64,000 nt of DNA from an archaeon (lineage in GTDB: Archaea > Methanobacteriota_B > Thermococci > Methanofastidiosales > NM3). Below, piece by piece: positions 1 to 64,000 of the stretch (within the stretch, counting starts at the first letter, position 1; every line of letters starts with the position of its first letter). The stretch covers positions 143,679 through 207,678 of the forward strand of contig RXIG01000001.1 in NCBI GenBank assembly GCA_004212155.1, in the 5' to 3' direction. The notes under the pieces are model-generated. The model was given only the letters and a program-made list of their open reading frames with translations. It was not told the DNA's origin and did no database searches. Made by a program: the position numbers and the translations under genes.

Positions 1-51
1 GAAGTGTGGGAGGATGAGGAACGTACCGAACAGAAGGAATCATACAAGTAA
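1..51 (+). CDS. 3' end of a CDS entering the window (EVWEDEERTEQKESYK*)
   Basis: Open frame 1 to TAA at 49-51, followed by a T-rich tract. Confidence 0.5.
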   Translation, partial: EVWEDEERTEQKESYK

Positions 52-143
52 GCACACTACCTTTTTATTGTGCCGCGCCATATACAATATATGCATTATG
101 ATATGGTGCTAGCAACATTAATTGTTTGCCTGGAGTTGTGGTA

Positions 144-326
144 ATGGCAATTGATATCGTATCCATCATCGTTCTCATCGTGTTGATATTCCTGGTCGTG
201 GCCATCATCAAGAAGTTCCTCTGGCTCATCGTATTGCTCATAATGCTTGCGATAGTATTGACGGTGGCCAGAAGGTATGATGCGCTGCCTGACTTCTTAA
301 CTGCCGTGTTACAATTATATATGTAA
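144..326 (+). CDS. Small membrane protein with about 2 TM helices
   Basis: Hydrophobic ORF MAIDIVSIIVLIVLIFLVV...; GGAG upstream of ATG 144. Confidence 0.65.
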   Translation: MAIDIVSIIVLIVLIFLVVAIIKKFLWLIVLLIMLAIVLTVARRYDALPDFLTAVLQLYM

Positions 327-753
327 ACAGCGAGATTGCCTCGCCCTTACCAGGAAGTCAAAAGCATAGATTAGGTCATGGATCATCGTATTTTCTATTA
401 GCATACGTATAGCCCCCATGGCTTGGCGCGCATGTGCAGTAGCTATGAATGGCGATGAGAGATGCATCCCCGACGCGGAGAGTCTCTTGTCCATCTGGCC
501 CTAGTACTACCTCTTCATGTTGTCTTTAAGGGAAAAAGGGGCGTTACCACCTTGCCAGGGAGGTAGTCGTTTGCAAGAACGGCGAGTAGCACTCGCTCAG
601 CCCTTTCCGTTACACATGGCGGTGGAACTGCTCCGCCACATCGTACTGTTCCTTGTTCACACCTTCAGCCCGCACCGCTGAGGATATCATAGGTGAAAGT
701 TGAAAGGGGAACGAGAAAATATATTGCTTTAAATCCTAAATGATGAGAAAAAG

Positions 754-827
754 CGCCCTCGCCGAGATTCGAACTCGGGATCTTCAGCTCCGCAGGCTGA
801 CGTCATATCCAGCTAGACCACGAGGGC
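754..827 (-). tRNA. tRNA-Arg(GCG), no intron, CCA not encoded
   Basis: Reverse complement GCCCTCG...TCAGC CT GCG GA GCTGA...GTTCGAATC...CGAGGGCG folds as a cloverleaf. Confidence 0.96.
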
Positions 828-880
828 AACAGTTGACATAATTCGAAAACTTATTTAAATCTTTTTATTGCCCCTACTTC

Positions 881-1927
881 ATGGAAGCGTTTCCCGAAGG
901 CACGTATCACGGCCCCATACCTGAAGGGTGTACGCTGTGCGCCCTCGGGGCGAAGATGGTCCTCTTCGTAACAGGCGCCTGTCTCGGGACCTGTTATTAC
1001 TGTCCTCTTTCCGAGAAGAGAAAGGGTGTTTGGGCGACGTGGGCCAATGAGCGCAAGGTGTCCTCTGCAGAGGAGGCAGTGGATGAGGCCCGTTTGATGG
1101 ATGCTCTTGGCACCGGTATCACCGGCGGCGACCCATTGCTCGTGCTTGACGATACCATCACCTATGCCAGGGCACTCAAGGATGCGTTCGACCATCACCA
1201 CATCCATCTCTATACGCCCGGGACGCTCGTTGATTCGATGGCCATGCAATATATCGAGCAGGTAATCGACGAGATACGATTCCATCCCCCTGGCTACGAC
1301 GTAGAAAGGATCGAGCTCGCGCTGCGTCATGACATCTCCGTTGGCGCAGAGGTCCCTGCGATCCCAGGTTTGAAAGATGACCTTATCTCATTTGCCTGCA
1401 GGCTTGACGACATCGGTGCCCATTTTCTCAACCTTAACGAGCTCGAGTACTCCGAGACGAACGCATCGGGGCTCAGGGCGAGGGGATTTTCCTTTTCGAC
1501 CGATTCGAACGCTGTCGAGGGAAGCGAGGAGCTTGCCATTGACATCGTCGGGGCCACGGCGGACCTTGACATCCCCGTGCATTACTGTTCTTCCCGGTTC
1601 AAGGACAGCATCCAGTTCAGGGAGCGCCTGAAGCGCCGTGCGAAGAACGTGAGAAAGAAGTATGAGGACATCGATGACGACGGCCTCCTTGTGCGAGGCG
1701 AGATCGAGGCGCATACTGTCAAGCGGAGAGACGAGGTGCTAAGCGCCATATCCGAGCTCTTCGAACGAGACGACGACATGGTAGAGGCGCGCGGAACGGC
1801 CGTACGTACCAGCTGGGCAGCTGTCGAGGAGCTTCGCGAGATCCTTAACATCCCCGGTGTTCAGTTCTCGATAGTAAAGGAATACCCCACCTATGATAGG
1901 CAAGTCGTAGAAAAAGAGATACTCTAG
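881..1927 (+). CDS. Radical SAM protein, conserved archaeal family of unknown function
   Basis: CLGTCYYC (CxxxCxxC) and ITGGDP motifs. Confidence 0.88.
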   Translation: MEAFPEGTYHGPIPEGCTLCALGAKMVLFVTGACLGTCYYCPLSEKRKGVWATWANERKVSSAEEAVDEARLMDALGTGITGGDPLLVLDDTITYARALKDAFDHHHIHLYTPGTLVDSMAMQYIEQVIDEIRFHPPGYDVERIELALRHDISVGAEVPAIPGLKDDLISFACRLDDIGAHFLNLNELEYSETNASGLRARGFSFSTDSNAVEGSEELAIDIVGATADLDIPVHYCSSRFKDSIQFRERLKRRAKNVRKKYEDIDDDGLLVRGEIEAHTVKRRDEVLSAISELFERDDDMVEARGTAVRTSWAAVEELREILNIPGVQFSIVKEYPTYDRQVVEKEIL

Positions 1928-2679
1928 GCCTTCTTGCCCATGTAGAGCATATACCCAAGCTTCTGTTCGCGAATGGCCTTCTCGCCCCTGCGCATGAGGT
2001 TTTCGAATCGTCCTGCATCGGCTGACGAGGCTTTAAGAAAGATGTTTGAGAAGAGGCGTATCTTCTTCCACTTCTGCAACAAGAGCTTCATGTTCTTCTC
2101 TGCGATCTGCTCCTTTTCCTCGGTGACGATGTTCGATAGGCCTGCCTGCTCCATGTAGTCCTTGAACGTTTCAACAGACAGGGAGGTGACCAGGCATGTA
2201 AGCTCCTTGAGCTCCTCTTGGTCCTCATCGCTCATCTCCGTTGTCGTGAAGTCGGCCATGGCAAACGTTCCCCCCTCCTTGAGGACTCGGCTACATTCGC
2301 TGATGGCCTTTGCCTTGTTGTCATAGCATGACAGTGATCGTTCCAGGACGACGAGGTCAAACGTCCCATCCTCGAACGGGAGGTCTTCTGCAAAGCCCCT
2401 TACAAAGGAGACCTTCTTGGTAAGCTTTTCTCGGCGAGCGATCTTCTCGGCCTCCTTGATGTGCGCTTCGAAGATGTCGCTGCCCACGACGGTGCAACCG
2501 ATCTCCTTTGCAAAATAGAATACCGTCTCGCCACCCCTGCATGCCACTACCAGGATGTATGTGTTCTTGTCCACTGGAATTGTGTTGGTGAGTTCCTCGC
2601 GAATTTTCTGTGTTGTCGTGTAAAAGATGTCACCAAGGATCTTGTCGACAAAGCCCCTCTCGTATGCCTCTTCAACCAT
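1924..2679 (-). CDS. Class I SAM-dependent methyltransferase (UbiE/ArsM-like fold)
   Basis: AEDLPFEDGTFDLV and SRVLKEGG motifs; degenerate motif I (VVACRGG). Confidence 0.85.
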   Translation of the reverse strand: MVEEAYERGFVDKILGDIFYTTTQKIREELTNTIPVDKNTYILVVACRGGETVFYFAKEIGCTVVGSDIFEAHIKEAEKIARREKLTKKVSFVRGFAEDLPFEDGTFDLVVLERSLSCYDNKAKAISECSRVLKEGGTFAMADFTTTEMSDEDQEELKELTCLVTSLSVETFKDYMEQAGLSNIVTEEKEQIAEKNMKLLLQKWKKIRLFSNIFLKASSADAGRFENLMRRGEKAIREQKLGYMLYMGKKA

Positions 2680-2799
2680 TGTACGTTAATAGGGGCGATA
2701 GATATATTAATTTTTTGTGGTATCTAGAATATTATTCTATATTTTGTAATAAAATCACAAATGTACCTATATGTTATGCAATTATAAATTTTTATATAT

Positions 2800-2815
2800 T
2801 GGTACTATAGTACCA
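2800..2815. promoter_or_regulatory. Perfect 16-bp palindrome TGGTACTATAGTACCA immediately after a TATA-like TTTATATA
   Basis: Read directly; lies in the divergent intergenic region 2680-2915. Confidence 0.45.
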
Positions 2816-2915
2816 TGCAATGCGACACGTTGTCTACGTGTGCCACATAGCTGTCAAGAATGGTAGTTTTTCACCACTAAGCAATGTTTAAATAGTTTTC
2901 TATAGCAACGGGCAC

Positions 2916-3524
2916 ATGGGAAAACGAAGGCATCTGGCATGTTTGCTTGTCGTTTGCGTGACGCTCATACTCATCATGGTCGAGGATGCGTTGCCCGCAT
3001 CGTCGTTTGATGGCTTTATATACAAGGAGTTCGTACTCTATCTTGCAATACCCCTCGTGGCCGCATACGCTCTTCGCAGATCCGTGCGCCCATTTGGCTT
3101 TGCACTAGGCGACAGGAAGAAGGTGGCCCGGTATGCAGTGATGCTCTACGGGATTGGCATACCTTTCATGATCGTGGGGTCGCGCATGAGCGCATTTCGT
3201 GCGTATTATCCTCGTTTCTCATTCGGCTCCTGGGAGGAGCTTGTATACTGGGAGCTCATGATAGGTGTTTTGATGCTCTCGACCGAGTTTTTCTTTCGTG
3301 GATTTCTCATGTTCGGGTGCAAGCGTGTCGGCAGGTGGGCCATACTGCTACAGGCCGTCCCCTATGCTTACATCCACCTGGGCAAGCCGATGCTCGAGGT
3401 CTACTACTCATTCTTCGCGGGCCTTGCGTTCGGATACATCGACTGGGAGTCCAAAAGCATCCTTCCTTCGTTTCTCGTTCACTGGTGCGCATCGGTGACC
3501 TTTGACATCCTCTGCATGGTGTGA
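2916..3524 (+). CDS. CPBP (CAAX/Abi) intramembrane protease, sortase-like MrtA-type candidate
   Basis: STEFFFRG, HLGKP and SFLVHW motifs; multiple TM segments. Confidence 0.82.
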   Translation: MGKRRHLACLLVVCVTLILIMVEDALPASSFDGFIYKEFVLYLAIPLVAAYALRRSVRPFGFALGDRKKVARYAVMLYGIGIPFMIVGSRMSAFRAYYPRFSFGSWEELVYWELMIGVLMLSTEFFFRGFLMFGCKRVGRWAILLQAVPYAYIHLGKPMLEVYYSFFAGLAFGYIDWESKSILPSFLVHWCASVTFDILCMV

Positions 3525-3555
3525 TAATCTTTATAAGCGAATCCTCAGAGAGTAT

Positions 3556-4113
3556 ATGACAACGATGAGGGCCCATTACAAGTATCCATTCTTGCTCGTG
3601 CTCGTCACGATCGTGGGCGTGGCGGTGTTTTCACTCTTCTACACGCCGGAACAGAGCCTCTCTATCGTGCTCCATGAGCGTGACACGAACATGACGGTCC
3701 ATGTTCCCCTGTCGACCGTGCTCGAGCGATGCGAGGTAAAGGAACGGATCGTAAACGATGTGTGGCGAAACGAACTGATGACGTATGACTGCATCACGCT
3801 GCACGAGCTCCTTACGGATTCGGGGTATTTCTCCGAAGCACAGGAAGGCTTCGTATGCATGACAAACATACAGGGCACGATGGTATGCATACCAAGGGAG
3901 GACATCGCTGCCCATCCGCAACAGTTCCTCTTCGCAGTGGGGCGATCGGGTGAGGACCTTGCCGTAAGCTTTTCCAACACACCCGAAGCAGGGGGCCCGA
4001 TGCGCGTGCTTATCGAATATGACGATACGCTTACTCAGGAGGAATACGGCCCATCGTACTGGATGTGGTGCGTCTACAAGATCAGTCTTGTACGAGAAGA
4101 TCCTCGCTCGTGA
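3556..4113 (+). CDS. Membrane-anchored hypothetical protein, weakly resembling molybdopterin-binding oxidoreductase domains
   Basis: N-terminal TM helix; GGPMRVLI...WMWCVYKI C-terminal pattern. Confidence 0.6.
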   Translation: MTTMRAHYKYPFLLVLVTIVGVAVFSLFYTPEQSLSIVLHERDTNMTVHVPLSTVLERCEVKERIVNDVWRNELMTYDCITLHELLTDSGYFSEAQEGFVCMTNIQGTMVCIPREDIAAHPQQFLFAVGRSGEDLAVSFSNTPEAGGPMRVLIEYDDTLTQEEYGPSYWMWCVYKISLVREDPRS

Positions 4114-4306
4114 CGTTAAGGATCACGCTATCACCGAGCTTGGACACCTTGTCCATGCTCACGAGGACCGATGTGCGAAATCCCTTGTGCACCTCGAGTG
4201 CCGTGATGGCATACGTAGTGGCGTCGAACTCCACATCGTGTACCTTGCCCATTTCCCGGGCATCAACATCATATACCCGTTTTCCCAAGAGCGACTTTAC
4301 CATCAT
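4082..4306 (-). CDS. PRC-barrel domain protein
   Basis: LLGKRVYDVDAREMGKVHDVEFD...VSKLGDSVIL pattern. Confidence 0.82.
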   Translation of the reverse strand: MMVKSLLGKRVYDVDAREMGKVHDVEFDATTYAITALEVHKGFRTSVLVSMDKVSKLGDSVILNVTSEDLLVQD

Positions 4307-4420
4307 TGTGAACACCTTTTTTATTATCATTACGGGCTGTTAATTATTTTTATTCTCTGCACTCTAAATTATATATTAGTGTCTATAAAAAACACTTCTA
4401 TCCTTTAAAACCAAAAGATT

Positions 4421-4438
4421 TATAAGTATATACTTATA
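4421..4438. promoter_or_regulatory. Palindrome TATAAGTATATACTTATA overlapping BRE/TATA (CCAAAAGATTTATAA); putative ArsR operator
   Basis: Perfect inverted repeat; related copy at 13740-13757. Confidence 0.6.
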
Positions 4439-4466
4439 TCTATATATATTGAAGATAGGAAATGAT

Positions 4467-5141
4467 ATGATGAAGATTGGATTTTTACCCTGTCAGGGGA
4501 CTTGTAATGTAGGAGTCATGACCTCAAAAATAGCTATGGGATTTGCAGAAAAAGGGGTCGGCGACATGGTATGCCCGCTTGGTATACCTTTGGGTCTAGA
4601 AGGGATACTAAAGAAGGCAAAAACAAATGATCGATTCATTGCATTGAACGGCTGCACCCTCAAATGTGCTTCAAAGACATTGGATTCGGCAGATCTACGA
4701 GAATATCAGGAAGTAGTGCTTACTTCAGATTTCGGCATTGAAAAAAACAAGAACTACCATGAGGAGAATGGAATGGAACGGGTGGCAAAACACGTTTCCC
4801 AAATGCTTTCTGAAATGTTGGAAAAAGACGTGGAGTCCCCTATATTTCCTTCCGAACAAGAAAAACAAGAAAGAAGTGGTACCATGGACGAAGAACTGAT
4901 GGAAAAGATAAAAACCCTAAGCAACGATGAGAAAGAGGAGGTCATTCGTATAATCCTTCCTGAAGCCTGTAAGGATATGCAACAGATGAAACGAATGATG
5001 ATGCCTATTTGCATGGATATGATGCAAAAAGGAAATACTACCATGGATGAGATGATGGGCATGATGATGAAGATGAGCAAAGAAATGCGCGAATCACAGA
5101 AAAAGCCCCCTCACAATGGATGCGGCTGCGGATGTTGCTAA
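4467..5141 (+). CDS. DGC-domain putative zinc-binding protein with Met-rich extension and CGCGCC tail
   Basis: PCQGTCNVG, MVC and ALNGCTLKCA motifs; C-terminal region rich in Met. Confidence 0.78.
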   Translation: MMKIGFLPCQGTCNVGVMTSKIAMGFAEKGVGDMVCPLGIPLGLEGILKKAKTNDRFIALNGCTLKCASKTLDSADLREYQEVVLTSDFGIEKNKNYHEENGMERVAKHVSQMLSEMLEKDVESPIFPSEQEKQERSGTMDEELMEKIKTLSNDEKEEVIRIILPEACKDMQQMKRMMMPICMDMMQKGNTTMDEMMGMMMKMSKEMRESQKKPPHNGCGCGCC

Positions 5142-5358
5142 ATAAGCTGTAAGATCGTGTACCAGAAACCACATTCATTTGGTGATCGTCGAGGCTTCAG
5201 TTGCCAGAGTATGTATTACACCCCCTGTGGCATAAAACCAATGTCATGAGCCCGGGGCTCTGGGAGATGACATTCAAGACCCAGTTGCTTTGGGGTTAGG
5301 TAGGGGAATGATTTCCAAGCTTCATTCGTATGAATGGCAATGAACACAAATCAAAAAC

Positions 5359-5733
5359 ATGATGGACATGGATCATACAATTGATATCTTCAGAATGCTG
5401 TCAGATGAATCAAGATTACGGTTGCTTATACTGTTGTCTTACCAACCGTTATGCGTATGCCAGTTGTCCGAGATAATGGAAAAAACCCAACCTGCCATCT
5501 CCAGCCATCTGGCAAAACTACGTGCTAATGGCCTTGTTGCATACGACAAACATGGACAATGGGTATTCTATCATCTAAAATATGATAACGAAGTTCTAGA
5601 TTTACTGTTAAAGTATCTGGTACATAATCGTACGAGCTTTCCCACTCTAGAAAAGGATAGAGCGGCGTACGATTCCGTGGTAAGAGGGGACACCAAATGC
5701 CAACATGGCATAGGGGTGAAAAATGATGAATGA
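5359..5733 (+). CDS. ArsR/SmtB family transcriptional repressor
   Basis: LSDESRLRLL, LCVCQL and QPAISSHLAKLR helix-turn-helix. Confidence 0.9.
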   Translation: MMDMDHTIDIFRMLSDESRLRLLILLSYQPLCVCQLSEIMEKTQPAISSHLAKLRANGLVAYDKHGQWVFYHLKYDNEVLDLLLKYLVHNRTSFPTLEKDRAAYDSVVRGDTKCQHGIGVKNDE

Positions 5734-6457
5734 ATATCAGGTGATGGAAACACGACTCGTTGAACTTCTTCATCTATCACGATGTCCTGTGGGCGTAAAG
5801 TTCCTAGATTCAAAAAATACAAATAATTATAAAGATTTGCTTGAATCGAGCAAAAGAGTACGATATTGCCAAGCGTTGATGCTCGCAGGCAAGGGGGAAA
5901 GAATCGTTCTTTCCAAAGATAAAATAGCATGCCCTGCTGCCTCGGCAGCTTTTGGATTCGCACCTCTGACCGAGGCTTTAGAGAGTGGGAAGATGCTTCA
6001 TACATTGGGTCTTTTCGAGAGCATCGAATCTTCTAGAGAGCTCATGGCAAAAATGCCCAGACTTGTTGCCGGGGCTTATGATGCAGTGTTGCTCAGTCCT
6101 TTGGGATGTATGGTAGAAGACCCAGACATCGTGGTATTGGAATCCCAGCCAGAGCACCTGATGTGGGTTGCACTTGCTAGCATCTATACAACTGGCGAAA
6201 GGATGAAATTCAGTACTGGCGTATTTCAGGCAACATGTGTGGATGCCACAGTAGTGCCTTTTCGTGATCACAAGCTCAATGCTAGTCTTGGATGTTATGG
6301 GTGCAGGGACTCGACAGACATAGGAAAAGATGAAGTGTTAGTAGGGTTTCCATACTGTTCTACAATACCCATCATACGTGCCTTAGAGCAATTGTCAACA
6401 AAACCAATGAAGCGCGTGAGGGAAAAAACAGCGCTAAAACACCTAAATAAATGTTGA
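5723..6457 (+). CDS. DUF169 family protein
   Basis: PVGVKF, RYCQAL, IACP and SLGCYGCR motifs. Confidence 0.82.
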   Translation: MMNEYQVMETRLVELLHLSRCPVGVKFLDSKNTNNYKDLLESSKRVRYCQALMLAGKGERIVLSKDKIACPAASAAFGFAPLTEALESGKMLHTLGLFESIESSRELMAKMPRLVAGAYDAVLLSPLGCMVEDPDIVVLESQPEHLMWVALASIYTTGERMKFSTGVFQATCVDATVVPFRDHKLNASLGCYGCRDSTDIGKDEVLVGFPYCSTIPIIRALEQLSTKPMKRVREKTALKHLNKC

Positions 6458-6527
6458 TTATATACTAAAATCTATAATCGTAAGTATTATATGGATAAAG
6501 TCGATAATAAAACAGGGTGATGAAGCG

Positions 6528-6749
6528 ATGACCGATACTTGGTATCCTATAATTGATATGGTGCGATGCACCAAATGTCTGGAATGTGTGAACTTCTGTC
6601 CACATGATGTGTTTACTGTTGAGAATGATCGACCCATAGTGGAGCATCCGGAGAACTGTGTTGAGTTTTGCAGGGGCTGCCAAAGAGGCGCTTGCGAATA
6701 TGAAGCTATTCTATTTCGTGGCGGGGATGTATGTATGGAGGAATTCTGA
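6528..6749 (+). CDS. Ferredoxin, 2x[4Fe-4S] type
   Basis: CTKCLECVNFCP and CVEFCRGCQRGAC. Confidence 0.88.
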   Translation: MTDTWYPIIDMVRCTKCLECVNFCPHDVFTVENDRPIVEHPENCVEFCRGCQRGACEYEAILFRGGDVCMEEF

Positions 6750-7108
6750 TGGGGAAGAAAGGTCTAATCGTATGTGTATGCCAAGGCACATGCCCTTCAT
6801 TCCAAAAGATGAATGTATTCAATGTGCTCAATGCTATACGAAGGAAAAAACTAGTTGATTTCGTTTCACTCCATCCACAGCTATGTGCCAAGGATGGCGA
6901 CGAATACCTTCGGACGCTACTATCAAATACTGATATTGATAGATTGTATGTGGCAGCCTGTGAGTCTCATATGCAGGAGAAGATGTTTGAGCGAGCTTTC
7001 AACGATGCAGGCTTTGATCCTTCAAAACATTCGTCTGTCGATATACGCAACATGAACACCGAGGAAGCTGTGACCGCAATTACAAAGCTCATCGAGGAAA
7101 ATCCCTAA
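6749..7108 (+). CDS. Stand-alone HdrA N-terminal-like Fe-S domain protein
   Basis: VCVCQGTC, HPQLC, YVAAC and VDIRN motifs; TGATG overlap with the ferredoxin stop. Confidence 0.72.
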   Translation: MGKKGLIVCVCQGTCPSFQKMNVFNVLNAIRRKKLVDFVSLHPQLCAKDGDEYLRTLLSNTDIDRLYVAACESHMQEKMFERAFNDAGFDPSKHSSVDIRNMNTEEAVTAITKLIEENP

Positions 7109-7337
7109 TTCGTATGTCCTCGGCATCCGCGCTTCGGCCGAAGAGAATGTGAATTCAAAAACACATGCACCATATCTTTTCAACGTCGTATCCCATGTAG
7201 CGGGATATTTTTCATTTTTTTTCTGCATATTTTATGTAGAAAAAAATAGGCTAGTAATTATTAATATTATAATATTATAGTAGTATCAACTTCGTGGATG
7301 TCACAATCTTTATATTAACGTATTCTACCACTCTCAC

Positions 7338-7958
7338 ATGCTTAAGATCATCATAGCCGAAGCAGAGCTTGAACCAATGCCCCGCTCGCTTCGCAGCCTT
7401 CCAGTCATGAAGAAGAAATATGGACGAAAGGATGTGGTCCTGCTTGATAGCAACTACCATCATACCTCGATGCAGACACTCCCCGATGCATATCGAAGAG
7501 GGAGGCCGGACATCGTGCACGTCTGCCTGCTCAATGCCCTTGAGTCTCCGCTCAACAAGGACGGAGGGCTGGAGGTATACGTCCATACCCGCAATGACAA
7601 GGTCATATACATCGACCCGTCGTGGAAGGTCCCCAAATCATACAATAGATTCGTGGGATTGATGGAACAGCTCTTTTCAACCCGCCGCATCACAGCAGGT
7701 GATACCGAACTGCTCCGTATGGTGAACAAGACGTTGCCAGACCTCATCACCGAGGTATCCAGCGGCATGCCTGTCAAGGTGATGCACTACGAGGGCGCCC
7801 CGTATGAGCCGGACCCTGACGAGGTCCTCGTCATCGGAGGATTCCCTCATGGCGATTTTGTCAGCGACCTCCCCTTTTCGCGTTTTTCGATCCATGGCGA
7901 AGAGCTTGTGGCATGGGCAGTGCTCAACCATGTCGTATACGGCGCGCACGGTACATAG
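7338..7958 (+). CDS. nep1: 16S rRNA pseudouridine N1-methyltransferase Nep1
   Basis: LLDSNYH, RRGRPDIVH, YNRFVGLMEQL and IGGFPHGDF motifs. Confidence 0.93.
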   Translation: MLKIIIAEAELEPMPRSLRSLPVMKKKYGRKDVVLLDSNYHHTSMQTLPDAYRRGRPDIVHVCLLNALESPLNKDGGLEVYVHTRNDKVIYIDPSWKVPKSYNRFVGLMEQLFSTRRITAGDTELLRMVNKTLPDLITEVSSGMPVKVMHYEGAPYEPDPDEVLVIGGFPHGDFVSDLPFSRFSIHGEELVAWAVLNHVVYGAHGT

Positions 7959-7990
7959 GTTTAAATATTTCTCACATACTCTCATACGAT

Positions 7991-8626
7991 ATGAAGTGGA
8001 AGCGCCGAAGGCGCCAAAGACAAAAGATCGCTTCCAGGCACATATCCCGCCTCTTCGACCTTGCAATGGCATACGTGCATGAGAACCCGGCACGCGCCCG
8101 CCGCTATATCGAGATGGCGCGTTCCATCTCCCGCAAGCACAAGGTATCGTTTTCCAAGGAACAGAAACGGTCATATTGCGCGGCATGCAATCTCCCTCTC
8201 GTTACCGGTTCCACGGCACGGGTCAGGATCGGGCATGGCAGGGTGAGCATCACGTGCCTTTCGTGCGGACACGTTAAACGGTATCCCTACCGCAAGGAAC
8301 GGCGCCTGGCGCGCACGCGCCGCCGTGGTTATGCAGAAACCAAGGTCAAGGGAGGGCTCGTCTGCGTTGATGTCACACTCGAGGGCCGTGCCATCAAAGA
8401 CATACAGATAAGCGGTGATTTTTTCTTCTATCCGGAGGAGAAGCTCTCCTTGCTCGAAGATCGCATGCGCCATGTCCAGACGTTCAAGGTACGAGATGCC
8501 GTGCACGCATTCTTCGAGCAGGAGGGCGTGAAGGCGCCGGGCATGACGCCTGACGAACTTGCCGGCGCCATCATGCGCGCCTCAGGCAGGGCAATGCCCC
8601 TTAAAAGTTGGCCTTCACCGTCTTGA
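7991..8626 (+). CDS. rnp4: RNase P protein Rpp21 fused in frame to a lipoate-protein ligase C-terminal (LplB-like) domain
   Basis: ARRYIEMARSI...KRSYCAAC...ARVR...CLSCGHVKRYP, then KVKGGLV...IQISGDFFFYPEE. Confidence 0.82.
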   Translation: MKWKRRRRQRQKIASRHISRLFDLAMAYVHENPARARRYIEMARSISRKHKVSFSKEQKRSYCAACNLPLVTGSTARVRIGHGRVSITCLSCGHVKRYPYRKERRLARTRRRGYAETKVKGGLVCVDVTLEGRAIKDIQISGDFFFYPEEKLSLLEDRMRHVQTFKVRDAVHAFFEQEGVKAPGMTPDELAGAIMRASGRAMPLKSWPSPS

Positions 8627-10649
8627 GGACACCAGCACGCGGTTCGAAGATGTCCCCGCCCCGCTTTAGTTCCTCGATGGCACGGACGATGAACTCCTTT
8701 CCGATGCCTGCCTCCTTTGCCGCCTTGACCACTTCCTCATACGGTGCTCCCTCGTCATAGTCCTGTTCGATCTTTTCGATAAGCTCATAGACCTGTATAA
8801 TCTTTTGGCGCTGCGAGGTGGCCTTTCCAGTCATAAGGATATCAACGTCCATAGAGCCCGTTTCCTTGTCCATCATGATCTTTTCTATGACGCTTCGGTA
8901 TAAGCTGATCGTGGCGTCAGCATCTTCGGGCGTGACAACATTGGAGAGCCGCATGCGCGCTCTGGCCTCCGAAAGGCGGATCAATGCCTCGAGCTGTCGC
9001 GCCGTGATGGGGACCGCGCCACCCTCTGCCCCCTGTTTGCGTATCGAGACGTAGAACTTGTGCAGTTTTTCCACTGTCTCCTTCATGAGCTCGGGATACA
9101 CATTCCTCTTGGCATACGATATGTACTTGACAAGGAACTCCGGCTCGAGGATGGGAGATATGTTTTCCTCGACACCGCTGTGGCTGTCGAGGATGTGTCG
9201 CGCGATGCGCGAGTCCTCCGCATCGTTTGGCACGTCCTTGAGCACGAAGATGAGGTCGAATCGCGAGAGCAGAGAATGGGGAAGGTCGATCTGTTCGAGT
9301 TCGTTCTTATAGTTGTCGAATCTTCCAAGCTTCGGATTCGCAGCGGCAAGGATCGACGCCCTTGCATTAAGCGTCGCCACGATGCCCGCCTTGGCGATGC
9401 TGATCGTTTGCTGCTCCATCGCCTCGTGCACCGACGAACGGTCATCGGTGGTCATCTTGTCGATCTCATCGATACAGGCTATGCCCCCGTCGGCGAGCAC
9501 GAGGGCACCTGCCTCTAGCGCCCAGCCGCCCGTTGTTTCATCCTTGACGACAGCCGCGGTAAGGCCGGCGCTTGACGTGCCCTTTCCTGAGGTGTAGACG
9601 CTACGCGGGGCGAGACGGGCGACATATTGGAGGATCTGTGACTTGGCAACACCAGGATCACCGACGAGCAGCATATTGGAATCACCTCGCAATCTCGTGC
9701 CGTCGGGGAGCTCGCGCATCACACCTGCAAAGAGTTGGAGTGCTATTGCCTCCTTGACGTCGCTGAGGCCGTAGATAGAGGGGGATATGGACCCAACGAC
9801 CTTCTGAACGATGTTCTCGTCCTGGGACAGCTCCCATATCCGCGCCTCGTCCTCATCGGTGATGAGCGTGTCGTCGACGTCCTTTTCGAGCACCTCGATG
9901 CAGTTCACCTCGATGTATTTGGAAAACGTTGTCTTCTTGACCTTGAACTGACTGTCCTGAACGGTCTTGAGGATGCCCGTGACGGTCACGCGTGAGCCTG
10001 CCTGGGCCATATCTACGATATCGTCGCGCAGCAGGCAGTTGATGTGCTGGGGCATGCGCCCTCCCTTGAGGGTCTCGGGACGCTCCTGCACCTTGATCAG
10101 CTGCCAGTCGATGAATCGCGACTGATCTTCCAAAAGCTTGAAGGGACCTGACTTGCCGCATGCCGGATTGGGACATGCAGGGGGTTTCTTGAAGTTCGTC
10201 GAGTCCTGGCGTATGAAGATGATCTCACCGCACCGTTCACATTCAAAGACCGCCTCTATGATCTCGGGCTTCACCTCGGAGGCCCGTCCTACGATGGCGA
10301 TGATCTGTATGAGCTTGTGCATATCCTCCGTTCGTATCTGCCTGATCCCCTTATCGCGCGTGGCATCAAGATTGTGAAACCGTACATGAAGCGACTGGTC
10401 GGGAAACTCTGGCAAGGCCTCCTGGAGAACCTGTTCCGCGATGGGGATGACCTCAAGCGGCTTGTCGACCAGTTCGGTATAGATGTCCTGGTCATACGTT
10501 ATGAGGTCGTCACAGTCGACGACGAGGCTATGCGTGTCGTTCGCCCTCATATCCTCTATCTTCTTCTTGTACTTGGGAAACGATACGTCGGGATAAGTTT
10601 CGAAAAAATCCCTGAATCCGCTGATGATGGAATCGAAATCTACTGCCAT
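8601..10649 (-). CDS. mcm: Replicative helicase MCM, no intein
   Basis: Zn finger CERC...CPNPAC, GDPGVAKS, IDEIDKM, SRFD, TARQLE; 682 aa. Confidence 0.97.
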   Translation of the reverse strand: MAVDFDSIISGFRDFFETYPDVSFPKYKKKIEDMRANDTHSLVVDCDDLITYDQDIYTELVDKPLEVIPIAEQVLQEALPEFPDQSLHVRFHNLDATRDKGIRQIRTEDMHKLIQIIAIVGRASEVKPEIIEAVFECERCGEIIFIRQDSTNFKKPPACPNPACGKSGPFKLLEDQSRFIDWQLIKVQERPETLKGGRMPQHINCLLRDDIVDMAQAGSRVTVTGILKTVQDSQFKVKKTTFSKYIEVNCIEVLEKDVDDTLITDEDEARIWELSQDENIVQKVVGSISPSIYGLSDVKEAIALQLFAGVMRELPDGTRLRGDSNMLLVGDPGVAKSQILQYVARLAPRSVYTSGKGTSSAGLTAAVVKDETTGGWALEAGALVLADGGIACIDEIDKMTTDDRSSVHEAMEQQTISIAKAGIVATLNARASILAAANPKLGRFDNYKNELEQIDLPHSLLSRFDLIFVLKDVPNDAEDSRIARHILDSHSGVEENISPILEPEFLVKYISYAKRNVYPELMKETVEKLHKFYVSIRKQGAEGGAVPITARQLEALIRLSEARARMRLSNVVTPEDADATISLYRSVIEKIMMDKETGSMDVDILMTGKATSQRQKIIQVYELIEKIEQDYDEGAPYEEVVKAAKEAGIGKEFIVRAIEELKRGGDIFEPRAGVLKTVKANF

Positions 10650-11092
10650 GCGTCTCCCTCGAACAATGAGCGCCCTATGTCTTCAACGAGCGATGAGAGC
10701 TTGACATAGAACTCAGCTTCCTTCGGTTGCATATACGCCTTGATGCTTTTAGGTTGATTGAGGTGTTTATGTATCTTTTCCAAGCGCACGTAAAGTAATT
10801 CCATGGTGGCCTGGCGCAGGCGTCCCTGCTCCTTTTCCTCCTTTTCTGTGGCGATCGAATGGGCAACGAGTTCATAGATGTTTGTTGGCAGTTCCTGCAG
10901 ACCGGGTTGAGAACGTTCAGTCATCACATATTTTCGCATCGCGGCGCTTGAAACACGGGGGATCTCGACCACTTCGTTGCGCTCGAGCACGTAGGCGATG
11001 TGCGGTGGCAATTCCTTCGTTTCGCCCTTCTTTATCACGACAGTGAGCAAGTCGGATTCGTACTGATATGTCTGCAGCCCCTTCACTTTCAT
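10640..11092 (-). CDS. GINS subunit, Gins23 type
   Basis: Beta domain (ELPPHIAYVL) then helical domain (LQELPTNIY...VRLEKI); overlaps the mcm start. Confidence 0.75.
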   Translation of the reverse strand: MKVKGLQTYQYESDLLTVVIKKGETKELPPHIAYVLERNEVVEIPRVSSAAMRKYVMTERSQPGLQELPTNIYELVAHSIATEKEEKEQGRLRQATMELLYVRLEKIHKHLNQPKSIKAYMQPKEAEFYVKLSSLVEDIGRSLFEGDAWQ

Positions 11093-11183
11093 GTGCGGTA
11101 CCCCGGGTTCATGCGTATGCTTGATGCATTAAAAAAATCTTCTCACATACCGACTGGTCCAGGTGTTCATAAAGATTGCTTCG

Positions 11184-11205
11184 ACCCCTTCATGTCCACT
11201 GGAAC
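11184..11205 (-). promoter_or_regulatory. ORB-like Orc1/Cdc6 binding box GTTCCAGTGGACATGAAGGGGT
   Basis: 19 of 22 positions identical to the ORB at 37335; G-string retained; intergenic, upstream of gins-mcm. Confidence 0.65.
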
Positions 11206-11266
11206 TTTCTACTCATTTTTGTTAAATTACCCAAAAGCTTTTAACATCCGTGGGCATGGAGATACC

Positions 11267-12034
11267 ATGAAGCGCAACTCTCAAGAGATTGCCGTGATCG
11301 GACTCTTTATAGCACTTATCGCCGTTTTGCAGGTGTCCCCCCTCTACGTGCCTACGGCATGGGGAATGCGCATCGATATCGTCGCCGTGCCGGTGCTTGT
11401 GGCATTCTTCCTGTATGGCCTGCGCACAGCTCTTGCGGTCTCTGCCGGCATGTTCGTAGTGCTCTCCATCGTTGCTGCCGAATCGGTTATCGGCGCTTCG
11501 ATGAAGTGGATAGCGACAGTACCCATGGTAATCACTCCTGCAATCCTCAGATTGCAGGTAAGCAAGGAAAGCCTTCGAAACGACATAGGCACCATCGTAG
11601 GGGCCGTGATTAGCATCGTTGCACTCATTGCACTCGTTGGCATCATGTACGAGATGGCGGGCTCCGAATCCCGGGAGCTGTATTCACCCTTCATCGTGCT
11701 CATCGCTTCCGCCGCGTTCTATGGTGCTTTCTACATCGTCAGTCAGCGTCATGAACCACAAAGCCTCGGCATTTACAAGGAACCAAAGATGATTGCCACT
11801 GTGCTCATCCTCGCTGTCCTCGTACGGGGGATAACGACCACCGTTATCAACTATTACTTCACGCTACCCGTATTCTTCGACATACCCACGGCGGCGGCGC
11901 TCGAATGGGTACCGTGGTATGTGATGTTTGGCCTCAATGCCATACAGGGTGCGCTTGAGGTCACCGTTGCATGGCTGCTCGTGTTCAAGACGAAGGCATT
12001 TTCGTACGTGCAAAAAGCTTATATACAATCGTAA
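11267..12034 (+). CDS. ECF transporter S component (RibU-like) with an internal two-TM insertion
   Basis: IAVIGLFIAL, RIDIVAVPVLVAFFLYG, NYYFTLP and LNAIQG patterns. Confidence 0.75.
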   Translation: MKRNSQEIAVIGLFIALIAVLQVSPLYVPTAWGMRIDIVAVPVLVAFFLYGLRTALAVSAGMFVVLSIVAAESVIGASMKWIATVPMVITPAILRLQVSKESLRNDIGTIVGAVISIVALIALVGIMYEMAGSESRELYSPFIVLIASAAFYGAFYIVSQRHEPQSLGIYKEPKMIATVLILAVLVRGITTTVINYYFTLPVFFDIPTAAALEWVPWYVMFGLNAIQGALEVTVAWLLVFKTKAFSYVQKAYIQS

Positions 12035-12046
12035 GCAGTGGGGCGT

Positions 12047-12628
12047 ATGGTACAGGCCGCGGTGCTCCTAAAGCTCGTGGACGCGAAATCACGCCTCGCT
12101 CCTTTTCTTTCCCTTGCTCAGCGCCAGACCATGGTATTGTACATGCTCTCGCATGTGCTCAACGTTCTTGAGGACGTGCCCACAATGATCCTTACACGAT
12201 CGTTTTGCGCATTGGGTACGCGTAGCGACGAGGAAAACATCAACGAATGTATCGACATGGTGCGACGGTCGATCGATGACGACCTGGTCGTTGTCACGAG
12301 CGATCTGCCTTTTTTTAACAAAGAAGCGCTTCAGGCGCTTACAAGCGAACCTGAAACGCTGGCGATAGGACCCTCCCACAACGGTGGCACGAGTGGTCTT
12401 TTCATCCCTCGTTCGATCGATTTCTCGCCGCGTTTTGGAAGGGGGAGCCTCGAGCGGCATCGACAGCAGTCTGTGGAGAAAGGGCATACCATGCGTTTGG
12501 TCGATATGCCCGCATTCAGGGATGTCGATACATGGGAGGATGTGGAATGGATATTTGAAAACGCACCTTCATCGGCCATAGGACGATTTTTGTCCGGATT
12601 GGCCAAGCGCCCTATAACTGCCTTTTGA
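12047..12628 (+). CDS. cofC: CofC-like guanylyltransferase (coenzyme F420 biosynthesis)
   Basis: AKSRLAPFLS, SDLP, NGGTSGL, FGRGSLERH and DVDTWED motifs. Confidence 0.82.
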   Translation: MVQAAVLLKLVDAKSRLAPFLSLAQRQTMVLYMLSHVLNVLEDVPTMILTRSFCALGTRSDEENINECIDMVRRSIDDDLVVVTSDLPFFNKEALQALTSEPETLAIGPSHNGGTSGLFIPRSIDFSPRFGRGSLERHRQQSVEKGHTMRLVDMPAFRDVDTWEDVEWIFENAPSSAIGRFLSGLAKRPITAF

Positions 12629-13256
12629 CAGACATTATCTCGAGGATGCTTGCGCTGTCCTCCATTCGGTCAGAGATGCTGGCGACATTGAGCACGAAGT
12701 CGCGCAGCCATAGTTTTTCTGCAAGGTGCAGGTCACTGTTTTCAAAGATCGTCTTCCTGAGCTTGTACTCGATCTTGTCAACGACATGCTCCTTTCGCTC
12801 CACTTCCTGCGTTTCCTTGATCGTCATCTCCCTGTCGGTTCGGAAATAGACGATCGCCTTCTTGAGATTCTCGAAGGGGGATATGGTGTTCTCGACAAGC
12901 TCGGTGAATCCTGATGACATCGACGAAGGTATGTGGGGATGCTCGAGCACGAGCGTGTTGATGTTGAACTTGGCCTTGTCGGCTATGTCGTCATACGTAT
13001 AGCTGAACGTATAGATGTCATCCCTGTAGAGGGGCATGAAAGCACCCTCGTAGAGCTTCATCTGCACGGCCCGCTTCTTCTCGTCGGCGATGTGCTCATC
13101 ATGCATGATCTCATCGCGTATGGACTCGCACTGGCATATGTCGTCGCTTAGGTACGAATCCATGCCCCTCTTGAAACCTCGGAGACACTTTTCGATGTGG
13201 ACCGTATGTTCATCGATGATCGAGGAGACTTCCTTCTCCTTCTTTCCAAAAATCAT
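12612..13256 (-). CDS. DUF47/TIGR00153 PhoU-like phosphate transport regulator
   Basis: EHIAD, GAFMPLYRDD, DDIAD and ISDRMED motifs. Confidence 0.85.
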   Translation of the reverse strand: MIFGKKEKEVSSIIDEHTVHIEKCLRGFKRGMDSYLSDDICQCESIRDEIMHDEHIADEKKRAVQMKLYEGAFMPLYRDDIYTFSYTYDDIADKAKFNINTLVLEHPHIPSSMSSGFTELVENTISPFENLKKAIVYFRTDREMTIKETQEVERKEHVVDKIEYKLRKTIFENSDLHLAEKLWLRDFVLNVASISDRMEDSASILEIMSVKRQL

Positions 13257-13388
13257 TGAATATAGATTCTTGTGAAAAAATATATACTTTTCCATGACGG
13301 GCCGTGTGCGAACACACATGTCGTGCACTAATTGATGGCACGTTCATATACGGTAAGCTTTTTATCTGTCCGATAAAATGAGTATGCA

Positions 13389-13682
13389 ATGGACAAGGAA
13401 CGGGAAGTAGCAAGCATCTTCAAAGCCCTTTCAGACGAGAATCGGGTGAAGATTGTGGAATTCCTGCGAGAAGGGGAGCGGTGTGTTTGCGAGATCGTGC
13501 CCTTCATCGGCACTTCCCAATCCAATGTTTCTCAACATCTTCGCGTGCTGCGTGAGGCGGGCGTCATCGATTACCGCCGCGACGGAAAGAAGATCATGTA
13601 CTTCGTTGTTTTCAAAGATGTCTTTGATATCCTCGACACTGTCTATGCAACGACCACGCAGATGATGAACGCTTCCGAATGA
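13389..13682 (+). CDS. ArsR/SmtB family transcriptional repressor
   Basis: FKALSDENR, ERCVCEI and SQSNVSQHLRVL motifs. Confidence 0.92.
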   Translation: MDKEREVASIFKALSDENRVKIVEFLREGERCVCEIVPFIGTSQSNVSQHLRVLREAGVIDYRRDGKKIMYFVVFKDVFDILDTVYATTTQMMNASE

Positions 13683-13739
13683 GCTAACTCTCTTGTGCAT
13701 ACCCTCCATACCAAAAGTTTTTTAAGCTAAATATAATCA

Positions 13740-13757
13740 TATTAGTAATTACTTATA
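13740..13757. promoter_or_regulatory. Palindrome TATTAGTAATTACTTATA downstream of BRE/TATA (CCAAAAGTTTTTTAA); putative ArsR operator
   Basis: Arms differ from the 4421 palindrome at one position; sits between arsR and the permease start. Confidence 0.6.
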
Positions 13758-13772
13758 TTTAGAGGGTTCAAC

Positions 13773-14816
13773 ATGGGGTACATAGAGCGTGCATTGGAAT
13801 CTGGCATATCCGAACTCATCGAATATCTCTCGGCACATACGCTGACATGCCTCGTGCCAGCGTTTTTCATCGCAGGCGCCATAGCGGTGTTCATATCAAA
13901 ACAGGCCGTCGTCAAGTACTTTGGGTGCAATACGAAACGCTACATCTCCTATGGTGTGGCATCGATCTCCGGCGTAATCCTGGCTGCCTGTTCCTGCACC
14001 GTGATTCCTCTCTTTGCGGGTATATGGAGGCGCGGTGCTGGCATTGGCCCGGCCAGTACGTTCCTCTATGCGGGTCCGGCCATAAACATACTTGCCATTT
14101 CCCTCACGGCCAAGGTGCTTGGATTCGAGATAGGCCTTGCACGCGCCGTGGCAGCGATCATCATGGGCATCATGATAGGCCTCATCATGGAGTTTATCTT
14201 CGAGAGGCATAAGGGGGAACCCGAACAAACCCCCTCGGTAGCATGCGACATAGCCGAGGGCATCACTGGTAAGCGTTCAGTATACCTCTTCATAGTTCTC
14301 GTGCTCATACTCCTTGTCGGCACTGCTGCTATTGGGACCTATGTCAAGGTGGCCGCAGTTCTGGCATTGGTGGCCGTCGTAGGCTGGATGACATATGCAT
14401 GGCTGTCTCGTGAGGAGGCACGATCGTGGGGCGAGGAGACATTCTCGCTTTTCAGGATGATATTCCCATTGCTTTTGATCGGCGTGTTCGCCGCCGGTCT
14501 GATAAAAGAGTTCCTCCCCCCTGCGTACGTAGCACAATATGTGGGATCGAACTCGATAGTGGCCAATCTCATCGCGTCCGTGGCCGGCGCGTTCATGTAC
14601 TTTGCGACCCTTACCGAGGTGCCCATCATCGAGTCGCTGACAAGCCTTGGCATGCACAAGGGCCCTGAACTTGCCCTGTTGCTTGCAGGTCCGGCGTTGT
14701 CGTTGCCGAACATGCTCGCCATCCGTCAGGTCATGGGCACGAAAAAGACAGTCACGTATATCGTCCTCGTCATCGTGTTCGCCACCATGTCGGGCATCAT
14801 CTACGGGATGCTGTAG
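13773..14816 (+). CDS. DUF318/ArsP family permease
   Basis: AACSCTVIPLF, GPAIN, YFATLTEVP and AGPALSLP motifs. Confidence 0.88.
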   Translation: MGYIERALESGISELIEYLSAHTLTCLVPAFFIAGAIAVFISKQAVVKYFGCNTKRYISYGVASISGVILAACSCTVIPLFAGIWRRGAGIGPASTFLYAGPAINILAISLTAKVLGFEIGLARAVAAIIMGIMIGLIMEFIFERHKGEPEQTPSVACDIAEGITGKRSVYLFIVLVLILLVGTAAIGTYVKVAAVLALVAVVGWMTYAWLSREEARSWGEETFSLFRMIFPLLLIGVFAAGLIKEFLPPAYVAQYVGSNSIVANLIASVAGAFMYFATLTEVPIIESLTSLGMHKGPELALLLAGPALSLPNMLAIRQVMGTKKTVTYIVLVIVFATMSGIIYGML

Positions 14817-14880
14817 AGAAACATATAAGTACATTATCTTATACGTATATATTAATACTTGAAAACTGGAGGAAGATCAG

Positions 14881-15141
14881 ATGGTCAAGATGGAGTTTTT
14901 CACTGCAGAACCACCTTGCGCGGGGTGCGTGGCCCTGCTCGAGCTCGCGGACAGGGTGGCAGAAGAGTACCCCGAAGTGGAGGTCGTCAAGAATGTGGGT
15001 ATGTGCGACGAGTTCAGAAAATATGAGATCACCTACGTACCGGCATTGATCATAGAGGGCGGAAAGATCGCCTTCATGGGACTTTGCCCTAGCTACGACA
15101 CGCTCGTCGCTGCACTGGCGGAGATGGGGGTGAAGCGATGA
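14881..15141 (+). CDS. Small thioredoxin-like protein (CAGC)
   Basis: PPCAGC and YVPALII. Confidence 0.8.
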   Translation: MVKMEFFTAEPPCAGCVALLELADRVAEEYPEVEVVKNVGMCDEFRKYEITYVPALIIEGGKIAFMGLCPSYDTLVAALAEMGVKR

Positions 15142-15392
15142 TCAAGGTGGAGGTGTTCGCGTCGGAACCACCCTGTTCGGGAGGGAGATTGCTTCTCAAA
15201 CTCATAGACAGGGTTCGGTCGGACTTTGAGGACAAGGCCGAGTTCATCGTCCACAAGGGCGTCAACGATGCGACCGAAGCATACGGTCTTGCGACGACGC
15301 CGGCCATCATCATCGATGGCGACATTCGGATCATTGGTGTTTGCCCAAGCGAGGAAACGTTACGAAATGCCTTTTTCGAGGCAGGATTGTGA
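15138..15392 (+). CDS. Small thioredoxin-like protein lacking the resolving Cys (CSGG)
   Basis: PPCSGG and TTPAIIIDG; ATGA overlap. Confidence 0.78.
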   Translation: MIKVEVFASEPPCSGGRLLLKLIDRVRSDFEDKAEFIVHKGVNDATEAYGLATTPAIIIDGDIRIIGVCPSEETLRNAFFEAGL

Positions 15393-15396
15393 TAAC

Positions 15397-15645
15397 ATGG
15401 TAGAGGAAATTATGGTATTTGGACCAGAACCAGCATGTGTGAAATGCAAGAAAACGACCGAGGTCGCACAACAGGTGGCAGGTATGCTCGGCATCAACAT
15501 GGCCAAGTATGACGTGCTATCAGAGGAAGCGGACAAGTATGGCATCATGCTCTCACCGGCCGTTGTATTCAAGGGGGAGGTGTTGGTATCCGGAAAGGTG
15601 CCCACCTTCGACTCCCTGAAGGAAATGGTCGAAAAGCGGATGTGA
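15397..15645 (+). CDS. Small redox-active disulfide protein, MTH895/ArsE-like (CVKC)
   Basis: PACVKC, YGIMLSPAVV and SGKVP motifs. Confidence 0.82.
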   Translation: MVEEIMVFGPEPACVKCKKTTEVAQQVAGMLGINMAKYDVLSEEADKYGIMLSPAVVFKGEVLVSGKVPTFDSLKEMVEKRM

Positions 15646-16118
15646 ATGCCATCATGGCCATCAAAGGTGGAGGGAAGACCGTTTACATCTATGCGATGTG
15701 TATGTTAATCTTCCTTCCATTCATGGCACAATGCATCACCGGCGATGGGGATGGCAGCGTTCCCGTCACGGCTGACCCATCGTTGAACGAGGTGCATGTG
15801 ACATACTTCCATGAAACAAAGCGCTGTGAAGCCTGCATCCACATGGAAACATGGAGCTACCTCGTGCTCCAGACATACTTCGAGGGCGATGACATTCGCT
15901 TCTTTTCCTACAACATCGAGGAACCTTCCTCATCCGATGCTGTCGAGTTGTATGATGCGTATTACACAAGCCTTTATGTAGACAGCATCTATGATGGCGC
16001 CCATCATATTGAGGAGTTCTCCGACTGTTGGCTGCTCTCGGGTGACAAGGAGGCGTTCATGTCGTCGTTTAAAGATTTTGTGCAACGGCATATTGACAAT
16101 ATGGAGAGATCATCATGA
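15642..16118 (+). CDS. ArsF-family extracytoplasmic thioredoxin-fold protein, probable lipoprotein
   Basis: Hydrophobic leader ending AQC; YFHETKRCEAC motif; start uncertain. Confidence 0.72.
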   Translation: MNAIMAIKGGGKTVYIYAMCMLIFLPFMAQCITGDGDGSVPVTADPSLNEVHVTYFHETKRCEACIHMETWSYLVLQTYFEGDDIRFFSYNIEEPSSSDAVELYDAYYTSLYVDSIYDGAHHIEEFSDCWLLSGDKEAFMSSFKDFVQRHIDNMERSS

Positions 16119-16810
16119 CACAACGAGGAGGCATACCGAGGGAAAACGGCAATCGAATGGTAAATACGCATAAAAGCACCGATATGAAACGTACCGGCCA
16201 ACACAAAAGAGGGGAGCATGGGAACAATTCGCGTGGCGGGGCCATGCTGCTTGTTGCGATCATCGCGCTGCTGATTATCGGCGCTGGATTCATCTTTGCT
16301 TTCGATACGTTTTCAGGCGATGACCTACAGTCCACGACCACTCCCGCGCCAACGACATCGCCACCAACAACGGAGCCACCCACGACCACTCCCGCGCCAA
16401 CGACATCGCCACCAACAACGGAGCCACCCACGACCACTCCCGCGCCAACGACGGCCCCTCCAACTACAGAACCACCACAACAAAAGGTAGTCCATGTATA
16501 CCATTTCCATGGCACGACCCAATGCCGGTCATGCATCTATGCTGAACAATATGCGCGCTACACGATCGAAACGTACTTTCCTGATAAGCTCGATGATGGC
16601 ACCATCACCTATCAGAGCCTCAACTATATGGATAGTTCCAACTCTGAAATCGTCAACGAGCTTAACGTCTACGGGTCGTCCGTCTACGTGGTGGTGGAAG
16701 AGGGCGGCGAGCGGGAGACGTACAATCCCACCTATAATCTGTGGAGCCTGACAGGCAACAAGCAACGATTTGCAGAATACTTCTCAACATATCTGGAGAA
16801 CCTCCTATGA
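16115..16810 (+). CDS. ArsF-family protein with TM anchor and Pro/Thr repeat stalk
   Basis: TM helix, three TTTPAPTT(S/A)PPTTEPP units, YHFHGTTQCRSC; start uncertain. Confidence 0.72.
   Translation: MTQRGGIPRENGNRMVNTHKSTDMKRTGQHKRGEHGNNSRGGAMLLVAIIALLIIGAGFIFAFDTFSGDDLQSTTTPAPTTSPPTTEPPTTTPAPTTSPPTTEPPTTTPAPTTAPPTTEPPQQKVVHVYHFHGTTQCRSCIYAEQYARYTIETYFPDKLDDGTITYQSLNYMDSSNSEIVNELNVYGSSVYVVVEEGGERETYNPTYNLWSLTGNKQRFAEYFSTYLENLL
16333..16476 (+). repeat. 48-bp coding tandem repeat, 3 units (two identical, third diverged)
   Basis: CACGACCACTCCCGCGCCAACGAC... begins at 16333, 16381 and 16429. Confidence 0.92.
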
Positions 16811-17922
16811 TCGAGTTCATAGACCAGCTTGCCCAACAGTCTGGCATCCCATTCATATCGGCGTTCTTCCTTGGTCTTTCCACTGCCATCGCGCCCTGTA
16901 CCTTTGCCGCCAACGTAGCGGCCATCGGGTACATTGCCAAGGATGCGAAAAATCCCTTTAAGGCACTCTCATCCGGTGTCTTTTTCAGCATCGGACGGAT
17001 GTTGACATACCTGTTCATCGGACTGTTCATGATATCCGCTGGGCGAGTGATCGGATCGTTCGCGCGGGACACGCAGTCATACGGAAACCTCATAATAGGT
17101 CCCCTGCTGATAGCGATAGGCATATGGTTTGCAGGCTCGTTCGATCTTCCTATCTCTCTTGGCGAGGGGCATGTGCTCTCAACTGCAAAGCGGATGTACC
17201 ACAGAGGGTATATGGGTGCGCTACTCGTCGGCATCATATTCGGGTTCGCATTTTGCCCCTATTCGGGAATGCTGTTTTTTGGCCTCCTGATACCTCTTGC
17301 GCTCTCATCATCGAGCGGCCCTGTGCTTCCCGTCATCTTCGGACTGGGCGTGAATATCCCAGTACTGATTTTCGCAGGTCTCCTCTACTTTAGCGCAACT
17401 CGCGCCCGTAGCTTTGGAAGGGCGCTAGCGTCAACATGGACATACCTTAGCAAGCTCATTGGCATGATACTCGTCGTGACCGGTTGTTACTACACGGGGC
17501 CTTACCTGGGTCTGTATTGGGGCATACCACATGGCGAGATATTCCTGTTCGTCTGCTCGTTGATCGTCCTTGCGACGGCATACCTCGTCCGGGCAAGAAG
17601 GGATGCGGCCCCGTGCAAGGAACCAGTTCACGAAACTCCGGAGCGTAAGTCCGTATCGTACGCCAAGAAAAAGGCTGCGGCGGCACCACGCCACGAACAG
17701 AACCATGAACAAAATAAGCCCACTAAGAGCGAGGACATCGATGCCATGCTACAGGGGTTCTCAACGCAGCTGTCGGAAGCACGAACGCACGATTACTTCA
17801 GATTAAAGCGAGAGTATGACAGGATAGAAGGGGAGATAGAGCGTCGTGGCATGCAGGGATCGTACGCAGACACCCTTCGTGCCTGCCACGACGTGCTCCA
17901 GACTATGCTAAAAGAGTTGTGA
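16807..17922 (+). CDS. ArsG-family / CcdA-DsbD-like membrane protein with C-terminal extension
   Basis: IAPCTFAANVAAIGYI and FAFCPYSG motifs; extra TM segments and soluble tail. Confidence 0.8.
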   Translation: MIEFIDQLAQQSGIPFISAFFLGLSTAIAPCTFAANVAAIGYIAKDAKNPFKALSSGVFFSIGRMLTYLFIGLFMISAGRVIGSFARDTQSYGNLIIGPLLIAIGIWFAGSFDLPISLGEGHVLSTAKRMYHRGYMGALLVGIIFGFAFCPYSGMLFFGLLIPLALSSSSGPVLPVIFGLGVNIPVLIFAGLLYFSATRARSFGRALASTWTYLSKLIGMILVVTGCYYTGPYLGLYWGIPHGEIFLFVCSLIVLATAYLVRARRDAAPCKEPVHETPERKSVSYAKKKAAAAPRHEQNHEQNKPTKSEDIDAMLQGFSTQLSEARTHDYFRLKREYDRIEGEIERRGMQGSYADTLRACHDVLQTMLKEL

Positions 17923-17924
17923 TC

Positions 17925-18980
17925 CTATTCTAATTTGTTCTTGACCTTCTCCATCTTCTCGACAGCCTCGGCCATCTTGTCTGTGACAAGCGAGATCCTG
18001 AAGTGGTCCTCATACGGCCCAAAGGGACTTCCTGGAAGGACCGATACGCCCTCGTCGAGCACGGCCATGGCGAATTCGTCTGCGTTGCCGTTGAATCGTG
18101 GGAAGAGGTAGAATGTGCCGTCCGATGGCAGTACCTCAAACCCTGCGTCACGCAGCAGTGAGACCGCCTCGTCGCGTCGCTTCCTGTAGAAGTCGCTGAT
18201 GTAGTCGGATGTCTCCTCGATGATGTTCATGGCGGTAAGCGCCGCATACTGCGCGAACTCCGAAGGGCTCGTGGTCGTCAGTTGCTGGAACTCCTGTATC
18301 TTCTTGATGAGTTCTGGGCGTGCGACAGCATAGCCAAGGCGGTAGCCCGTCATCGAGAACGTCTTGGAGAACGACCCGATACAGATATAGTCGCAGTCGA
18401 ACTCGGTGATCGAGGATGCCTTTGTAAACGACATGTGCGTGTAGACCTCGTCGGAGAGCACGGTGAACTCGTCATCGGCAGCCTTGTCCGCGAGTTCCTT
18501 GTACTGGTCGTGCGGGAGACCTACGCCCGTCGGGTTGTTGGGATAGTTTATGACCGCCATTGTCGTCTCGCGTGGTATGGAGGAAAAATCTGGGCGGAAC
18601 CCTTCTTCGAACGTCGTATCGATCGTAGCATAAAGCTTTCCCAGCTTCTTGAGCATGAGGGTGTATGCTCCCCAGCAGGGGCGGATCAGCGTTGCGTTGC
18701 CCTCCATCTGCTCGAAAGCTGCAAAGATGGGGAACTTGCCTCCAGCGGTGATGATGACATGGTCCTCTGGCACGCCATACGCCTCAGCAACACGCTCGCG
18801 CAGCGGCGGTATGCCCTTGGAGTGGGTGTATCCCGTCCTGTTCTCGTCAATGGCGCGCTGGGTGGCCCTTTTGACAGCGGGAGGCACGGGGAGGTCTGGC
18901 TGACCGATATCAAGTCTGATGAGGGGCTTCCCTTCGGATTGTATCTTTGAGATCCTGTCTATAAGTTCGTAAACTGACAT
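17925..18980 (-). CDS. Class I/II PLP aminotransferase (aspartate aminotransferase-like)
   Basis: PNNPTG, SDEVY and SFSKTFSMTGYRLG motifs. Confidence 0.92.
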   Translation of the reverse strand: MSVYELIDRISKIQSEGKPLIRLDIGQPDLPVPPAVKRATQRAIDENRTGYTHSKGIPPLRERVAEAYGVPEDHVIITAGGKFPIFAAFEQMEGNATLIRPCWGAYTLMLKKLGKLYATIDTTFEEGFRPDFSSIPRETTMAVINYPNNPTGVGLPHDQYKELADKAADDEFTVLSDEVYTHMSFTKASSITEFDCDYICIGSFSKTFSMTGYRLGYAVARPELIKKIQEFQQLTTTSPSEFAQYAALTAMNIIEETSDYISDFYRKRRDEAVSLLRDAGFEVLPSDGTFYLFPRFNGNADEFAMAVLDEGVSVLPGSPFGPYEDHFRISLVTDKMAEAVEKMEKVKNKLE

Positions 18981-19117
18981 GGTAATCGCCTCTTTGTAGC
19001 ATGCGCATGGCTTATTTAAACCTTATCGCGAATATACTACCTATATGTCGATATTATATATATTTTTTTATTATATTGTTTTCAATTAGGTTTTGTAATA
19101 ACTATTATTCAAAATTA

Positions 19118-19762
19118 TTAAAAAAAGTGCTGTAATTCAGCAACGGATTCGACGATGATGTCGGCCTCTTTGAGATCGTCCTCGTTTCCTCCCCCTGACA
19201 AGACGCCGATGGTAAGGCACCCAAGTGTTTTGCCGGCCGTGATCTCATACGTATAATCGCCCACGACGATGGCCTTCTCGGGTGTTGTGCCAAGCCGCTT
19301 TAAGGCACGTTCGAACTGGTCGGGATGCGGTTTCAGGCGTTCTGCGTCCTCCCTGCTAAGCAGCGTATCGACGTATGGCAACAACCCAGCGTTCTCGAGC
19401 GACACGAGCGCGGCATCCTTGTTGTTCCTTGTTGCCACGGCTATCTTGTATCCCTTGTCACGGAGGTGGGAGAGCGTCTCGCGAGCGCCCGGTATGGCGA
19501 CGGTGTGCTCTGCCCGTTCGACCTCGTATTCGTAGACGCGCGCAATGACGTCGTTTACCGCGCTGTCGCCGTCTAGCTTGAGGATCGCCATTTCCTCCCT
19601 GAACAGGTCAAGGGAGTCAACGATGCTTATATCCCATGCTATCTTGTCCTCGGGAAATCCGTGGGAACACAGGATCTCCTCCAGTTCCTTTCGCAGCGCC
19701 TTGAAGTCCATCTCCAGTGTGACGAGCGTTCCGTCCAGGTCGAATATGAACGTATCATACAT
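19118..19762 (-). CDS. HAD-superfamily hydrolase (phosphoglycolate phosphatase-like)
   Basis: FDLDGTL, KPHP and VVGD motifs. Confidence 0.9.
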   Translation of the reverse strand: MYDTFIFDLDGTLVTLEMDFKALRKELEEILCSHGFPEDKIAWDISIVDSLDLFREEMAILKLDGDSAVNDVIARVYEYEVERAEHTVAIPGARETLSHLRDKGYKIAVATRNNKDAALVSLENAGLLPYVDTLLSREDAERLKPHPDQFERALKRLGTTPEKAIVVGDYTYEITAGKTLGCLTIGVLSGGGNEDDLKEADIIVESVAELQHFF

Positions 19763-21032
19763 TGTTTGATCCCCCATTGTAGGTCTCTTTGACGTTTGTC
19801 AACAAAAGCATACCTGCAAGCAGCGTCCCAGCAGCGGTGAAGAGGAACGCGAGCTCGGGACCCCGTATGTCATAGATGATGCCTCCGACGAGGGGACCGA
19901 GCATCCAACCGGTCCCTGTCGCCAGCTGATAGAGCCCAAACGTCTTGCCCCTGCTGCGCTCGTCACTGACATCGGTCAGAAGCGTAAGTATGGCAGGGTC
20001 GCTCATCGCCCATCCCAGCGCCCGTATGCCGAGCACACCTATCATCTGGAAGGGCGTCCTTATAAATGCCATGGGTATCGTCGTCACGCCCGCATAGAAC
20101 GCCCCGAACACCATCGGTTTCTTTCGCCCGATCCTGTCGACAAGATTTCCTGCCAGGGGTCGCCCTATGGCGCCAACGATGCCTGCAAAGGTGAAGGCGA
20201 AGCCCACCTGGGTCGCCGTCGCCCCGATCGATTCCTCTGCGAAGACGGGGAGGAGTGGCTCTATGAGCGCGAAGGCGAAGTTGAAGATGAATCCGCCCAG
20301 CAAGACGCTGAATATGGTGCGCGCATACGGATTCATGCGTATCTCCTCGTAATCGTCCTTGATCCATCCGAATGTGCGCTGTCTGAGTGACAGTGATTCA
20401 GTGTTCAACCCGTTTGCCTCGCGAACGACCGTCTCACGTATGGTCATGTGTATGAGAAGCGCTATCAATGCCGTGATGACGCTCGTGATGATGAACGGGA
20501 CCTGCACGCCGTAGAGGTCCTTGAGGAATCCGCCAAAGGCGGGACCGAAGATGATGCCAACGCTGGCCGACATGCCCAGATACCCCATGGCACGCCCCCT
20601 GCGTTCCTTTGGCACGCTGTCCGCGATGAGCGCCGATGCGGCAGGCCATACCGATGCGGAGGCGAATCCCTGGGCCGCGCGCAGCAGGTAGAGCCAGTAG
20701 ATGTTTGTTGCGAAGGCGAAGCCACCCATGAATATGCTGTAGCCGATAAAGCCGTAGATGAGCATGGGCTTTCGTCCAACCCGGTCAGAGAGGGCGCCAA
20801 AGGGCCTCACCGTAAGCGTTCTCGTCAAAGCAAACATCGTCGCAACAAGCCCTATCTCCGTCTTTGATGCTCCAAAGTCAGCGGCGATGGTGGGAAGTAT
20901 GGGAAAGATCATGCCAAACCCGATGACGCTCATGAAAATGGCCAGGCAAATAAGCAAGATGTTCCTGTTCTCAGGAAAAAATGACGCTATTTTCTCTCTG
21001 ATCCTGCCCCTCATCGGTGTTACGTTTTTCAT
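19755..21032 (-). CDS. MFS transporter, DHA1/TetA-like
   Basis: GALSDRVGRKP and NLVDRIGRKK motifs; about 12 TM segments. Confidence 0.92.
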   Translation of the reverse strand: MKNVTPMRGRIREKIASFFPENRNILLICLAIFMSVIGFGMIFPILPTIAADFGASKTEIGLVATMFALTRTLTVRPFGALSDRVGRKPMLIYGFIGYSIFMGGFAFATNIYWLYLLRAAQGFASASVWPAASALIADSVPKERRGRAMGYLGMSASVGIIFGPAFGGFLKDLYGVQVPFIITSVITALIALLIHMTIRETVVREANGLNTESLSLRQRTFGWIKDDYEEIRMNPYARTIFSVLLGGFIFNFAFALIEPLLPVFAEESIGATATQVGFAFTFAGIVGAIGRPLAGNLVDRIGRKKPMVFGAFYAGVTTIPMAFIRTPFQMIGVLGIRALGWAMSDPAILTLLTDVSDERSRGKTFGLYQLATGTGWMLGPLVGGIIYDIRGPELAFLFTAAGTLLAGMLLLTNVKETYNGGSNNV

Positions 21033-21139
21033 GTCTCATAAAAACTTTTCTTTTTGTCTTTTAGACCCCATTAGAGCACAAAGCTTTTTTTGTTCCAAAG
21101 ATTCGCAACCTTTAAAATGTCAGCTCACCAAGCGCATGC

Positions 21140-22072
21140 ATGGTCGAAGCGGTCTATCCCCTCATAGCGTTGGCCGTCACGTTCGTAGTGGCACCATTCC
21201 TGATACGCTCGTTCCTCTCACGTAACATCATCGGCAGGGACAGGCACAAGCCTGATCGTCCCCGTGTCGCCGAGATGGGGGGCATCGCACCGTTCATTGG
21301 GATCATGTGCGCCACGGCGCTCTTTTTGTTTTTCGAGGGTGATGCGGCAATCGCCGCTTTTGCGGGCTCGCTTGCGATCGTCTTTGCCGTAGGGGTGCTC
21401 GACGACCTGCGTGCACTGCGCCAGAGGACAAAGCTTGCGCTCCTCCTCACGGCCGGGGTACCCATCATCGCCCTGGGCAAAGGGTCGCTCGACCTCGTTT
21501 TAGTGACGCTTGATTTCGGTGTGGTTTACGCGCTCCTCGTCGTTGTGGGCATGAGCGCAGCTGCGAATCTCACCAACATCCTGGAGGGATTCAATGGTGA
21601 GGCGTGCGGCATGGGCGTCATCGCGACCGCGTTTCTCGTGATCGACGCACATGTCGTCGGCGCGCCGGGTCTCGCGCGCATGCTCGCTCCGGTCTGTCTT
21701 GCGTATCTTGCCCTGCTCTACTACAATCGATATCCTGCGCGCGTCTTTCCGGGTGATACGGGGACGCTGCTCATAGGGGGTGCCATCGGCGCGGCGACCA
21801 TCCTTGAAGGTGTGCCCCTGCTTGGCGTCATCGTGCTTGCCCCCCATATCGTTGAGTTCTTCCTCAAGGCCACGGTGCGATTCGGCGGAGTGAAGTACGG
21901 GCCAACGAGTGTTGATGACGACGGCATCCTCCATCCGCCACCCTATCGGTCCCTTGCAAACACGTTGACGCGCCGTATGCGCCTCACAGAGCCGCACCTC
22001 GTTGCTGTGCTTTGGATCATCGAGATGGCCGCAGGTTGCGCAAGCATTGTCGTGGCGTATTTTCTCTACTGA
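21140..22072 (+). CDS. MraY/WecA/AglH family UDP-GlcNAc:polyprenyl-phosphate GlcNAc-1-P transferase
   Basis: DRHK...EMGG, GVLDD, NILEGFNG and YPARVFPGDTG motifs. Confidence 0.88.
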   Translation: MVEAVYPLIALAVTFVVAPFLIRSFLSRNIIGRDRHKPDRPRVAEMGGIAPFIGIMCATALFLFFEGDAAIAAFAGSLAIVFAVGVLDDLRALRQRTKLALLLTAGVPIIALGKGSLDLVLVTLDFGVVYALLVVVGMSAAANLTNILEGFNGEACGMGVIATAFLVIDAHVVGAPGLARMLAPVCLAYLALLYYNRYPARVFPGDTGTLLIGGAIGAATILEGVPLLGVIVLAPHIVEFFLKATVRFGGVKYGPTSVDDDGILHPPPYRSLANTLTRRMRLTEPHLVAVLWIIEMAAGCASIVVAYFLY

Positions 22073-22138
22073 CCCCTTATTCCGCAGAACGCAACAACCT
22101 TTTTTAACATATGATGTGCATCTAAGCATGGTGAAAAT

Positions 22139-23878
<1,740 letters not shown>

Positions 23879-23939
23879 GTGTAAAAAAAGGTCAAAAAAT
23901 AATGAAAAATAGAAGGGGAGCATGTCCCCTCTTTTCGAT

Positions 23940-24254
23940 CTAACCGAAGAGTGAACCGAGTCCTTCGAGTGCTTCCTCTTCCGAGGCTTCCTCTTCTTCC
24001 TCTTCTTCCTCTTCTTCCTTCGTCTCGCCTGCTGACTCTGCAGCCGGAGCGGCTGCGGCAGCCGGAGCCGCTGATGGTATGGCGGCTGACTTGATAGCCT
24101 CATCGATGTCGACGTTCTCAAGAGCAGCGATAAGCGCCTTAACTCTCGCCTCGTCCACTTCTACACCAGCTGCATCGAGGATCTGCTTGACGTTCTCCTC
24201 GTTGACTTCCTTGTTAGCAGCATGCAAGATCATTGCAGCATATACGTATTCCAT
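23940..24254 (-). CDS. rpl12: Ribosomal stalk protein P1/L12
   Basis: [11 protein letters not shown]...acidic tail...GLGSLFG. Confidence 0.97.
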
Positions 24255-24280
24255 TTCTACACCTCCAAGTTAACATAACC

Positions 24281-25285
24281 TTATCCAAAGAGTGAGTCCA
24301 GTCCTCCAAGAGTCTCCTCTTCCGATGCTTCCTCTTCTTCCTCTTCCTCTTCGGCCGCTTCCTCCTCCGCGGCAGGGGCTTGCTCTGCAGCGGGGGCGGC
24401 AGCCGTCGCTCCGAGGCGTGCTATGAGCTCCTCGTCGAGTGCATCCTCGGCGACGTGCCGTGCGAGGCTGAGCATCTCTGCCTGACTCTTGGCTATGAGT
24501 AGCGGTAGGCTCTCTTCGTTGACTATACCTGCGTTAAACGATAGGTTGCGCATGTTGTTGAACGCGATGGTGACCAACATGCTCGTCGTGTCGTCAGTGG
24601 TGATGGCCGCGTTGATGGCCAGATTGAGTGCAGACCTGTATGCATCCTCGAACTGGTCGCGGACCGCCGATTCGTCGATCGCGAGGTCGTGTGCCTCGAA
24701 GACGAACCCGTTCTCGTACGCAGCGAACAGGTTGAGCCCCACCTCGAGCGGCTCGATCTCAAGCTTGTTGAGGATCTCTGCCACTTCGGGTTTGATGACC
24801 TCTCCTTCCTTCACTACGACATGGTCCTTTTTCACCACGATCTTTCCAGACTCTATGGCGGCAGGTATGCCGATCCTTTGCATCTCGCCCACGAGCGGTC
24901 CGGGAGGAAATCCCGTATCGCCCTTGGGGATCATCACGTCATTGGGTGCGACCTCTCCTCCCTTGGCGGGAGCGCTCGTCTTGCCTTTCTCGAACTTCTT
25001 GTACAAGACAAACGGATTGAGGGTGCTTAGCGCAAGTGATGCGCCGCCTTGCACATACGATGCAAGGGAACGCAAGGCCTCGTCATCGGACTCTTGCAGC
25101 GCAAATCTGAGCAACGTGTTCCTCGCTATGCGGATCTGCACGTTGCCATAGAACTCCCGTCGCATGGACTGAAGCTGTTTGGCTGCGATGCCCGATATGT
25201 CGACGATGCCTATGACCGGATAGGATTGCAAGAGCGCCGAGAGCTTCTCGACCTCTTCTTTTTTCCAGGCAGCCACATGTGCCAT
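24281..25285 (-). CDS. rpl10: Ribosomal protein uL10 (P0)
   Basis: MAHVAAWKKEEV, GDTGFPPGP and acidic tail GLDSLFG. Confidence 0.97.
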   Translation of the reverse strand: MAHVAAWKKEEVEKLSALLQSYPVIGIVDISGIAAKQLQSMRREFYGNVQIRIARNTLLRFALQESDDEALRSLASYVQGGASLALSTLNPFVLYKKFEKGKTSAPAKGGEVAPNDVMIPKGDTGFPPGPLVGEMQRIGIPAAIESGKIVVKKDHVVVKEGEVIKPEVAEILNKLEIEPLEVGLNLFAAYENGFVFEAHDLAIDESAVRDQFEDAYRSALNLAINAAITTDDTTSMLVTIAFNNMRNLSFNAGIVNEESLPLLIAKSQAEMLSLARHVAEDALDEELIARLGATAAAPAAEQAPAAEEEAAEEEEEEEEASEEETLGGLDSLFG

Positions 25286-25923
25286 TATCGACGCACCTCC
25301 ACCTTCACTGGTGTTCCCATCGTCGTTTTCATGTAAAGGGACCTTACGTGTGCAAGTCCTCGTTCGTACTTACGTTCGACAACGTTGAGGATTGCCATGG
25401 CGTTCTCTGCGAGCTCGTCGTCTGGCATCTTCTCCGTGCCGATGAGGACCTGGATCACAGGTGCCTTCTTCATTTCTATCTTTACTGTCTTTTCGAGGTT
25501 CTTTACCATTGCTTCTAGAGGGGCGTTTGGTGGGAGCGGCTTAGGCATCTTACCCCGTGGGGCAAGGATGGGGCCAAGCAGTTTACCCACTTGAGGCATA
25601 AGGTCTGCCTGAGCCAAGAAAAAGTCATGATCCTTGGCGAATCGCTTCGCTTCACGCTTGTCGCCTGCAAACTCCTCCAAGTCTTCGATGACGTCAAGAC
25701 CCAATTCTTTGGCATTGTAGGCTAGTTCTCGCTCTGCAATTACCGCGACCCGTATCGGTTTACCCCTTCCGTAGGGAAGGTTGACCTCTTGACGGATCTT
25801 GTTCTCAGGTTTCTTGATGTCGACTTCTTTGAGGTTTGCTATGATTTCGATCGACTGCGTGAAGTTTCGCGGCTTGGAGTTCTCCTTTGCCTCCTTCACT
25901 CCTCGTGCCAATGCTTCATTCAC
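25285..25923 (-). CDS. rpl1: Ribosomal protein uL1
   Basis: RNFTQS, LGPILAPRGKMP and KTTMG motifs; GTG start. Confidence 0.97.
   Translation of the reverse strand: MNEALARGVKEAKENSKPRNFTQSIEIIANLKEVDIKKPENKIRQEVNLPYGRGKPIRVAVIAERELAYNAKELGLDVIEDLEEFAGDKREAKRFAKDHDFFLAQADLMPQVGKLLGPILAPRGKMPKPLPPNAPLEAMVKNLEKTVKIEMKKAPVIQVLIGTEKMPDDELAENAMAILNVVERKYERGLAHVRSLYMKTTMGTPVKVEVRR
25859..25899 (-). promoter_or_regulatory. uL1-binding autoregulatory mRNA element inside the 5' part of rpl1
   Basis: Sense strand GUGAAG-GA-GGC...GCC-GCGAAA-CUUCAC, the helix/internal-loop/helix pattern of the Methanococcales L1 mRNA target. Confidence 0.8.
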
Positions 25924-25960
25924 GGATTCACCTCCGTATGAGAAGCTGATACGACCGTGT

Positions 25961-26431
25961 TCAGAAGTACTCGTCGTAGGCTCCTTCGTCGATTTCTTTC
26001 TGTACGTCCTTTATTTTCTTGTTGTCGACTGTGATATTCATGGGTACGCCTGCGCCAAGGACCTCCTTGGTCGCATGCTTCATGTCATATGAGAGGACAT
26101 TGTCCATCTTCATCTTGGCGATCTTGACGGCCTGTTCGAACGTCAGATTCCCGCCTGTCTCGCTGCCGGGTTTCTGAGGGCCTCTCTCGATGCCAATCTC
26201 CTTCTTGATGAGTGCCGTTGTGGGTGGTGTGCCCACGGTGATCTCAAAGTTTCTCTTATCGTCGACGGTGACGGTGACGGGGACCTTCATCCCTGCGAAA
26301 TCCTTCGTCTTCTCATTAATGGCCTGAACGACCTTGGGCACAGGAGCACCAAGCGGCCCAAGCGCAGGGCCCAGTGGCGGTCCAGCTGTCGCCTTTCCTC
26401 CGTCAACCAGTGTCTTTATCGATTGTGCCAT
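25961..26431 (-). CDS. rpl11: Ribosomal protein uL11
   Basis: GGKATAGPPLGPALGP and FAGMKVPV motifs. Confidence 0.97.
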   Translation of the reverse strand: MAQSIKTLVDGGKATAGPPLGPALGPLGAPVPKVVQAINEKTKDFAGMKVPVTVTVDDKRNFEITVGTPPTTALIKKEIGIERGPQKPGSETGGNLTFEQAVKIAKMKMDNVLSYDMKHATKEVLGAGVPMNITVDNKKIKDVQKEIDEGAYDEYF

Positions 26432-26442
26432 TTGTCTCACCT

Positions 26443-26907
26443 TTATTCTTCATGACTCACTTTCTCAATGATTCGCACATAACTACCATTCACCGTGACA
26501 GGAATCGGTATGGTGACCTCGAGCAGTTCGACGGTAAGTTCTTCCTTGTTCTCGTCGATGCGTACGACCTTGGCCCGCTCTCCCTTGAAAGGACCGGCGA
26601 CAAGTTCGACGATATCACCAGGTTTGATGCCCTCGACGGCAGGCTTTTCCTCGAAGAAGTTTTCCACCTCTTCGAACGGCACATGGCCGGGCAGTATGCC
26701 GCGAACATGCCGTATGCCTTCGATTGCTTCCTGTACAGCTCCTTCGTCGATGGCTTCAATGAAAATATAGCCTTTTAAAGTTTCCGGTGCCAATATTGCA
26801 GATACTGCAATGTCTTTGTTACGTACCTTCTCTTCGAGCAACGTTGCAACGTTTCTCTCTTGATTCATCGTTGTTTTAAGAATAAAGAGCGGATAATCTT
26901 TTGTCAT
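26443..26907 (-). CDS. spt5: Transcription elongation factor Spt5
   Basis: NQERNVA, LKGYIFIEA and KOW GDIVELVAGPFKGE. Confidence 0.96.
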   Translation of the reverse strand: MTKDYPLFILKTTMNQERNVATLLEEKVRNKDIAVSAILAPETLKGYIFIEAIDEGAVQEAIEGIRHVRGILPGHVPFEEVENFFEEKPAVEGIKPGDIVELVAGPFKGERAKVVRIDENKEELTVELLEVTIPIPVTVNGSYVRIIEKVSHEE

Positions 26908-26919
26908 GCTATTCACTCG

Positions 26920-27111
26920 TTAGAAAGTTGTTCCCTGTATCAAGGAAGATACGATCTTTACAAAGAATCCGATCACTGCCACCAACGCGATGCCGATGGC
27001 ACATACCTTGGCGGTCTGGGAAAACTCCTTCCTGTCGGGTTTCTTGGTAAGTCTGAGTACCTTCTTGTAACCCCGTAATGTGTCTGTGAATCTCTTTTTG
27101 TCCATGTTCAT
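26920..27111 (-). CDS. secE: Protein translocase SecE/Sec61-gamma
   Basis: YKKVLRLTKKPDRKEF followed by a TM helix; conserved position. Confidence 0.93.
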   Translation of the reverse strand: MNMDKKRFTDTLRGYKKVLRLTKKPDRKEFSQTAKVCAIGIALVAVIGFFVKIVSSLIQGTTF

Positions 27112-27152
27112 GCGGACTCACCTCTCTGTGTTAGGTCCCCGTTGGAGGAGGA

Positions 27153-28292
27153 TTATATAAAGTCTATGCCCAGATTGACCTTTCCGCGCCCCCCCTCTTC
27201 GCCTACGAGCATCTCGGTCTCGCGAGGTCCGAGGATGTATGGTGAGTTCACGCCCGACAGAACGAGAAGCACACGAACCGTCCCCTTAAGCGATTCGTCT
27301 ATCTGGGCACCCCAGATGACCTGCGCTTCGGGGTCAAGCTCGTTTGAGACGGCCTCGACGATGCGTTCAGCCTCCTCGAGCTTAAGGTCGTTTGACCCTG
27401 TGATGTTGATGAGCGCTCCGCGGGCGCCAGTGATCTCGACATCGATAAGCGGTGAGTTAAGCGCCTCTTCGACCGATTCCATCGCCCTGTTCTCCGTATC
27501 GGATTCGCCCATGCCGATCATGGCGACGCCGCCGTCGCACATGACGGACCTGACGTCCGCGAAGTCGAGATTGATGAGTCCCGGTTGGGTGATAAGGTCT
27601 GTAATGCCGCGCACCGACTGGATGAGTATGTCGTCAGACACCTTGAACGCTGCTCCGATTGGCAGCCCGGGTGCGAGTTCAAGGAGCTTGTCGTTTGGTA
27701 TGACGATGACCGTGTCAGCCGATTTCCTGAGATTCTCAAGGCCCTGTTCCGCATTCCTCTGGCGCCTGATACCCTCTACGGTGAAGGGAAGCGTTACGAT
27801 GCCGACGGTCAGGGCATTTGACTTCTTCGCTATCTCCGCTATGATCGGTGCCGCGCCTGTGCCGGTGCCGCCCCCGAGTCCGCACGTGACAAATACCATG
27901 TCGGACTTGTCGATCGCCTCACGGATCATACGTTCGTCTTCCCTGGCAGCCTGTTCACCAATCGATGGGTCGTTGCCAGCGCCTAGTCCTTTCGTGATCT
28001 CCCTGCCTATGAGGATCTTCTTGTTCGCCTTGCACTTTTTCAGGTCTTGGGCGTCTGTGTTGATAGCGATGTCCTCGCTACCTTCAACCCCGACCTCGAT
28101 GAGTCGTGTAATGGCGTTGCAGCCTGCTCCGCCTACACCTACTACCTTGATGTGGGCTTGGCATTGTCGTATGATTTCTTCGAGTTCTTCGTCCTCGGCT
28201 GACGGGGCGTTTTCATATGTGAGCGCGCCCTCTTCCTCGGAAGCGCGCGCAACGGCATCTTCTATCAGTGACTTCAAGCTTTTTCCCTCCAA
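27153..28292 (-). CDS. ftsZ: Cell division protein FtsZ (FtsZ1 genomic context)
   Basis: GVGGAG, NTDAQ, GLGGGTGTG and INLDFADV motifs; TTG start uncertain. Confidence 0.96.
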   Translation of the reverse strand: MEGKSLKSLIEDAVARASEEEGALTYENAPSAEDEELEEIIRQCQAHIKVVGVGGAGCNAITRLIEVGVEGSEDIAINTDAQDLKKCKANKKILIGREITKGLGAGNDPSIGEQAAREDERMIREAIDKSDMVFVTCGLGGGTGTGAAPIIAEIAKKSNALTVGIVTLPFTVEGIRRQRNAEQGLENLRKSADTVIVIPNDKLLELAPGLPIGAAFKVSDDILIQSVRGITDLITQPGLINLDFADVRSVMCDGGVAMIGMGESDTENRAMESVEEALNSPLIDVEITGARGALINITGSNDLKLEEAERIVEAVSNELDPEAQVIWGAQIDESLKGTVRVLLVLSGVNSPYILGPRETEMLVGEEGGRGKVNLGIDFI

Positions 28293-28400
28293 TAAACGTC
28301 CGATGATTTTTAAAATATTTAATTATAGAATTTAATTTATAATATTTAAAGGTTTTTATATACCCAAACCTCAAAAACACACTTTTTTTATAATTCTTGT

Positions 28401-29198
28401 TTAAAAATCTTTTGTTTTGAATACTTTGATACCCATTTGCTCCAGGAGGTCCTTGTAGCTTGATCTTTGGGGCGTCCCCTTCCAGTCCAATATGGCCGCA
28501 GATGTCGGGCCGTTCTTTTCGATCATTTGGCGTGCCATGTCCATGCCGAGCGGGAACGCATACCGCGGGATTATGTGCCCTATGGACCACTCGGTCGCAA
28601 GGGCGACGTCGGTGATCTTGTAGGGATAGTGGCCCCCACCAACGCCGATGGCAACGGGGCTTTGGGCCTCTGTGTACCTCGTCGCGGTCATCGTGGCATC
28701 GGCGACGACATATCCTGCCTTCTCGTCGGTCCACTGCTCCATGCTGCTGCCGATCTCTAAGAAGGTCGTTGGCACTTCCGTGTAAGGGCCATGGTGGGTC
28801 GCCTCGAACGACACGTCATAGGGCATGTCATCATTTTTCACATGGTCGCGCATGGTTCGAAGCCCAATGCTTTGAGCATGAGGATTGGCGGGACAAAGCG
28901 TTTTCTCGCGCCCCCCCAGGTCGGCGCTGCCGAAGTTTCCCGGGGCGTGGGTCGAGAGCGTCGGCACCCCCTTCTCCGAAGCATGGCGAGTGATAAAGAA
29001 CAACGCTTCTACTGACGTGAACGTGCGCTCTATAGTGTCTGCGCTGATGGCGCGCAACCCAGTTATATGGAGCGTCACGTCCTTGTCAGCATGAACGTAG
29101 GTGTCATCCCCTTCCCGATCGAAGGGGAAGTGCTCGATGAGCTGTGTCGCTATGTTCATGCCAGCGGGGTCCTGCGACGATGCCACGATAAGGATCAT
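28401..29198 (-). CDS. dtdA: Archaeal D-aminoacyl-tRNA deacylase (DTD2)
   Basis: DPAGMNI, HAPGN, EATHHGP, EIGS and GGGHY motifs. Confidence 0.93.
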   Translation of the reverse strand: MILIVASSQDPAGMNIATQLIEHFPFDREGDDTYVHADKDVTLHITGLRAISADTIERTFTSVEALFFITRHASEKGVPTLSTHAPGNFGSADLGGREKTLCPANPHAQSIGLRTMRDHVKNDDMPYDVSFEATHHGPYTEVPTTFLEIGSSMEQWTDEKAGYVVADATMTATRYTEAQSPVAIGVGGGHYPYKITDVALATEWSIGHIIPRYAFPLGMDMARQMIEKNGPTSAAILDWKGTPQRSSYKDLLEQMGIKVFKTKDF

Positions 29199-29481
29199 GG
29201 GCGAACATGTTATTCGCTCAATTAAAGGTTTGCCTTCTTTGCATGGTGGCATCAGCACCATTCATCCCGCTTTCGTTCATTATATCAATTATTGACATGC
29301 CTTCTCAAGTGAATCGCTTTCCGGTCACCACTACAATATATAAGCGCCATATATGGGTCACCCCTGAATATTTGGCGTTTTTTCAGAGGCATTTGTAGCA
29401 CTTCCCGAGGCCTATCACTGCCCAGGTGCACGGCGTCTCGAATACGATAACCTTTAAAGGAAGACATCGGTAATTATTACC

Positions 29482-30657
29482 ATGGAGCCGAGCATGAAGC
29501 GCGTATATCTTGATAATAGTGCGACTACAGCCGTGGATCGGGCGGTCATCGAGACCATGCTTCCCTACTTCGACAAGGCATATGGGAATGCTTCAAGTTT
29601 CCATTCGTTCGGACGCGAGGCGGCACGTGCCCTTGAATCCGCCCGGGACCAGGTAGCGACGCTCATAGGCGCCAAACCATCGGAGATCTACTTCACTGCG
29701 GGCGGCACTGAATCTGACAACATCGCCATTTTAGGCATTGCATACGCCAATCGCGACAAGGGCAATCACATCATCACATCAGCGATCGAGCACCCCGCTG
29801 TTCTCGAGACGTGCAGGCATCTTGAAGAAAGTGGATTCAAGGTCACCTACCTTCCCGTCGACATCGACGGCCGCGTGTCGCTTTCAGACCTGCGCGATGC
29901 TATCACTGAAGAGACGATCCTTATCACCATCATGCATGCCAACAATGAGATCGGCACGATACAGCACGTCCGTGACATGGGCGCACTCGCACGCGACCGC
30001 AACATCGCATTCCATACGGATGCGGTGCAGTCCATAGGAAAGGTACCCCTTGATGTCGAGTTCAGCAACATCGACCTGCTTTCCATCTCGTCGCACAAGC
30101 TCCATGGCCCCAAGGGCGTGGGAGCGCTCTATGTGCGCGAGGGCACGGCCATAACGCCCGTCATCTTTGGCGGTGGCCATGAACGCGGTCTGCGCCCATC
30201 GACAGAGAACGTCCCCGGCATCGTCGGGTTCGGCAAGGCATGCGAGATCGCGCACAATCGCCTTGACGAGGACATCGAGCACATGTCCTCGCTGAGGGAC
30301 AAGCTTATTAAGGGCATCCTTGATGCCATTCCCAAGTCAGTGCTCAACGGCCCGTGTTCGGACCGTCTTTGCAACAATGTCAACATATCATTTGAGGCCG
30401 TTGAAGGCGAGGCACTCATACTCGCCCTCGATCGCGTCGGCATAGCGGCATCGACAGGGTCGGCCTGTTCATCGAAGAAGTCGACCGCATCACATGTGCT
30501 CCTTGCGACCGGCCTTTCTGAACAGATGGCATACGGTTCCCTTCGCATATCGCTGAGCAGATTCACCACAGAGGATGATATTGGATACGTGCTTGAGAAG
30601 CTGCCACCCATCGTAGAGCGATTGCGTTCGATGTCACCATTATGGAAGGAGGAATGA
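29482..30657 (+). CDS. iscS: Cysteine desulfurase IscS/NifS
   Basis: YLDNSATT, SSHKLHGPKG and STGSAC motifs. Confidence 0.95.
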   Translation: MEPSMKRVYLDNSATTAVDRAVIETMLPYFDKAYGNASSFHSFGREAARALESARDQVATLIGAKPSEIYFTAGGTESDNIAILGIAYANRDKGNHIITSAIEHPAVLETCRHLEESGFKVTYLPVDIDGRVSLSDLRDAITEETILITIMHANNEIGTIQHVRDMGALARDRNIAFHTDAVQSIGKVPLDVEFSNIDLLSISSHKLHGPKGVGALYVREGTAITPVIFGGGHERGLRPSTENVPGIVGFGKACEIAHNRLDEDIEHMSSLRDKLIKGILDAIPKSVLNGPCSDRLCNNVNISFEAVEGEALILALDRVGIAASTGSACSSKKSTASHVLLATGLSEQMAYGSLRISLSRFTTEDDIGYVLEKLPPIVERLRSMSPLWKEE

Positions 30658-30659
30658 AA

Positions 30660-31049
30660 ATGGGATACGAGTTCAACGAAAAGGTTATAGAACATTTTGA
30701 GAATCCGCGCAATGTCGGAGAGATAGAGGATGCCGACATCGTCGAAACAGTCGGTAGCCCCGTCTGCGGAGACATGCTCACCCTCTACATCAAGCTCAAG
30801 GACGACAAGGTAGAGGACGTGAAGTTCAAGACGTTCGGTTGCGGTGCCGCCATCGCCACCTCTTCCATCTTTACCGAGATGGTAAAGGGAAAGACAGTGG
30901 ACGAGGCTCTCAAGATCACTAGCGACGTCGTGGTCGATGCGCTCGGCGGCCTTCCGGAAAAGAAGGTGCACTGTTCCCTGCTAGCACCCGATGCGTTCCA
31001 CAATGCCATAGAAAAATACAAGAAGGAACATGATCCAAAAGAGCAGTGA
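30660..31049 (+). CDS. iscU: Fe-S scaffold IscU/NifU
   Basis: HFENPRNVG, CGD, FGCGAAIA and KVHCS motifs. Confidence 0.95.
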   Translation: MGYEFNEKVIEHFENPRNVGEIEDADIVETVGSPVCGDMLTLYIKLKDDKVEDVKFKTFGCGAAIATSSIFTEMVKGKTVDEALKITSDVVVDALGGLPEKKVHCSLLAPDAFHNAIEKYKKEHDPKEQ

Positions 31050-31536
31050 GACGCTCAAAGAGGTCGTCGAGCGATACAATGACGACCCCGTTGGATGGCA
31101 CGTGACCGTGGGGCGCGACAAGAAGGGCAGAAGCGTGGTCATCTTTCACAAGGGCACGACAGTCTGGCATGTGAAGACCCATCATGTCACACCATATCAT
31201 GCCATCAGCGTCGGCGGAAGCGCCAAATCCAGGAAACCCCCGGGCGGCGGCTCTACACTGACGTTTGGATGGAGACCGCTTTCTTCATCCCTGATGAAAC
31301 GCATCCGACAGGATGTGGAAAGGGGCGGCACGGTGTCATCCGACGTGATACAAGAGATCTCTTCTATAGAACCACGTCCCCTCGATGACCTCCGCGAGGG
31401 TGTGCTACAGGGCCCCTTCTCATTTGCAGACAATCCTGTGCACGCCATCTCCAAGCGTCAAAAGCGCCTCGATGCCATGCTCTCTTCCGAGCTAGACAAG
31501 CTCGTGTTCAAGCAGGAAGGTTCCACCTACGGCTAA
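31030..31536 (+). CDS. Hypothetical protein, probably co-transcribed with iscSU
   Basis: 168-aa ORF overlapping the iscU stop and ending at a convergent gene. Confidence 0.7.
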   Translation: MIQKSSETLKEVVERYNDDPVGWHVTVGRDKKGRSVVIFHKGTTVWHVKTHHVTPYHAISVGGSAKSRKPPGGGSTLTFGWRPLSSSLMKRIRQDVERGGTVSSDVIQEISSIEPRPLDDLREGVLQGPFSFADNPVHAISKRQKRLDAMLSSELDKLVFKQEGSTYG

Positions 31537-32726
31537 TCCCTGAGATGGTCCTTGACGACAGCTGCGAGTCGTCGAATGCCCTCGCGTATCTTATCGTTGT
31601 CCATGTAGGCAAACGTAAGGCGCATGTAGTTGTGCCCACCGTTTACGAAGAACGCACCGCCCTGGACATAGGCCACGTTTTGCTTGATGGCGTCGGAAAA
31701 CATCTCCTTCGCGTCGATATAGTCTGGCAAGGTGACCCATAGGAACATGCCCCCTTCTGGATGCGTCCATGTGACCTCGGGTGGGAAGTATTCCTCGAGT
31801 GCCTTGAGCATGATGTCGCGTTTCTCCTTGTACATCGTTGCAATCCACGGTATGTGGCGATCGATGAGTCCCCTTCGCAGAAGTTGATACGTAATGAGCT
31901 GCACGTACGAGTTTGAGCACAGATCGGTCGCTTGCTTGACGATGACAAGTTTTCGCACCACGTCCTTTGGGGCGCATATCCATGCGAGCCTGAATCCAGG
32001 AGAGAGGATCTTTGAAAACGATGAGAGGTAGATGGTGTGGTCGGGGGCGAACACCTTGACCGAGGCTATGTCCTCGCCCTCGAAGCGAAGCTTTGCATAT
32101 GGATTGTCCTCCACAAGGAGCAGGTCGTATTCCCTGGCTATCTCCGCAAGCTCCTTTCGTTTCTCAAGGGAATAGGTGATGCCCGATGGGTTCTGGAATG
32201 TGGGGATGATGTAGAAGAACTTTGGAGGTGTAGGGAGCGTGTCGAGCAGATGCCGCAGTACATCAAGGTCTGGCCCGTCGTCCTCGAGTGGCACCGTCTC
32301 AAACGATGCCTGGAAGAGCCGGAATGCAGAGAGGCCGCCAAGGTAGCTTGGTTCCTCGACGAGCACGGTATCACCCTTGTCAAGGAACGTCTTTGAAACG
32401 AGCTCGAGGCCCTGCTGGCTTCCGCTCGTGATCAAGATGCTCTCCTCGTCGACCTGCACGCCGACGCTGCGCTCGCGCGCAGCCAAAAACTTTCTGAGTT
32501 CGATATATCCCTCTGTCGTGCCGTATTGGAGCGCCTGTTCGCCCTCGTTGAGCAGCACGCTTTGGGAGATACGAAATATGTCCTCTATGGGAAAAGACTT
32601 AGGGTGAGGCAGGCCTCCTGCGAAGGAGATGACCTCCGGGCGCATGGTGAGCTTGAGGAGCTCGCGGATGTCGGATGCCTTGACACCATGTGCCCGTTCG
32701 GCGTAACGGCTTGTCCAATCGATCAT
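31533..32726 (-). CDS. PLP aminotransferase (LysN/aromatic amino acid type)
   Basis: ISFAGGLP, TFQNPSG, EDNPY and SFSKILSPGFR motifs. Confidence 0.92.
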   Translation of the reverse strand: MIDWTSRYAERAHGVKASDIRELLKLTMRPEVISFAGGLPHPKSFPIEDIFRISQSVLLNEGEQALQYGTTEGYIELRKFLAARERSVGVQVDEESILITSGSQQGLELVSKTFLDKGDTVLVEEPSYLGGLSAFRLFQASFETVPLEDDGPDLDVLRHLLDTLPTPPKFFYIIPTFQNPSGITYSLEKRKELAEIAREYDLLLVEDNPYAKLRFEGEDIASVKVFAPDHTIYLSSFSKILSPGFRLAWICAPKDVVRKLVIVKQATDLCSNSYVQLITYQLLRRGLIDRHIPWIATMYKEKRDIMLKALEEYFPPEVTWTHPEGGMFLWVTLPDYIDAKEMFSDAIKQNVAYVQGGAFFVNGGHNYMRLTFAYMDNDKIREGIRRLAAVVKDHLRD

Positions 32727-32936
32727 ATGATCCCCATCTTACTCTGGTGGCCACGCACATAAACTTTGTTGCTGAGTGTGGGCCGCACGTCCTTTTTCCC
32801 CTCCAATGCAACGGATGCGCACTGTTTTACAAGATTGTCAAAAGATGTAAGAAGTGGTGCTACCACCTCGCCACGAACCAATAATGAAAATTATTTATAC
32901 CTTCCCCCTTGAGTAAGGACTGACAGTGATCGTCCT

Positions 32937-34169
32937 ATGCAGGTACATCAAGAGAACAGATGCAGCATTTGCAAGGGCCACAAGCACCTCTGTGGCCGCA
33001 GCGAGTGTCCCATCCTCCAGAGGGTCAGGATCAGGTCCTCGATACTCCCCAAGCTCTCCCAGGACATCTTCGGTTCGTCGCCATCCTCTATATTCGTGGG
33101 CAGCTGGAACTACCCCAAGGTCTACGTTGGTCCCCTCGTACCGCCCGTCATCGGCGATACGTCAGACATGGACCACCCTGAATCATGGTTTGGCAAGTCG
33201 CTTTCCGACATCATCGAGTTCCGTTCGAGCATGGTGCGTTCCAAGGACTCCCACGACGTCAACGCAGTGAGGGATCCAAATCGTTCGATCATGCTTATGC
33301 AAGAGATCGTCATGTCCGACAAGCCCGTTGACACAGAGCTCTCGCTGGAGAAGAAACCCCGTTTCTCGTTCAAGTTCAACGAGTTCTCCCCGCCCTACGG
33401 ACCCAGCGAGGTCATGCGCAAGCTCGATGTCACACAGAATCCTCACATACCCCGCGTGGTCGACTCCGTCCACAACGACGAGCTCGCCGCCAGCGACGGC
33501 ATCAGGCGCCTCTACGAGAAGGAGATCGAGGTATCGCACATATCAAAGATGCTCTCCGCAGGCATACTGGGCGACCCGAAGCGCAGGAAGTTCGTCCCGA
33601 CGCGATGGTCGATCACGGCCACAGACGACATCATCTCCAAGCAGATGATCGACGATATCCGTACGTATCCGCAGATCTCAGATACCCTCATCTTCCACGC
33701 CCATGATGTGGGGAACACGCTTGCAGCAGTGCTCGTCCCTGGCATATGGTCGTACGAGTTCCTTGAGTGCTGGCTTCCGGGCGCCCTGTTCTCGGGTGGT
33801 TCGGCCGTGCCCCAGATCATCTCCGACTGGGAATACTACCAGGGCCGTAAGACATATGCGAAGATTATTGCAGGCGCGTACTACGCCGGGCGCCTTCCGG
33901 TAGCCGAATATCTCGAGCACGTGGGGCGCCAGGCCACATGCTTTGTCATTATGGAAGTGGATCCCTCATACCACACCCCTATAGGCGTATGGCGCATACG
34001 AACCATCCTGCGCGAGGCGTTCTCGGCACGCCCTGTCTCGTGCGAATCGACACACGAGGCGTTTAGCTACCTCTCATCCGTTCTTCACTTGCCAGGCACT
34101 GACTACATGGATGCGTCGCAACTCCTTCATTTCTCCGAGCGCCAGAAGGTGCTTGATGAGTGGTTATAA
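32937..34169 (+). CDS. nreA: Nre family DNA repair protein
   Basis: CSICKG..LCG...CP, FVGSWNYP, VPTRWSITA and C-terminal PIP box QKVLDEWL. Confidence 0.9.
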   Translation: MQVHQENRCSICKGHKHLCGRSECPILQRVRIRSSILPKLSQDIFGSSPSSIFVGSWNYPKVYVGPLVPPVIGDTSDMDHPESWFGKSLSDIIEFRSSMVRSKDSHDVNAVRDPNRSIMLMQEIVMSDKPVDTELSLEKKPRFSFKFNEFSPPYGPSEVMRKLDVTQNPHIPRVVDSVHNDELAASDGIRRLYEKEIEVSHISKMLSAGILGDPKRRKFVPTRWSITATDDIISKQMIDDIRTYPQISDTLIFHAHDVGNTLAAVLVPGIWSYEFLECWLPGALFSGGSAVPQIISDWEYYQGRKTYAKIIAGAYYAGRLPVAEYLEHVGRQATCFVIMEVDPSYHTPIGVWRIRTILREAFSARPVSCESTHEAFSYLSSVLHLPGTDYMDASQLLHFSERQKVLDEWL

Positions 34170-34225
34170 CTCAATTTTGCATAATTACCCAAAAGTTTAT
34201 TAATCTACGTTCGCGAGCCTCTCCC

Positions 34226-34735
34226 ATGGAAACGCGCGACATAGCCATACGCGCTGCATTCACAGCACTCGTGTTCATCGCAACGGCCGTCATACCCCCC
34301 CTACCCATCGCGGCATCGGGAGGTTATCTCAACTTTGGCGATACGGCCGTTTATATCACCGCGCTGCTTTTTGGCAGCTACACGGGTGCGTTCGCTGGCG
34401 GCGTCGGCTCTGCGCTTGCAGACCTGTTTCTCGGATTCGGCGCCTTTGCCCCTGTGACGTTGATCGTGAAGGGCACTGAAGGATTTGTCGTGGGCTACCT
34501 GGGAAAGAGTGCGGGTACCACCACTCGCATCATCGCCCTGGCGCTTGGCGGTGTCGTGCTCGTCGCTGGCTACTTCGTCTTCGAGGTCGCAATGTTCGGA
34601 TACCCTGCCGCCATAGGCGAGGTGCCGTTTAACATGCTTCAATTCGCCGTGGGCGCGATGATCGCAATCGCCGTGGTAAGGACGGTCGAGTCGCGCCTCA
34701 ACATAGACACGACTGATGATGGGCCCCGTCCGTGA
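34226..34735 (+). CDS. ECF transporter S component (HmpT-like)
   Basis: GGYLNFGD, GVGSALADL and TLIVKG motifs. Confidence 0.85.
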   Translation: METRDIAIRAAFTALVFIATAVIPPLPIAASGGYLNFGDTAVYITALLFGSYTGAFAGGVGSALADLFLGFGAFAPVTLIVKGTEGFVVGYLGKSAGTTTRIIALALGGVVLVAGYFVFEVAMFGYPAAIGEVPFNMLQFAVGAMIAIAVVRTVESRLNIDTTDDGPRP

Positions 34736-34806
34736 TGCGTGATGGTGCATTCTAAGAAAAGCGGACAGCCCACCTGGCGACTGTCACACGTGGGTCGTGG
34801 CATCGC

Positions 34807-35277
34807 TTATTCCTTCTCGTTTTCACAGTGATGAAGGCCCGTCTCTTCATATATCTTGTAATGTTCAAGCCAGAAGGGGGACTCTGGGGCTGTTTCAACG
34901 AACCTGACAAAGGTTCTGAGCTTTTCTATGGTAACGGGGTGCAAATGGTGTTCCATGATGCATGCGTCATCATCAGCCACCGAGGGGGGAACACCTATGA
35001 TCTCTAGAAACGTGCGTATTATCGTATGGCGTCGCTGAACGGCCTTTGCAACCTCCTTTCCCTTCCTCGTAAGCTTGACACCCTCGTATTTCTTGTGCAC
35101 CACGAGTCCCTCGTCATGGAGGCGTTTGAACATCTCGGCCACGCTGGCGGGGGTCACGTCAAGGGACGCGGCAACGTCCTTGGTGCGTGCATGGCCCTTC
35201 TCGCTCACGATGGCCAGAATTGCCTCGAGATAATCCTCGAACTTCCTGCTGTAGGGGTGTTGTTCAATCATTTTCAT
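34807..35277 (-). CDS. DtxR/MntR family metal-dependent regulator
   Basis: EDYLEAI, RRHTII and DACIMEH motifs. Confidence 0.92.
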   Translation of the reverse strand: MKMIEQHPYSRKFEDYLEAILAIVSEKGHARTKDVAASLDVTPASVAEMFKRLHDEGLVVHKKYEGVKLTRKGKEVAKAVQRRHTIIRTFLEIIGVPPSVADDDACIMEHHLHPVTIEKLRTFVRFVETAPESPFWLEHYKIYEETGLHHCENEKE

Positions 35278-35412
35278 CCACATGGGGCTAATGTTTTAAA
35301 GGTTCGGCTTCCCAAACAATATTTATCATACATTTAAAAATGTGAGGGGCGATGAGTGGATTATAAAACGCATGTGACCAAAATCGGTCAATATACTGCA
35401 TTATGATACGAG

Positions 35413-35432
35413 TTATGAATATATATTCATAA
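35413..35432. promoter_or_regulatory. Perfect 20-bp palindrome TTATGAATATATATTCATAA just upstream of a TTTATAAA box
   Basis: Read directly; lies between the divergent dtxR-like and mrp genes. Confidence 0.5.
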
Positions 35433-35477
35433 AATTTATAAATGTTTCCGCCATACCCCGCTCAAGGAGGAACCTCT

Positions 35478-36263
35478 ATGAATGAACAGATGGAGGAGCA
35501 AAATCAAAAGATCCAAGAAAGATTGGAAAATGTCAAGCACCGCATCGCCGTTGCAAGTGGCAAGGGCGGCGTGGGGAAATCGCTCGTGAGCGGTCTCCTT
35601 GCCAGTTATCTAGCGAAGAAGGGATATTCCGTCGGCCTGCTCGATGCAGACATCACAGGACCCAGCATACCTCGCATGTTCGGTGTTGCCGGCATTGAAG
35701 GAAAAAGCGACAAGGGAATTCTCCCCCCGTCATCCGCCAATGGCGTTAAGATCATGTCACTCAGCCTCGTCCTCAGCGATAACAGCTCGGCAGTCATATG
35801 GCGTGGACCAATGATATCCAACGCCATCCGGCAGTTCGTATCAGATATCGACTGGGGAGACCTTGATTACCTGATCGTCGATCTTCCCCCAGGGACGAGC
35901 GATGCGCCGCTTACCGTCATGCAGATCCTCAATCTCGACGGCCTCGTCGTCGTGACATCGCCCCAGCAACTCGCGTTTGAGATCGTTCGCAAGGCCATCA
36001 ACATGTCAAAAACGATGAACGTGAAGGTGCTCGGCCTTGTTGAGAACATGGCATATGCCATGTGCCCCCATTGCAACGAACGCATCAATCTGTTTGGTGA
36101 TACGGGCGGCGACATCCTGGCGAAAAAGGCTGAGGTCCCCTATTTGGGCAGCATACCTATTGACCCAAGGATCTCGACGCTTTCTGACAGTGGAGGCATC
36201 GAACAGTACGAGAACGAGGACATCGACAAGATCGTTGACAAGATCATCGAGAACGTGGATTGA
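35478..36263 (+). CDS. Mrp/NBP35 (ApbC) Fe-S cluster carrier ATPase
   Basis: SGKGGVGKS, DADITGPS, WRGP, DLPPGTSD and CPHC motifs. Confidence 0.93.
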   Translation: MNEQMEEQNQKIQERLENVKHRIAVASGKGGVGKSLVSGLLASYLAKKGYSVGLLDADITGPSIPRMFGVAGIEGKSDKGILPPSSANGVKIMSLSLVLSDNSSAVIWRGPMISNAIRQFVSDIDWGDLDYLIVDLPPGTSDAPLTVMQILNLDGLVVVTSPQQLAFEIVRKAINMSKTMNVKVLGLVENMAYAMCPHCNERINLFGDTGGDILAKKAEVPYLGSIPIDPRISTLSDSGGIEQYENEDIDKIVDKIIENVD

Positions 36264-36300
36264 TACGTTCTCCTCTTTTTTATTATATGGGGCTCCTGAT

Positions 36301-37161
36301 ATGCAGATCGTGCCACGCTGTTTTGGATGTTTCATTCGACAGGCCGAGTCGGTATGCGACGTGTGTGGCGTCACGGGCAGACAACGCAGTTTGGTACTAC
36401 GCTCGGTCTGTGAGGTACTTTCCAAAGCTCCCCTTGACGTGCCTCCTCCTGTCGTTTCCGATGATGTGTATGGATGTATCCGCAATGAATTGGGCATCGA
36501 CGACCCCTATGCGGATCTCAAGCATGAGTACAACGAACAGGCGCTAGCGCATTATCCTGCGTGCAGGGAACTCATAGAATCATCCGACCAACCGCTGCGC
36601 ACCGCGCTCCAGCTTGCGATCGTAGGCAACGTGGTCGACTTCGGGTGCGACACTGCCTTTGACCTCGACGCTTCGATCGGGGCCGTCCGTGAGCTCCCCC
36701 TCTCCGACCGTCTTGTCGATACGCTCGATGCTGCGTTGCGGAAAGCCTCGTCCCTCGTCTACCTTACCGACAACTGTGGGGAGATCGTGTTCGACCGGCT
36801 CGCGCTCGAGCTTATCATCGACCGGTATGGGCCAAAGACCATCGATGTTGTTGTCAAAGGAGGGCCATGGATCAACGATGTCACCGCAGACGATGTTGCA
36901 TCGGTAGGCATATCCTCGCTTCCTTCCGTCAATATCGTCGAGGTGAGCAACGGCGATGAGGGCACGGGCATGGCACGGCATTCGTCTGCGTTTCATGATT
37001 TCATCGCCGGCCACGAAGTGTGTATCAGCAAGGGCCAGGCGAACTGGGAGCTCTTGTCCGAAAAGAGCAACATCTTCTTTTTTTTCATGGCAAAATGCCC
37101 GGAGATCGCTTCTTCATGCAATGCCGAGCTCGGTGAGCCAATTGCCTACCTCTCGAAATAG
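36301..37161 (+). CDS. ARMT1/DUF89 damage-control phosphatase
   Basis: RCFGC, DPY..LK, GNVVDFG, DNCGE and ISKGQANWE motifs. Confidence 0.88.
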   Translation: MQIVPRCFGCFIRQAESVCDVCGVTGRQRSLVLRSVCEVLSKAPLDVPPPVVSDDVYGCIRNELGIDDPYADLKHEYNEQALAHYPACRELIESSDQPLRTALQLAIVGNVVDFGCDTAFDLDASIGAVRELPLSDRLVDTLDAALRKASSLVYLTDNCGEIVFDRLALELIIDRYGPKTIDVVVKGGPWINDVTADDVASVGISSLPSVNIVEVSNGDEGTGMARHSSAFHDFIAGHEVCISKGQANWELLSEKSNIFFFFMAKCPEIASSCNAELGEPIAYLSK

Positions 37162-37334
37162 ATGGCACCGTCTCGCATGGCCCTGTCTACATTCGAATGC
37201 GCAACGGGCATGGTGACACAATCGACTTCGTCGATACACGTATGAAAAAGCATCAGTGCTACCGAGTTCATGTGCCAGTTAGTCTATCGTTGAACGGCAT
37301 ATGATACCGGATTTCGACGGCGATGGTATATGAA

Positions 37335-37356
37335 GTTCCAGTGGAAACAAAGGGGT
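37335..37356 (+). promoter_or_regulatory. Canonical-looking archaeal origin recognition box GTTCCAGTGGAAACAAAGGGGT
   Basis: TTCCAGTGGAAA core plus G-string, in a 270-bp gap between convergent genes. Confidence 0.75.
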
Positions 37357-37431
37357 ATAAATAGGTTTTAAAAGGCATGGGTATTGGCTTCGCATATCCC
37401 TTTTTTCCTTTCGACGATAGATGATGCCGTC

Positions 37432-38265
37432 CTATCGCTGGCTCGTGCTATCGTTGTATCGACGCATGAACCAATCGATGCCAAAGTCGACAAGTCCTCG
37501 TTGTTCGAGCAGGTACGACTCAGCGTTTCCCACCTTCCCAGTGATGCCTCGGCCTTGTTCCAAGAAATCGGAGAGTATCGAGGGAAAGAGGTCTGAATTG
37601 TCATCATAGTCCTCGTACTCCTTCCATATGCGCTCCCCGTGCTCGAGGACCGGACTGCCACGAGGGATGACCTTCTTCTCGAAGGGCGCACGTGCCTCAG
37701 CCAGATGGAGTATGGTGTTGCGTAGCGTGCCTATGAGCAGGCTGTATCCTCCCTCATCGCACATCTTTGAGAGCGGTGACCCCTCCCCGAAACTGTATGA
37801 AAGCGGATGCCCCTCCATGAGGCGCTCGGCCAAGAGCCCCACGGCTACGAACGAATCCGTCGGATGGTATGAGCGCACTGCGCCGGGCCATGCGCGAAAC
37901 GTCTCGGCGACCTTCCCCATGGCGCGCGTGGGAGTAACGTCGGGGCGATAGGGCGGCGTGTGGTCGCGGATGGGCTGCCACCATGATGGCGGTACGGGGG
38001 GATTTTGCCATCTCGATGGTTCGGAGTAGTCCCCCGACATGGAGGGCATGACGATCGTGCCTTCATTCCCCACCGCCTCGAGCAGGGCTTCGATGACGGC
38101 GACAGGTCCCCCGGCGACCCATCCAATGGTCGAAAGCGACGTGTGGACAAGGAGTACCATCCCCTTCCTTACACCAAGAGCAACGAGGTCGTTTACCATC
38201 CTTTCCCGCGTGATGGGCGCATCCGGAAAGCGGTCGATGACGTCCCGCTCGCTCATCTCAACCAT
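37432..38265 (-). CDS. AAC(3)/YokD family N-acetyltransferase
   Basis: LLVHTSLSTIGWVAGG, GTIVMP, RSYHPTDSF and NTILHLAE motifs. Confidence 0.88.
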   Translation of the reverse strand: MVEMSERDVIDRFPDAPITRERMVNDLVALGVRKGMVLLVHTSLSTIGWVAGGPVAVIEALLEAVGNEGTIVMPSMSGDYSEPSRWQNPPVPPSWWQPIRDHTPPYRPDVTPTRAMGKVAETFRAWPGAVRSYHPTDSFVAVGLLAERLMEGHPLSYSFGEGSPLSKMCDEGGYSLLIGTLRNTILHLAEARAPFEKKVIPRGSPVLEHGERIWKEYEDYDDNSDLFPSILSDFLEQGRGITGKVGNAESYLLEQRGLVDFGIDWFMRRYNDSTSQR

Positions 38266-39787
38266 TCTCCCCCGATTCCAGTTGCTCCAGGAGCGACTTG
38301 AGCTCATCGAGCAGGGCTTCGACCTCGTCTATCTTCTGGCGTATCTGTTCTATGGCCTCGTCACCTGGTGGCGTTGGTGGGGGAGGTTCCCCTCCCTTGA
38401 AGAATTCCCTGACCTGCCGGTCGGTATCAAAGGCGATGACTTCGCTCGTCTTGGCGTTGACGACGCACTGCTTTGTCACTCCGGCAGAATCGGCGTGAAC
38501 GACCGAGACGAGCCAGTAGAGCGTCCCTTCCTTGATGATGGGCCTCGGTTCCGATATGAAAAACGAGTCCCAGTCAAAGTTGGGAAATGTCTTTTTCACA
38601 TAGTCGACCGAGTAACGGGGGCCGGTGAGGCTGTCGCCCGAGATGCTATATGTGTAGATGTCCCCTGTCATGGCGTCCTGGAAGAAGATCTTGTAGAGTC
38701 CGTAGCTCTTCCCCCTGGGCTCCACAGCGGTCATCCACACGAGACCCTCGTCCGTGTCGAGCATGAACGGCTGCTGATTGCCTCCGCTGTAGACGTCCTG
38801 TATCTCGAGCATCTCCTCGTGGTAGACCCACATGTTGAGCAGGCCGTTTTTCGTGTTGACGACCTCTACTTGCTTACGGGCGAGCGATTCGGGATATACT
38901 CTGTTACCCCACGGTTGCTCTGCAGCCTCTTCGGGAGAATAGTGTGTGACGTTTCCATCAAAGTCGATCGTGTAGACGCCACCGAAGTAGGGATAACGTC
39001 CGATGAGCTTGAACTTGTACTTGATGACCGACACGATGACGAGGTCGTCCTGATAATAGACATCGGCGATGTCGCAGAACATGTCTTCCTTGTATATCCT
39101 CCATGAGATGTTGTCGGTGATGCCTATGTCCTCGCCAACATCCATTTCCTCCATCGTGGCGGTGGTCTCCTTGGCGCTCGTGTCGGCGGCCACGGAGATG
39201 ACGCCTTGGGGTTTCTTCGTGTAGTAGAGGAGCGCTCCCTCGGGGACGATTGGGAACTTCCAGTAGAGGCGCCCCTGTTCCTTGACGAGATCGCCGTCGC
39301 CAAGCGTGTACTGTGGATCGGCGAACACATCAAGCGAGTAGCGCTGCGCTATGGAGAGCGGCAGGAATCGAATGGTCTCAGTCTCCGGCATCGCATCGAT
39401 GTCGATGTAGTTGGTGTTCTCATACAATGAGCGGTCCATGTAGTATCCGCTATACATATACAGTGGTATAATGCAGACGACAGCTACGATGCCGATGATC
39501 ATGACAAGCGACAGGTAGGTCTGGTAACGCTTGAATCGGGTCGTGTCCTTGTATTGCCATTCCAGCGCGCGTGCCTTGATGATGGTATAGACGATAAAGA
39601 GCACGACTATGATGACGATGAGAAAGAGGGTGAGGGGAGATTTGTAGAATGCCATCACGAGCCCGTGAAACCACGGCCGCACATAGTAGGCGAGCATCGC
39701 CACTATGGCTATAATTGCAATGGGGATCCAATTCCCCGCAGAAACGTCTAATCGTTGCATGAGTGCCTTGAGGGGATTTTCTCGCAT
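38258..39787 (-). CDS. Hypothetical membrane protein: 3 N-terminal TM segments, large soluble domain, Pro linker and coiled-coil tail
   Basis: 509-aa ORF with host-like codon usage, coupled to the acetyltransferase gene. Confidence 0.75.
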   Translation of the reverse strand: MRENPLKALMQRLDVSAGNWIPIAIIAIVAMLAYYVRPWFHGLVMAFYKSPLTLFLIVIIVVLFIVYTIIKARALEWQYKDTTRFKRYQTYLSLVMIIGIVAVVCIIPLYMYSGYYMDRSLYENTNYIDIDAMPETETIRFLPLSIAQRYSLDVFADPQYTLGDGDLVKEQGRLYWKFPIVPEGALLYYTKKPQGVISVAADTSAKETTATMEEMDVGEDIGITDNISWRIYKEDMFCDIADVYYQDDLVIVSVIKYKFKLIGRYPYFGGVYTIDFDGNVTHYSPEEAAEQPWGNRVYPESLARKQVEVVNTKNGLLNMWVYHEEMLEIQDVYSGGNQQPFMLDTDEGLVWMTAVEPRGKSYGLYKIFFQDAMTGDIYTYSISGDSLTGPRYSVDYVKKTFPNFDWDSFFISEPRPIIKEGTLYWLVSVVHADSAGVTKQCVVNAKTSEVIAFDTDRQVREFFKGGEPPPPTPPGDEAIEQIRQKIDEVEALLDELKSLLEQLESGENG

Positions 39788-39880
39788 CGCTACCGATTTT
39801 CATCACATCTTTAAAAAATGCTCGTCAGTCCTCCTTAAAAACAATTAAATATGGGGCACATCATTGAAGGAGATGATATC

Positions 39881-40840
39881 ATGCTGGTCGAGCTTGTCCT
39901 CATAGCCATCGGTTTCATCCTCCTCGTCAAGGGTGCAGACTATCTCATCAAGGGGGCATCGTTTGTCGCCCGTTCCTTTGGCGTGTCATACTTCGTCATA
40001 GGGCTCACCATCGTGGCGTTTGGCACGTCGATGCCCGAGTTCGTCGTCAACGTCATATCCGCGATCGCGGGAACGACCGACATCGCCGTGGGAAACATCC
40101 TTGGCAGCAACATGGCAAACCTTCTCCTCATCGTCGGCCTCACATCGCTTGTACTGCCCATGGAGATCAATTACTTTGCAAAGAAGCGCGACATCCCCTT
40201 TGCGCTCCTTTCTGCCGTGCTCCTCTTTGTCCTGGCAGGCACATCGTACTTCTTCGACAGGTGCGACCTCTGCATCGGGCGCATCGAGGGCATCGTGTTG
40301 TTGTCGGCGTTTGTCATATTCCTCGTCGGCGTGCTGGCGCGGAGCAGGGAGGGGGTCATCGATGAGGTAGAGGTGGATGAATACATCACTAACAAGAAGG
40401 CAGCGCTCTACCTCGCTGCAGGACTCGTCGGTCTTTACTATGGGGGAGTGTTCATAGTGGAAAACGCGGTATCTCTTGCCACACAGTACGGCCTTTCGGA
40501 AATACTCATCAGCTCGACCATCGTGGCGTTTGGCACATCGCTTCCTGAGCTTGCCACATCGCTTGTGGCGGCGTATAAGCGCAACACCGACATCGCCATA
40601 GGCAACGTGGTCGGGTCGAACATCTTCAACATCCTCTGGGTGCTCGGATTCACGAGCGTTATCACGCCCATACACCTTGACACGTCGCTTTTCGTGGACA
40701 TGGGCCTTGTCATCATCGCGACGTCGGTGCTTTTAGTCATGTCACACGTTGGGCGCGTGGAGTCGATCGACAGGCCCCAGGGGCTCATTCTCATCGTGTT
40801 CTACCTGCTCTACGTGGCGATGCTGATAGCGCGTGGATGA
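39881..40840 (+). CDS. Ca2+/Na+ antiporter (YrbG/NCX family)
   Basis: Two alpha repeats, AFGTSMPE...GNILGSN and AFGTSLPE...GNVVGSN. Confidence 0.93.
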   Translation: MLVELVLIAIGFILLVKGADYLIKGASFVARSFGVSYFVIGLTIVAFGTSMPEFVVNVISAIAGTTDIAVGNILGSNMANLLLIVGLTSLVLPMEINYFAKKRDIPFALLSAVLLFVLAGTSYFFDRCDLCIGRIEGIVLLSAFVIFLVGVLARSREGVIDEVEVDEYITNKKAALYLAAGLVGLYYGGVFIVENAVSLATQYGLSEILISSTIVAFGTSLPELATSLVAAYKRNTDIAIGNVVGSNIFNILWVLGFTSVITPIHLDTSLFVDMGLVIIATSVLLVMSHVGRVESIDRPQGLILIVFYLLYVAMLIARG

Positions 40841-40865
40841 AAAGAAAAGTGGATCCCTTAGGGGA

Positions 40866-42632
40866 TCACTTGTAGTAGCGCTTGTAGAACTTCTCTATCG
40901 TCTTCTTGTCAGGCAGGGAGATGTTGTTCCAGTACTCGATAATCGGCCTGAGGTCGTCTTCGCCCTCCTGGCCGGCAAAGAGCGACCTGAGGAACGTTGT
41001 GCGCTCCTCTATGTCCTGTTTAGCGAAGTCGATGAGCTCGGATGCCGTATAGTGGTTGAGCAGATTGAATCTGGTCGTATAGCCCTCGAGTCCGTGCTTT
41101 TCCTCGATCTCCTCGGGGTGCGGCACGAGATAGCCGAAAAGCGGCGTCCTGACCCACTCCTCGATGGCATTGTTGTCTACGAGGTCAAGCAGCAGCTTCG
41201 TGTCGCCAACGCGTATCTTCTCCCCCATCGGATTGCCGTTTTCATCGTAGCGCGTGTTGCCGGCAAGGTCGTTGCGCCCCATGTAGCCCGAGTTCATGAT
41301 GAAGAAGACGAGATTGCCGCCGAGTGAGAGGTCGAGGTCCTCGTAGACCTTCCATTTGAGCAGCGCCTGCTGTGACTGCTCGCGCGCCATGAAGTCGGTG
41401 GCCGCATACGAGCGGACCTTCGACCCGGCCTTCTTGCCGGAGACAGCGGATGTGATGATCGATTCGCAGGCGCTGTCGAGCGCCACTGCCATGCGGGGAT
41501 CGATGACCCTGAAGAGCGGCTCCATCGTGTTGAATCGCTTGAAGACGAGCGCCTCTCGCTTGAGCGTCTTCTTCTTCGTGTTCCACTCAGGGTTGAGCGC
41601 GGAGAAGTCGAAGATGAACCTGCCGTTTCGCGTGCCGGACCGTTCATACTCGTTGGTGAGTAGCGAGCCGGCCTTCTTGCCCTCCTCGACGCGAGGCACC
41701 TTTATCGTATAGGGGCCCTCCTCGATCTCGGTATAGTATACGTTCTCGCAGTCGATGTTCATGGCGATGACGTAGCTCTCATGCGCACGCATGAGGCCCG
41801 CCCACTCGGGGCTGTCGGGACCAAGGCCCTCAGACTTGGCAAAGCTTGCCGCCTCGAGGCCGATGATGTCGATCATTTGTGCATTGTCGTCGTCGTAGGT
41901 GATCTTGCCAAGGAGCGCGTCGTCCTGCTCAAGCTCGGGCCCGACGGAAAGCGTTGTCTTCCCCGTGCCGCTAAGCCCCTTGATGATGCGGTGCTGGGTG
42001 CAGCCGCCGTGGTATGAAATGAGGCCGTCTGACTCGCCCCTGTTCCATACGAGCGTGAGGTTTGGTTTCTTGTAGGCACCCCCGAAGTAGTCCACCTTCA
42101 GTGAGAGGACCTTTCGTATGTCCTTGTCAATCCCTGTGAGGTCGTAGAGAGTGAGCGGCACGCTGGGGTCGTACTCAGGCCATACCTCTCTGATGCGCTC
42201 CACGTACTCCGAAGGAAGTTCCTCGGGTATGATGTAGTTGAAGCATGACAGCTTGGTCTTACCGTCATGGGGGTAGACCATGTGCTTGCCGATCCACGGG
42301 ATGTAGGCGGACTGGGTGCAGTCGATGCTTGTCGTGATCTGTATGCCGGTCTTGTAGGGGTCCTCTCCCTGGATCGCGTCCTGCACGATCACGTCGGTCT
42401 TCTCGAGGTATTCCATGGCGACCCTGTAGACGACCTGGCCCACGTCTTTGGGGAACGAGTTCTGGCCATAGCCCAGCTTGTACCCCTCGGGCACCATGTA
42501 AAACGCCCGGTCGGGACGCCGGCCCGGTTGCGAGGAGGCAAAGAGGTATTGGCCGTCCTTTGTCTTGACATAGTATGGTGACAACGTATCTACGAAGTAT
42601 GCATCATCTGGATTTCGTATTACTTCTCTCAT
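40866..42632 (-). CDS. Divergent phosphoenolpyruvate carboxykinase, ATP type
   Basis: YFGGAYKK, YHGGC, GLSGTGKTTLS, QDD and TRNGR motifs. Confidence 0.72.
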   Translation of the reverse strand: MREVIRNPDDAYFVDTLSPYYVKTKDGQYLFASSQPGRRPDRAFYMVPEGYKLGYGQNSFPKDVGQVVYRVAMEYLEKTDVIVQDAIQGEDPYKTGIQITTSIDCTQSAYIPWIGKHMVYPHDGKTKLSCFNYIIPEELPSEYVERIREVWPEYDPSVPLTLYDLTGIDKDIRKVLSLKVDYFGGAYKKPNLTLVWNRGESDGLISYHGGCTQHRIIKGLSGTGKTTLSVGPELEQDDALLGKITYDDDNAQMIDIIGLEAASFAKSEGLGPDSPEWAGLMRAHESYVIAMNIDCENVYYTEIEEGPYTIKVPRVEEGKKAGSLLTNEYERSGTRNGRFIFDFSALNPEWNTKKKTLKREALVFKRFNTMEPLFRVIDPRMAVALDSACESIITSAVSGKKAGSKVRSYAATDFMAREQSQQALLKWKVYEDLDLSLGGNLVFFIMNSGYMGRNDLAGNTRYDENGNPMGEKIRVGDTKLLLDLVDNNAIEEWVRTPLFGYLVPHPEEIEEKHGLEGYTTRFNLLNHYTASELIDFAKQDIEERTTFLRSLFAGQEGEDDLRPIIEYWNNISLPDKKTIEKFYKRYYK

Positions 42633-42748
42633 AGTATCTCTCCATAATCTGTTGTGATCTGAGTATGTGGTGTGTTGCACAGGGCCTATATAAAGTTTAT
42701 AGTAAAATTGGTAACTTTTATATAGTGTTTTGTCTTAATTCGTGGGAA

Positions 42749-43540
42749 ATGGTGACTATTCGAAAATTTGATGAAGTATATTCATACATCACGACTAAAC
42801 GATTCCTTGGACGCACGCTCTTTTCCTCGAACGTGTATGCGACAGGCGACGTGGTGATCGACAGTGGCATGAACAGGGACATCTCCTATTTTCCCGAGCT
42901 TGCCGCACCGTCGTCGCTCGTCCTTACCCATGCACACATCGACCATGCGGGTAATGCCCGAGCGTTCGCCAAAACGTTTGGAGCGCCGGTGTATGCTGAC
43001 CAACGCGCCATTGCGACACTCTCGTCGCACCAGCGTCCCTCACTGCTCATACGGTGCAAGGTGGGAAGTGCCCCCCCGGTAGATGCACGCCCGCTTCCGG
43101 GGCCCATCGAGACGACCGAAGGCTTGCTCGAACCGCTTCACACGCCAGGCCATTGTGCAGACCATACGTGTTACTACCTGCCATCACGCCGCCATCTCTT
43201 CTCTGGTGACCTCGTGCTTCACGCCACGACGACATGGGTGAGCTCCGAGGTGCGCATCTGGGAGGCGATCGAGTCCTTGAAACGCATATCGAAGCTGCGC
43301 ATCGACACGCTCTTTCCGGGCCATGGCGAGCCGTTTACCGACCCACATGAGACGATCGTGTACAAGCATGCCCGGCTCGAGGCGCTTGGCCGCCACGTCC
43401 TCGACCTGTCAGAAGACGGCATGCGACCGGAGGAAATACGCGACGACGTCCTCGGGAGGGAAGGGCCCATCGCTTACCTCTCGCGCGGACGATTCTCGAA
43501 GTTAAATCTGATCAAGAGCTTCCTTGACGGCTCGCCTTGA
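42749..43540 (+). CDS. MBL-fold metallo-hydrolase
   Basis: THAHIDHAG, HTPGHCADH, FSGD and FPGHG motifs. Confidence 0.88.
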   Translation: MVTIRKFDEVYSYITTKRFLGRTLFSSNVYATGDVVIDSGMNRDISYFPELAAPSSLVLTHAHIDHAGNARAFAKTFGAPVYADQRAIATLSSHQRPSLLIRCKVGSAPPVDARPLPGPIETTEGLLEPLHTPGHCADHTCYYLPSRRHLFSGDLVLHATTTWVSSEVRIWEAIESLKRISKLRIDTLFPGHGEPFTDPHETIVYKHARLEALGRHVLDLSEDGMRPEEIRDDVLGREGPIAYLSRGRFSKLNLIKSFLDGSP

Positions 43541-45134
43541 TCTCCCGCTCGATGATTCGGCACGCCCTTTGTACGCCAATCGTCTTGATGAGCGTGCCCG
43601 CACGCGGGCCCCTCTGGACGCCGAGGAGCACATAATAGAGAAGCTTGAAGAACTTGGCCGGCTTGAGGTCGTGTTGTTGCGCCGTTGTGAACACAGCGTT
43701 TTGGATATCTTCTGCGTCCATGTCATCCCCAAGCACGTCGATGAGTTGCAGCAGGGCTTCCCTCTCGGCCTCGGTGAGTTCGAGCGGTTCGTGCGCCATG
43801 GGTCCTCCGGCGTCCTTGGTCCACTCGGTGGCATACCGTATCATGCCCATGAGATCCTCACGCTGCTCCTCGGTGAGCGAGGACGGCGCCTTCTTCGAGT
43901 TCTGGAGGATGTTGATGATGATCTCATCCCTGTTGGGCGTATCCGCGGGTATGACCGATGCGATGTTGGCGATGACGTTGTAGGGGACGCTCAGTGACGG
44001 TGTTTCAGGGACGTCAAGTAGCTTCACGTATTCGTAGAGGCGCCTGAGGTGCGTGCGTTCCTTTTCGTTGTTCACCTTGACCTTGCCGAAGTAGACATCC
44101 TCGAGATAGTTCACCTCGTCCATGAGCTTTGGTATCTCCTCGAGATCGACCACGCGCGCATAAGCGAGACGCTTGAGCATGAGCAGGATGAGCGACTCAG
44201 GGGCGCCGTAGCGCAGCCATCGCTGGGGAGTGAAGACATTACCCTTGGACTTCGAGATCTTTCCGCCGCCGCGTTCGACGAAGAGTTCGTAGAACGCATG
44301 CACGGGCGGTGTGTAGGAGAGCAGCTGCTCGCATATCGCGTCGTTTACCTTCACCGATTCGAGGATGTCCTTCCCAAACGCCTCGAACGCGATGCCAAAC
44401 GCGCGCCATCGCGCGGCGAACTCGACCTTCCATGCCAGCTTGCCGTTCCTGATATGCGTCGTGCCCGTGGCGCCACACCCCCTTACCACGATGTCCTCAC
44501 CCGTCGTCGAGTCCTTTCCAACGAACTCTCCGTCACAGACGTACGAGACGGTCTCCGCTTCAGGGTCGAAATCAGTAACACGCGTCGTGTAGATCTTCCC
44601 GCACTCCTCGCAAATGGCGAAATAGGGATACTGTGTCAGGTATTTCTCCTGCCCCGTGACATTGCGGATGATAGTCCCCGCTTCCTTGTGCCGTTCAAGG
44701 AGCAAGGCTATCTCTTTGTCGAGGATACCAGCCTTGTAGGCCTCGTCGCTCGACTGGAAACGGTATTCGATGCCCATCTTGTCAAATGCATCGGTGAGCA
44801 GTGATGAGATGTGGTGGCCAAAGGAGTCATGGCATCCAAAGGGGTCGGGGATATGTGAGACGGGATTGCCTACATACTCCTTGAGCTCGGACGGGAATCC
44901 GTAGGGGATCTTACGCAACCCGTCACGGTCGTCCGAGTATGCCTGGAAGAGCGCATCCTTTCCCTTCTCCTTGAGTGCAAGCGATACGACATACGAGCGT
45001 ATGCCGTCACCCAGGCTTCCCACGTGCGGGATGCCCGATGCGCCAAGACCGCACTCGGTCACGTAGATATCCCTGGAGGGGTCCTGGTCTATGATCTGCT
45101 GTGCCGATTTGTCTGCCCAAAACAATTCACTCAC
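43512..45134 (-). CDS. lysS: Lysine--tRNA ligase, class I
   Basis: FWAD, SGIPHVGS, KLAWKVEFAARW, KISKSKGN and RGPR motifs. Confidence 0.95.
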   Translation of the reverse strand: MSELFWADKSAQQIIDQDPSRDIYVTECGLGASGIPHVGSLGDGIRSYVVSLALKEKGKDALFQAYSDDRDGLRKIPYGFPSELKEYVGNPVSHIPDPFGCHDSFGHHISSLLTDAFDKMGIEYRFQSSDEAYKAGILDKEIALLLERHKEAGTIIRNVTGQEKYLTQYPYFAICEECGKIYTTRVTDFDPEAETVSYVCDGEFVGKDSTTGEDIVVRGCGATGTTHIRNGKLAWKVEFAARWRAFGIAFEAFGKDILESVKVNDAICEQLLSYTPPVHAFYELFVERGGGKISKSKGNVFTPQRWLRYGAPESLILLMLKRLAYARVVDLEEIPKLMDEVNYLEDVYFGKVKVNNEKERTHLRRLYEYVKLLDVPETPSLSVPYNVIANIASVIPADTPNRDEIIINILQNSKKAPSSLTEEQREDLMGMIRYATEWTKDAGGPMAHEPLELTEAEREALLQLIDVLGDDMDAEDIQNAVFTTAQQHDLKPAKFFKLLYYVLLGVQRGPRAGTLIKTIGVQRACRIIEREIKASRQGSS

Positions 45135-45208
45135 ATAATCACCTTATTCATCACTGCGAATATGAGGAAACAACGTTAACGATTATAAAAGGCTTTTGTT
45201 TTTCTTTT

Positions 45209-45994
45209 TCATACGTCTTCATTGAACTGATGGCGTTCGTTGAAAAAGACCCTGCTCTCGAGGTAGAGTATCATATAGGCCACGAGGGCGTTGCTGCTCA
45301 CGATGGCCATCATGATGGCGATCTGGTACCGGATGGCCGTCATGGGTGCAGTGCCTGAAAGGATCTGTCCCGTCATCATGCCCGGAAGCGTCACGATGCC
45401 CATCGCCGTCATCGTGATCAATTGTGGGAGGAAGGCGGCACGAAATGCCTCGCTGAAGTAGCGTTCAGTCGCCTCAGAGGCCGTGGCGCCAAGCGAGAGC
45501 ATCGTGAGGATACGCATGCGCTCTTTTTGCAGAGATGAGTAGAACCGCTCGAACGCCAGCGCACAACCGTTCATGCCGTTGCCTATGATCATGCCCGCAA
45601 TGGGGATCATGTAGCGCGGATCGTACCAGGGGTCCTGCCCTACGATGACAACTACGAAAAGCGCCAGGACGCTTCCAGCACCGATGGCGATCGATGCAAC
45701 GATGTTCCTCTGGAGATGTGCGCTCCTTACGTTGAGGCGAGAGAAGACGATGCGTGATGCCATGCCGAACAGGAAGACGAGTATGCCAACTACGATATAC
45801 CATGCATCGATTTCAAAGACGACCTCAAGCACGATTCCCGCTCCAACGAGCTGTAGGGACATGCGTACCACCGATATGGCTATCTGTCTGTTGATGGACA
45901 GGTGCTTGATGCGTGCAAGCAGTATCACGCTCCCCATGAGGCCGTAGGCTATGATGAGGCCCAGGATTGATATGTCAACGATCTCCTCCGCTAT
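45209..45994 (-). CDS. ABC transporter permease, UPF0014/FetB family (start uncertain, possibly ATA)
   Basis: RMSLQL, IPIAGMIIGN, GIVTLPGMMTGQILSG and AIRYQI motifs. Confidence 0.85.
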   Translation of the reverse strand: MAEEIVDISILGLIIAYGLMGSVILLARIKHLSINRQIAISVVRMSLQLVGAGIVLEVVFEIDAWYIVVGILVFLFGMASRIVFSRLNVRSAHLQRNIVASIAIGAGSVLALFVVVIVGQDPWYDPRYMIPIAGMIIGNGMNGCALAFERFYSSLQKERMRILTMLSLGATASEATERYFSEAFRAAFLPQLITMTAMGIVTLPGMMTGQILSGTAPMTAIRYQIAIMMAIVSSNALVAYMILYLESRVFFNERHQFNEDV

Positions 45995-46719
45995 GGCGAT
46001 CCCCCCAGGAAATCTTCGATATCGACCTCTCCGTTCGAGTCGGCGCTCGAGACGAGTCGCCCTCCCATCATCGCATATATTGTCGATGCACGCTGGACCA
46101 TCTGGCGTGAATGTGTCACGCATACGACTGTTCGCTCTTTTGCCTCATTGACTATAAGGTCGACGATGTGGTCTTCCGTTCGCCTGTCGAGGGCTGATGT
46201 CGGTTCGTCGAGAAGGAGCACATCAGGTTGGAGTAGGAGGGTCCGTGCCAGGCACAGGCGTTGTTTCTCGCCTCCCGATAGCGTTGAGACGTCCTTGCCC
46301 ATCACCCAGGCGGGCAGCTTGCAGAGTGCAAGTGCCTTTTGCATGTCGTCATCTGAGGGCGTTTTCGGTTCATTGGCCGAGAACTCGAAAGGAAGGAGCA
46401 TGTTCGTGCGTCCGTCCCCCTGTATGAGCAACGGTTCCTGGAAGAGCAGCGCCACGCTCGACCGGTAGGTAGGCATGTCAAGCTCGAGGATGTCGGTCCC
46501 CTTGTAGGCAACCGTGCCACTCGTTGGCGAAAGAAGGCCGTTTATCAGCATGAGAAGTGTCGTCTTGCCCGATCCCGACGGACCGACGATGGCCGTGAGC
46601 GTGTGCTTGTGTATCGACATGGAGATGTCCTCTACAATGGCCTTTCCATTCGCCTGGTAGCTCACGGCATCCGTCGTGATCAATGGGGGCTGTGACGTCA
46701 CGATGTTACTCTTGCACAT
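45991..46719 (-). CDS. ABC transporter ATP-binding protein (FetA-like)
   Basis: GPSGSGKT, LSGGEKQR and LLLDEPTSALD motifs. Confidence 0.92.
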   Translation of the reverse strand: MCKSNIVTSQPPLITTDAVSYQANGKAIVEDISMSIHKHTLTAIVGPSGSGKTTLLMLINGLLSPTSGTVAYKGTDILELDMPTYRSSVALLFQEPLLIQGDGRTNMLLPFEFSANEPKTPSDDDMQKALALCKLPAWVMGKDVSTLSGGEKQRLCLARTLLLQPDVLLLDEPTSALDRRTEDHIVDLIVNEAKERTVVCVTHSRQMVQRASTIYAMMGGRLVSSADSNGEVDIEDFLGGSP

Positions 46720-46785
46720 CAATTAAAATAGTTGGTCCTGGCGCGATGGGTATGTTTTTTAAACGGAGTGGACACATCACACTAT

Positions 46786-48570
46786 ATGATACTCGTACCT
46801 GATACCTCGGTCATAGTCGATGGAAGATTCTATTCTTACGTCACGTCAAATGAGGTGCAAGAGATCGTTGTCCCCGAGGCGGTGGTCGCAGAGATAGAGC
46901 ATCAGGCAAATCTTGGGAAGTCGTCCGGGGAATCGGGCCTCAAGGAGCTCCTCTCGCTGCGCCGATATGCCGATACGAACAACATCATCCTCACGTTCCA
47001 TGGACGGAGACCATCGATGTCGGATATCCGCTATGCCAAAGAGGGTGAGATGGACGAACTGGTGCGGGTGGTGGCGGCAGACTTCAACGCGATACTGGTC
47101 ACCGGTGACAAGGTGCAGGCGCATGTGGCCCAGTCCAAGGGCATCGATACGGTCTATCTCGAACCATATTCGATCACTGATATGCGCATCGAGGACTTCT
47201 TCGATGCAGAGACGATGTCGGTGCATCTCAAGGCTGGCCTTCATGTCTACGTCAAGAAGGGTCGCCCGGGCGCTATCGTGTTCGAGAAGCAGGAACGGGT
47301 GCTTGACGAAAACGAGCTCGAGGAGATATCGATCGATATCATCGAGCGAGCGAAGAACACGCGCGATTGCTTCATCGAGATGGACGAACCGGGCGCGACC
47401 GTCGTTCAGCTCAAGGAATACCGCATCGCCATCACGAAGCCCCCCTTCTCCGACCGCTACGAGATCACCGCTGTGCATCCTGTGAAGAAGGTGTCCCTCG
47501 ACGAATATGCCCTGTCCTCCAAGCTCAAGGACCGGCTAGCGGTAGCAGAGGGCATCCTCGTCTCCGGGGCCCCGGGGGCTGGGAAGTCGACGTTCGTACA
47601 GGCAATAGCGGAGTATTACAACTCCCAGGGAAAGATCGTCAAGACGATGGAAAAACCCCGCGACCTCCAGGTGTCAGACGAGATCACGCAGTATACGGCC
47701 CTTTCTGGCGACATGGCAAAGACCGGCGACATCCTCCTTCTCGTGCGTCCCGACTTCACGATCTTTGACGAGATGAGAAAGACCAATGACTTCTTCACGT
47801 TCTCCGACCTCCGTCTTGCCGGTGTCGGCATGATAGGCGTCGTGCATGCAACGCGCACCATCGATGCCATCCAGCGATTCATTGGCCGCATCGAGCTTGG
47901 CATGATCCCCCAGATCGTCGATACGGTCATCCACATCGCAGGCGGCGAGGTCCAGGAGATATACCTCCTCGAGTTCAAGGTCAAGCCGCCATCGGGTATG
48001 GCAGAGGCCGACCTAGCGCGCCCGGTCATCGAGGTCTACAACTTCGAGACACAGCAGCTCCAGTTCGAGATCTACACGTTCGGTGAACAGGTCGTCGTGA
48101 TGGAGGTGGCAAAAAGACGCCCCTCGCACGTCGACCGCGGAGCAATACGGTCGCTTGAGAACGAGATCCGCCGACTCGTGCCCGATGCCGAGGTCCATAT
48201 CGAGATGGCCGGTAACCGTGCCAAGGTCTATGCAGATCCCATGGACGTGCCATACATCATCGGCAAGCGGGGCAAGATCGTCACGCGTCTTGAGAGCAAG
48301 CTCGGGATGAAGATCGACGTCATCGAGGACGAGAACGTCGCGCCCTCGGAGGTCGAGGTGAACGCGAAGGTGCAAAAGAAGTACGTCCATCTTACCGTGG
48401 ACAAGCGCTTTGCAGGCTCGGACCTTCGGTTCATGGCCGACGGCGAGGAGCTCTTCACGGCGACCGTTGGCAAGAAAGGGATCCTCAAGATAGAGAAGAA
48501 GAGCGAACTTGGCTTGCATATCGCAGATCAGCTCAAAAAGAAAAAATTTATATATGCTCTTCCTGTTTGA
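46786..48570 (+). CDS. PINA-type PIN domain/ATPase/KH protein
   Basis: VPDTSVIVDG PIN domain, GAPGAGKST, FDEMR and KH IIGKRG. Confidence 0.92.
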   Translation: MILVPDTSVIVDGRFYSYVTSNEVQEIVVPEAVVAEIEHQANLGKSSGESGLKELLSLRRYADTNNIILTFHGRRPSMSDIRYAKEGEMDELVRVVAADFNAILVTGDKVQAHVAQSKGIDTVYLEPYSITDMRIEDFFDAETMSVHLKAGLHVYVKKGRPGAIVFEKQERVLDENELEEISIDIIERAKNTRDCFIEMDEPGATVVQLKEYRIAITKPPFSDRYEITAVHPVKKVSLDEYALSSKLKDRLAVAEGILVSGAPGAGKSTFVQAIAEYYNSQGKIVKTMEKPRDLQVSDEITQYTALSGDMAKTGDILLLVRPDFTIFDEMRKTNDFFTFSDLRLAGVGMIGVVHATRTIDAIQRFIGRIELGMIPQIVDTVIHIAGGEVQEIYLLEFKVKPPSGMAEADLARPVIEVYNFETQQLQFEIYTFGEQVVVMEVAKRRPSHVDRGAIRSLENEIRRLVPDAEVHIEMAGNRAKVYADPMDVPYIIGKRGKIVTRLESKLGMKIDVIEDENVAPSEVEVNAKVQKKYVHLTVDKRFAGSDLRFMADGEELFTATVGKKGILKIEKKSELGLHIADQLKKKKFIYALPV

Positions 48571-48578
48571 GTGCTGAT

Positions 48579-48652
48579 GGGCCCGTAGCCTAGCTGGATA
48601 GGGCGACAGCCTCCTAAGCTGTAGATCGTGGGTTCGAATCCCACCGGGTCCG
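48579..48652 (+). tRNA. tRNA-Arg(CCT), no intron, CCA not encoded
   Basis: GGGCCCG...ACAGC CT CCT AA GCTGT...GTTCGAATC...CGGGTCCG cloverleaf. Confidence 0.96.
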
Positions 48653-48658
48653 CTCTTC

Positions 48659-48805
48659 TCATTCCTCTACTATCTGCAGTTCGTCAGGGGCAATGATCGC
48701 ACCGCAGCAGGGGCAGTAGACATTGCCGTTCTTGTCGGTGCGCAGGTCATCGGTACTTGCCGCCTTCCATTCACATCCGCATACTGGGCATCGATATAAG
48801 GTCAT
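48659..48805 (-). CDS. 48-aa CPxCG zinc-finger microprotein (below the ORF-track cutoff)
   Basis: Manual translation MTLYRCPVCGCEWKAASTDDLRTDKNGNVYCPCCGAIIAPDELQIVEE*. Confidence 0.7.
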   Translation of the reverse strand: MTLYRCPVCGCEWKAASTDDLRTDKNGNVYCPCCGAIIAPDELQIVEE

Positions 48806-48976
48806 GGGATCGTGTGTATGTCTGCATTGCGCTTTAAGACAGTATCGATTATAAGGATTATTATATATTTTATATATTTTTATTATAAATATATATTATA
48901 ATTCAATAATATTTATATATCTCTATTTTTACATACGAGATTGTCACCCTCCCATGTGGAGGTGTGGGTGAACGAC

Positions 48977-49138
48977 ATGAACGAAGAAACATACGAATGC
49001 CACCACTGTGGCTACGAGACGGATTGTGTCGATACGTACTTCTATCGACACGAGAAGGACGGGGGATTCCATACGGTGCCCCTGTGCCCAAAATGCGGAA
49101 AAGCGATGCGATGCGTCGTGATGGTATGCGGTGTTTAG
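48977..49138 (+). CDS. 53-aa zinc-finger microprotein
   Basis: YECHHCG...LCPKCG; GGTGA upstream of ATG 48977. Confidence 0.7.
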   Translation: MNEETYECHHCGYETDCVDTYFYRHEKDGGFHTVPLCPKCGKAMRCVVMVCGV

Positions 49139-49199
49139 ACCGCATTGCTTTTTTGTTTAATTCTTGCAATTACTAAAAAAAAGAAAGGAACAGGTGGTA

Positions 49200-49550
49200 T
49201 TATTCGTTATGCGAACCCTCCTCTTCCTTCGTCCGCACACGAATCACCTGTTCCACGCTTGAGATGAAGATCTTTCCATCCCCTATCTCTCCCGTGTATG
49301 CGGATTCGAGTATCGTGTCGACAACAGCCTTTACCTGTTTTTCCTCTATCACGATACAGAGCTTGATCTTTGGAAGGAGGTCGACGCGGTACTTCCTTCC
49401 GCGCCATTGGCGTTCGATGCCGCCCTGACTTCCCCTTCCACGAACCTCAGTTACCGTCATGCCCAGACATCCCATCTCCTCAAGGGCCCCCTTGACATGA
49501 TCGAGCCTCTCGGGACGTATCACTGCCTCAATCTTTTTCATTGCGATCAC
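49200..49550 (-). CDS. glnK: P-II nitrogen regulatory protein
   Basis: MKKIEAVIRP, GRGSQ and TGEIGDGKIF motifs; follows amt. Confidence 0.94.
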   Translation of the reverse strand: MIAMKKIEAVIRPERLDHVKGALEEMGCLGMTVTEVRGRGSQGGIERQWRGRKYRVDLLPKIKLCIVIEEKQVKAVVDTILESAYTGEIGDGKIFISSVEQVIRVRTKEEEGSHNE

Positions 49551-49555
49551 CTTGT

Positions 49556-50785
49556 CTACTCCCTGACGAACTCAGGATATGCGTCTGCCCCGAACTCGGT
49601 CGTGTCAAGACCGCGAAGCTCTATCGTCTCAGATACGCGAAGCCCCATGGACTTGTCTATCCCGTATGCGATTATAAGCGAGAGCGGGAATACGAGGAGG
49701 AACGTCGCCCCTGCCCCAAGCGCTTGGGTCGCAAGTTGTGAAACGCTTCCCGTTGTTAGGAGCCCCGACTCCGATGCGAACAGCCCCACGGCGAGCGTGC
49801 CCCAAAGCCCGTTTATGCCATGTACGGAGATGGCGCCTACGGGGTCATCGATCTTGAATCTCGATTCAATGATGTCGACGGCATAGACGACGATCACCCC
49901 TGCGACAAGCCCGATGAGCATCGCCCAGAGCGGGGTAACGAATGCACACGGTGCCGTGATGGCGACGAGCCCGGCGAGTATGCCGTTCATGGTCATGCCG
50001 GTGTCCGGCTTTCCATTTCGTTTCCATGTCAGGAGAAGCGCTGAGAATCCGCCTCCTACCGCGGACAGATATGTCGTCGTCGCTATCGTGCCAAGCATCT
50101 CATTGACCGCAAGCTCGCTTCCCGCGTTGAATCCAAACCATCCGACCCAGAGGAGAAAGAGCCCTATGGTGGCAAGCCCGATGTCATGGCCTGCGATGGC
50201 AAGCGGTTTTCCGTCATGGGAGAACTTTCCGATGCGGGGGCCGAGGACGAACGCCGATGCGAGCGCCGCCCAGCCACCGACGCTGTGCACCACCGTTGAA
50301 CCGGCAAAGTCAAGAAATCCCCTCTCTGCAAGCCATCCGCCGCCCCATATCCAATGGGCGATGGTGGGGTATATGAATGCAACGAGGAGGGCGCAGATGA
50401 CAAGATACGCTGTGAACTTGATCCTCTCTGCCACTGCACCGCTCACGATCGTCGCAGCGGTGGCTGCAAACATCATCTGGAACAAAAAGAACACGTTGGA
50501 GGGGAGCGCAAGGTCTCCCCACGGCGCCGACGTGATGCCGTTCATGAACGCAAGGTTCACGCCACCGATCAATGCCCCGTCGCCGGAAAACGCGATGCTG
50601 AATCCGATGATGAAAAACACGAGGCTCCCCACTATGACGGTGCTTAGGTTCTTCATTATGATACTTACAGTGTTCTTTGAACGAGTGAATCCCGACTCCA
50701 GCGTTGCAAACCCCAGGTGCATGATGAAGACGAGGCTGCTTGCTATCAACACCCAGAGCGTGTCGACATAGCTAATTTCTATCAT
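49556..50785 (-). CDS. amt: Ammonium transporter
   Basis: FQMMFAAT, DFAGSTVVH, GWFGFNAGS and DDPVGAISVHG motifs. Confidence 0.96.
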   Translation of the reverse strand: MIEISYVDTLWVLIASSLVFIMHLGFATLESGFTRSKNTVSIIMKNLSTVIVGSLVFFIIGFSIAFSGDGALIGGVNLAFMNGITSAPWGDLALPSNVFFLFQMMFAATAATIVSGAVAERIKFTAYLVICALLVAFIYPTIAHWIWGGGWLAERGFLDFAGSTVVHSVGGWAALASAFVLGPRIGKFSHDGKPLAIAGHDIGLATIGLFLLWVGWFGFNAGSELAVNEMLGTIATTTYLSAVGGGFSALLLTWKRNGKPDTGMTMNGILAGLVAITAPCAFVTPLWAMLIGLVAGVIVVYAVDIIESRFKIDDPVGAISVHGINGLWGTLAVGLFASESGLLTTGSVSQLATQALGAGATFLLVFPLSLIIAYGIDKSMGLRVSETIELRGLDTTEFGADAYPEFVRE

Positions 50786-51068
50786 TTCTTGTATCTCCTT
50801 TTCATTTGTTTTATTTTTTTTATTTTTTATTTACTTATATTCATTTTATTTTCTATTTTTTATACAAATGTATAAGATACGTGACACACTCACAAGGGCT
50901 ATAAATAGTTTTTGTATAATTTTTGAACAATTTTATACTAATGTCTTGTATTACTATATTATTTTATTCAATCATACATTATTTTTATATATTTATATAT
51001 GAATGTCTATTCTAGAACAAACACATCGTATCATAAATTTCTTTAATGAACGATGTGTTGGTACCTTG

Positions 51069-51317
51069 ATGGCAAAAAAGGGCACTCTGGCCTATTACGT
51101 CGAACTCCTCGATAAGGCATACAGGGCCACACTCGCCACATACGTGGCGTCTATCGTTCTCTTCTGGCTCTACTGGGTGTTCTCACGCCACAAACACGGC
51201 GACGCCTGGATCGCCCTATTGGCATGGGGCATCATCGAAGTACTCCTCTATTATGGCATCTACTTCGGGTCGCTCCCGCGGCGCGTCCAAGAAAAGTATG
51301 GAAAAGAAGAGGCATGA
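51069..51317 (+). CDS. Small two-TM membrane protein
   Basis: 82-aa ORF with two hydrophobic segments, convergent with usp. Confidence 0.65.
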   Translation: MAKKGTLAYYVELLDKAYRATLATYVASIVLFWLYWVFSRHKHGDAWIALLAWGIIEVLLYYGIYFGSLPRRVQEKYGKEEA

Positions 51318-51319
51318 GC

Positions 51320-51736
51320 TTATCGGACGAGCAACACGGGACAGTGTGCCTTATCAGCGACGATCTCAGAGACATGCCCCATACCGACGTTGCCATAGGG
51401 GGACTTGCCTCTCGTTCCCATGACGATAAGGTCGAATCCTTCCTCTTTGGCAACGTGCACTATCATCTCCGGAACAGGACCGTAGAAGACCCGTGTCGTC
51501 GTGGGCACGTTATAGAGGCGAGCGCGCATGCGCATCTCCTCAAGGAACGATTCTGCCCCCTCACTGCGACGCTGTTGCGTTCCCTCGTCCTCCGGAACAT
51601 TTTCCTCAATCACGTGGAGGAGATGTATGGTCGCATCCGATCCCCGTGCAAGATTGGCGGCGTACTGTATCGCCTTCAATGAGTTCTTGGAGCCGTCGAC
51701 CGGCACCAGTATGTTGTCTATGCGCGTGGCGTCCAT
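51320..51736 (-). CDS. Universal stress protein
   Basis: ILVPVDGS, DLIVMGTRG, MGHVSE and CPVLLVR motifs. Confidence 0.92.
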   Translation of the reverse strand: MDATRIDNILVPVDGSKNSLKAIQYAANLARGSDATIHLLHVIEENVPEDEGTQQRRSEGAESFLEEMRMRARLYNVPTTTRVFYGPVPEMIVHVAKEEGFDLIVMGTRGKSPYGNVGMGHVSEIVADKAHCPVLLVR

Positions 51737-51755
51737 CTTCACACCATTGGTCGCG

Positions 51756-52582
51756 TCAGAGCTCATACGTCCAACCGACGAATCCCCAGTCATAGTCTCG
51801 GCCGAGACATGACCTGAGCATTGCGGCTGACGCGAGTCCCGTACAATGGAATCCATACATGCGTATGCTCTCTTTCCGGAGGTAGCCAACGGTCCTTTCG
51901 AGACGCTCCTTGGGCGCGTTCACGAGGTGGGTGCCGCCTGCGACCGCAGTGATGGGCAGGTCGGTGAGGGTCTTACACCGTTTGATGGTGTTGACAAGGC
52001 CGCTATGTGTACACCCGAGCAATACGATCGCCTCGGAACCGTTGTCAACGATGACCGATTGATCATCGATAATGGGGTCATATGCGAGCGTGCCGCCATC
52101 ATCCCTCTTGAATCGTTCAGGCACCTCCTCTGTCGGCTCGTTGCGGGGGACTTCGCCCGTCGTGCGGATGTGGGGGTGACCTCGACACTGTCTTTGTCGA
52201 GGGAAAGTGTCGACCTTGATTCGATCGTATCCCTGTCTATCGGCATGCCGATATACGTTGGATTGACACCATCGTAGACCTGGTACTTCTTCTCGAAGAC
52301 GAGGGGTTGCGCATGGACGGTGGGATTGCATAGCGAGAGGAGCCCGGAGAGGCCACCGGTATGGTCGTAATGCCCGTGGCTGATGATCACATCGTCGACG
52401 TGCGTGAGTTCCTTTTTCATCGAGGCCGCGTTATGTGTGAGCACGGGGTAGCTCTGTCCAGTGTCAAAGAGCACGGTGCGCTCCCCTGCTTCGATGAGAA
52501 ACGATATGCCGTGCTCCCCCCAGTAAGTGCTGGAGTACTTGACGGTGTTATCGCACAGGCAGGTAATGGTTGTTTTTTCCAT
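51756..52582 (-). pseudogene. COG1237-type MBL-fold hydrolase split by a 1-nt frameshift at a G5/C5 run (52172-52176); may be a sequencing error
   Basis: N-half (GEHG, SHGHYDHTGG) and C-half (DDQS, GCTHSG, GGTH, HCTG) lie in different frames; adding one C joins VTP to HIRTTGEV. Confidence 0.82.
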
Positions 52583-52590
52583 GTGCCCAC

Positions 52591-53166
52591 TTACCTAGGT
52601 TTGCACAGTATCTCGTGATAGGCGAAGTCAAAGACCGCGTTCGAGTGGGCCGGTGTCACGACGCACGCAGTGTCAGCCCCTTTGCCCGTGCCTCCGATGA
52701 CCATGATCTCCTCGTCCATGGGCACAAGCCCCGCATCAGCGGCCATGATCGTGATCTCTAAGACGACCTTGATGCCATGTCCGAACAATCGCAGCGTCTG
52801 TGCCATGAGCTCCTGAGGTGAGAGGAGCCCGAACTTGTTCTTGATGCCACGACCCACGCCAGAGAGCGCATGCGATGTGGTGAGTACCTTGACGCCCTTT
52901 TCCAGAAGCGCTTGTCGAGCCTCTGGGGGCATGCGGTCAACACCCTTTTCCTTGAAGCCGACCATGTGTGTGATGGCCACAACGTTGTTCGTAGCAGGAT
53001 CGACGCGTTTTATGAGCTCTTCAGCAGTATATCCTGACGTCGTTGCGACAACGAACGTGGTGATGCCAAGCTCCTTTGCCCGTGCCACCGCCCTGTCAAT
53101 GCAGTCGTTGGTCGCGTCCTTTCCGGGAGAGGAGAAATACGTTATAGCTTGTTCATCCTTTTCCAT
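52591..53166 (-). CDS. Pyruvate kinase C-terminal-like domain protein (MTH1675/DUF1867 type)
   Basis: VVATTSGYTA, HALSGVGR, MAADAG, GGTGKGADTA and EILCKPR motifs. Confidence 0.85.
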   Translation of the reverse strand: MEKDEQAITYFSSPGKDATNDCIDRAVARAKELGITTFVVATTSGYTAEELIKRVDPATNNVVAITHMVGFKEKGVDRMPPEARQALLEKGVKVLTTSHALSGVGRGIKNKFGLLSPQELMAQTLRLFGHGIKVVLEITIMAADAGLVPMDEEIMVIGGTGKGADTACVVTPAHSNAVFDFAYHEILCKPR

Positions 53167-53293
53167 TTTTTCCACCTTCTTGATGTCTCTACTCTCCCTA
53201 GCAGTTATTTAATTTTGCCCATGATGGCACATCTTTTTGTGATGCAACCCCAGAACCCACAATCCTTTTAATCGGCCATGCACTAGGTCAGCC

Positions 53294-54580
53294 ATGCATC
53301 TCAATCTCGATCTCCATTCCCACTCCGGGTACGCGGGAGGCGTCGGGAATACGTCGTTTGATGCCATCGAGCGCAACATGCCGCTCAAGGGCATCGATAT
53401 CGTGGGCACGGGGGATTGCCTCCATCCAATCTGGTACGATATGCTGCGCTCGACGTTGCACGAATCTTCCACAGGACTCTTCTCGGTAACAGATGATAGC
53501 ACGATATCATATATGCTCCAGACGGAGATCATCATCACGGCAGATATCGGTGATCGGAGAAAGGGCGTGCACAACGTTATCCTGTTTCCCACGTTCGAGA
53601 GCGTAGACGCTACTCGTTCACTTCTGGAAAAATGGGGTGTCAAGAACACCGTTGGCCGTCCATTCCTGTGCTGTGAAGGACCAGATGATGTGGCCCGAAA
53701 GCTTTCGGCCATCCATGGGGTCGATGACATGATCGAGATCGTTCCCGCCCACGTCATGACTCCTGAGGGCGTATTTGGTTCGAAGGCGCCCGTTGACTCG
53801 CTTTGTGATTTCTACAGTGATGCGACTGATCTCATGTCCATGGTGGAAACAGGCTTATCGGCAGACCCCCTGATACTTGCAATGGTGCCAGAACTGGACA
53901 GGATGACGCTTATATCGAACAGTGATGCGCACTCGCCCGCACTGCACCGTATGGGCAGGGAGTTTACCACCGTCGATGCCCGGCGAAGCTACGAGTCGAT
54001 CATCACGGGACTACGTCGCGGGCACGTGGTGCATACGGCGGAGTTCAATCCTTCAGAAGGCCGTTACTTCCTCACTGGTCACCGTGCCGGACGCAAAGGG
54101 CACACACAGGGGGAATACTGCATCTTCTCGCCCCGGCACACGCCGCCTGACGGCAAATGCCCTATATGTGGAAAAAGCCTGACAGTGGGCGTGCTCGAAC
54201 GAGCTGCGCACCTCTCAAGGGCGCAGGGCGAGGAACGCACGCTCGATTCGGTGCGACCTTCGACGCAATTCGTACACATGGTGCCGCTCGTGGAGATCAT
54301 TGCCCATAATCGCGGCATATCGTCCGTTTCATCCAAGAAGGTCCTGTCCGCCTACCATGAGGTGACGTCGATATGCAACGAATGCGACCTGTGGTTCGAG
54401 TCGGAGTCTGCTGTAAGGAAAATGTTGGCAGGCATCGTCACCGATTCGCTGATAGACGACATCATCCAGGTCAAGAGGGGCAACTTCACGTTCACTCCCG
54501 CCGGTTACGATGGGGAGTACGGTGCGTTAACGATAGGTGTGCAAGGCGATGTGGAGGACGTTTCCATCGTGCACCGCTAG
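53294..54580 (+). CDS. Endonuclease Q family protein (PHP domain plus Zn finger)
   Basis: DLHSHS, GTGDCLHP, PAHVMTP, ETGLSAD, SNSDAHS, CPICG...GVLER and GYDGEYG motifs. Confidence 0.88.
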   Translation: MHLNLDLHSHSGYAGGVGNTSFDAIERNMPLKGIDIVGTGDCLHPIWYDMLRSTLHESSTGLFSVTDDSTISYMLQTEIIITADIGDRRKGVHNVILFPTFESVDATRSLLEKWGVKNTVGRPFLCCEGPDDVARKLSAIHGVDDMIEIVPAHVMTPEGVFGSKAPVDSLCDFYSDATDLMSMVETGLSADPLILAMVPELDRMTLISNSDAHSPALHRMGREFTTVDARRSYESIITGLRRGHVVHTAEFNPSEGRYFLTGHRAGRKGHTQGEYCIFSPRHTPPDGKCPICGKSLTVGVLERAAHLSRAQGEERTLDSVRPSTQFVHMVPLVEIIAHNRGISSVSSKKVLSAYHEVTSICNECDLWFESESAVRKMLAGIVTDSLIDDIIQVKRGNFTFTPAGYDGEYGALTIGVQGDVEDVSIVHR

Positions 54581-55044
54581 AAGAGTGCCAGGATCTTTGA
54601 TACGCCAAATGCGATGAGCGTGCAGCCGATGATGCTCCCGAGCGTCAAGAGGCCGTACGTGTATGCCCTCCTGAGCTTGAGCACATGGGTGAGGAGCACT
54701 CCGCTCCACATGCCACCGCCCTGGATGGGCATGGCCGACACAACGACGATGCCAACGATTCCCATCTTTCGCGCCCAGAGCACCAGTCTCGACTTCTCCA
54801 GGCGATGCGACCGTTGTTCGATGTGAGCGCTGACCTTTTGCATGATCCCTGTGTTCGAGGTGTGCGTGTAGATATGTTCAAAGACAGGTATCTGCAATAC
54901 ATCAAGCACGATGGCAAAAATTATGAGGATATGCACGTTCGTTCCGATGGCGAGCATGTACGGTATCGATATCTTCCTTCCGAGGAGGATGTGCATGAAA
55001 AAGAATGTGACTGCGACGGTAACGGTATGCATCGTATCACTCAT
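54577..55044 (-). CDS. Small multi-drug export-like membrane protein (COG2426)
   Basis: MPIQGGGMWSG motif; about 4 TM segments. Confidence 0.7.
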   Translation of the reverse strand: MSDTMHTVTVAVTFFFMHILLGRKISIPYMLAIGTNVHILIIFAIVLDVLQIPVFEHIYTHTSNTGIMQKVSAHIEQRSHRLEKSRLVLWARKMGIVGIVVVSAMPIQGGGMWSGVLLTHVLKLRRAYTYGLLTLGSIIGCTLIAFGVSKILALF

Positions 55045-55865
55045 ATGCCTATGTAGAGCCCGAGGATGCCAATCACGATGAGCACTTTCAAATATGTTTT
55101 TACCCGTTCAGCCGTCCGCACCGTAGGGGATCGTATCAAAAGTGAGAGGATATATAGAATCGGGATGTCAACGCCAACGAGCATTGTTGCGAGGTAATAG
55201 ATATTGTAGAGCCCCATAAGATATGGTATGGGTGTGATGCACATCAGAAGGATAAGCGGCAGTGCCCCCAACTTGAGCGATGTAGACGTTCCGTAGCGGA
55301 TTGCAAGCGTGTGGGCGCCGCCCGCTTCATCGCCTGTAAGGTCCTCGGTGTCCTTAACGATCTCCCTGCTGAGATTGATGAGGAATGCGAACAAGGCAAC
55401 GAACACGATCTTCTCGATGCCGGCCACGGACACGCCGCCATAGACGATGGCCATACCCGTAAGCCCTGCAACGGTGAGATTGCCGGGCAATCCCATGTGC
55501 TTGAGCGACTTGGCGTAGTAGTAGAGCACGACGGATGCGCCCACTGCGATGACAAGGCATGCGTAATTGATAAACAACGCTACGATCGACCCACATGCAA
55601 ACGATAGTATCGAGAAGTACAACGCCTCCCTACGGCTCACCCTGCCGGAGGGAATGGGGCGATTGGGCTTGTTGATCCTGTCGATATCGTAATCGAAGTA
55701 ATCATTGATCGCGTTGCCACCCGACGAGATGAAGATCACCGATGCAACGGCAAGCAGGATCGTTGCGTCCATCTCGTGTGTCATGAATCCGGCCAACACC
55801 ACCGCCAGCGATGCGAGAAGCGAATTGAGCGGCCGCGTGAGCATGAAGAGCCCCTTGGCATCCAT
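55041..55865 (-). CDS. UbiA-family DGGGP synthase (archaeal lipid synthesis)
   Basis: RPLN, NDYFDYDIDRINKPNRPIPSG and REIVKDTED motifs. Confidence 0.9.
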   Translation of the reverse strand: MDAKGLFMLTRPLNSLLASLAVVLAGFMTHEMDATILLAVASVIFISSGGNAINDYFDYDIDRINKPNRPIPSGRVSRREALYFSILSFACGSIVALFINYACLVIAVGASVVLYYYAKSLKHMGLPGNLTVAGLTGMAIVYGGVSVAGIEKIVFVALFAFLINLSREIVKDTEDLTGDEAGGAHTLAIRYGTSTSLKLGALPLILLMCITPIPYLMGLYNIYYLATMLVGVDIPILYILSLLIRSPTVRTAERVKTYLKVLIVIGILGLYIGI

Positions 55866-55915
55866 GCATGCTGATACTCCCAAACACTTATAAAACATTT
55901 GTTTGTACTCTCAGC

Positions 55916-56584
55916 ATGGGATTCGTGCAGCTTTCAAGCGGCGGCAAGGACTCTGTCTATTCTATGCATCGTGCCATGCAGCAGGGTGTTTCATTCTCCG
56001 AGATCCTTACTGTCGTCCCCCGTCGCGAGGACTCCTACATGTTCCATTACCCCAATGCACGATGGGCCGAGCTGCAGGCCAGGGCGATGGACCTTCCGCA
56101 CCGTTTCGTACATACCGAGGGCGTCAAGGAGCGCGAACTTGAAGACCTCAGGGATGCTTTGGCGTCCATGGACATCGATGGCGTGTGCAGCGGGGCGGTG
56201 AAGTCGTCGTATCAGTTCGATCGCATCAAGGCACTGTGCGATGACCTTAATCTGGAATGCATCTCCCCGTTATGGCAGTGCGATGAACGGGCGCTCATTC
56301 ACGAGGCTGCATCGGTGCTTGATATCGTGATCGTCGGTGTATATGCGTGGGGACTTGGGCGCGACCTCTTAGGACGCCACATCGATGAGGAATTTCTTGC
56401 ATTCCTTGATGTGGCACACGAGCGCTATGGCGTCAATTACGTTGGTGAAGGGGGAGAATATGAGACGTACGTCGTCGATGCGCCCCAATTCAAAAAAAGC
56501 ATTCATATCATGGATTCCTCGGTCGTATGGGAACGTGATTCTGGATATCTTTCAATAACTAGCGCAACACTTGAAGATAAATAA
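55916..56584 (+). CDS. dph6: Diphthine--ammonia ligase family protein
   Basis: SGGKDS, DSYMFH, SPLW and GEGGEYET motifs. Confidence 0.9.
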   Translation: MGFVQLSSGGKDSVYSMHRAMQQGVSFSEILTVVPRREDSYMFHYPNARWAELQARAMDLPHRFVHTEGVKERELEDLRDALASMDIDGVCSGAVKSSYQFDRIKALCDDLNLECISPLWQCDERALIHEAASVLDIVIVGVYAWGLGRDLLGRHIDEEFLAFLDVAHERYGVNYVGEGGEYETYVVDAPQFKKSIHIMDSSVVWERDSGYLSITSATLEDK

Positions 56585-56679
56585 GTTATAGTATAATATT
56601 TTTAATTCTTTAATATTTTTATATTCTTGATAGTTATATTATTTATTTTTTAGAATATAATATAGGAATATTTTTATAT

Positions 56680-56713
56680 ATGGGTATATTATCCATACAA
56701 ACCTTTTTATATA
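56680..56713 (+). promoter_or_regulatory. Palindrome ATGGGTA-TAT-TATCCAT followed after 7 nt by TTTTTATATA
   Basis: Same element and spacing recur at 58709-58742. Confidence 0.68.
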
Positions 56714-56782
56714 TATTTCATGAGATAACGCGAGATTTCAAAGATGGAATCTCTTTTTTACTATATGTGCGGAGGAAAAAAT

Positions 56783-58534
56783 ATGGTACGTGAAATGACA
56801 CCAAAAAGAAGATTTCTGACCGCTTTGCAAGGCGGTAACACGGACCGAAGGTCCGCTATCGTTCTTTCAAACTTCGTTGTTCCACTCATGGAAGCAACAG
56901 GCGTAAGCTGGCCAGACTGCCAGTTGAAGCCCGAAGTGCTTGCCAAGTTCCAGGCCGGACGATACGAAGTGTGTGGCCTTGACAGCATTTTCAGCCACAA
57001 TGACCTCGTGAGCGAAGTGACGCAGATCGGCGGTACCGACATTATCGACATTGGAACGAAGGACAGGCACCCTTCTGTTGTCAAGCACATCTGGAAAGGC
57101 AAGGAGCCAGAGGACTGCGCCATCCCGGAGAATGCTATAGAGAACGGCCGAAACCCCATCATACAGGGTTGTCTCGATATCGTCTCTGAGAACTATGGCG
57201 ACACCGTCAGCTGTTGCCGAGTGCTTACCGGTCCGATCACCGTAGCAGGCCACCTTTGGGGCGTTGAGCCACTTCTCGAGATGTCAAAGACAAACCCCGA
57301 CAAGTTCATGCAGTGTCTGGACATCGTCAACGACCTTCTTATCGATACGGCACGCGATGCGATCGACAATCATGGTGCTGATTCGGTCTACATGCCCGAC
57401 CCGACAGCATCCGGCGACCTTCTCTCGCCAGCATCGTTTAGCCAGCTCATGCTTCCCATCTACCAGCGATTCACGAAGGCGATCAAGGATGTTCCATCAT
57501 TCTTGCACATCTGCGGAAACACAGCACCGTTCCTTATGCACGCACCCGACTCGGGATTCGATGCGTTCTCATTCGAGGCGCCCGGCTGCGTCGCAGCCGA
57601 TGCGAAGCGCACCATCGGCGACAGGATGGCGCTCATCGGCTCGCTTGAGACCGTTCGCGTCATGATGCTTGGCTCGCCTGAGCTTGTTTACCAGGAAGCA
57701 CTTGAAAACATCAGAGACGGCGTTGACATCGTGTCCCCAGCATGCGGCACTCCACCATACACGCCGATCGAGAACATCAAGGCTCTCGTCGACGCGACGA
57801 AAAAGCATGAGAAGAAGAAAAAGAAAAGGAAGCCCAAGGTAGAGATCGTTGCCGAGTTCATGCCTGAAGGACCCAAGTTCAAGGAACTCACCGAGGTCGT
57901 GATGGAGGGTGACGCAGAATCGGCGGAAAAGATCACCAAGCAGCTTCTCGAAGAGGGCGTCGACGCCGTTGACATCGTCGAGAAGGCGCTCCTCCCAGGT
58001 GCGATCGCCGTTGCAAAGCTCTACGACGGAGGCTACGTCTTCGTGCCGGAGATCCTCCTTGCCAGCGGAGCGATGCAGGCAGGCATCGAGCACTGCAAGG
58101 ACGCTCTTGCAGGCATCGAGAAGCAGGGCAAGATCATCATGCACGTCGCAGATGGTGATGTCCACGAGATCGGCAAGAACATCGTCGCAACGATCCTCGA
58201 GGCCAAGGGGTATGAGGTCGTCGACCTTGGAAAGTCCGTGTTGCCCGACAAGGTCATCGAGGCCATCAAGAACGAGAAGCCCGATGTCGTCTCAGGCACG
58301 TCGCTCATGACATCGACCCGAAACGCCTTCCCGAAGATCGCTGCGAAGATGCAGGAAGAAGGCCTCAACCAACCATTCGTCGTTGCAGGAGGCTCAGTCG
58401 ACACGACCTTTGCAGAGTCCATGGACTTTGCCATCTACGCAGACGGTCCAGAGGTCGGCGACTCCGTCCTCAAGGCTGCCAAGCAGGGCAAGTCATGGAA
58501 GGACATCCGCGACGAGGTCCATTCGTCATACTAA
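56783..58534 (+). CDS. Fused MT2 (MtaA/MtsA/CmuA family) methyltransferase and corrinoid protein, paralog 1
   Basis: MTPKRRF, DPTAS, Zn ligands LHICG and PACG, Lys-rich linker, FVPEILL cap, DVHEIG (DxHxxG). Confidence 0.93.
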   Translation: MVREMTPKRRFLTALQGGNTDRRSAIVLSNFVVPLMEATGVSWPDCQLKPEVLAKFQAGRYEVCGLDSIFSHNDLVSEVTQIGGTDIIDIGTKDRHPSVVKHIWKGKEPEDCAIPENAIENGRNPIIQGCLDIVSENYGDTVSCCRVLTGPITVAGHLWGVEPLLEMSKTNPDKFMQCLDIVNDLLIDTARDAIDNHGADSVYMPDPTASGDLLSPASFSQLMLPIYQRFTKAIKDVPSFLHICGNTAPFLMHAPDSGFDAFSFEAPGCVAADAKRTIGDRMALIGSLETVRVMMLGSPELVYQEALENIRDGVDIVSPACGTPPYTPIENIKALVDATKKHEKKKKKRKPKVEIVAEFMPEGPKFKELTEVVMEGDAESAEKITKQLLEEGVDAVDIVEKALLPGAIAVAKLYDGGYVFVPEILLASGAMQAGIEHCKDALAGIEKQGKIIMHVADGDVHEIGKNIVATILEAKGYEVVDLGKSVLPDKVIEAIKNEKPDVVSGTSLMTSTRNAFPKIAAKMQEEGLNQPFVVAGGSVDTTFAESMDFAIYADGPEVGDSVLKAAKQGKSWKDIRDEVHSSY

Positions 58535-58540
58535 GCCCAC

Positions 58541-58581
58541 GAAAGGGCCGACATGCTCGGCCCTTTCTTCCCTTTTTCTTT
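58541..58581 (+). terminator. 11-bp hairpin followed by a pyrimidine/T-rich tract
   Basis: GAAAGGGCCGA-CATGC-TCGGCCCTTTC then TTCCCTTTTTCTTT, just after the stop. Confidence 0.7.
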
Positions 58582-58708
58582 GTGCCTTATAGTATACTAT
58601 ATAATGAATGTTCAATAATCGAACATTGTATAATATTTGTTGATTTTATTGACTTGCCTTTAAGGGTATTAGTCAATTTTAGTAAATTATTCTCATTAAG
58701 AATTTATC

Positions 58709-58742
58709 ATGGATAAAATATCCATAAAAATGTTTTTATAAA
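58709..58742 (+). promoter_or_regulatory. Perfect palindrome ATGGATA-AAA-TATCCAT followed after 7 nt by TTTTTATAAA
   Basis: Matches the 56680 element in sequence and spacing. Confidence 0.68.
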
Positions 58743-58803
58743 TTGCTATAGAATATATCGTTGATTTATTAAATTAAATAAATCAAAATGGGAGGAATAC
58801 TTA

Positions 58804-60555
58804 ATGGTAGGAGAAATGACACCTAAAAGGAGACACCTTACTGCCTTACAAGGCGGCAAGACAGATAGACCCTCCGTAATAGTCCTTTCGAACTTTGTTC
58901 TTGAGTTGATGGACGCCACCGGCGTTGATTGGCCTGCCTGTCAGGTCGAACCAGAAGCTCTTGCAAAGTTGCAAGCGGGACGATACGAAGTGTGTGGTCT
59001 TGACAGTCTTCTATGCCACAATGATCTTGTAAGTGAAACATCAACGATTGGCGGAGAAGATATTATAGATATTGGAAAGAAGGATCGCCAACCTTCTGTT
59101 ACGAAACATGTGTGGGCCGGAAAAGATCCTGATGATTGCTCTATCCCTGATGATGCTCTTGACCGCGGAAGAAATCCTCTATTGCAGCAAACTTTGGATA
59201 TACTATCTTCCAATTATGGGGACACCGTATCTATCACGAAAATGATAACGGGCCCCATGACTGTGGCAGGCCACCTTTGGGGCGTTGAGCCACTTCTCGA
59301 GATGTCAAAGACAAATCCAGATAAATTCATACAATCAATTGACCTCGTTACTGACCTTTTAATCGACATAGCAAGGGATGCCATCGATAACCATGGTGCC
59401 GATTCAGTATATATGCCTGATCCGACTGCTTCGGGTGACCTGCTCTCCCCCGCAGCTTTTGATCAATATCTCAATCCCATATACAGGCGTTTTACACGCG
59501 CCATAAAGGATGTTCCATCATATCTGCATATCTGTGGTGACACGACAGGGTTCCTTATGTATGCACCGTACAGTGGATTCGATGCTTTTTCGTACGAATC
59601 ACCTGGCTGTTACACTATCGATGCAAAACGAGCTCTGGGTGACAGGATGGCCCTCATAGGGTCTCTTGAAACGGTGCGCGTTATCATGCTCGGTTCACCA
59701 GAGCTCATCGAGAAAGAGGCCCTGCAGGACCTTCGCGACGGTGCTGATATTCTTTGCCCAGCTTGTGGCACGCCACCATACACCCCGCTCGAAAACATCA
59801 AGGCTCTCGTCGATGCGGCCAAGCCAAAGGAGAAGAAGAAAAAGAAGAAGCGGCCAAAGAAGGAGATTGTTGCCGAGTTCATGCCCGAGGATGCAAAGCT
59901 TCGCGAGCTTACCGAGGTCGTTATGGACGGTGACAGTGCAACGAGCGAGAAGCTGACCGTTTCCCTTCTCGATGAAGGATACAAACCACTCGACATTGTT
60001 GAAAACGCACTCCTTCCTGGTGCAATCGCTGTTGCAAAGCTCTACGACGGCGGCTACGTCTTCGTGCCCGAGATCTTGCTTTCGAGCGGCGCCATGCAGG
60101 CAGGTATCAAGCACTGCAAGGATGCAATGGGCGATGTTGCAAAGAAGGGTAAGATCCTTATGCACGTCGCAGATGGTGACGTCCACGAGATTGGCAAGAA
60201 CATCGTCGCAACGATCCTCGAGGCCAAGGGGTATGAGGTTGCTGACCTTGGAAAGTCTGTGCCCGTCGACAAAGTTATTGAAGGGATCAAGAAGGAAAAG
60301 CCTGATGTCGTTTCTGGTACATCGCTCATGACATCTACTCGAAACGCGTTCCCCAAGATTTCAGAGCAGATGAAAAAGGAAGGGATTGAGCTACCTTTTG
60401 TCGTTGCCGGTGGCTCAGTTGACACGACCTTTGCAGAGACCATGGAGTTTGCGATATACGCCGATGGTCCAGAAGTTGGTGATGAGATCATCAAGGCAGC
60501 CAAAGGCGGTAAAGGTTGGAAGGAGATACGGAAAGACGTACATTCTTCATACTAA
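58804..60555 (+). CDS. Fused MT2 methyltransferase and corrinoid protein, paralog 2
   Basis: Same domains and motifs as paralog 1 (LHICG, PACG, DVHEIG); both end VHSSY. Confidence 0.93.
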   Translation: MVGEMTPKRRHLTALQGGKTDRPSVIVLSNFVLELMDATGVDWPACQVEPEALAKLQAGRYEVCGLDSLLCHNDLVSETSTIGGEDIIDIGKKDRQPSVTKHVWAGKDPDDCSIPDDALDRGRNPLLQQTLDILSSNYGDTVSITKMITGPMTVAGHLWGVEPLLEMSKTNPDKFIQSIDLVTDLLIDIARDAIDNHGADSVYMPDPTASGDLLSPAAFDQYLNPIYRRFTRAIKDVPSYLHICGDTTGFLMYAPYSGFDAFSYESPGCYTIDAKRALGDRMALIGSLETVRVIMLGSPELIEKEALQDLRDGADILCPACGTPPYTPLENIKALVDAAKPKEKKKKKKRPKKEIVAEFMPEDAKLRELTEVVMDGDSATSEKLTVSLLDEGYKPLDIVENALLPGAIAVAKLYDGGYVFVPEILLSSGAMQAGIKHCKDAMGDVAKKGKILMHVADGDVHEIGKNIVATILEAKGYEVADLGKSVPVDKVIEGIKKEKPDVVSGTSLMTSTRNAFPKISEQMKKEGIELPFVVAGGSVDTTFAETMEFAIYADGPEVGDEIIKAAKGGKGWKEIRKDVHSSY

Positions 60556-60676
60556 AATCTTTTTTTTCTTTTTTATTCTCTTTTTTTTATTATAATAAAT
60601 ATAAAATGTTCGTAGTGAATGCACGGTTACCGATAAGGTTTTTATAATATTCATGTCATGTTACGTCGGTGTCAGT

Positions 60677-62572
60677 ATGGCCAAGGTAACTTTTGAACCA
60701 TCGGGTAAGAAGATCAACGTCTCCTCCGGCATATCAGTGCTCGAGGCTGCAAACAACGCTGGTGTGGGCATTGATGCGCCTTGCGGAGGAAAGGGGACAT
60801 GCGGAAAGTGCAAGGTCTACCTCAATCAAGGTACATTGGGCGAAGTAACGGCGAGCGAGCGGAAGGTATTTTCTGCAGGTGATATCGAGAAAGGCGCGCG
60901 TCTTGCATGCCGTGCAACGATACAGGGTGACTGTATCATCGACGTACCGAAGGAAAGCCTACTCGGTGAACAAAAGATCCTTGTCGATGGAGCCGAATAT
61001 CCTGTGGAGATAGACCCGTTGGTGAAAGTCTTTAGCGTGACACTGCCCAAACCAACCCTTGAGGACAACGCCTGTGACTGGCATCGTCTTCAGGATGCTT
61101 TGGCAGAACAAACGGACTATGATTCCATTGACATGGACATATCCACGCTGCGAACACTTCCCAAGATAATCAGGGACCACAAGTATACTATTTCTGTTAC
61201 GATGTATCGCAATCGAGTGCTTGCTGTAGGTGACCCCTCGCTCGATGGCGTATATGGTGCAGCCGTTGACATTGGCACCACGACGATGGTCGCATACGTG
61301 ATGGACCTTGTTTCTGGCAAGATCATCGGCGTTGGTTCGATGATGAACCCTCAGATACCGTATGGCGACGACCTCATGGCTCGTATATCCTACTCATTCA
61401 AGGAGGAGAATCTGGAAAAGTTATCCAAGCTCGTGGTCGATGGTGTGAACAAGATCATCAACGAGGGTTGCGAGAAGGCTGGCATCGAGATGTCGTCGCT
61501 TTCAGAAGTAACGATTGTTGGCAATACTGCAATGCATCACATATTCCTGAGATTGTATCCAAAATACCTTTCACTAGCACCGTACTGTCCTGCGGTTCAG
61601 CAGCCGCTTGACCTCCGTGCTTCAGATGTACCCATCAATATCAACCCAGTTGGAAATGTGCATATGCTGCCTGTCGTAGCAGGATTCGTCGGATCAGACC
61701 ACCTCGGCGTCATATTGTCGTGTGATATCCATAAGAGTTCCGAGATGACCCTTGCAATCGATGTCGGCACGAACGGCGAGATCGTCCTAGGCAACAAGGA
61801 TGGGATGGTATGTTGCTCGGCGGCAGCAGGCCCAGCGCTTGAAGGTTCGACCATCAAGTATGGTATGAGGGCAGCTGATGGGGCAATCGAAAATGTCAAC
61901 ATCAGCCGCGGCAGCCTTAATGTCAAGTATAAGACGATAGGTGGCTCCAAGCCGTTGGGCATTTGCGGTTCGGGCATCATTGATGTCGTTGCCGAGATGC
62001 TCAAATCCGCTGTCATCGATGTAACGGGCAAGATCCGCGAGCGACTCGAGGATGAAAACGATCGTGTCCGCGAGGGCGACCATGGATATGAGTTCGTGCT
62101 CGAATGGGCCCGAAAGACCAAGATCAAAAAGGACATCGTCATCACGTCAAACGACCTTCGCGAGATCCAGCTAGCCAAGTCTGCGATGTATGCTGGTGCC
62201 TCGATACTCATGAGCCATAAAGGCATCACGGCCAAGGACATCGACAGAGTTCTCATCGCTGGTGCGTTTGGCAATTACATTGATGTAGAGAATGCCATGA
62301 CAATAGGCCTTTTCCCGGAAGTGCCACTTGACAAGGTGAAGTCCGTCGGGAACGCTGCCGGCACCGGTGCGCGCATGTCACTCATATCGGGCGTGAAGCG
62401 CGAAGAGGAACGCGAGATCCTCGAAAAGCTCCGCTACATCGAACTTGCAACGCACGATACGTTCCAGGACGAGTTCGTCTCTGCCATGAACCTTCCGCAC
62501 AAGGACATATCGCTTTTCTCTGAAACGATGAAGAAGGTCTATGCGCCCATACCCGTGAAGAACAACAGGTGA
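60677..62572 (+). CDS. ASKHA-fold ATP-dependent corrinoid reductive activator (RACo type, N-terminal [2Fe-2S])
   Basis: CGGKGTCGKC...RLAC, DIGTTT, DVGTNGE, AAGPALEG, GICGSG and AGAFG motifs. Confidence 0.92.
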   Translation: MAKVTFEPSGKKINVSSGISVLEAANNAGVGIDAPCGGKGTCGKCKVYLNQGTLGEVTASERKVFSAGDIEKGARLACRATIQGDCIIDVPKESLLGEQKILVDGAEYPVEIDPLVKVFSVTLPKPTLEDNACDWHRLQDALAEQTDYDSIDMDISTLRTLPKIIRDHKYTISVTMYRNRVLAVGDPSLDGVYGAAVDIGTTTMVAYVMDLVSGKIIGVGSMMNPQIPYGDDLMARISYSFKEENLEKLSKLVVDGVNKIINEGCEKAGIEMSSLSEVTIVGNTAMHHIFLRLYPKYLSLAPYCPAVQQPLDLRASDVPININPVGNVHMLPVVAGFVGSDHLGVILSCDIHKSSEMTLAIDVGTNGEIVLGNKDGMVCCSAAAGPALEGSTIKYGMRAADGAIENVNISRGSLNVKYKTIGGSKPLGICGSGIIDVVAEMLKSAVIDVTGKIRERLEDENDRVREGDHGYEFVLEWARKTKIKKDIVITSNDLREIQLAKSAMYAGASILMSHKGITAKDIDRVLIAGAFGNYIDVENAMTIGLFPEVPLDKVKSVGNAAGTGARMSLISGVKREEEREILEKLRYIELATHDTFQDEFVSAMNLPHKDISLFSETMKKVYAPIPVKNNR

Positions 62573-62916
62573 AACAACGAATGTATGATTCCATCGAGGA
62601 GATCGATGAGCAGCTTGAAAAGCTGCGAAAACGCAAGGAGAAGGCAAAAGACCTTATCGACATGAATACGTACGGTGGCCTTGTGCGGGGCAGTGTCCAG
62701 CGAGCAGGCATCAGGGAGAAGGAAAATGAGTTGCTCCGCAGACGTGAGCAACTGCTTAAGCGTGGCAAGACTTCACAGCATGGCCCCTACTTCGAACAGG
62801 CAGGAAAGGCACTGGACAATCTCGCCGCCGTGCTTGCCCATGACCGTCCCGAAGAGGAAAAGCGCATTCGCGCCATGATAAAAGAGTTAAAAGAACTGAG
62901 ATCTGAGTTGGATTAA
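62569..62916 (+). CDS. Hypothetical charged helical protein coupled to the activator gene
   Basis: GTGA overlap with the activator stop; coiled-coil-like composition. Confidence 0.6.
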   Translation: MKQRMYDSIEEIDEQLEKLRKRKEKAKDLIDMNTYGGLVRGSVQRAGIREKENELLRRREQLLKRGKTSQHGPYFEQAGKALDNLAAVLAHDRPEEEKRIRAMIKELKELRSELD

Positions 62917-63200
62917 CGGGGTTTTCCCCCGTACTTTTTCCTTGTTTCCTTTGCCTTTTTTGATGCATCGTCCTGGCGTTTCTTGAAATATTCCGGTCCG
63001 CGCACTATTTCAACAAACTTTGATTGGAAGATCAACCAAAACACGATGATGTATGCGAAAGTGATCAGGTCGTTGTTGGTGATATAGTTGCGTATGAACC
63101 ACACACCACCCACACCGACAACGAATGCGAGGATCGTGAGAGGGAGCAGACGTTCCAATATCTTTGGGTCTAGCTTCTTCTTTTGTTTTGGCATTTTCAT
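62913..63200 (-). CDS. Small two-TM membrane protein with basic termini
   Basis: 95-aa ORF with two hydrophobic segments. Confidence 0.65.
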   Translation of the reverse strand: MKMPKQKKKLDPKILERLLPLTILAFVVGVGGVWFIRNYITNNDLITFAYIIVFWLIFQSKFVEIVRGPEYFKKRQDDASKKAKETRKKYGGKPR

Positions 63201-63206
63201 GGTGTT

Positions 63207-63425
63207 CTACTCCGATTCCAGTTCGTTTCCCTCTTCCTTCTCCTTTTTGCGTTTTTGAGCGGGACTAATAAATTGCCATAGAAATATCAACACAAGGAAG
63301 AATCCAACGACAAATATGTCGAGATAATCTTCTGATAAATTGCCTCCCCCTTGCATCAACCTGTAGGCAAATATGAATATGAACATGACGATAAGTAATA
63401 TACCTACGGCTTTTCTTTCATTCAT
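63207..63425 (-). CDS. Small two-TM membrane protein
   Basis: 72-aa ORF; GGTGA upstream of the start. Confidence 0.65.
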   Translation of the reverse strand: MNERKAVGILLIVMFIFIFAYRLMQGGGNLSEDYLDIFVVGFFLVLIFLWQFISPAQKRKKEKEEGNELESE

Positions 63426-63559
63426 GTAATTTTCACCAGAATTGACTATGTTGGTAGTTTTAAAAAGTTAACGTCACACTGTACAATAGTAGCGCGATAT
63501 AAAAACGATGTTTTAGAAAAATGATAAAAAGAAAAAAAGAGAAGGTGAAGTTTCTTCAC

Positions 63560-64000
63560 CTATTTTTCAGGAGTGACCTTCTCTTCGGGTACATCCTTTG
63601 CCCTGAGCCTCTCGGCTTTCTTCTCCTCCTTCGTACCGTACTCAAGAGCAAGGTAGAAGAGGACACCCATGAGCAGAGCCCAGGTCGCACCACGTGTCGC
63701 GAGGATACCGCCGGTCATGCCTGCGATACCGCGCTCGAGATTGGTCGTCACCATCTCCATTGCCAGGTACGTACAGAGATATCCCTGCACAGCCATCGTG
63801 AGACCGAAGCCGTATGGGAGTGCTGGCCTGACGACGAGCACGAGCGGGTAGACGAGCATGATGATCGACATACCCCAGAAGAGGCCGGTCGCACCGCCCC
63901 AGTAGGAATATTCCTCATCTGGCGTGGAGTTCTTGAACCTGTTGACGACAAGCGCCTGACCCGCTGTCCACTGCGGACCTGCGAGAGGCAGGTACGGCCA
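63560..64000 (-). CDS. C-terminal part of a multi-pass membrane protein, probable solute transporter (5' end outside the window)
   Basis: Frame open from 64000: WPYLPLAGPQWTAGQALVVNRFK..., then several TM segments. Confidence 0.7.
   Translation of the reverse strand, partial: WPYLPLAGPQWTAGQALVVNRFKNSTPDEEYSYWGGATGLFWGMSIIMLVYPLVLVVRPALPYGFGLTMAVQGYLCTYLAMEMVTTNLERGIAGMTGGILATRGATWALLMGVLFYLALEYGTKEEKKAERLRAKDVPEEKVTPEK

Follow-up and report, generated by a model that had tools for sequence, protein, structure and literature searches.

Tandem fused methyltransferase-corrinoid genes with a RACo-type activase and a small companion ORF in a Methanofastidiosales genome

Results

Two adjacent genes in a Methanofastidiosales genome, here called fusA and fusB, probably encode single-chain methyl-X:coenzyme M (CoM) methyltransferases of a 'fused MtsA' clade, which would be maintained by a neighbouring RACo-type activase and a helper ORF. 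The analysis as a whole gives this reading a probability of roughly 0.58, with methylated thiols (methanethiol, dimethylsulfide or relatives) as the most likely methyl donors. The locus lies within a 64,000-nucleotide stretch of DNA, hereafter the window, and consists of four ORFs on the + strand: fusA, fusB, the activase gene and the small ORF. The host genome (1.49 Mb, 89.8% complete) belongs to the Methanofastidiosales and carries mcrA. The DNA is best represented in crude-oil and oil-field metagenomes (shares of 0.74 and 0.53). An earlier note on this DNA had described two colinear fusion genes in the window, and these are indeed present, with products that are 76% identical across 583 residues without a single gap. 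Their tandem arrangement is backed by zero-difference contigs from other runs, which span the 3' end of fusA, the spacer and the 5' end of fusB.

Judged by sequence, the fusions are orthologs of an annotated fused protein of Ca. Methanofastidiosum methylothiophilum (P0017, 'Methylated-thiol--coenzyme M methyltransferase', 55% identity over the full length), in which 'methylated-thiol' is an annotation name. Nobu et al. reportedly proposed such a fused methylated-thiol CoM methyltransferase for Ca. Methanofastidiosum (2016, in ISME J). Because of this orthology the locus proteins are not a new kind, and that part of the earlier view, which had itself named the comparator beforehand, falls away. 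What is new here is the pairing of A and B copies, the small companion ORF and the common DNA control site.

Architecture of the fusion proteins

The A-type gene, fusA (56783..58534, + strand, 583 aa), most likely starts at ATG 56783, 7 nt after a GGAGG at 56771-56775; the ORF read from 56744 would be too long. The B-type gene, fusB (58804..60555, + strand, 583 aa), follows a GGGAGG at 58790-58795, and residues 343-349 of its product form a Lys-rich disordered linker. In both proteins, an MT2 domain of the MtaA/CmuA family is followed by a B12 cap and a B12-binding domain, with Pfam matches in the order URO-D (E = 2e-53 for fusA and 9.4e-52 for fusB), B12-binding_2 and B12-binding. The MtaA/CmuA subfamily model (TIGR01463, cut-off 235.4 bits) is passed by fusA at 263.9 and by fusB at 251.7 bits. 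In the MtaA/CmuA family, the H-x-C motif and a downstream cysteine are metal ligands. The corresponding Zn motif H242-x-C244 ... C321 is invariant in a 24-sequence alignment and matches that of MtaA 4AY7, and the same alignment preserves D459-x-H461-x-x-G464 (DxHxxG), as expected of a corrinoid protein. Profiles and alignment thus agree with the originally described layout of an N-terminal MT2 domain with Zn motif, a B12 cap and a DxHxxG domain.

The best matches of solved structure are MtaA 4AY7 for the MT2 half (E = 2.2e-55) and 2I2X chain B (MtaC) for the corrinoid half (E = 1.2e-47); a predicted structure model has a pLDDT of 86.2. The equivalog models are not reached: fusA and fusB score 252.6 and 245.1 bits against the MtaA cut-off of 400 (NF040654), and 166.3 and 165.3 bits against the MtbA cut-off of 600 (NF041608). 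The corrinoid half likewise lies under every cut-off for MtaC (models at 197-205 bits), MtbC and MtgC.

Phylogeny and distribution

All fusions of the Methanofastidiosales, including the 584-aa P0017 with its identical domain order, form one clade (100/100, and support of 100 in another tree). In an MT2 tree with M. hadiensis L153 as its MtsA-like reference, and without M. barkeri MtsA, MtsD/F/H or CmuA, this clade lies outside both the MtaA (99/97) and MtbA clades and is weakly joined (52/34) to an MtsA-like branch comprising L153 and its allies. The L153 protein, from a cluster named methylthiol:CoM methyltransferase by JGI, is 33% identical to the fusion, and the nearest named MT2-domain relatives outside the order are MtaA proteins (36-38% identity).

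Matches of at least 48% identity to the fusion occur in 23 of the 34 genomes of the order, seven of them in the host's family f1 (host included) and 16 in family f3, out of 17 there. MtaB was found in two of the 34, so that the fusion appears to be independent of known MT1s. Mangrove Methanofastidiosa MAGs are described as carrying Mta, Mtb and Mtt as well (PMC7302380), and in-situ expression has been claimed for methyl-reducing Methanofastidiosum (PMC7382037).

The two paralog lineages, A and B, are common to genera g1 and g2: fusB groups with G044c32 and P0005 (support 100/99), and the A-type clade has an SH-aLRT of 99. With a dN of 0.17 and a dS of 1.69 between them, A and B are, as far as their sequences tell, old paralogs on which purifying selection acts. 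The MT2 catalytic domain contains 16 of the 17 lineage-diagnostic columns, an enrichment with p = 0.0014 against length share and p = 0.0025 against variable columns, in both cases computed over related sequences that are not independent. The MT2 motif differences first noticed between the paralogs (SIFSHND/SLLCHND, CCRVLTGP/ITKMITGP and CGNTAP/CGDTTG) are present in the translations, are kept between orthologs of the two genera and contain diagnostic sites 71, 146/147 and 249; the nearness of these sites to the pocket was judged by secondary structure and motif neighbourhood, rather than by distances. Since the differences are mainly in the catalytic domain, fusA and fusB probably favour different methyl donors, as the earlier note inferred; its further suggestion of an undescribed methyl-sulfur specificity is a conjecture.

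The activase and the small ORF

The activase gene (60677..62572, + strand) encodes 631 aa from ATG 60677, or 639 aa from ATG 60653. The former is the most likely start, because a TATA-like box is too near ATG 60653 and orthologs begin at the equivalent of MAKV. The product has all four domains of RACo (COG3894), with Fer2, RACo_linker, Raco_middle and RACo_C_ter each over its Pfam cut-off, and the [2Fe-2S] cysteines C36, C42, C45 and C78 of Fer2 are invariant in six sequences. It scores 131.5 bits against a RamA cut-off of 500 (TIGR04270), has no Fer4 domain, and falls below the AcsV cut-off (550.5 against 800 bits). The genome's second activase, beside mtaB on contig C9, is in contrast RamA-type (ASKHA with a C-terminal Fer4), which bears out the assignment of the locus activator to the RACo rather than the RamA type. 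The layout itself is real but less distinctive than had been supposed: it is widespread in Archaea, with E <= 1e-30 for 7987 of 8000 scored candidates, and among the 120 matches listed, those with a name are archaeal proteins. The locus RACo forms its own lineage (SH-aLRT 100), as a dedicated paralog would, and adjoins a fusion in all six other f1 genomes; its linkage to a fused methyltransferase and a TPR-like ORF sets it apart from other RACo proteins. RACo-type activators are known to reduce Co(II) to Co(I) in an ATP-dependent manner (PMC6739815).

The small conserved ORF (62581..62916, + strand) encodes 111 aa, or 115 aa with GTG 62569 as the start. It most likely starts at ATG 62581, 8 nt past the RACo stop, as its orthologs do. 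The description of this ORF as coupled to RACo depends on the GTG start, which has no counterpart in orthologs; the spacing is tight, but an overlap need not follow. Four helices are predicted, with a TPR-like C-terminal half. The ORF was found only in family f1, where it lies directly downstream of RACo in five of the six other genomes, the contig of the sixth ending at that point. The arrangement differs from that of G004, a complete Methanofastidiosum-type genome with a single fusion gene that neither RACo nor the small ORF adjoins, and with its RACo homolog next to a corrinoid/MT cluster at a distance of 557 kb. Tandem paralogs, a dedicated RACo lineage and the small ORF are thus features of the host locus that G004 does not share.

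Promoters and a shared palindrome

Each fusion gene appears to have its own promoter, as had been proposed, with TATA-like boxes from a motif scan at 56704..56713 (fusA) and 58733..58742 (fusB), both on the + strand; a third box (60639..60646, +) precedes the RACo gene. TATA-like boxes number 35 in the window, against 2.8 expected. An operator-like palindrome stands 7 nt upstream of the box of either fusion gene (+ strand): ATGGGTA-TAT-TATCCAT at 56680..56696 for fusA, and ATGGATA-AAA-TATCCAT at 58709..58725 for fusB. It is absent in front of the RACo box. A terminator-like hairpin with a T-rich run follows fusA (58541..58582, +; -20.3 kcal/mol, z = -4.44) and was equalled by none of 200 shuffles, and oligo-T runs after fusB (60556..60590, +) resemble archaeal terminators and may act as one.

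The consensus ATGGrTA-N3-TATCCAT has four exact sites in the genome, against none for a reversed control. Orthologous fusion genes have it conserved in their upstream regions, a corrinoid–MT–MT cluster is likewise preceded by it, a copy with one mismatch stands before the mtaA operon, and a palindrome-like site with two mismatches lies about 92 nt upstream of the G004 fusion. This distribution suggests a methyl-transfer regulon that includes both fusions and would answer to a common regulator.

Discussion

The fusions share features with several known systems. M. barkeri MtsA is described as catalysing both half-reactions, and MtsA/MtsB, like the fusions, pair an MT2-family zinc enzyme with a corrinoid protein without a separate MT1, although as two polypeptides instead of one chain (bioRxiv 10.1101/548461). 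MtsD, MtsF and MtsH are reported as corrinoid/MT2 fusions needed to use MeSH and DMS, with MtsD preferring DMS, MtsF MeSH and MtsH both in M. acetivorans (PMC7374477). These proteins (CmtA) resemble fusA and fusB in holding corrinoid and MT2 domains in a single polypeptide. Their domain order we take to be corrinoid first, which would set them apart from the MT2-first fusA and fusB; no fused copy was found in the two Methanosarcina genomes searched. MtaA and MtaC of Methanosarcina are separate, MtaB-dependent proteins whose Zn and His-on motifs align with those of the fusions. CmuA of Methylobacterium, a bacterial two-domain methyltransferase/corrinoid protein, depends on CmuB and is described as performing the loading step only, with CmuB and tetrahydrofolate (PMC3621897).

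On the MtsA precedent, the N-terminal zinc TIM-barrel domain would move a methyl group from a thioether onto a Co(I) cobamide, held base-off/His-on by the fusion's own C-terminal domain. The same domain would then methylate the zinc-activated CoM thiol, a step for which M. barkeri MtsA with MtsB is the model, and methyl-CoM would pass to Mcr. Adventitious Co(II) would be restored to Co(I) by the RACo-type activase using ATP and a low-potential electron, with the helical TPR-like protein as a possible activase accessory, and the palindrome before each TATA box would join both fusions to one regulon with other methyl-transfer operons.

Profile searches agree that MT1 is absent from the window; the idea of a self-contained module without MT1 therefore stands at the locus but not genome-wide, where mtaB exists. 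A genome-wide search placed MtaB on C9 only, and MttB, MtmB and MtbB had no match in this 89.8% complete genome, so that mtaB is the only one of these four MT1 genes found in it. There are nine URO-D-family genes, including an unfused copy on C17 that is 54% identical to the MT2 domain of the fusion and has no adjoining corrinoid gene. Corrinoid-MT-MT triads lie on C1 and C10, and C1 also encodes a separate corrinoid-first fusion, in a different clade of the MT2 tree from fusA and fusB. With this repertoire there is an outside but appreciable chance that the fusions perform one half-reaction only, either as carrier plus MT2 that an unlinked MT1 would load, or as MT1 plus carrier whose methyl group a different MT2 would take off. 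CmuA with CmuB is a precedent, as is MtpA/MtpC with MtsF: MtpA, an MtsA homolog, is reported to act solely as an MT1, and MtpA/MtpC to co-purify with MtsF (bioRxiv 10.1101/548461). The MtpA case means that dual activity of the fusions cannot be assumed. Against a one-step role, the conserved module holds no further methyltransferase gene, and within f1 a close unfused paralog was found in G000 and G058 only; among the matches listed, G006, G008, G016, G036 and G044 had no such paralog near 50% identity, yet they retain the fusion module.

It is improbable, though in keeping with a clade distinct from all labelled reference clades and with the crude-oil and oil-field metagenomes that best hold this DNA, that the fusions run mainly in the other direction, using methyl-CoM to methylate thiols, whether as a sink or for detoxification, or that they use a non-sulfur donor of crude oil such as methoxylated or quaternary-amine compounds. 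MT2 enzymes are described as often relaxed in specificity, but nothing positive points to any given alternative donor, and zinc-thiol chemistry and the MtsA precedent suit thioethers best (bioRxiv 10.1101/548461). A role in the methanol pathway, with fusA and fusB as joined MtaA and MtaC that MtaB would load, is very hard to sustain: their closest named homologs are MtaA and MtaC, the genome has mtaB and the mtaA promoter bears the near-exact palindrome, but MtaB is far rarer in the order than the fusion, the mtaB cluster already has its own mtaA, mtaC and ramA, and the fusions lie under the MtaA/MtaC equivalog cut-offs and outside the MtaA clade.

The single-chain methyl-donor:CoM methyltransferase therefore remains the favoured reading. 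A bolder version, which is speculative and rather unlikely, would make the fusions a third independent lineage of such enzymes, with A and B acting on different, possibly undescribed petroleum-reservoir donors, a dedicated activase and TPR-like helper, and one palindromic operator co-regulating methyl-transfer operons. If that were true, methylotrophic methanogenesis in the uncultured Methanofastidiosales would have its first cis-regulatory code in this operator.

The Methanofastidiosales are uncultured methanogens thought to use methylated thiols and H2, an idea that rests on the fused protein. The locus is compact enough to be tested as a set, comprising a pair of diverged paralogs, the activase that goes with them and a putative helper protein, and studies of specificity can start from the positions of the diagnostic residues. 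The common palindrome provides a handle on the switching of methyl-transfer operons, including the methanol operon present in two of the 34 genomes. In oil-field and digester microbiology, the system matters for the question of which methyl compounds are turned into methane.

Organization of the locus

Translation of the window reveals four ORFs at this locus, all co-directional on the plus strand: fusA (56783..58534), fusB (58804..60555), RACo (60677..62572) and a small ORF encoding 111 amino acids (62581..62916). The earlier note had read the region as a pair of fused methyltransferase-corrinoid genes with an activator, and this module is borne out by the ORFs, the Pfam domains and the alignment, with corrected gene starts. 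GGAGG and GGGAGG motifs lie 7-8 nt 5' of ATG 56783 and ATG 58804, respectively, and both fusion proteins are thus assigned 583 amino acids; they align over 583 residues without a gap at 76% identity. For RACo, ATG 60677 is the likely start, since a TATA-like box is found just 7 nt from ATG 60653, and this choice fits the orthologs. Orthologs of the small ORF start at the equivalent of ATG 62581.

Both fusions match URO-D, B12-binding_2 and B12-binding in Pfam. They exceed the NCBIfam cut-off for the MtaA/CmuA subfamily but miss the equivalog cut-offs for MtaA, MtbA and MtaC. Among 24 relatives, no variation is seen in the zinc motif (H242-x-C244 ... C321) or in the His-on motif (D459-x-H461-x-x-G464). 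In the AlphaFold model (pLDDT 86.2), a TIM barrel is joined by a disordered, Lys-rich linker (343-349) to a helical cap and a Rossmann domain. Among solved structures, the two halves are matched best by MtaA (4AY7) and MtaC (2I2X chain B), and the motifs align in both cases.

As had been proposed, each fusion gene appears to have its own promoter: TATA-like boxes are found 5' of fusA, fusB and RACo alike. Such boxes number 35 in the window, compared with 2.8 expected, and the majority are intergenic; a sigma-70 promoter scan was set aside as inapplicable to archaea. A strong hairpin with a T-run follows fusA (z = -4.4), oligo-T runs follow fusB, and no RNA family was detected by Rfam in 56000-64000. 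Two small minus-strand ORFs (95 and 72 amino acids) with hydrophobic stretches occupy 62913-63425, convergent on the 111-residue small ORF, and the first of these overlaps its stop codon by 4 nt.

Contigs from other sequencing runs cross the spacer, from the 3' end of fusA into the 5' end of fusB, with zero differences, which argues that the tandem layout is no artefact of a single assembly. In one contig of run X1, position 60192 (in fusB) is joined back to 58172 (in fusA) across 47 shared letters, a distance of exactly one 2021-nt tandem period; the join is either an artefact of the assembly graph or a sign of a strain carrying a recombinant A/B gene, and the contig was excluded from the analysis. 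The data sets listed as matching the locus included none of RNA. Metatranscriptome X21 yielded three short contigs, of which one falls between fusA and fusB, and these are incapable of demonstrating transcription.

Distribution and relation to characterized methyltransferases

The genome (1.49 Mb in 28 contigs, 89.8% complete) contains mcrA. The nearest proteins are labelled Candidatus Methanofastidiosa (74-91% identity), and a 584-residue protein with 55% identity carries the name 'Methylated-thiol--coenzyme M methyltransferase [Ca. Methanofastidiosum methylothiophilum]'. Judged by sequence, the fusion is therefore of a known kind, already annotated in Ca. Methanofastidiosum. Within f1, the window's family, all six other genomes had matches of at least 48% identity in a sample taken at class level (121 genomes), as did 16 of the 17 f3 genomes; the exception, G064, has 30% matches only. 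At the same threshold there were none in f2 (0/6) or in f5, a large non-methanogen family (0/85), and the matches in f4 are limited to the corrinoid part. One homologue (G022:C71:31486-33224) was read as two pieces with one in-frame TGA, and may reflect a frameshift, an assembly error or a broken gene. Crude-oil and oil-field metagenomes were the best sources of matching DNA, and a related-locus search with fusB returned a single, unrelated B12-domain match.

A query with the MT2 domain alone has MtaAs as its closest named matches beyond the order (36-38% identity). As a reference set, all URO-D paralogs of two Methanosarcina genomes were labelled by NCBIfam and cluster names, giving MtaA, MtbA and one MtsA-like protein whose JGI cluster name is methylthiol:CoM methyltransferase. 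In the resulting 49-row MT2 tree, all Methanofastidiosales fusions share one clade (100/100) with the order's unfused close copies, apart from both the MtaA (99/97) and the MtbA clade. With MtaA, MtbA and one MtsA-like protein as its labelled references, the tree joins the MtsA-like branch to them at 52/34 only. This separation, together with the 52/34 joint, argues for a distinct fusion clade, and its thiol label is at present drawn from annotation and from the argument of absent MT1 genes.

Fusion and fission have occurred more than once, as the unfused copies P0027, P0029 and P0033 from a sister family nest in the fused clade beside the G010 protein (97/78, MT2 tree). A further unfused MT2 gene in the window's genome (C17:56035-57039, L061) is 54% identical to the fusion MT2 domain and has no adjoining corrinoid gene. 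Outside the Methanofastidiosales, P0068 (574 amino acids, from a public assembly) is also an MT2-first, corrinoid-last fusion; it groups with unfused 355-residue proteins (100/100), among them one with the label Methanoregula sp., and the same domain order has thus arisen independently.

Methyl donors and other methyl-transfer clusters

In the genome-wide check for MT1 genes that the earlier note had advised, MtaB is present, on contig C9 only, and MttB, MtmB and MtbB had no match in the 89.8% complete genome. The MtaB gene belongs to a methanol cluster, mtaA-mtaC-mtaB-ramA (C9:4979-9683; loci L006, L017, L002, L019 and L159). It occurs in only two of the 34 genomes of the order (the window's genome and G058), compared with 23 for the fusion, and the cluster looks like a lineage-specific gain. 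The rarity of MtaB and the absence of MttB, MtmB and MtbB suggest that the fusion is independent of the classical MT1s; on this gene content, it cannot depend on them.

A real rival explanation is that the fusion performs just one half-reaction. MtpA is reported to be an MT1 only (bioRxiv 10.1101/548461), and CmuA to require CmuB (PMC3621897); these two cases keep the rival alive. Against it stands the precedent of Methanosarcina barkeri MtsA, a single enzyme reported to carry out both half-reactions (bioRxiv 10.1101/548461; PMC7374477). The same sources describe MtsD/F/H as fusions required for the use of MeSH and DMS (PMC7374477; bioRxiv 10.1101/548461).

The genome has two further methyl-transfer clusters. 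On C1:50263-56582 (L059 3263-9582), genes for an aldehyde ferredoxin oxidoreductase, a corrinoid protein, two URO-D-family methyltransferases and a fusion lie on one strand; this fusion is corrinoid-first and MT2-last, the reverse of the domain order in fusA and fusB. On C10:63594-66490 (L060 3594-6490), a corrinoid protein gene is followed by genes for methyltransferases of 359 and 342 amino acids. The 359-residue protein is very divergent, forming the longest branch of the MT2 tree, and could be an MT1 for a donor yet to be named.

Two old fusion lineages

Both the full-length tree (44 rows) and the MT2 tree divide the f1 fusions into two lineages. The A-type includes fusA, the G006, G016 and G036 proteins and the RACo-proximal copies of genus g2, while the B-type includes fusB, which groups with G044c32 and P0005 (100/99), the G058 protein and a second copy each from G008 and G044. 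This membership across genera indicates that the split is older than genera g1 and g2. B-type genes were found in four of seven f1 genomes, and the locus is intact without one in G006 and G036. Gene order is A-B-RACo in the window and B-A-RACo in G008. Between fusA and fusB, dN is 0.17 and dS is 1.69, values that point to purifying selection on both copies and to no recent conversion.

The residues of the two types are disjoint in 17 columns (fusB numbering 25, 33, 37, 71, 146, 147, 218, 222, 223, 249, 256, 277, 303, 308, 310, 339 and 563). All but one (16/17) lie in the MT2 domain, an enrichment with p = 0.0014 and 0.0025, although the sequences are related and hence non-independent. The three motif differences quoted from the window DNA alone hold up here, as each contains a diagnostic site (71, 146/147 and 249). 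In the model, these sites are at the C-terminal ends of barrel strands or just past the Zn-binding strand, a topology that would place them on the catalytic face.

The activase and the small ORF

The third ORF carries four RACo domains in Pfam, confirming the proposed RACo-type activator; the layout itself is common among Archaea. The second activase of the genome is RamA-type. RACo adjoins the fusion in all six other f1 genomes. In f3, a homologue (44-47% identity) is located away from the fusion, beside a corrinoid/methyltransferase cluster: it is 557 kb from the fusion in the complete genome G004 and on a separate contig in G010, G014, G018, G020, G032, G042, G050 and G056. In G004 (Methanofastidiosum-type), two corrinoid-MT-MT sets adjoin this homologue (C1:665739-673257, L058). 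A 23-row tree separates a fusion-linked f1 lineage from one containing the G004 homologue and a second G008 copy (SH-aLRT 100 each).

The small ORF follows RACo in five of six genomes (35-43% identity between genera), the contig ending at this point in the sixth. G044 keeps the pair too, but turned around with respect to the fusion: on G044:C5 (L052), the small ORF (minus strand, 2488-2829) and RACo (minus strand, 2841-4727) converge on an A-type fusion (plus strand, 85-1872). The B-type copy of G044 is on a different short contig, adjoining a prenyltransferase gene.

No Pfam match and no useful NCBIfam match were obtained for the small ORF, and Foldseek returned no PDB matches at E <= 0.001; its best Atlas score, 0.75, is a lead only. 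The predicted fold has four helices (pLDDT 84.3). Searching 1.84 billion representatives with a profile yielded 58 matches, four of them full-length (111-112 amino acids). The remaining 54 are longer proteins matched mainly by positions ~60-110, mostly several times each, and the three that were checked are TPR_12/TPR_10 proteins. Matches and fold together suggest that the small ORF encodes a helical protein, confined to the family, that contains a TPR-like hairpin and may plausibly serve as an adaptor. A complex prediction with RACo scored 0.00, which counts neither for nor against binding.

A putative shared operator

Alignment of the upstream regions revealed a palindrome, ATGGrTA-N3-TATCCAT, 7 nt 5' of the TATA box at both fusA and fusB. 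With at most one mismatch it occurs at seven sites in the genome, four of them exact, compared with none for the reversed control. Besides those at the fusA and fusB promoters, the exact sites are one that heads the corrinoid-MT-MT cluster of C10 and shares their geometry, and one at C17:4469-4485 (L158 1501-1517). The C17 site lies 3' of a radical-SAM gene and immediately 5' of genes for a DUF4430 protein and an ECF-transporter S component; lacking a TATA box 7 nt downstream, it was not counted as a regulon member, and a link to cofactor uptake is a guess. Among the one-mismatch sites, that before mtaA on C9 has the same 7-nt spacing to a TATA box; the other two are at C12:1973 and at window positions 150-166. 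The palindrome was not found in the 10 kb searched at the C1 cluster.

The palindrome is also found 72-105 nt 5' of all seven assessable orthologous fusion genes, with 0-2 mismatches and two off-target two-mismatch matches. Combined with the TATA box, the pattern occurs at eight distinct sites in seven f1 genomes (none in the control), five at fusion promoters and three at the heads of corrinoid-MT-MT clusters. A search for FilR1/Msr-type regulators gave one sub-threshold match (21.9 bits against 27), a wHTH protein on C14 that is no more than a candidate regulator.

No account of tandem fusions beside RACo emerged from a literature search excluding Nobu et al. 2016 and paper supplements. What is new here is modest in detail: tandem fusion paralogs of old divergence, a dedicated activase with a putative helper ORF, and a palindrome that may be a shared operator of the fusion and other methyl-transfer operons.
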